A stretch of DNA of 26,819 nucleotides from a virus. Lineage: Duplodnaviria; Caudoviricetes. The translations under genes were made by a program, and so were the position numbers. Positions 1-26,819 of the stretch are shown here, piece after piece. The DNA lies in the IMG/VR virus record IMGVR_UViG_3300010368_000087, positions 1 to 26,819 of that record, one strand, 5' to 3'. The notes under the pieces are model-generated. The model was not told the DNA's origin, searched no databases, and saw only the letters and a program-made list of their open reading frames with translations. The stretch's first letter is position 1. Every line of letters begins with the position of its first letter.

Positions 1-59
1 TCAGTTAATACCAAAGGTTCTTTTTTACTTGTAAAAAATCCTTTAATCCATTTTAACAT
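1..59 (-). CDS. Partial hypothetical protein (runs off left edge), MLKWIKGFFTSKKEPLVLT...
   Basis: ATG at 59 on the minus strand with AGGAG Shine-Dalgarno (67-71) upstream; frame open to the window edge. Not in the ORF track. Confidence 0.6.
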   Translation of the reverse strand, partial: MLKWIKGFFTSKKEPLVLT

Positions 60-88
60 GTGTACACTCCTATTTTGTGTTATTGTGT

Positions 89-94
89 TAAATA
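89..94 (+). promoter_or_regulatory. TAAATA late-promoter-like motif
   Basis: Same hexamer recurs upstream of many genes in the window; lies upstream of ORF 127..300. Confidence 0.45.
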
Positions 95-126
95 TATATG
101 CAATTAAAAATTAAAGGAATTGAATT

Positions 127-300
127 ATGATTGAATTGGCAAAAACTTGGATATTAAACAGACTAAAAGAGCGCACAACATATGATGGTGCAATATTAAT
201 TGGTGCAGGGGTTGCATATCTGGTATTGAAGCCAATTGCTGTATTTGTAGCGTATGCTGCAATAGCTTACGGTGTTTGGACTATTTGGAAAAAAGAATAA
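127..300 (+). CDS. Small membrane protein (57 aa; two hydrophobic segments, basic C-terminus)
   Basis: My translation: MIELAKTWILNRLKERTTYDGAILIGAGVAYLVLKPIAVFVAYAAIAYGVWTIWKKE. AAGGA SD upstream; below the ORF-track length cutoff. Confidence 0.75.
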   Translation: MIELAKTWILNRLKERTTYDGAILIGAGVAYLVLKPIAVFVAYAAIAYGVWTIWKKE

Positions 301-588
301 CTATAGTTTCCCAATAGGCAAGTTACTGCTAGCAGATAAATTCCAAATTTGTTTTCGTTCAACACCTTTTTTCTGTGCAAATCTTTTGACGTCGCAGTTT
401 TCACAAACATGAAAATAATTGTTACTTAATCTCTTGGGGTCCATGCTTCCACGTGGACGGACGAATTCTACATCACAACAATCGCATCTGAAAAGAACCA
501 TTGTTTTAGTACGGTGATACCAATGTTCTTCTCCATTTTTTGATTTACGAACATGTCGTGTTTGCTCAGTGTATTCTTTTATAAACAT
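301..588 (-). CDS. Zn-ribbon-like hypothetical protein (CDCC...CENC)
   Basis: ORF track 301..633. Start at 588 (MFIKEY) preferred because it lies 5 nt after a minus-strand TAAATA (594-599). Two CxxC pairs. Confidence 0.7.
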   Translation of the reverse strand: MFIKEYTEQTRHVRKSKNGEEHWYHRTKTMVLFRCDCCDVEFVRPRGSMDPKRLSNNYFHVCENCDVKRFAQKKGVERKQIWNLSASSNLPIGKL

Positions 589-621
589 AACTATATTTAC
601 ATTAAGATTATAGAAATCTAG

Positions 622-629
622 TATAAATA
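622..629 (+). promoter_or_regulatory. T4-type late promoter TATAAATA
   Basis: Exact T4 late consensus upstream of iscA and the tail module. Confidence 0.65.
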
Positions 630-647
630 TCATTGAGAGAGAAAAAC

Positions 648-1013
648 ATGAATATTTGCAAATTAACTGAAACAGCTAAAAAACAAATCGATCACCTGTG
701 TGCTGAAAACCATTGCTATGCAATCAGTTTAAACATCAAAGGTGGCGGCTGTGCTGGGTTTGAATATGATTGGGGAACTGTAAATCACCCTAGTGATTTG
801 ACACCTGGTGATGAAATTGTTCAAACTGACGGTGCTGGCAGATTTGTTGTAGGTGCATCCAGTTTAATGTTTTTAATTGGCACGGAATTAGACTATGTAA
901 AAAGTCTGGTTGGTGCAAGTTTCGAGATAAAAAATCCTAATGCGCAATCAAGTTGTGGTTGTGGCGTTAGTGTGAATTTTAATATGGATGAATTATCCAG
1001 TCCAACAATTTAA
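648..1013 (+). CDS. iscA: A-type Fe-S cluster carrier protein (IscA/SufA/HesB family)
   Basis: KLTETA N-terminus, GGGCAGFEY, L-x-GTELDY and NPNAQSSCGCG motifs. ATG at 648 preferred to TTG at 633. Confidence 0.9.
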   Translation: MNICKLTETAKKQIDHLCAENHCYAISLNIKGGGCAGFEYDWGTVNHPSDLTPGDEIVQTDGAGRFVVGASSLMFLIGTELDYVKSLVGASFEIKNPNAQSSCGCGVSVNFNMDELSSPTI

Positions 1014-1026
1014 TGGAGTAAAGTAG

Positions 1027-4000
1027 ATGGCAAACCAAAAAATAGACATTGGTATTGAAGGCAATGATGGAACTGGAGACAGTATTCGTGAAAGTTTCCG
1101 TAAAGTAAATGAAAATTTTCAGGAACTTTATGCAGTATTTGGAATAGGCGGTCAAATATCAATTATTGACCTCAACGACACTCCTGACACTTATGAAGGA
1201 AACGAAAACAAAATCCTAGCCACAAACAGTGTTGGTACTAGAACTAACTTTTTGGAACTTGCAAGCGACAGTGGTCTAAACTCAAACGATGTTGATACCA
1301 TTGGTTTTGACTTTTCAGTTGACGGAAAACTTATAGTTAGACAACTGGTTTCCAAACTGTCTAACGACCCTGAACCGGTCTTAACTGGACCGTTAAATGC
1401 TGGAACACAACCAATTGCAAATGTTGGTATTGATCAAGCCGCAGTGGATACTTATAATACTGTTCATAGTACCAATCCCATAACTATTGATGACTTGGTT
1501 ATCACAAAGGGATTTGCTGATGCTAGCTACCAAGCCAAAGTGGTAGCTGGTGGTGGATTACGTTTACCGTATGAACCAGCAAATACTGATATGTATATAA
1601 AAATTACATCAGACTTATCTGGCGGTTATTTCAATTTAACACATGGGTATACATCTGAATACAACGGTGCCGCATTTGTTTTTAATTCAGCTGGAACAGA
1701 TCCGTTTGGTGTTGTTAGTGGAAACACATATTATATAAATGTTGTTGATGAAACCAAGCTTTCGTTACATGAAACTGTCCCTGATGCAGTTAATGGAGTT
1801 AACAGAATTTTAATAAGTGGTGGTGATGCACCATTCACAATCACAGACGAAGCATATGACTCAACACTGGAAGGCAACTGGTTAGCAAACAATGCTGTTC
1901 CGAGAACTTCAATAGTTCGCCGCGAGGGTGACACAATGACAGGGGCTCTCACTTTGTTTGATCATCCTGGTGATCTGGCAGGAGTTGGAACTCCAACTGG
2001 TGATGACGATCTGCAGGCTGTGACAAAGCTGTACGTTGACAACGCTACGACATACAGTCAAGTTGATGTGTATGTAAGTACAACTGGAGATGATACGCAA
2101 TCCAATACCCCTCCTGGCAAGGAAGGACGCAGTCCAGCATATGCATATAAGACAATTAATGCAGCCGCACAAAAGGCAGAAGAGTTGATAATAGCTGCGC
2201 CGTACGAGCCTGGCCCGTATGTGCAAACTATGACGCATAGTTCTGGTGCATCAACTGCCACAGTAAATGGTGCTGGTGCTGATGCGCCTCCAGCTGGGCG
2301 CACAAATGCCAGAGCAATGGTCGTTGAAAATAAAGATTTTATACAGAAAGAAGTTATTGCTTACATTAATGAAATATATCCAGACTTTATATACGACACT
2401 GACACTTATGAAAGTGACATTGGTTACATACTAGAATCAATAACACTTGATTCGCTAATGGGCGATAACGCAAATTATCTTTCAAGACAAGCTGGTATCA
2501 GATATTATTCAAATCCAAGTGCAACTAGGGCAATTACTACTCATAAAACAGAAACTGTTGCTGCTATTGATTATGTAAAATCAATATTGCCACTAATACT
2601 AACCAGTACTGACTTGCCAGTGTTATATCAAGATGCTGTGACACAATATAAAAATCTAAGTCTTGTGCCTGATGCTAATGCTGAAAGTGTATTAAATGCA
2701 AAATTAAATATCGTTACTGACATCATAGATCTTGGTGTATTTTTAAGTCCACCAGTTACTGATGGATTGAGAAATTATCGAGTAACTGTCAACAATGGTG
2801 GCACTGGGTTTATTGATCAAGCAAATCCTGTATCATCAGATATAATTCCAGGAAAAGTAATCAGAGGAAAAACTTCTGGAGCAATTGGACGAATTATTGA
2901 ATATCTAGCTGAATCTGGAGGAACACCAGTAACACTTGCTGGAACGGATGAGATAGAAGTTCAGCTATTGGAGCCTATTGAATTTTTGGACGACGAGGAA
3001 CTAGAATATGGAAATTTGGTTAAAAATAGACAAATTTCAATTCTTGTAGAATCAGGAATATACGAAGAACATCTTCCAATTAAAATAAGTGATAACGTAT
3101 CAGTTGTTGGTAATGAATTTAGAAGATGCATTATACGTCCAAAAAGTGGAGTATCTGAGTCAAGATATTCACAGGCGTTTTTCTACAGGGATGCATTTTT
3201 TGATGGACTAGAAGTTGCAAATGATGGCGTTGCATTTATCAACCCGCTGACTGGAAACTTAGACGGGTATTTTGGTTATCATTATCTAACTGATCCAACA
3301 GATCCAGAAAGTACACCAAAATCAAACGCTGATATGGATGTATTTTTAATGAATGATGCAACTATTATTCGTAATTTAACAGTTCAAGGCCATGGCGGAT
3401 TTATGTGTGTTCTTGATCCAGACGGGCAAATATTAACTAAATCACCATATATTCAAACTGGCTCTAGTTTCTCTAAAAGTTTAAACCGTCAGGCATTCCG
3501 TGGTGGGTTGTATATTGATGCGTTTACTGGCAACTCAGCTGTGCAAGTTGTCGAAAGAGTGGATGGTAACCCATTTAGACTAAGTGTAGCAAGTTTGCCC
3601 AATCAGGGGCTATTTTTAAGAAAGCCACAAACCCCTGCTCCGTTTTATGTTGATGGAAGACGCTTCCAAATTGATGCCATAAGTGCATATGATCCTGAAT
3701 TGGGAACTGCTGAACTTATATTGTCAAGCAATTCAAATAATGGCACTGGATTTACTGGAATAACCAGTCTATTGTCAACAGGTGTGGATCTTGACGATTT
3801 TACATCACCAATTGATATTACTATACAAACAGCTGGCAACAGAAGTATGCTTGCAAACGACTTTACGCAAATCAATGATTTGGGGTACGGGTTAGTATGT
3901 AACAATGGTGCATTATCTGAAAACGTTAGTATGTTTACATATTATTGCTGGACCAGTTATTATGCATTAAATGGTTCTCAGATACGATCGCTTACAGGAA

Positions 4001-7000
4001 GCTCGTGCTACGGTGAGTACGGATTAATTGCTGAGGGTGCTGATCCAAACGAAATACCTGATGCAATTGCGCTTGGGCAAGACATGGTAATGTCAGCTAG
4101 AACTGTTTCATCTGATGTTGTACTTTATCTCGCAGGACCAGTGGTTGTAGATGCAGGAGATGTATTGGTACAACAAACTTCAGGTGCCACTGGAACGGTA
4201 TCAGTCAGTACAGGTACAAATGGATGTAACGTTGTATATTTGATAAACACCACTGGTATTTTTAATACAAGTGATGAAATTGAATTATCATCAGTATCAC
4301 TTGGCGCTGATAGTGTTCCTTACGATGTTGATAACACGGGGTATGATAACGCAGTGGAATCATTGTATATACATGCATATGATATGATTGAACCTCCGTC
4401 AAACAAATCAGAAATTGATGTATGGCATCCAACACGTCCAGCATTTTCACGTTATGAAATAGCAAGTGCAAGTGTTTCAGATATTCATATAGGAAGATAT
4501 CAATCAGTTAATGATGTGTTACCAGCAACAACAGTATCAGTCTCTGGTGCTGATGCAATATTTAATATATATAAAACTATTAATGATGGATACACTGTAA
4601 GTATTGAAAGTGGTGGTACAGGATATATAGTTAATGATACCATAACAGTTGATGGGTCACTTTTAGGCGGAATAACATCAACTAATGACGCTGTTATTAC
4701 AGTTACTGAAGTAACTTCTGGTGTTATCACAGGTGCAAGCATTGCAGGTACAATAGCTGTTGATCCATCAACTCCAAAATACAGTGGAATTGTATACAAG
4801 TTAAATTTTACTACAACAGATGCACAGTTTAGCATTAACGGATTGTTGGCCACTGTTCCATGGGGTGAAATTATTAACTATCGTCGCAATCAAACACACA
4901 TAATAACTGATATTGCAGAAATTAGTACATTGACTATACGTCCAAGTACAGCAGTTGTATTTGCTGAAAGTCCAGATACTGTTTATCGTTCTATTAGTTT
5001 TTTGAACAGTGACAGTATTGGTAACGAGTTGGATCCTGATACGTTACAAGTTGGATTAGATAGCACTTATGATTACATACGATTAATAGTTGATCCAGTT
5101 AGAGCTGCTGAAACTGTACTTTCTGGTGCTGGTGGAACAACCAAAGGTGCCACAATTGGTGATGATGTTATTGCTGTGTTGGCAAGTGCTGATTTTAATG
5201 AAATATATCGTTTAAATAATAATACTAGAACTCCCGAGGCCAATAGACCTGCAGGTTGGACTGTGGATACATTAACTGAAGAAGCACCGATATTTGTATG
5301 GGGTGGAAAAAAGCATTATGTGTTCAATTATCAGGGTGTAGACAGCGATGATAACATTGTTCCAATTGCTGAAGATAATGAATATGCTATAGTAGAGATT
5401 GCAGAAGTTGGAGAAGACATCAATCAAACAACTACTGCTACTGGTTTGGAAAGTCCAGTGATTCGTGGCGTGGAAACTATTACACTGCGAGCAGGTTTGA
5501 AAGCAGGTGCATTGGGTGATGTGACTAAAAATATATCAACATGCCGTGCAACAAGCCATGATTTCCTAGAAGTTGGAACTGGAGGATTTAACCAATCCAA
5601 TTATCCAAATGTTATATACGGTGCACCAAGAGAAGCAGATCAAGCCAATGAAGTTGATGAGCGTGGCAAAGGACGAGTGTTTTATGTGAGCACTGACCAA
5701 GATGGTATTTTCCGTGTAGGTCGATTCTTTAGTGTTGATCAAGGCACAGGAACTGTGACATTTAGTGCAAGTCTTGCACTTAGTGATGTTGATGGACTTG
5801 GATTTAAACGCGGCGTTGTTATTTCAGAATTCTCAACGGATAGCTCAATGGGTGACAACGCCACTGATACTATTCCTACAGAAAGTGCGATCAGAGGGTA
5901 TGTAAATAGAAGACTGGGTTTTGACCTCAACGGTATACCTGTTAGTAATAAAATAGGACCAGGTGCATTATCGCAATCTGGTGCTACCCCAATGACAGGT
6001 GATTTAAACGCTGCTGGAAATACAGTTTCCAATTTGGCAGCACCAGTCCAAGGTTCTGATGCGGCAACCAAAGATTATGCTGATAATATTAGAAATACTA
6101 TTGTTACAACGATTGAATCACTTGAAGATGTTGAAATTAATAATCTAGAAAGTGACCAACTATTAGTGTCCACTGGTAAGTACAAAATTATTATACAAGC
6201 TACCAGCATAGTGGGTGGAGAATTTGATATTGGTGATGTAATTACTGGATCAGAAAGTGGTGCAACTGGTACCATTGTTGACGTATATACTTCACAAGAC
6301 TATCGTGGTGACTTGGTTAACATTATATATACTGCAACTTCTGGATCTTTCAGTGCAGGAGATGATGTTGGTGCTGGACAAGATACGATATCAACTACTG
6401 GTGGGGTTTCAGGCTTAGTAATTGTTGGGCCATTTAATGAATGGGCTAATGGTATATGGGATGCTGCAAGTGATATAGAAGTAACCACTGACAGGGTCAT
6501 AACCACTGTTGCTGGAGAAGTAACTGATCGTTATGTTACTCTGAATGCTGGCATAAAGGCAAACTCTATAATTAACTCTGATGTTAACGCATCAGCAGGT
6601 ATAGTACAGAGTAAATTATCAATGAATTCTGCTACGGCAGACTTGGCTTCTGCAAGCGGAATTACACAAAATGAACTGGGTTTGGCTGCGTTTGATAGTT
6701 CAGCATTTACGTCGACAGATGGCTGGATTGCTGTAAAAAATAACGGAATTACAATTTCAAAATTACAGCAAATTTCATCTGCTACTGTTCTTGGAAGAAG
6801 TGCTGCTGGAACTGGTAATGTAAGTGAAATACCATTCTCAACAATTGCCAATGTTGGCGGTGCAGTTATGCACACTGACATCCCAGGCACAACACTTGGG
6901 GTAGTTAGTAGAACTGGAACAGAAACATATAGCATTGAGCAGATTACTATCAATGGTGAAAATAGTAAAATAGTAAAAACTAGACCAAATGGTAGTATTC

Positions 7001-8214
7001 AAGCAAATAGCCTGATTTTGGGGGCTGATACCACTTATGAAGTTCTAGCACTATCAGGAACTCAATTAATCCTAAAAACACCAGCACAAGGGACTGTGCT
7101 TACTGCAACTGGAGGGGTTGATCCAACGGTTAATATACCAGGAAGTTTATCAATTGATGGCGCAAGTGTTACGCAAACAACATTCCAGACAAACTCACCG
7201 TTGGCAAACAATAGCCGAATTGGTGCTAGTTGGATCAAAACTTCATTTATTGAAGCTTCTGGAGAAGGTAATGCTAATTCCACTGGTATTGCACTTGGTG
7301 CAGATACTGGATTTACAATAGCTGATGAAATTGGTTTGGTAGTTGGCGGTAGTATGCCATTTAAAGTAACTGAAACTGCTATTCTTCCAGATGTGGATAG
7401 TATTTATAATATTGGCAATAGCACGTTTAAGTACGATAAAATTTATGCTAATGAATTTGTCGGATTAATTGGTGGAAGTGCTACACAAGTTTCAACTATA
7501 TCAAATAGCACTAATACACCTCATTATTTAACATTTGTAAATTCAAATAATGGAACTGCAACAGCTGAAAATGTATACACTGATGCTGGACTGTCTTATA
7601 ATCCAAGTACCAACGCTCTAAGTGTTGGTGGAACACTTGATGTCAATGGAAGCATGACAATTGGTGGCAATACTACGATGGGTAATGCGACCACTGATAG
7701 CATAACCTTTACTGGCAGAGTTAATTCTAATATTGTACCAAGCAGTACAAATGTTAGAAATCTAGGTTCAAGTAGTTTGGTGTGGAATACTATATATGCA
7801 ACACTTTTCAGTGGTACAGCAACACAGGCATATTATGCTGACCTTGCAGAAAACTATTTGGGCGATGCTGATTACGAACCAGGAACTGTTCTAGTGTTTG
7901 GTGGTGAATTTGAAGTTACGCAAACAAACAGAAAAAACGACCACAGAGCAGCAGGTATAGTTACAACCAACCCAGCGCACTTAATGAACAGTGCATTAAC
8001 AGGTGATCATGTTATAGGAGTTGCTCTTCAAGGTCGTGTTCCATGTAAAGTTGTTGGAAAAGTAGAAAAAGGTGATATTCTAGTTACCAGTGCTATCCCA
8101 GGGTTCGCATGTGTAAACAATGCACCAACTGCTGGCACAGTTATTGGAAAATCACTTGAAAATAAAACAGATACAGAACGCGGCATTATTGAAGTTGTCG
8201 TGGGCAAGCATTAA
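1027..8214 (+). CDS. Giant tail fibre/spike or baseplate structural protein (2395 aa) with gp9/gp10-like N-terminus, beta-helix-like region and C-terminal autocleaving intramolecular chaperone
   Basis: N-term IDIGIEGNDGTGDSIRESFRKVNENFQELY resembles T4 gp10. VYVSTTGDD...KTINAA...VESGIYEE...SVVGNEFRR resembles a beta-helix cap. C-term YADLAENY...VALQGRVPCKV...GDILVTS...VIGKSLE resembles the peptidase G2-type chaperone. GGAG SD. Confidence 0.8.
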   Translation: MANQKIDIGIEGNDGTGDSIRESFRKVNENFQELYAVFGIGGQISIIDLNDTPDTYEGNENKILATNSVGTRTNFLELASDSGLNSNDVDTIGFDFSVDGKLIVRQLVSKLSNDPEPVLTGPLNAGTQPIANVGIDQAAVDTYNTVHSTNPITIDDLVITKGFADASYQAKVVAGGGLRLPYEPANTDMYIKITSDLSGGYFNLTHGYTSEYNGAAFVFNSAGTDPFGVVSGNTYYINVVDETKLSLHETVPDAVNGVNRILISGGDAPFTITDEAYDSTLEGNWLANNAVPRTSIVRREGDTMTGALTLFDHPGDLAGVGTPTGDDDLQAVTKLYVDNATTYSQVDVYVSTTGDDTQSNTPPGKEGRSPAYAYKTINAAAQKAEELIIAAPYEPGPYVQTMTHSSGASTATVNGAGADAPPAGRTNARAMVVENKDFIQKEVIAYINEIYPDFIYDTDTYESDIGYILESITLDSLMGDNANYLSRQAGIRYYSNPSATRAITTHKTETVAAIDYVKSILPLILTSTDLPVLYQDAVTQYKNLSLVPDANAESVLNAKLNIVTDIIDLGVFLSPPVTDGLRNYRVTVNNGGTGFIDQANPVSSDIIPGKVIRGKTSGAIGRIIEYLAESGGTPVTLAGTDEIEVQLLEPIEFLDDEELEYGNLVKNRQISILVESGIYEEHLPIKISDNVSVVGNEFRRCIIRPKSGVSESRYSQAFFYRDAFFDGLEVANDGVAFINPLTGNLDGYFGYHYLTDPTDPESTPKSNADMDVFLMNDATIIRNLTVQGHGGFMCVLDPDGQILTKSPYIQTGSSFSKSLNRQAFRGGLYIDAFTGNSAVQVVERVDGNPFRLSVASLPNQGLFLRKPQTPAPFYVDGRRFQIDAISAYDPELGTAELILSSNSNNGTGFTGITSLLSTGVDLDDFTSPIDITIQTAGNRSMLANDFTQINDLGYGLVCNNGALSENVSMFTYYCWTSYYALNGSQIRSLTGSSCYGEYGLIAEGADPNEIPDAIALGQDMVMSARTVSSDVVLYLAGPVVVDAGDVLVQQTSGATGTVSVSTGTNGCNVVYLINTTGIFNTSDEIELSSVSLGADSVPYDVDNTGYDNAVESLYIHAYDMIEPPSNKSEIDVWHPTRPAFSRYEIASASVSDIHIGRYQSVNDVLPATTVSVSGADAIFNIYKTINDGYTVSIESGGTGYIVNDTITVDGSLLGGITSTNDAVITVTEVTSGVITGASIAGTIAVDPSTPKYSGIVYKLNFTTTDAQFSINGLLATVPWGEIINYRRNQTHIITDIAEISTLTIRPSTAVVFAESPDTVYRSISFLNSDSIGNELDPDTLQVGLDSTYDYIRLIVDPVRAAETVLSGAGGTTKGATIGDDVIAVLASADFNEIYRLNNNTRTPEANRPAGWTVDTLTEEAPIFVWGGKKHYVFNYQGVDSDDNIVPIAEDNEYAIVEIAEVGEDINQTTTATGLESPVIRGVETITLRAGLKAGALGDVTKNISTCRATSHDFLEVGTGGFNQSNYPNVIYGAPREADQANEVDERGKGRVFYVSTDQDGIFRVGRFFSVDQGTGTVTFSASLALSDVDGLGFKRGVVISEFSTDSSMGDNATDTIPTESAIRGYVNRRLGFDLNGIPVSNKIGPGALSQSGATPMTGDLNAAGNTVSNLAAPVQGSDAATKDYADNIRNTIVTTIESLEDVEINNLESDQLLVSTGKYKIIIQATSIVGGEFDIGDVITGSESGATGTIVDVYTSQDYRGDLVNIIYTATSGSFSAGDDVGAGQDTISTTGGVSGLVIVGPFNEWANGIWDAASDIEVTTDRVITTVAGEVTDRYVTLNAGIKANSIINSDVNASAGIVQSKLSMNSATADLASASGITQNELGLAAFDSSAFTSTDGWIAVKNNGITISKLQQISSATVLGRSAAGTGNVSEIPFSTIANVGGAVMHTDIPGTTLGVVSRTGTETYSIEQITINGENSKIVKTRPNGSIQANSLILGADTTYEVLALSGTQLILKTPAQGTVLTATGGVDPTVNIPGSLSIDGASVTQTTFQTNSPLANNSRIGASWIKTSFIEASGEGNANSTGIALGADTGFTIADEIGLVVGGSMPFKVTETAILPDVDSIYNIGNSTFKYDKIYANEFVGLIGGSATQVSTISNSTNTPHYLTFVNSNNGTATAENVYTDAGLSYNPSTNALSVGGTLDVNGSMTIGGNTTMGNATTDSITFTGRVNSNIVPSSTNVRNLGSSSLVWNTIYATLFSGTATQAYYADLAENYLGDADYEPGTVLVFGGEFEVTQTNRKNDHRAAGIVTTNPAHLMNSALTGDHVIGVALQGRVPCKVVGKVEKGDILVTSAIPGFACVNNAPTAGTVIGKSLENKTDTERGIIEVVVGKH

Positions 8215-8225
8215 GGATCAAATAA

Positions 8226-8477
8226 ATGGCAAAACAGACTATAAACATTGGCAGTGGTGAAAACCAAGGTGACGGCGATCCGCTTAGATCTGCGTTTACT
8301 AAAATAAATGAAAACTTTTCAGAAGTGTATGCTGGGCCCCCTCAGTATACACAAACTGAAATTAACGAACTGACTGCCTCTAATGGGTTATTTGTGTATA
8401 ATACCACAACTGGCAAATTCCAAGGATATGTCCCAGATTCAGGTCTTGGCAGTCCTGGATGGATAGATTTACACTAA
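8226..8477 (+). CDS. Small gp9/gp10-N-terminal-like virion protein (83 aa)
   Basis: MAKQTINIGSGENQGDGDPLRSAFTKINENFSEVY shares the motif of ORFs 1027 and 9615; AAGGA SD. Confidence 0.7.
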   Translation: MAKQTINIGSGENQGDGDPLRSAFTKINENFSEVYAGPPQYTQTEINELTASNGLFVYNTTTGKFQGYVPDSGLGSPGWIDLH

Positions 8478-8480
8478 ATA
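8475..8480 (+). promoter_or_regulatory. TAAATA late-promoter-like motif overlapping the upstream stop codon
   Basis: ACTAAATA 20 nt before ATG 8501. Confidence 0.5.
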
Positions 8481-8500
8481 TTAGAAATAGGATAAATGAC

Positions 8501-9580
8501 ATGGCAAATAGATACCCACTAATACTGGATACCACTGATGGTAACAAACTTAAAGAATTACCAGAAGGTGACGACCTTTATCTTAGAAATAGCAGTATCA
8601 GTGAAGTTCAAGATATCAACTCGTTGGGAACTATAAATGCTGCTGCAATTACAGTTAATGGCGAATCAGTGTTATCTGCGTATTTTCTAGGATTAAGCGA
8701 CACCCCAAATTCATATTCGAGCGCTGCAAATACTCTTGTAAAAGTTAATAGTAGTGGAACAGGCTTAGTATTTGCTCCATTTAGTGACTTTGGTGATATT
8801 ACATTAGATGATGTGACAATTAACAGTTCAATACTTCCCGATACCACTGATGTTTCAGATATTGGCTCTGAAATACTTAGATTTAATGAAGTATATGCTG
8901 TTTCATTTATTGGAAGTTTACGTGGTAACGATGGTACGCTAGTTTTTGACGGGAATACAAATCAAATTTCATATGCAGCAATCTTTGGTGCTCCAACTGA
9001 TCTTGGCGAGTTCACTAACGATGCTGGTTACATCACAGTAAATGATGTTGATCTTAGCTTAACTGGTGATTTAATTGGAAGTGTATTTGCTGATGACAGC
9101 ACACTATTAGTAGACGGTGTTAACGGAAAAATTGTTGGTGAAATTGAAACTACAATTGTAAGCGCAGATGAAATTCATAATGCAGATTTAATTACTGGAA
9201 AGCTTGGCGGTAGTGATTTGACTATTATTTCATCAAGCAGTATTAATTTCCGCACAGATGTAGAAAATGAAAATAATTTGTTTGAGTTTATGAATGATGG
9301 AACATTCTACACGTCTAAAAACATAATCAACGATCGTTCTTATATCAGTACACCAAGAAATGATGCAGTTGGCATCATGAATATAACCAGTGCAAATGAA
9401 GTAATCATTACATCAAACGAAGCCAGTCCTCAAGAGTGGACATTTGAAACTAATGGATCATTAACATTTCCAGACAGTAGTGTGCAAACGGGAGCATCGA
9501 TTAGTATAACAGACTTAAAAACTTTGGTTGCAGCGAGTATAGATTTTGCAGATTTCCAAACTAGGATTGCAGCTCTTTGA
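8501..9580 (+). CDS. Putative tail/baseplate structural protein
   Basis: ORF track 8459..9580; start at 8501 (MANRYP) with AGGA SD. Acidic, S/T/G/N-rich, with fibre-like segments (FLGLSDTPNSY, GSVFADDSTLLVDG). Located in the tail module. Confidence 0.65.
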   Translation: MANRYPLILDTTDGNKLKELPEGDDLYLRNSSISEVQDINSLGTINAAAITVNGESVLSAYFLGLSDTPNSYSSAANTLVKVNSSGTGLVFAPFSDFGDITLDDVTINSSILPDTTDVSDIGSEILRFNEVYAVSFIGSLRGNDGTLVFDGNTNQISYAAIFGAPTDLGEFTNDAGYITVNDVDLSLTGDLIGSVFADDSTLLVDGVNGKIVGEIETTIVSADEIHNADLITGKLGGSDLTIISSSSINFRTDVENENNLFEFMNDGTFYTSKNIINDRSYISTPRNDAVGIMNITSANEVIITSNEASPQEWTFETNGSLTFPDSSVQTGASISITDLKTLVAASIDFADFQTRIAAL

Positions 9581-9590
9581 TAAATTGCGA

Positions 9591-9596
9591 TAAATA
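9591..9596 (+). promoter_or_regulatory. TAAATA late-promoter-like motif (CGATAAATA)
   Basis: Intergenic, upstream of GGAG SD and ATG 9615. Confidence 0.6.
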
Positions 9597-9614
9597 TAAG
9601 AAACGGAGATCAAA

Positions 9615-10328
9615 ATGGCAGTACAATTAATTAACATAGGCAACTCAGCAAACGATGGAACTGGGGATGATCTTAGAGAAGCATTTATCAAGGTAAATCA
9701 AAACTTTGAAGACCTTGATCTTAGAGATGATGAACAAACTACTGCCAGTAATATTGGGGCCAGTGGCCAAGGAATATTTGCCAATAAAGTAGGCTACGAC
9801 CTACAGTTTAAAAAACTAGTAGCAAGTACTGATATTATACTAACATCAACAGATGATCAAATCACGATATCTGCAAATGGTGGCTTAAAGTCTGTGTTAG
9901 TTGGATCAAATTCTGGAAGCACAATCCTTCAAGAAATTGCAGAACTAAATGTATTGGGAACTGGACTTGTTGAAACAGCACTTGTTGGTGATAACTTAAC
10001 AATAAGCTATACTGGGTGGACCCAGCTTTCAGATGACACTGCACCAGTTCTTGGAGGAGAATTAAATGGTGGCGGAAATAGTATTGTAAATGTTGATGCA
10101 GTGGATGCTGCCATTGTATCAGGTGGTGAAATATACGGACCACTAACTGGCACAGTGTATGGCATTGATATACGAGATTTAGATGCATATTTTAATGAAT
10201 ATTTTGATTTTGGTACGTTATCAGGAAACGTAAATAGTATAATTAATTGGATGTTTAGTGAAATTTCAGTAGATTTTGGATCCTTTACATCTCCTGAATT
10301 GAAAACAATTGATCTCGGTTCTATTTGA
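9615..10328 (+). CDS. Baseplate/tail protein with T4 gp9/gp10-like N-terminus
   Basis: MAVQLINIGNSANDGTGDDLREAFIKVNQNF closely resembles the T4 gp10 N-terminus (NINIGN..DDGTGD.LR...KINENF). Confidence 0.7.
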   Translation: MAVQLINIGNSANDGTGDDLREAFIKVNQNFEDLDLRDDEQTTASNIGASGQGIFANKVGYDLQFKKLVASTDIILTSTDDQITISANGGLKSVLVGSNSGSTILQEIAELNVLGTGLVETALVGDNLTISYTGWTQLSDDTAPVLGGELNGGGNSIVNVDAVDAAIVSGGEIYGPLTGTVYGIDIRDLDAYFNEYFDFGTLSGNVNSIINWMFSEISVDFGSFTSPELKTIDLGSI

Positions 10329-10343
10329 TAATTTAATTTACGA

Positions 10344-10349
10344 TAAATA
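10344..10349 (+). promoter_or_regulatory. TAAATA late-promoter-like motif (CGATAAATA)
   Basis: Intergenic, upstream of AAGGA SD and ATG 10368. Confidence 0.6.
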
Positions 10350-10367
10350 TTAAAAAGGAATCGTGAA

Positions 10368-13300
10368 ATGATAGTATCTTTATGGAATGTAACAACTGGT
10401 AGTCAGATATCACTACTGATTGAAAGAACGCCGGTTGAAATTTTGTTGCCAGTTGCCAACAATTATACAGGTATAGAACTAGAACTAATTAGTGGAAAGT
10501 TACCAACTGGCACACGTCTTGATGGTATTAAGATTGTAGGAACTGCATTTGAAGTTGTAACTGATACTGTATTTACTGCTGTCATCCGCGCCCATTGGAT
10601 GGGCAATTTTGATGACAGAACAATAAAAATTACAGTTACTGGTGCTGATGCACCAGTATGGATAACCAATCCTGGTTTGTTGCCAGTTGGAAGTAATGAA
10701 ACTTTATTTATTTTAGATAACGAGGTAATTGATTATCAACTACTAGCAAATGATCCAGATTTACCAGCTGGTGATATACTTGACTATTACATTGCAAATG
10801 ATGATGGAATTTTACCGCCTGGTATTACTCTAACTAATACTGGAAGATTACAAGGAATTACTGAACCATTATTGGCACTTGATCAAAGATATCAAGCGGG
10901 CGGATACGATGCACAGCCATTTGGGGAGTTACCATTTGATTATGCAAATGCAGAAAGTATATATTACAGTTCACAGAGTCTTAGAAAATTAAATAGATAT
11001 TATCCATTTGCAGTTACAGTAACAGATGGTGATACATTTGTTAGACGTGAATTTAAAATTTATTTGGTTGGTGATGATTATTTAAGAGCTGATAATACTA
11101 TTATGTCAGTTAGCACTGGTGTTTTTAGAGCTGATAACACTCATATCCGTACTCCAAAATGGATCACTTCCAGTGATTTGGGGTTCCGCCGTGCTAATAA
11201 CTATCAAACAATATTTCTAGAAATAATAGATAATGACACACTTAGTGGTGCAGTGTATTATACCTTAGAAAATTTAAATGACGATGGCAGTGTGAGTGAA
11301 CTTCCAAAAGGAATGTCGTTAGACAAAAACACTGGTGAAGTATATGGACGTATTCCATACCAGCCTGCTATTACAGGGAATTATAAATTTACAGTTAAGG
11401 CAACTAGAGATACTGGAGATTTGGATACACTTTCAATATATGCAACATTTTATGAAGATGTGCTATTGGGCAAAAAAAGTTTTAAAGTTTATAAATTAGA
11501 CTTAACAGGACTTCTTGATGGTGTTAATGATTTGTATGAATTGGTTGGAAGGAATATCTTAATTAATAATGGAATTTATCATGTTACCCTTGTGGATGAT
11601 TCCAATGATGATTATGATGTTATCCATGTTGACTCTACGTTAGCACCAAAAATCTCTTTACTGCTCAGTAGAACTGCTGAAATCGGAGATGATGTAATAT
11701 TTGTTAATAGATTGTCGGAAAGTGAAAAGGAAAAATACCAGAGCAGTAAATTAAATTTTACTGACACTGAATCCTACACTATTGGTGAAATCATTCCTTA
11801 CATTGAATATCAAATTGAGCAACCATCATCTTTGAGTGCGCCAATATTACCCCAGGGGTCTCCAAGATCATTGGAAGTATACCAGCAATTTGATCCAGGT
11901 GATTATGTTATATATACTGAAGAAGTTGGCGGTGACGATAAGATATACAAATATGTTGGAACAACTTTCACCATAATACAACCACAAGTAGACATAAACA
12001 ACATCCCCATTGAAGTAAACGGTTTTATACAAATTGACCTTGACATTAATTCGGGTGATTGGGAAGAAATTGCAGAATCACTTGGAAATGTTCCATTGGA
12101 TGATAGAGTAACTGCAACTATACAGGCACTGGAAGCAGAGTTTGGTGGTGAAGCATATGTTGATGTTGTTGCTGAAAATTTATGGAAAATTAGATTAAGA
12201 AGTACTTCAGATTCAAGAATTATTACAAACATTAAAAACTTTTTTACCAATTCAGAAACTACTGCAACCGTGACAGTAACACTATTACGAGACAACGAAG
12301 ATCGTATAAAGTTTGCCAACTCAGCTTCCTTGGAAAGACAACTCAACCAAGGCAGGAATATTGGTATTGCATTATTTAAAAATGATTTCTTTTATGAAGA
12401 TATACTGATATCAAGTACTGACGTCGTCGATTTGCCAAGTAGTTCAAAAACATTTGAAGTCAAAGTTATTGGAGAAATTGATACCAATATTGAATGGCTT
12501 ACTGACCCATACTTGGGTAGTATTAACGCAAATTATAGAAGCACATTAAAAGTTGAAGCACAAACAACTGTGCCTGATACTAGAATGCTTTACAGATTGG
12601 TGTCTGGAAAGTTGCCGTACGGTATGAACTTGACATATACTGGAGAAATCGTTGGGTCGGCGAATCAATTCGCCGATGAAACCACTCTTGGGCTTACCAC
12701 CTTTGATAATAAGACAGTGGGCTGGGATGGTAACAATCCTGGAGTAACAACTTTTGACCGCCAATTTAAATTTACAATAGAAGCCAAAGACAGATTTAAT
12801 TATACTGCAATTGAACGAGAATTTATATTAGATGTTATTGACTTGGATAATACTCAGTATACTGATATAGTTGCAAGACCAATGTTGTCTCCTGAACAGA
12901 GGTCTATATATAACAATTTTGTAATTAATTCAAATATTTTCCCACAGGACTCTATATATAGGCCAGATGATCCAGAATTTGGAATTCAGCAACACATTGA
13001 AATGTTGGTGTATGCTGGTATTGAAGCAACTAGTATTGACCAATTTGTAGCTGCCGCTGCAAAAAATCACAAGCGTAAAAAATACATTTTAGGTGATTTT
13101 AAGAAAGCAATAGCAAGACAGCCAGGAACTACCGACACTGTGTATGAAGTAATTTATATTGAAGTTATTGATCCAGCTGGTGCAAAAACTGGAAAAACTA
13201 GAAAGAATTTTAATATTTCAACTACTAATAAGATCACAGTTGATAGCATTCAGTATGCTGCAAAGGATGACTTTACCAAACTTGGATTAGGAGGGGCTGA

Positions 13301-13859
13301 ACTACCAATTTACGGAAGACAAACAGTTAGATTCCTATTTCCTGATGGAGGTACTCTTCTAATGGAAACTAGAAATAGTGAAATATTTTTTGATGTAGAC
13401 AATAATGATTTCACTGTTGAAATTAGAGACACTGGCCTTATTACCGTGGAAATGGCATTGAGTGACAGTGAACCACAAAGACTGCGACCCGTTACTAATA
13501 CTGTAAAGACAGATAGTGATGCTATTAAAGTATCTGATGCCAAGGATCAGAAACGATATATTTCTAATATTGATAACATGCGTGATAACATTAAACAAAT
13601 TGGCAAGCGTGAACGAGAGTATTTGCCACTGTGGATGAGAACACCCCAGGCTGGGTATCAAGAATTGGATTTTATATCAGCCATTCCAGTATGTTATTGC
13701 AAACCAGGAACAGCTGACAATATCTTATTAAACATAAAGAATTCAAACTTTGATGTCAAGGATATAAATTTTGAGATCGATCGTTATATTGTTCAGCGAT
13801 CTGAAGGAACAAACCAAGAGCAATACATATTATTCGCAAATTATCAATTCAATGTATAA
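10368..13859 (+). CDS. Large virion structural protein with putative Ig (He_PIG-like) repeats, probable baseplate component
   Basis: Four repeats of G-x-LP-x-G-x-x-L-x(2-3)-G-x-I-x-G type: GKLPTGTRLDG, GILPPGITLTNTGRLQG, ELPKGMSLDKNTGEVYG, GKLPYGMNLTYTGEIVG. Tail-module context. Confidence 0.7.
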   Translation: MIVSLWNVTTGSQISLLIERTPVEILLPVANNYTGIELELISGKLPTGTRLDGIKIVGTAFEVVTDTVFTAVIRAHWMGNFDDRTIKITVTGADAPVWITNPGLLPVGSNETLFILDNEVIDYQLLANDPDLPAGDILDYYIANDDGILPPGITLTNTGRLQGITEPLLALDQRYQAGGYDAQPFGELPFDYANAESIYYSSQSLRKLNRYYPFAVTVTDGDTFVRREFKIYLVGDDYLRADNTIMSVSTGVFRADNTHIRTPKWITSSDLGFRRANNYQTIFLEIIDNDTLSGAVYYTLENLNDDGSVSELPKGMSLDKNTGEVYGRIPYQPAITGNYKFTVKATRDTGDLDTLSIYATFYEDVLLGKKSFKVYKLDLTGLLDGVNDLYELVGRNILINNGIYHVTLVDDSNDDYDVIHVDSTLAPKISLLLSRTAEIGDDVIFVNRLSESEKEKYQSSKLNFTDTESYTIGEIIPYIEYQIEQPSSLSAPILPQGSPRSLEVYQQFDPGDYVIYTEEVGGDDKIYKYVGTTFTIIQPQVDINNIPIEVNGFIQIDLDINSGDWEEIAESLGNVPLDDRVTATIQALEAEFGGEAYVDVVAENLWKIRLRSTSDSRIITNIKNFFTNSETTATVTVTLLRDNEDRIKFANSASLERQLNQGRNIGIALFKNDFFYEDILISSTDVVDLPSSSKTFEVKVIGEIDTNIEWLTDPYLGSINANYRSTLKVEAQTTVPDTRMLYRLVSGKLPYGMNLTYTGEIVGSANQFADETTLGLTTFDNKTVGWDGNNPGVTTFDRQFKFTIEAKDRFNYTAIEREFILDVIDLDNTQYTDIVARPMLSPEQRSIYNNFVINSNIFPQDSIYRPDDPEFGIQQHIEMLVYAGIEATSIDQFVAAAAKNHKRKKYILGDFKKAIARQPGTTDTVYEVIYIEVIDPAGAKTGKTRKNFNISTTNKITVDSIQYAAKDDFTKLGLGGAELPIYGRQTVRFLFPDGGTLLMETRNSEIFFDVDNNDFTVEIRDTGLITVEMALSDSEPQRLRPVTNTVKTDSDAIKVSDAKDQKRYISNIDNMRDNIKQIGKREREYLPLWMRTPQAGYQELDFISAIPVCYCKPGTADNILLNIKNSNFDVKDINFEIDRYIVQRSEGTNQEQYILFANYQFNV

Positions 13860-13865
13860 TTGTAA

Positions 13866-13871
13866 TAAATA
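13866..13871 (+). promoter_or_regulatory. TAAATA late-promoter-like motif
   Basis: Intergenic, upstream of GAGG SD and ATG 13890. Confidence 0.55.
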
Positions 13872-13889
13872 TTAAAAAGAGGAAAAAAA

Positions 13890-14480
13890 ATGACTAGTAA
13901 CATAATTAGTACAACCATTGATGAGACGTATCCAGTTGCTGGCGTTGACAACGATACTCAAGGGTTTAGAGATAACTTCAATATTATAAAAAATAATTTT
14001 GCAGCAGCCAAAGTTGAGATCGACGCATTGCAAGCCAATGCAGTGTTAAAAGCATCGCTATCTGAAGACGGCACGGTGGATAATGACATGCTGGGCAATA
14101 CTATAGTCAATGCAGAGTTGTTGGCTGTCACTGATGCATTTGATGCTATTGGCACTGTTATTGCTGGTATGAACGTTAGTTTCTCAAATGGACATTACCA
14201 AACAATGACATTGGCTAATGAAGTAGAAGATATAACATTTACACTTGCTGATTGGCCTGCAACTGACCGTCATGCATCCATGCGTGTGGAACTTCTCAGT
14301 GCTGGCGGACTTGCAAAAACTGTAACTTGGGTAGTTGACGGTGGTGGAACTATTAAATATAGTTCAAACTGGCCTGAAGAGTTTCTTATCAGCAATACCA
14401 CTGATCCTGTGGTTCTAGAGTTTTGGACATATGACGCAGGTGATACAGTTTTTGCAAACTATATAGGACAGTTTGTGTAA
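13890..14480 (+). CDS. Putative virion structural protein
   Basis: IDETYPVAGVDNDTQGFRDNFNIIKNNF N-terminus followed by a short coiled-coil-like segment; late motif and SD upstream. Confidence 0.6.
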   Translation: MTSNIISTTIDETYPVAGVDNDTQGFRDNFNIIKNNFAAAKVEIDALQANAVLKASLSEDGTVDNDMLGNTIVNAELLAVTDAFDAIGTVIAGMNVSFSNGHYQTMTLANEVEDITFTLADWPATDRHASMRVELLSAGGLAKTVTWVVDGGGTIKYSSNWPEEFLISNTTDPVVLEFWTYDAGDTVFANYIGQFV

Positions 14481-14722
14481 TGCACCATCCGCTAATCACA
14501 GACTTAGCAACTTATACTGACACACAAGTTGAAGATCGTATTACCGATCTTCAACGTAAATACTTTCAGACTAGAAATCCAGACTTGCAATGGCAAATTG
14601 CAAGCGCACTGGACATATACAAAGAAGAATTACAGCACCGAAGATCAATCGCTGCACAAAAACAGCGTGAACAAATGGGAATTGGTAATTCAGATCTTGA
14701 CAGTTTAATAAATGTAAGTTAA
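14480..14722 (+). CDS. Hypothetical protein (helical, 80 aa)
   Basis: TAATG coupling to the upstream gene; clean ORF. Confidence 0.7.
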   Translation: MHHPLITDLATYTDTQVEDRITDLQRKYFQTRNPDLQWQIASALDIYKEELQHRRSIAAQKQREQMGIGNSDLDSLINVS

Positions 14723-14725
14723 ACT
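14697..14725 (+). promoter_or_regulatory. Sigma70-type promoter, probably giving a leaderless dnaE mRNA
   Basis: TTGACA (14697-14702), 17-nt spacer, TAAACT (14720-14725); ATG starts 7 nt later with no SD. Confidence 0.7.
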
Positions 14726-14731
14726 GTATGT

Positions 14732-15289
14732 ATGCTTATAAAAACAGATAATCTGGGAATTCCACGTTTCACAAATCTTGATCTTATTGATATGATCTAT
14801 TCAGGTCATGTTGACAAATGTCATGTGGTGTTATGCGATCCTAGTGATGATGTTGAAAAGTTTAATGCAGCGATGCGTGAACAATACCTCCCCGAACTCA
14901 CAACTTATATCCCACTAGATGTAGATCAAAAGACTTTTGATGGTGCTTTGCAAAGTGAATGGTTTATGCCTGATGAATACAAACATCTTGATGTAGATGA
15001 TTTTTGTATGCGTAAACTGATGAAGATAAAAAATGTAACTCATCCAAGTGCTGTAATTTATTCGACAGAAAGTGAACGAGCATACGAAGAACTTGCAGCG
15101 TTTGACGAGCGTGGTATGTACAACTTGCTACGCTATATGATCTATCTTGTAGACTTTATGCGTGAGAACAACATCGTATGGGGGGTAGGACGTGGCAGCA
15201 GCGTCAGTTCCTACGTTTTATTTCTCATCGGAGTTCATAGAATCGATAGTTTAAAATATAACCTTGATTGGAGAGAATTTTTAAGATAG
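14732..15289 (+). CDS. dnaE: DNA polymerase III alpha (DnaE)-like N-terminal fragment of a split C-family polymerase
   Basis: ERAYEEL...YLVDFMRENNIVWGVGRGSSVSSYVLFLIGVHRIDSLKYNLDWREFLR matches the DnaE VGPGRGSAAGSLVAY-LGIT-DP...LFERFL block. Ends just before the catalytic PDIDxD motif. Confidence 0.8.
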   Translation: MLIKTDNLGIPRFTNLDLIDMIYSGHVDKCHVVLCDPSDDVEKFNAAMREQYLPELTTYIPLDVDQKTFDGALQSEWFMPDEYKHLDVDDFCMRKLMKIKNVTHPSAVIYSTESERAYEELAAFDERGMYNLLRYMIYLVDFMRENNIVWGVGRGSSVSSYVLFLIGVHRIDSLKYNLDWREFLR

Positions 15290-16012
15290 ACCTTTCTTTT
15301 TGTTTTCCCAATATAATTTTCTTTTTTCACTCATTTTTCTTTTTGCTTCATCTGTAAACACTCTTCCTTTACCCTTCTCGCTTATTTTTTTCCTAGTTTC
15401 GATAGATACTTCTTGACCTAGTCTATGTTTATTTCCTTTTAAAGATTGGCTAATTTTTTCTTTTGTTTCATCAGACATTTTTCTTCCTTTTTGTTTTTCA
15501 CTCATTATTTTGCGAGTTTCAGCAGAGTGACATTTTCCAAAAAAAGGATTCTCCTCACCGACTTTGCCGAACATTGGATTATTTGTGCCTTTTAATTTAC
15601 TTGAAATTTTTTGTCGTGTTTCTAAAGATGCCGGCTGTCTGTTTTTTCCAGCAATTTTTAGTTTTTCTTTTGTTTCGTCACTTACAATCGTTCCGGTAGA
15701 ATCATAACAAAATTTAGTTGATGTTTGCTTGGCATTATTATAAAAATTTTCATTTAAATTTACATTAAACTTATTGTGTAGTTTTATTTCGAACTGTAAA
15801 GCACTGTGTCTGTTATCAAAGATTCTAATAACTTTATATCGGTAATTTTGTGGATTGTCTTTTTGATCTTTTATAAAGTCTTTATTTCTAGACGAAGAAA
15901 AATAACTGTTGCCTAAATCAAAAACAGGAAAATTATTTGAAGATCTAACGCCGTAATAGTGTCTTCTTTCAATAGTGTTTGTAATCCTATAAACATAATG
16001 ATACTTTTTCAT
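15281..16012 (-). CDS. Free-standing GIY-YIG homing endonuclease (Seg-like) with NUMOD3 repeats
   Basis: YHYVYRITN...HYYGVRSS...YFSSS...FE..LH...FYN catalytic domain. Repeated S-x-ET(K/R)-x-K(I/M)S and NP(M/F)FGK motifs. AAGAGG SD; convergent 9-nt overlap with dnaE. Confidence 0.88.
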   Translation of the reverse strand: MKKYHYVYRITNTIERRHYYGVRSSNNFPVFDLGNSYFSSSRNKDFIKDQKDNPQNYRYKVIRIFDNRHSALQFEIKLHNKFNVNLNENFYNNAKQTSTKFCYDSTGTIVSDETKEKLKIAGKNRQPASLETRQKISSKLKGTNNPMFGKVGEENPFFGKCHSAETRKIMSEKQKGRKMSDETKEKISQSLKGNKHRLGQEVSIETRKKISEKGKGRVFTDEAKRKMSEKRKLYWENKKKGLS

Positions 16013-16048
16013 AAAAAACCTCTTGCTAAATATGTAATATTATGTTAT

Positions 16049-16054
16049 TATTTA
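16049..16054 (-). promoter_or_regulatory. TAAATA late-promoter-like motif for the endonuclease
   Basis: GATAAATA on the minus strand about 37 nt upstream of ATG 16012. Confidence 0.55.
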
Positions 16055-16065
16055 TCATAAAGTGC

Positions 16066-16164
16066 GGATCAAGCGTGGCAAGTTATGTGCTGTATTTAAT
16101 TGGCGTACATAAGATAGATTCAATTAAGTATAATCTTGACTGGCGGGAATTTTTAAGAGACTAA
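16066..16164 (+). pseudogene. Orphaned second copy of the dnaE-fragment 3' end (GSSVASYVLYLIGVHKIDSIKYNLDWREFLRD*)
   Basis: 27/31 aa identical to the C-terminus encoded at 15194-15286; no start codon. Its TAA overlaps the TAAATA motif (16162-16167) of the next gene. Confidence 0.9.
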
Positions 16165-16190
16165 ATATACGTATATTATAGGAGGCTATT

Positions 16191-16589
16191 ATGGCTAAAA
16201 CACAAAAAGGTAAAACGCAACATCGCTCAATGAGAGGTAAAATTGTTGACATGGATTTGTTGCAAAAAAAGAACGAACTAACACCTGCCATTGGCAATGC
16301 TAGGGTAAATGCCCGCGGTGATGTACTTGGTGCTGGTGGTAAAATTGTAAAGACACGTGACCAAGTTGTTAGAGAGTTTTACAACAATGGAACAAAGGAA
16401 GCAATAGATGAAACTGGTGGGTTTAAACTCTCAGAAAAACCAGTTATTGCGAAAGAAGAACTTCCAGAATTAACCTCTTCAGAAAAAGAGCTGTTTGAGG
16501 ACGACGGGTGGATTGAAGATGATCAGGGCAATTTTGTTAAATCAGAAGCTGTGGTAAAAACTACAACAACCAAAAAAGGTGCAAGATGA
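16191..16589 (+). CDS. Hypothetical protein (likely late/virion-associated)
   Basis: Strong AGGAGG SD and TAAATA at 16162; ATGA overlap with groES. Confidence 0.75.
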   Translation: MAKTQKGKTQHRSMRGKIVDMDLLQKKNELTPAIGNARVNARGDVLGAGGKIVKTRDQVVREFYNNGTKEAIDETGGFKLSEKPVIAKEELPELTSSEKELFEDDGWIEDDQGNFVKSEAVVKTTTTKKGAR

Positions 16590-16990
16590 GTATAAATCTT
16601 AATGTTATTTCCGGTACGCTAAAACCGATTGGAAATAGAGTAATTGTAAGTGACATGCATTTCGGTGAGCAAAAAACTAAATCTGGTTTAATTCTCAGAG
16701 ACGACAACGGCTCAACACGTGGCATTTATCCGAGATGGGGACGTGTACATTCAAAAGGACCCGCAAATACTGACCCGTACGAAATTGGTGATTGGGTTCT
16801 TATTGAACATGGTCGCTGGACACGAGGCATTGTTATTGATGAAGGAAATGGAAAAATTGAACTACGAATGGTTGAAACTGAAAGTATTTTAATGTACAGT
16901 GACCAGCAGCCATCAGGAATTCAGATTGGTAACGAATACAAAGACGGTGAAGGCTACACAGTAGATCCGTCATCATTTATTAACGCATAA
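16586..16990 (+). CDS. groES: Co-chaperonin GroES (cpn10) family protein
   Basis: LKPIGNRVIV...EQKTKSGLIL...GRVHSKGP...IGDWVL motifs. Confidence 0.85.
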   Translation: MSINLNVISGTLKPIGNRVIVSDMHFGEQKTKSGLILRDDNGSTRGIYPRWGRVHSKGPANTDPYEIGDWVLIEHGRWTRGIVIDEGNGKIELRMVETESILMYSDQQPSGIQIGNEYKDGEGYTVDPSSFINA

Positions 16991-17000
16991 AAGGAATAAT

Positions 17001-17357
17001 ATGACCAACCCATTTAAAGACGTAGACACGTTTCACACAGCATGTGACCAAGAGCCAAACGAAGCAAACTATGAAATGTATCTCGATCTAATAGACGAAG
17101 AATACATTGAACTTCAAAAAGCACTTAGAAGGCACGATACTGTAGAACAACTCGATGCACTTGTAGACATCCTGGTTGTTACCATGGGTGCTATTAGGGC
17201 AGCAGGTTGGGACAGCGAAGCTGCATGGAACGAAGTGATGCGCACCAACTTTGCAAAGATTGATCCAGACACGGGTAAAGTTATCAAACGTGCAGACGGA
17301 AAGGTGCTCAAAGGCCCGGATTGGGTACCACCGAACCTAGAACAGTTTGTAAAATAA
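17001..17357 (+). CDS. MazG-like NTP pyrophosphohydrolase (all-alpha NTP-PPase)
   Basis: LIDEEYIEL...EQLDALVDILVVTMG...AWNEVMRTNFAK...KRADGKVLKGPDW.PPNL signature. Confidence 0.8.
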   Translation: MTNPFKDVDTFHTACDQEPNEANYEMYLDLIDEEYIELQKALRRHDTVEQLDALVDILVVTMGAIRAAGWDSEAAWNEVMRTNFAKIDPDTGKVIKRADGKVLKGPDWVPPNLEQFVK

Positions 17358-17365
17358 TTTAACTA

Positions 17366-17394
17366 TTGACTCCTTGCAATTTACATGTTATTGT
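17366..17394 (+). promoter_or_regulatory. Sigma70-type (early) promoter with extended -10
   Basis: TTGACT (17366-17371), 17-nt spacer with TG at 17386-17387, TATTGT (17389-17394). Heads a tightly coupled gene run. Confidence 0.65.
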
Positions 17395-17417
17395 AGTGCA
17401 GATTGCAAGGATTTATT

Positions 17418-17600
17418 ATGAAATTACCACAGCCGGAAATAACAGTAATCCAAAATGGAATTACGACAGCAGGTGCCGCCGGCATTGCTCTAATGATATT
17501 ACATATTTTAGGACATCTAACTGGATGGGCATGGCCCATACTTTACGTGTTTTTGATACTTGCAGGCATCGGGCGTGAAAACAGAAAGGGAACACGATAA
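17418..17600 (+). CDS. Small two-TM membrane protein
   Basis: Start MKLPQPE at 17418 with AAGGA SD; two hydrophobic stretches; TAATG coupling downstream. Confidence 0.7.
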   Translation: MKLPQPEITVIQNGITTAGAAGIALMILHILGHLTGWAWPILYVFLILAGIGRENRKGTR

Positions 17601-18136
17601 TGGCTATTCATGGTATGATAGACCTTGAAACGTTGGATACAACTCCAACATCTACTATTCTAACATTGGGGGCAGTAAAATTTAATCCTCTGACAGCTGA
17701 TGAACCGCATAGTGAACTGTACTTTAAAATTTCTATTGACGAACAAGATATACTAGGACGTACTGTGTCAGAGTCTACGATTGCTTGGTGGTCACAGCAA
17801 CCTCCAGAGATTCAAGCTGACGCATTTTCTGATGAAAACAGAGTTAGCATTGATGAAGTATTAACAGCACTCAACAAATGGCTTGTGGGTGTTGATGAAA
17901 TTTGGGGTCATGGTTATGGTTTTGATATAGGTATACTTGAAAACTTATATAAAATGGTGGGAAAACCCATACCATGGAACTTTTGGCAGATATCAGATAG
18001 TAGAACTATTACAAAGCGTATGCCACAGGACCCCCGCAAAGCCATGCAATCTAGTTTGCATAATGCACTTGCTGATGCTTACTTTCAAGCAAAATCAGTA
18101 CAACAAATTTTTAGCCACTTTGGATTTACAAAATGA
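17600..18136 (+). CDS. DEDDh 3'-5' exonuclease (Rv2179c / exonuclease VIII N-terminal-like)
   Basis: MIDLETL, TIAWW, WGHGYGFDIGIL, IPWNFWQISDSRT and HNALADA motifs. Confidence 0.85.
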   Translation: MAIHGMIDLETLDTTPTSTILTLGAVKFNPLTADEPHSELYFKISIDEQDILGRTVSESTIAWWSQQPPEIQADAFSDENRVSIDEVLTALNKWLVGVDEIWGHGYGFDIGILENLYKMVGKPIPWNFWQISDSRTITKRMPQDPRKAMQSSLHNALADAYFQAKSVQQIFSHFGFTK

Positions 18137-18318
18137 GTATGACACCAGCACCAAGATCACTGTCTGACGAAGAAAAGAAGTTAGTAGAAGAATTTTTTAA
18201 TAATGGCGGTTCTGTTACCCAAAAGAAATATGGGGCAAGAACTGAAGACATAGAATACACTGGCGGTTTTTATCAGAGACGCAAGAAAAAAGCTCAAGAG
18301 GGTAAAGAAGAAGAATGA
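18133..18318 (+). CDS. Small hypothetical protein, possibly SutA-like RNAP-binding domain
   Basis: LVEEFFNNGGSVTQ resembles the EEFL-x-x-GGKV core of SutA; ATGA overlaps on both sides. Confidence 0.55.
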   Translation: MSMTPAPRSLSDEEKKLVEEFFNNGGSVTQKKYGARTEDIEYTGGFYQRRKKKAQEGKEEE

Positions 18319-18497
18319 TTGATGTTGACCTTGCGCTAGTGGGAAATGATGACACTCATCGATGGAACTCTTTGCGATGGGTAGTGCAGCAATATGGATC
18401 TGCAGACAGTGGATTATGGAAATTAAAAGGGTTACAACATATTTGTTTTAGAAACCCAAAACATGCAACTCTATTTTTACTAAGGTGGTCATCATGA
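18315..18497 (+). CDS. Hypothetical protein (60 aa)
   Basis: ATGA coupling on both ends; C-terminal F-x-N-x-KHATLFLLRWS. Confidence 0.7.
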   Translation: MIDVDLALVGNDDTHRWNSLRWVVQQYGSADSGLWKLKGLQHICFRNPKHATLFLLRWSS

Positions 18498-18688
18498 TAC
18501 GATGGTATGATTATGTAGTTGCTGTTATAGCAGCAGACTTTATAACAAGTTTTTTATTTGCAGGATTCGTAGCCGTAACATGGTGGCACCCCTTGTTCTA
18601 TGGGTTTGTAGCAGGTATGACTTTGCAATTTTGGGCCCACGATTATTGCACATTTAGATTAAGACAGGAGATCAAACGTGGAGAATAA
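18494..18688 (+). CDS. Small membrane protein
   Basis: Start MIRWYDY at 18494 (ATGA overlap); two hydrophobic segments. Confidence 0.65.
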   Translation: MIRWYDYVVAVIAADFITSFLFAGFVAVTWWHPLFYGFVAGMTLQFWAHDYCTFRLRQEIKRGE

Positions 18689-19013
18689 CAGCCCGTTAAA
18701 TAAATTACAACAACTAATGGTTATTACCATGGAAGAATGTGGAGAGCTTGTGCAACAATGCAGCAAAACTATTCGCAAATTTAATACTATTGACGAAGCA
18801 CTTGAAGATACAACTCGAGCAAGCGTCAATCGCACCAAGCTAATTGAAGAAGCAGGTGATGTACTTTGTATGATTGAGCTAATGGTTGAGCACGGAATCT
18901 TGACAGACCACGAGCTGGCTGTTAGAGTGCTTGAGAAGCGAGATAAATTAAAAACTTGGAGCAATTTAATTGTTGAAGAAGTGGTGGAGGATCTGGGCCA
19001 AAAGCCTGGGTGA
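18678..19013 (+). CDS. MazG-like nucleotide pyrophosphohydrolase
   Basis: ITMEECGELVQQCSK...LIEEAGDV motif; AGGAG SD before GTG start. Confidence 0.75.
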   Translation: MENNSPLNKLQQLMVITMEECGELVQQCSKTIRKFNTIDEALEDTTRASVNRTKLIEEAGDVLCMIELMVEHGILTDHELAVRVLEKRDKLKTWSNLIVEEVVEDLGQKPG

Positions 19014-19140
19014 GAAAGTCGGCGACACTGATTCCCAAGCGAATGCAGTGGCATTGGTTAGAACATTTTGGTGGGTAGTACATATTATTACCTGTTTTTT
19101 CATAATAGTCCACAATGGACACAACTTAGGATGGTGGTAA
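18970..19140 (+). CDS. Small phage membrane protein (56 aa)
   Basis: My translation from TTG 18970: MLKKWWRIWAKSLGEKVGDTDSQANAVALVRTFWWVVHIITCFFIIVHNGHNLGWW. GGAG SD at 18958; not in the ORF track. Confidence 0.7.
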   Translation: MLKKWWRIWAKSLGEKVGDTDSQANAVALVRTFWWVVHIITCFFIIVHNGHNLGWW

Positions 19141-19320
19141 ATGCAAGGCTTTAGTAATCGAAAAGAGTTTGAAGAATGGACAACAGATCAGATCCAAAAA
19201 TATGGAATACGTCAACCTGATACATACATAGATCAGGAATTGAGAAACTTAAATCCCAGCATCTCCATGGGATTTATCAAACGTCAAATAGCAAAAACAA
19301 AAGACAAGGTAGTTGAATGA
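19141..19320 (+). CDS. Hypothetical protein (59 aa)
   Basis: MQGFSNRKEFEEWTTDQIQKYGIRQPD...KVVE; abuts the upstream stop, ATGA overlap with the clamp loader; not in the ORF track. Confidence 0.7.
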   Translation: MQGFSNRKEFEEWTTDQIQKYGIRQPDTYIDQELRNLNPSISMGFIKRQIAKTKDKVVE

Positions 19321-20231
19321 AGAAAATATGGGTAGACAAATATCGACCAAACACTCTTGATGGGTATGTGTTTAGAGATCAGTCTCAAAAGGAACAAATT
19401 GAAGGATGGATCAAACAGGGATCGATTCCTCATCTGTTACTAAGTGGATCTGCTGGAATTGGCAAAACCACTATTGCAAAAATCTTAATCAATCAGCTTG
19501 ATGTACAAGACATTGATTTGATGATTGCAAATGGTAGTAAGGAAGCACGAAAAATTGAATGGGTTGATAAACTCATTAGCTTCTGCCAAACAATGCCTTT
19601 TGGTGATTTTAAAATTGTGCTTATTGATGAAGCAGATTATATGAATATCAATTCAGTGCAGCCAGCATTGCGCAATCTTATGGAAGATTACAGCACTGAT
19701 GTTAGGTTTATCCTTACTTGCAACTACCCTAACAAAATTATGCCTGCAATACACAGTAGATGTCAGCACATGCATTTTGAAAAAATTGATCAGACAGAGT
19801 ATACTGCTAGAGTTGCAGAAATACTAATTACTGAAAATGTAGAGTTTGACCTTGATGTACTGGATACGTATGTTAAGGCATATTACCCTGATTTGCGCAA
19901 ATGTATCAATACTGTTGAAATGAATAGTCAAACAGGATCGTTGGTTGCTCCTACTACTGGCTCAAGCTCTAGTGATTATAAAATCCAGATGGTTGATTTA
20001 TTTAAATCAGGTAAAATATTGGAAGCTAGAAAGCTAATTTGTTCTCAGGCCACAACAGAAGAAATGGAAGACATTTATCGCTGGCTTTATGATAATCTAG
20101 AAGTGTTTGGCGATGAAGAGCAGCAGGATAGTGCAGTGCTAATCATTAAGCAAGGACTTGTGGACCATGCACTGGTGGTTGATCCTGAAATAAATCTTGC
20201 TGCTACACTAATTAGATTGGCAAGACTGTAA
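19317..20231 (+). CDS. Sliding-clamp loader AAA+ subunit (RFC small subunit / T4 gp44-like)
   Basis: WVDKYRP, Walker A GSAGIGKTT, Walker B LIDEAD, RFILTCNY and SRC motifs. Confidence 0.93.
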   Translation: MKKIWVDKYRPNTLDGYVFRDQSQKEQIEGWIKQGSIPHLLLSGSAGIGKTTIAKILINQLDVQDIDLMIANGSKEARKIEWVDKLISFCQTMPFGDFKIVLIDEADYMNINSVQPALRNLMEDYSTDVRFILTCNYPNKIMPAIHSRCQHMHFEKIDQTEYTARVAEILITENVEFDLDVLDTYVKAYYPDLRKCINTVEMNSQTGSLVAPTTGSSSSDYKIQMVDLFKSGKILEARKLICSQATTEEMEDIYRWLYDNLEVFGDEEQQDSAVLIIKQGLVDHALVVDPEINLAATLIRLARL

Positions 20232-20254
20232 TGACTTACGTTGTAAACGATAGC
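20231..20254 (+). pseudogene. Orphaned first copy of the ferredoxin 5' end (MTYVVNDS)
   Basis: TAATG-coupled to the clamp loader; matches MTYIVNDA at 20407. Frame continues as NSRTRDT and stops at 20278. Confidence 0.75.
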
Positions 20255-20426
20255 AATAGCAGAACAAGAGATACTTAAAGTATCTACAAGATATAAACCT
20301 AAAAAAAGATTTGGAGGTTATACTGAATGTATAAAAGAATATGTAGACGTACACAAGTATGTTCCGAACAGGGTCGGAAACCCTATAGAGGAGGCTTTGG
20401 CAGACTATGACCTATATCGTAAATGA
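20247..20426 (+). pseudogene. Start-less C-terminal remnant of a putative GIY-YIG-superfamily homing endonuclease
   Basis: Open frame ...[56 protein letters not shown]. The E-Q-x-IL...Y-x-PK-x-x-FGGYTEC pattern resembles phage GIY-YIG-like nuclease C-termini (recognised from memory). Confidence 0.55.
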
Positions 20427-20754
20427 TGCTTGTATTAAATGCAAACATATGGATTGTGTTTCAGTCTGCCCTTAGCCAGTCGACTGTTTCTACGAAGGTG
20501 AAAACATGTTGGTAATTAATCCAACTGAATGCATTGATTGTGGGGTATGTGAACCTGAGTGCCCTGCAGATGCAATTACAGCTGACACTGTGGATGGTGC
20601 CGATAAATGGGTAGAGTTTAATCAAAAGTATTCAGATATCTGGCCCAATATTGCTCAAATGAGGTCAGAGGACGTCCCAACTGATGCAGCTGATTGGCAT
20701 GGTGTACCAGGAAAAAATAAATATTTCAGTGAGGAGCCTGGAAAAGGTGATTAG
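20407..20754 (+). CDS. fdxA: 7Fe ([3Fe-4S][4Fe-4S]) ferredoxin, FdxA type, interrupted by in-frame TAG at 20473-20475
   Basis: [52 protein letters not shown]... with C-x2-C-x4-C-x3-CP and C-x2-C-x2-C-x3-CP motifs; GAGGAGG SD at 20388. The ORF track captures only 20506..20754. Confidence 0.85.
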
Positions 20755-21220
20755 AGCAATATTAGCACATGATGCACATTATGGAATTGGTAAGAATGGT
20801 ACACTGCCTTGGCCCAAGAACAGTAAAGATTTGCAATGGTTTAAAGAATGTACCGATGGGTGTGCAGTGGTCATGGGACGAAAAACCTGGGAAAGCTTGC
20901 CAGTCAAACCACTGCCAAACAGAAAGAACATAGTAATAAGTTCTAGTGAAGTTCAAGACGCCACATATACATATACGCATGATGATGTGCTTAATGGAGT
21001 TCTAACTGAAATTAGTTTTGAATTCCCTGTTTGGATTATCGGCGGCGCACAGTTAGTCGAAAGTTCTTTAGACATTATAGATGAATTATGGCTTAACAAT
21101 GTGGATGGGGACTATGACTGCGATACGTTCTTACCAGTAAAGAAAATAAACAAAATGTTTAAAATTGAACATTCTGAAATTAAAAGTTTCGGAATAGTTT
21201 CGAAATGGAGTAAAAAATGA
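20747..21220 (+). CDS. folA: Dihydrofolate reductase
   Basis: [46 protein letters not shown] and DCDTF motifs. GTG 20747 is the likely start. Confidence 0.93.
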
Positions 21221-22083
21221 AACAATATTTAGAGGCACTGCACCACATTTTAGAACATGGTAAAGATAGAGATGATAGGACAAATACCGGCACACGTGGA
21301 GTTTTTGGTTACCAAATGCGTTTTGACTTACGCAAAGAATTCCCAGCAGTTACCACAAAGAAACTTGCTTGGCGCAGTGTTGTAAGTGAACTTCTTTGGT
21401 TTTTAGAAGGGAGCAGTGATGAAAGACGTCTTGCTGAAATTCATTATGGAAAACCCAGAGAAGATCTGGTAGGCAAAACTACTATCTGGACTGCTAACGC
21501 TAACAAACAAGCCAAAGATTTGGGATACACAAACACTGATACGGTAAAAGAGTTAGGCCCAGTTTATGGAAGCCAATGGCGCAGTTGGGATGCAAAAATA
21601 GGTCATGTAGATCAGATAGCAGACTTGCTTGATGGACTACATTATGCCCCAGAAAGCCGTAGACATATTGTTAGTGCATGGAACGCTGATCAAGTAAATG
21701 TAATGGCACTTCCGCCGTGTCATACTATGTTTCAATTTCATGTACAGGACGGAGAACTAAGCTGTCAACTATATCAGCGCAGTGCTGATATGTTCTTGGG
21801 TGTCCCGTTTAATATTGCAAGTTACAGTTTACTTACTCATATGTTTGCACAGATATTAAATCTAAAAGTGGGTGATTTTGTTTGGACAGGTGGAGATTGC
21901 CATATATACCAAAATCACATGGACCAAGTACGTGAACAACTTAAAAGAGTGCCGCAGCCTGGTCCATTGCTAATTTTACCAGGGTTCACGAATTTAGAAG
22001 AACTGACTGCTACTAAGCCTTTAGACTATAAACTTATAGGTTATGATCCAATGCCCAGTATCCCTGCACCAATGGCAGTTTAA
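21217..22083 (+). CDS. thyA: Thymidylate synthase (ThyA)
   Basis: DDRTNTGT, ELLWFL, LGPVYGSQWR, SRRHIVSAWN, MALPPCH, YQRSADMFLGVPFNIASY, GDCHIY and terminal MAV. Confidence 0.97.
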   Translation: MKQYLEALHHILEHGKDRDDRTNTGTRGVFGYQMRFDLRKEFPAVTTKKLAWRSVVSELLWFLEGSSDERRLAEIHYGKPREDLVGKTTIWTANANKQAKDLGYTNTDTVKELGPVYGSQWRSWDAKIGHVDQIADLLDGLHYAPESRRHIVSAWNADQVNVMALPPCHTMFQFHVQDGELSCQLYQRSADMFLGVPFNIASYSLLTHMFAQILNLKVGDFVWTGGDCHIYQNHMDQVREQLKRVPQPGPLLILPGFTNLEELTATKPLDYKLIGYDPMPSIPAPMAV

Positions 22084-22370
22084 TGTTTGGTGGTAATTAT
22101 ACTGGAGGATATCAGCCCATGCCAGAACGAGACGTTTTTGAAAAATGGGCATGGATACCTGTAAAAACTACTAGCGAAAAATGGGTATGGAACCGACGTT
22201 ACTATATAATTTCTACATATTGTGACGAAAATGGAAAGCCACCTATGAAAGGGCTTGCATGGCATCATACTTTAACAGAAAATGAATATTTGGTTTGGCA
22301 GATTAAAAATCCTAAAAAAGAATCCAAACCACCAACAGGTGGTAGTGCAATTAAAAAGGCAGTGTATTAA
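22083..22370 (+). CDS. Hypothetical protein (Trp-rich)
   Basis: TAATG coupling to thyA; ends inside the terminator hairpin. Confidence 0.7.
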   Translation: MFGGNYTGGYQPMPERDVFEKWAWIPVKTTSEKWVWNRRYYIISTYCDENGKPPMKGLAWHHTLTENEYLVWQIKNPKKESKPPTGGSAIKKAVY

Positions 22371-22385
22371 TTTACACTGCCTTTT
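22354..22385. terminator. Bidirectional intrinsic terminator
   Basis: 13-bp perfect stem AAAAGGCAGTGTA / TACACTGCCTTTT with loop TTAATT, between convergent genes; T-runs on both strands. Confidence 0.85.
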
Positions 22386-22392
22386 ATTTTAG

Positions 22393-23121
22393 TTATTCAT
22401 CACCGTATACGTTGAGTACTGCTTTAACTGCATTGTGTCTTTCAATATCTCCTTGATTGAAGCGCACAACTTCCAAACATGGTTGGTTGAATTTTTCTAA
22501 CCGTCTGGTAAAATCAATCAATCCATTATCTTTTAGACGATCTGCTTGATTCAGGTCTCCTGTTACAGCCATCATTGCCCCTTCACCCAAACGAGTTAAT
22601 AACATTTTCATTTGATTGGGTGTTGCGTTTTGCATTTCATCTGCAAGAATAAAACTATTCTTAAAAGTTCTACCGCGCATATATGCAAGTGGTGATATTT
22701 CAATGATACCTTCTTCAATCATGCCTTGAAGTTCTCTTGCATTAAAGTATTCTTTTAATACATCGAAAATGGGACGAGTCCATGGTGCCATCTTTTCTTC
22801 TAGTGTGCCTGGTAAGTGACCTAAGTCTTCATCAACTGAGACTGCTGGTCTAGTTACAATAATTTTATCAACTTTTCCTTCCTTAAATAATTTAACCGCT
22901 ACTTGCACAGCCAAAAGTGTTTTGCCTGTTCCTGCTGGACCTATCCCGAAGACTATGTCTTTTTGCTCGTCTAACAGTGTTAACACGTAAGTTTCTTGGT
23001 TTTTATTTCTTGGAATAATATTTACAATTTGCTTTTTGGTAAATTGTTTAATGTCTACAACATTGTTATTATGTGTTGTAGAACTATTGCGCTTTCTAGA
23101 AGCTCGTTTTGGTGCACCCAT
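22393..23121 (-). CDS. phoH: PhoH-family ATPase
   Basis: GPAGTGKT, IIVTRPAV, LGHLPG, PLAYMRGRTF, DEMQN, TRLG, GDLNQAD and DIERH motifs; AAGGAGG SD. Confidence 0.96.
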   Translation of the reverse strand: MGAPKRASRKRNSSTTHNNNVVDIKQFTKKQIVNIIPRNKNQETYVLTLLDEQKDIVFGIGPAGTGKTLLAVQVAVKLFKEGKVDKIIVTRPAVSVDEDLGHLPGTLEEKMAPWTRPIFDVLKEYFNARELQGMIEEGIIEISPLAYMRGRTFKNSFILADEMQNATPNQMKMLLTRLGEGAMMAVTGDLNQADRLKDNGLIDFTRRLEKFNQPCLEVVRFNQGDIERHNAVKAVLNVYGDE

Positions 23122-23149
23122 TAAGTGTCCTCCTTGGGGTTACTGTAGA

Positions 23150-23180
23150 GGGGCAATTTCCGGTTAGGGAAATTCTCCCC
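23150..23180 (-). promoter_or_regulatory. Hairpin in the phoH leader
   Basis: AATTTCC (23155-61) / GGAAATT (23168-74) stem extended by GGGG/CCCC, between minus-strand TAAATA (23187-92) and the SD. Confidence 0.45.
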
Positions 23181-23238
23181 GCAATGTATTTAGTCATTGG
23201 AGGGTTGAATAAAATTAATACATTACTAGTTTTGCCGA

Positions 23239-23244
23239 TAAATA
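23239..23244 (+). promoter_or_regulatory. TAAATA late-promoter-like motif (CGATAAATA), divergent from the phoH motif
   Basis: Upstream of AAGGA SD and ATG 23267. Confidence 0.6.
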
Positions 23245-23266
23245 AGTATAAGCAAGGAAGATTCAA

Positions 23267-23809
23267 ATGCAAGATGTTTTAGATATTATTAAAAATATTG
23301 AATCAATATATGATTCAAATACTTCTTTTGGGGTATTAAAGGACTTTGAAAGAGTGATAGATGAATTAGATTTATATGTTTACAAAAATTGGGCCGAGGG
23401 TGAATTAGCTGAAGGACCAATTATTCAACGTCATTGGGTTACATGTACATTCATGTGGCCTGAAGCTAATATGCCTGATCCAATGGGTGCAAAACGTTTA
23501 CTAGATTATGATTGCAAAGTTGGATACAAGAGGAGTACATTAATTACTCCTAGAAAAATTAAAAAACCTGATGATATTAGGCCTGGGTCTAAAAAAGGAA
23601 AATTGGACGAAAGTTCTATATGGTTAGTTAAGATTCAAATGCCCAAAAAATTAATATCTGATATTCATTCTGGATACATTGATGAAATAAACAAAGAACC
23701 AGTTGATGAACTTAAAATTCCAAGTCAAGCACAGTCCGCAGACGAGTTGTCAGCAGAAGGTATGGATGCTGGTGTCGGCGGTGATGTCGGTCTTGAAGGA
23801 GGACTGTAA
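23267..23809 (+). CDS. Phage hypothetical protein
   Basis: 180-aa ORF with SD and late motif; TAATG coupling downstream. Confidence 0.75.
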   Translation: MQDVLDIIKNIESIYDSNTSFGVLKDFERVIDELDLYVYKNWAEGELAEGPIIQRHWVTCTFMWPEANMPDPMGAKRLLDYDCKVGYKRSTLITPRKIKKPDDIRPGSKKGKLDESSIWLVKIQMPKKLISDIHSGYIDEINKEPVDELKIPSQAQSADELSAEGMDAGVGGDVGLEGGL

Positions 23810-24528
23810 TGACTTTAAAGACTGGAGATTTAAAGGACTTATTACATCATATCATGGAAATAGACTCATACAAATCAAAGATGGGAAGTGATAAAGATAT
23901 AATTACATTAAGTTTTAGCACTGGCACTAAAGAATCTGCTGATGATTTAATGGTTTTTATTGAAAAGGGATATGAGTTTGTATTGGATTCGGATGCTACT
24001 GCTGGTGAGCAAAGCGATGGTACTTACAAAGTATTCGTTGAAATTGAAAGATCAAGAAATGCACCAGAAGAAATTTTAGAAATCATCGATGGCGTAAAGA
24101 AACTTTCTAATCTTGATGATTTAAAATTTCGGTATTATAAAAATTTCAAATCTATGCTATTAAATTTGGAAACATTGACTGCAACAGTTCCTATTGATTC
24201 AGAAAGTTATAAAAATAAAGTCAATGAATCTAATATGGATAATTACAAAAACTTCTTTAATCGAAGTTTTGTTGAATCAATCGATATGTGGGATGACATT
24301 ATAAAAATTAAGAAAAAATTTGCAGATCCAGTTTACTTTAAGTTTATTGATTTTGGTGATAAAACGCAAATTATGAATGATTTAACTGAAAGTTTAAATT
24401 TTAATGAGTTTGCTGAAGTAATATTTTTATCAAAGTATATTGGTGATTATAATATTACAAAATATGGCAACAAACTAACATTTGAAAATCAAGACAAAAC
24501 TCTTGTGTTAACTCGCATTCAAACATAG
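23809..24528 (+). CDS. Phage hypothetical protein
   Basis: 239-aa ORF with GGAGG SD, coupled to the upstream gene. Confidence 0.75.
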   Translation: MTLKTGDLKDLLHHIMEIDSYKSKMGSDKDIITLSFSTGTKESADDLMVFIEKGYEFVLDSDATAGEQSDGTYKVFVEIERSRNAPEEILEIIDGVKKLSNLDDLKFRYYKNFKSMLLNLETLTATVPIDSESYKNKVNESNMDNYKNFFNRSFVESIDMWDDIIKIKKKFADPVYFKFIDFGDKTQIMNDLTESLNFNEFAEVIFLSKYIGDYNITKYGNKLTFENQDKTLVLTRIQT

Positions 24529-24542
24529 TCAAGGAGTAATTT

Positions 24543-25394
24543 ATGATTACAATACAACAATTTAGTGCAATGATTCCTAGTAATAAAGAAGCAGATGAAT
24601 GGTATAAAATCGCCGTTGATTTATTTGAGAAATACGATATTACAACTAAAAATCGTATAGCAGGATTTATGGCGCAGTGTGCTCATGAGTCAAATGAATT
24701 CAAGTCTCTTGAAGAGAATCTTAATTATAGTGAAAAAGCACTTAATTCAGTATTTGGAAGATACTTTGGACCAGGAAAAAGAAATGCTAAAGAATATGCT
24801 CGTAATCCTGAAAAGATTGCAAACTATGTTTATCAAGATAAATTTAGATCTAAACGAGGTGCTCTTGGTAACACTAATACCGGAGATGGTTGGAGATTTA
24901 GGGGTCGTGGCATTAAGCAACTCACAGGCCGTAATAACTACTCAGCATTTGCAAAATCAGTAGGAATGACTGCGGAAGAAGCTGCTGAATATGTAGCTAC
25001 AAAGCAAGGTGCGTTTGAAAGTGCTTGCTGGTTTTGGAAAACAAATAACATTGCTGCATATGCAGATAGAGGTGACATAGTAGGAATGTCAAAGCGTATT
25101 AACGGTGGTACAATAGGATTAGACGATCGTACTAGACGCTGGAATTCTGCTCTTGCAATATTAGATGGCAAGGCTACAGTGCATACTGAAGCAACAACGA
25201 AATCAATCAAAGTATTGCGAATTGGTTCAAAAGGACCTGAAGTTATAAAACTGCAAAAAGCATTGGGAATTAGTGCAGATGGAGACTTTGGACGTGGTAC
25301 TGAACAGGCATTGAAACAGTGGCAATCTATGCATGGAATGGTTTCTGATGGCATAGCAGGTTCAAACACATTGAAAAAGTTAAGATTGATATGA
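24543..25394 (+). CDS. Endolysin: glycoside hydrolase family 19 domain plus C-terminal peptidoglycan-binding domain
   Basis: FMAQCAHES, LEENLNYS, GDGWRFRGRGIKQLTGRNNY, SACWFW and INGG motifs; C-term LRIGSKGPEVIKLQKAL...DGDFG..T..A...Q...G...DGIAG..T. Confidence 0.92.
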   Translation: MITIQQFSAMIPSNKEADEWYKIAVDLFEKYDITTKNRIAGFMAQCAHESNEFKSLEENLNYSEKALNSVFGRYFGPGKRNAKEYARNPEKIANYVYQDKFRSKRGALGNTNTGDGWRFRGRGIKQLTGRNNYSAFAKSVGMTAEEAAEYVATKQGAFESACWFWKTNNIAAYADRGDIVGMSKRINGGTIGLDDRTRRWNSALAILDGKATVHTEATTKSIKVLRIGSKGPEVIKLQKALGISADGDFGRGTEQALKQWQSMHGMVSDGIAGSNTLKKLRLI

Positions 25395-25852
25395 ATTTTA
25401 AATTAATTGGAATTTTTGCTATTATTATGTTTACTGCCAGTGGTCTTGGGTATTTGTATTATAAAGACTCACAGGCTCGTATACAAACACTTACAACAAA
25501 TAATGCAAATCTTCAAACTGGTATAGATTTAAATGAGCAAACTATTTCACAATTGCAAACTGACTATAATTTAGCACAGCAAGAAGTTATTCGACTGAAC
25601 GATGAAAATACTGCAATACGTCGTAGAAATAGTTTATTAGTTGAAAAGTTTGCCAACAATGATTTGGGATTTTTAGCTGAAAACAGACCAGAATTAATTG
25701 AACGAATTATTAACAGAGGTACTGAAAATGCATTTCGTTGCATGGAGTTATTATCCGGTGCTGAGTTAACTGACAAAGAAAGAAACGCAACAAATGGTAC
25801 AGAATTCAATACTGAATGTCCTTGGCTTTTTAACAATATTGTTCAGCCTTAG
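25391..25852 (+). CDS. Inner-membrane spanin (Rz-like)
   Basis: N-terminal TM helix, long coiled-coil-like region, C-terminal Cys residues; directly after the endolysin. Confidence 0.75.
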   Translation: MNFKLIGIFAIIMFTASGLGYLYYKDSQARIQTLTTNNANLQTGIDLNEQTISQLQTDYNLAQQEVIRLNDENTAIRRRNSLLVEKFANNDLGFLAENRPELIERIINRGTENAFRCMELLSGAELTDKERNATNGTEFNTECPWLFNNIVQP

Positions 25853-26192
25853 TGCTTGTGGAGCAACTGTTGACCCAATTGAAATATCAACAACGCCAGT
25901 ACAGCGCCCATCATTAACCATTCCAAATGTTGATGAACTTAACTTAAAGACGGTTACATGGACTGTTATTACTGTGGATAATTTTGAATCTAAAATAGCA
26001 GAACTCGAAGCCAAAGGATTACCAGTTGTATTTTTTGCGGTAACTGCTGATGGGTACGAGGCAATGTCTCTTAATTTAAACGATTTGCGTTCTCAAGTTG
26101 AACAATTAAATGCCATAATTGTTGCATACAGAAACTACTACGTGGAAAGCGATAGAATTCTAGGCCAAGCAGTGCTTCCTTCACAGAATTAG
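25794..26192 (+). CDS. Outer-membrane spanin lipoprotein (Rz1-like)
   Basis: Signal peptide with lipobox LSAC, Pro-rich linker; overlaps the i-spanin by 59 nt. Confidence 0.78.
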   Translation: MVQNSILNVLGFLTILFSLSACGATVDPIEISTTPVQRPSLTIPNVDELNLKTVTWTVITVDNFESKIAELEAKGLPVVFFAVTADGYEAMSLNLNDLRSQVEQLNAIIVAYRNYYVESDRILGQAVLPSQN

Positions 26193-26194
26193 AA

Positions 26195-26200
26195 TAAATA
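26195..26200 (+). promoter_or_regulatory. TAAATA late-promoter-like motif
   Basis: Intergenic, upstream of ORF 26259. Confidence 0.5.
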
Positions 26201-26258
26201 ATACTAAGAAGGGCAAGTCTTGAAATAGTAATAACAGTCTTGTTCAGAGGAAAGTGAT

Positions 26259-26663
26259 ATGAACAACGACTACGATGATGATTTTTCTCCTAACGATGAT
26301 TACAATCCCAATGGTAATACTAGTTCCAATGGTAAAACGCATGACGTTGAAATTGAATCCAACAATGATGGATCAACCAAATCAGTAAAAATTGGTTCAA
26401 AAACTGCTGAATCAAATGAAAATTTAAAGAAAAATCCATATGCTAAATCAATATATTTGGCAAGAGCAGTTGATGCTTGGAGACCTTTTCCAAGGTTATT
26501 TATTGCTATCTATATTTTTATTCTTTATAGTGTAATCGAATGGTACACTGCTCTTCCAGATCCTAGTATGGAGCAATCTGGTCTTATATCAGTTGTCGTA
26601 GGGGCAGGTGCTGCATGGTTTGGACTGTATGTCGGTTCTGGAAGCAAGGGCCCTCCTGAGTAA
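26259..26663 (+). CDS. Two-TM membrane protein, holin candidate
   Basis: Disordered N/D-rich N-terminus, then RPFPRLFIAIYIFILYSVIEWY and LISVVVGAGAAWFGLYV helices; adjacent to the lysis genes. Confidence 0.55.
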   Translation: MNNDYDDDFSPNDDYNPNGNTSSNGKTHDVEIESNNDGSTKSVKIGSKTAESNENLKKNPYAKSIYLARAVDAWRPFPRLFIAIYIFILYSVIEWYTALPDPSMEQSGLISVVVGAGAAWFGLYVGSGSKGPPE

Positions 26664-26675
26664 CTAAGTATTTGT

Positions 26676-26819
26676 ATGGACTATTACAAAATACTGGGCA
26701 TTGAACGCACTGCAACACAAGAAGATATCAAAAAATCATATAGAAAACTAGTGATGGAACACCATCCTGACAAAGGTGGCGATCCTGAGAAATTTAAGCA
26801 ATTGAATGAAGCTTATGAA
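26676..26819 (+). CDS. dnaJ: DnaJ-domain chaperone (partial, runs off right edge)
   Basis: [48 protein letters not shown] with the HPD motif; not in the ORF track. Confidence 0.9.

Follow-up and report, generated by a model that had tools for sequence, protein, structure and literature searches.

A 7Fe ferredoxin gene in the 26,819-nt stretch of phage DNA analyzed here (the window) contains a real, conserved and mobile recoding cassette. Judged from its sequence, the element is probably the remnant of a cassette in a jumbo-phage ferredoxin gene, inserted at the Cys-Pro-Val codons, which re-supplied codons 1–22 and left an amber-led gap over which ribosomes would hop to give the normal 113-residue protein. 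All ferredoxin and cassette features given below lie on the plus strand.

The window frame beginning at ATG 20407 reads V-C-P-stop-P-V-D-C (CCT at 20470–20472, TAG at 20473–20475 and CCA at 20476–20478) and is otherwise an intact 7Fe ferredoxin, open until the TAG at 20752–20754. The 6-nt coding gap (20473–20478) was delimited from the sequence as the amber stop plus the presumed landing triplet CCA. Exactly these 6 nt are missing from the closest gapless relative (L001; 92% identical, 113 aa) and 45 other distinct alleles carry a gap, so the insertion noted in the preliminary description is real and its reading frame is as claimed there. Positions 20200–21000 showed no differences from a separate, though not independent, assembly of run X1 (the probable source run; depth 14.6). 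Contigs from a second study (X8 records 27 and 28, X11 record 2) span the gap without an indel, each with fewer than 31 letters on one side. An assembly error is an unlikely source of the window gap. Further contigs in the examined runs are without the 6 nt and, alongside the gap contigs, indicate that both allele types are present in these waters.

The 91 C-terminal codons plus stop (20479–20754) are host-derived, are identical to L001 at 253/273 nt and match Pfam Fer4 and DUF3470. If the gap is skipped, the product has the 17 residues between Cys-Pro and CxxCxxCxxxC and the DUF3470 tail of a 7Fe (FdI/FdxA-type) ferredoxin; the predicted protein would be an ordinary member of the group of 7Fe ferredoxin I (PDB 1axq and relatives), the gene differing only in how it is decoded. 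A plain relative, P0002, matches the solved 7Fe ferredoxin I at E 1e-34. The window itself, 26.8 kb long, comes from a large aquatic phage and carries clamp loader, DHFR and structural genes; its clamp loader has its best cultured matches (50% identical) in Pseudomonas jumbo phages. For the DHFR gene (20748–21220), GTG 20748, which overlaps the ferredoxin stop, is the probable start in place of the listed ATG 20684.

Ferredoxin alleles were collected by pattern scans of viral and metagenome contigs and by a protein search (best 80 of 597). The 196 parsable ferredoxin records, many of them the same contig fetched repeatedly, comprised 118 with an amber-led gap, 76 plain and two (L162 and L196) which look like plain indel errors and were set aside. 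After removal of four short records, the 114 gap records were reduced to 46 distinct alleles, the window included, and the plain records to 60, which are best hits to the query and not a random sample. The variable-gap scans of viral and metagenome contigs demanded TGT at codon 17, which left out alleles with TGC and makes that codon no evidence; the upstream cluster cysteines of the gap alleles were likewise imposed by the search patterns. Chance matches were discarded from the scans (4/12, 4/13 and 2/23, plus L219 and the non-ferredoxin rows of another scan). Bacterial and archaeal genomes, searched with the TGC-start pattern only, gave eight matches, none with an amber gap (five 1-nt additions, one 27-nt duplication and two unrelated sequences). 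Among cultured phages nothing matched the cassette at the DNA level, and the eight ferredoxin records obtained were distant (54% identity or less), which left no carrier in culture among them.

In all 46 alleles, from viral and metagenome contigs, the gap follows the same Cys-Pro and its first triplet is TAG (46/46). The gap is 6 nt long in 34, 5 nt (frame-breaking) in 10 and 28 nt in two. Take-off codon and gap read CCT TAG CCA (11 alleles), CCT TAG CTT (11), CCT TAG CTA (9) and, once each, CCT TAG CTG, CCT TAG CCG and CCG TAG CCG in the 6-nt class, and CCG TAG CG in all 10 of the 5-nt class; L157 and L201 make up the 28-nt class. A third record of that class, L218, ends inside the gap. The preliminary description had the hop depend on matched proline codons, which fails: the triplet directly before the resume codon is a proline codon in 15/46, a leucine codon (CTN) in 21/46 and GCG in 10/46.

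The sequence beyond the gap is kept as coding sequence. The C-terminal parts of the gap alleles are 40–79% identical to that of the window, all four downstream cluster cysteines are present in 46/46, and 41/46 downstream frames are complete (85–96 aa) without an internal stop, the other five ending with the contig. Pooled pairwise dN/dS among the gap alleles (n = 46; pairs not independent) was 0.165 over codons 2–21 and 0.056 over the ten codons after the gap, with synonymous sites of codons 2–19 near saturation (pS 0.61). The 10 alleles of the 5-nt class had pN 0 and pS 0.37 in the ten post-gap codons, despite these being out of frame with the start. The plain alleles gave lower dN/dS values (0.05 and 0.007), though they had been chosen as best hits. 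Recurrence at the same site and purifying selection on both halves of the gene, both envisaged in the preliminary description, were thus found. The gap gene is the sole copy in 4/5 long, incomplete records checked.

These values bear on the reading in which translation ends at the amber codon and restarts downstream, a 22-residue peptide and a C-terminal piece assembling around the Fe-S clusters. A methionine lies within 13 residues after the gap in 35/46 alleles, and genes split by endonucleases can yield two reassembling chains, as in the account of nrdA/MobE in the available text of bioRxiv 10.1101/2022.08.31.505936. Purifying selection is, however, strong on the ten codons that separate the gap from the usual methionine, which are thus likely translated, and 11/46 alleles have no methionine within 17 residues. 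A restart is very unlikely.

Sequence 5' of the gap carries the traces of a mobile element. A stub of the original ferredoxin start (M-T-Y-V-V-N-D; 20231–20253) is coupled to the clamp-loader stop and is identical over 23/23 nt to the start of L001. It is followed by a 58-codon C-terminal endonuclease remnant (20250–20426) that has no start, overlaps the new ferredoxin start and matches residues 209–257 of a 257-aa protein in L119. The cassette-supplied N-terminus (codons 1–22; 20407–20472), under the selection given above, ends with the presumed take-off codon CCT. Over this N-terminus and the gap, the window and L002 are identical at 69/72 nt, as against just 201/273 over the C-terminal part; compared with its plain sister L001, the window has 52/66 nt identical in the N-terminus and the 253/273 nt noted above in the C-terminal part. 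Relatives show the full arrangement, which is an original N-terminus ending in C-P-V/A-stop, an endonuclease-like gene (254–267 aa), new codons 1–22, the gap and the host C-terminal part. Longer stubs, up to C-P-V/A-stop, stand 5' of the endonuclease in L085, L119, L153, L166 and L181. By comparison of sequences, the window stub would have been left by cassette insertion and the cassette later partly deleted. The stub, the endonuclease remnant and the leader RNA (20364–20405) had all been overlooked in the preliminary description.

The L119 protein matched PHROG 681 (endonuclease, E 5.6e-36) and PHROG 559 (HNH endonuclease, E 4e-26); no Pfam family above the cut-off and no solved structure was found for the full-length endonuclease, and the window remnant alone matched no family in PHROG and Pfam searches. 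It is likely a homing endonuclease, so called on its context. Endonuclease similarity was detected 5' of 29/46 gap alleles (12 near full length) and 1/60 plain alleles. The leader and gap remain in the 17/46 alleles that have no detectable endonuclease trace, five of which have less than 410 nt of upstream DNA. Searches begun from the endonuclease gave 28 loci, of which 15 were close relatives (13 with the gap, L295 without it and L282 cut off); no ferredoxin gap was seen downstream in the 13 distant loci. A motif, ATAAATA, stands just 5' of the endonuclease start in L119 (650–671) and nine other intact genes, overlapping the stop of the truncated ferredoxin copy; we take it to resemble a T4-type late promoter.

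A tree of 97 C-terminal halves, built on few columns and not separating gain from loss, needs 11 label changes, at least six of them forced by well supported branches, and places gap and plain alleles as sisters. It shows from sequence that the cassette has spread patchily over ferredoxin lineages. The locus L212/L295, which the tree places as a sister to gap allele L082, has the leader and an endonuclease remnant and no gap, which was likely lost after the nuclease had decayed. In L166 the truncated upstream ferredoxin copy itself has a leader element 5' of it, about 890 nt before the ATG of the gap gene; this suggests that an endonuclease invaded a gene already bearing a cassette.

The leader begins in the window with a predicted H-type pseudoknot (20364–20384), in which 20364–20366 pair with 20375–20377 and 20370–20374 with 20380–20384. 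A strong Shine-Dalgarno sequence, GGAGG (20390–20394), lies 12 nt 5' of the ATG; the same motif is found 11–13 nt before the ATG in 44/46 gap alleles and 2/60 plain alleles. It is followed by a hexamer (20400–20405) complementary to codons 20–21 (20464–20469), the pairing in the window running from 20393 up to the gap. This complementarity is present in 46/46 gap alleles and 2/60 plain alleles, one of the latter being L212, which keeps the whole leader yet has no gap. The hexamer ends 0–2 nt before the ATG in all 46 (in L135 it adjoins the ATG according to the alignment). Its partner codons are GTC in 44/46 and TGC in 43/46 gap alleles, as against 3/60 and 8/60 plain alleles, and the leader duplex averages −15.5 kcal/mol in gap alleles and −5.5 kcal/mol in plain ones. 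A local hairpin between codons 20–21 and the resume codons was rejected as not specific, since plain alleles can also form it.

The leader alignment contained 32/46 alleles, three near-duplicates, the two 28-nt forms and nine alleles with a variant leader having been excluded. Over its 31 distinct rows a three-helix model had 96.5% of cells paired and 35 changed on both sides, which exceeds all 500 shuffles and all slid controls, although these controls flatter a structure derived from the same related sequences. Helix 1 of the pseudoknot was 100% paired, and helix 2 had 90% of its cells paired and both-side changes in 30; the pseudoknot is also kept in alleles without a detectable endonuclease trace. 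The long leader helix had 100% of cells paired and five changed on both sides, probably in two events, and appears as well in a single-sequence fold of the window. Part of the conservation may be shared descent, since the cassette may have one origin. The nine variant alleles (L126, L127, L134, L139, L142, L151, L174, L185 and L205) have another sequence before the Shine-Dalgarno with an apparent hairpin at the same distance, whose loop, by eye, could pair further upstream.

Together these results leave little room for a dead gene or an assembly error, that is, for a selfish cassette in a dispensable ferredoxin, and this reading is extremely improbable. It draws on the auxiliary nature of phage ferredoxin, on the decay of the endonuclease in the window and on the spare copy in one carrier, G005 (an uninterrupted ferredoxin, 58% identical to P0002, beside the gap gene). 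A dead gene would not be expected in 46 alleles with near-saturated synonymous sites and 41 complete frames without an internal stop; the low dN/dS of the cassette-supplied N-terminus, the compensatory RNA changes and the persistence of leader and gap beyond the endonuclease also stand against it. Recurrence, selection and the assembly match support the earlier view that a pseudogene and an assembly error are unlikely.

The two alleles with a 28-nt gap bear on how the gap is passed. Their stop is enclosed in a hairpin (z −4.5 for the 41-nt fold), GAG stands exactly 6 nt before a matched CCA, a second UAG lies in the resumed frame and a +1 change is needed, so that only a jump or an excision restores the frame. 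They have 49/50 leader nt and 66/66 N-terminal nt in common with the 5-nt allele L169, and one device serving both forms points to a hop. Since readthrough by itself rescues neither the 5-nt nor the 28-nt version, a hop fits best as a single mechanism and is the likely one. To this extent the stop-hop of the preliminary description is upheld; it is not a bare one, having an endonuclease cassette and a leader RNA.

The main rival is leader-stimulated amber readthrough in the 6-nt forms (C-P-x-P/L-V-D-C) combined with a −1 slip in the 5-nt forms (C-P-V-A-V-D-C), either of which would give a working ferredoxin two residues longer. A −1 shift after proline opens the correct frame of the 5-nt form with cognate re-pairing at CCC, both short classes yield the same +2 length, and the triplet after the stop varies in a codon-like manner (CCN or CTN) in the 6-nt forms. 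TAG is nevertheless never replaced by a sense codon (it stood in 9/9 matches in which the middle codon was left free), nor did the variable-gap scans yield a clean sense insertion. The spacing from Cys-Pro to the next cluster motif is fixed at 17 residues in 263/263 parsable homologues (of 270 examined, all close matches). Of the 114 tRNAs in the tRNA regions of carrier phages (four records, all incomplete), none had a CUA anticodon, the window itself being a 26.8-kb fragment, and TAG terminates 6/33 window genes, so that neither an amber-recoded nor a suppressor phage is indicated. Readthrough also fails for the 28-nt form, with its +1 requirement and second stop, and would need two mechanisms for one leader; it is judged rather unlikely. 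In three carriers (G001, G003 and G004; L263–L269), 27–49 tRNAs each were found in the regions covered, and every tRNA-Pro among them has the anticodon UGG.

Excision of the 5–28 nt from the mRNA, by a leader-guided micro-intron, a trans-acting ribozyme or a nuclease and ligase, would provide a single mechanism for all gap lengths with no landing match needed, and the leader pairs up to the 5' edge of the gap like an internal guide. Group I introns have a catalytic core, a U before the 5' splice site and a terminal G. A register with such a U and G is possible in 2/46 alleles, and in 22/46 no register ends in G. An Rfam scan of 12 loci gave no match at E up to 1, and the conserved leader is small (about 50 nt in L089). 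A length of about 50 nt is too small for a group I core. The window leader shows no pairing to post-gap sequence, and the invariant in-frame UAG is a signal for translation, as are the mini-Shine-Dalgarno and the matched codon in the 28-nt form. Excision is therefore quite unlikely. The sole RNA run examined (X23, 0.07 of words) gave a 200-nt contig identical to 20481–20680 (depth 2.8), which ends short of the gap and is silent on splicing.

For the hop the following course is proposed. A likely homing-endonuclease cassette would insert at the Cys-Pro-Val codons of a ferredoxin gene, re-supply codons 1–22 and leave the gap, which, by analogy with MobA, would shield the DNA from the nuclease of the cassette. 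Ribosomes would initiate at the strong Shine-Dalgarno sequence and pause when codon 22 holds peptidyl-tRNA-Pro and the A site holds UAG. Peptide release may be slow after a C-terminal proline; the available part of review PMC13602936 held no confirmation of this. The leader hexamer, freed by the passage of the ribosome, would then pair with codons 20–21 as they leave the decoding region and the mRNA would be pulled forward by 5–6 nt, the helix meanwhile preventing a trailing ribosome from initiating. The tRNA would re-pair loosely at any triplet preceding the Val codon, where decoding would resume, the landing place being set by the helix more than by codon match. As modeled, the helix ends 6 (or 5) nt before the landing triplet, the spacing of the gene 60 mini-Shine-Dalgarno, which would explain why only 15/46 landing triplets are proline codons.

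In the window the leader helix ends directly 5' to the take-off codon. In T4 gene 60, about 26 nt lie between the P site and the structure formed by exiting mRNA, and pairing of the exiting mRNA was proposed as the forward driver (bioRxiv 10.1101/2024.12.09.627546, available text). Given that distance, the geometry which we infer for the pairing step may be wrong and the helix may act otherwise, for example by keeping off trailing ribosomes or by slowing the lead ribosome.

The ferredoxin cassette would work like T4 gene 60/MobA without being a member of that family (bioRxiv 10.1101/2022.08.31.505936 and 10.1101/2024.12.09.627546, available text). Common to both are an endonuclease in a conserved gene, often decayed while the gap persists, a cassette-supplied N-terminal region and a gap that opens with UAG directly behind the take-off codon. 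The gene 60 layout, as described in the available text of bioRxiv 10.1101/2022.08.31.505936, recurs in the 28-nt form, which has a hairpin at take-off, a matched landing codon with GAG 6 nt before it and a change of frame. The host gene is that of a 7Fe ferredoxin rather than of the topoisomerase II large subunit, and the endonuclease, compared by features alone, differs from MobA in having two Cys/His repeats and a C-terminal nuclease-like part. The gap is 5–6 nt, compared with 50 nt for T4 and 20 nt for the clade with the shortest gap in the same text; in the homologues of gene 60 covered there the landing codon is always matched, whereas it is matched here in the window (CCT/CCA) and in 15/46 alleles overall and unmatched in 31/46. 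Only the two 28-nt alleles have a take-off stem-loop of the gene 60 type, enclosing the stop; in the window the 6-nt gap folds with the leader instead. A mini-Shine-Dalgarno located 5–7 nt 5' of the landing codon is confined to L157 and L201 (GAG 6 nt before CCA) and absent from the window. Unlike gene 60, the cassette has a proline take-off codon and a 5' leader that pairs with the two codons before it, and it re-supplies the whole N-terminus, so that the protein is not split. The gene 60/MobA system is further marked by a nascent-peptide stimulator, by one protein made from two frames and by a gap that keeps the endonuclease from cutting; in the ferredoxin cassette, codons 1–22 are under constraint from ferredoxin function.

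Other systems are less close. Synthetic stop hops in Escherichia coli likewise use nine nt (codon, stop, matched codon) for one residue, as would the window allele; they are low-level and lack stimulators, whereas the ferredoxin site is natural, conserved and flanked by selected RNA structure (PMC5009743, available part). The same part of that 2016 review knew of no natural in-frame stop hop. The byps of Magnusiomyces mitochondria and the terminase bypass of Streptomyces phage Hau3 are also short inserts skipped after a slow A-site codon (PMC5009743, PMC10732093 and bioRxiv 10.1101/2022.08.31.505936); that codon is an unused or rare sense codon and not a stop, byps are 27–55 nt long, and the available portions of these sources describe no endonuclease cassette or leader helix. 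A ferredoxin bypass was not described anywhere in the literature searched, which leaves out most subscription papers and the supplements of the preprints (with further cassette tables).

Tentatively, the elements may constitute a second family of phage bypass cassettes that evolved independently. It would include the first stop-hops found in nature and, at 5–6 nt, the shortest bypass to be programmed; a 5' leader, by pairing with the two codons decoded last, would work as a ruler and set the landing site with no need of a matched codon, one leader serving gaps of 5, 6 and 28 nt. If the bypass is true, this is a natural instance of ribosome hopping, of which there are few, and the shortest one. 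Very few systems are known to use programmed bypassing; this family adds to them 46 natural variants of a cassette some 120 nt long, with gaps of three lengths and with compensatory changes, and the cassette is small enough for a reporter or a cell-free system. By analogy with MobA, the findings suggest that inserts skipped in translation have evolved more than once for the self-protection of endonucleases, and also that gene callers miss such genes as pseudogenes.

No sigma-70 promoter was found within 20100–20900. Elsewhere in the window, a NUMOD3-repeat protein is encoded on the opposite strand at 15281–16012, directly after a 185-aa fragment of DNA polymerase III alpha (14732–15289), and is possibly a second endonuclease insertion.
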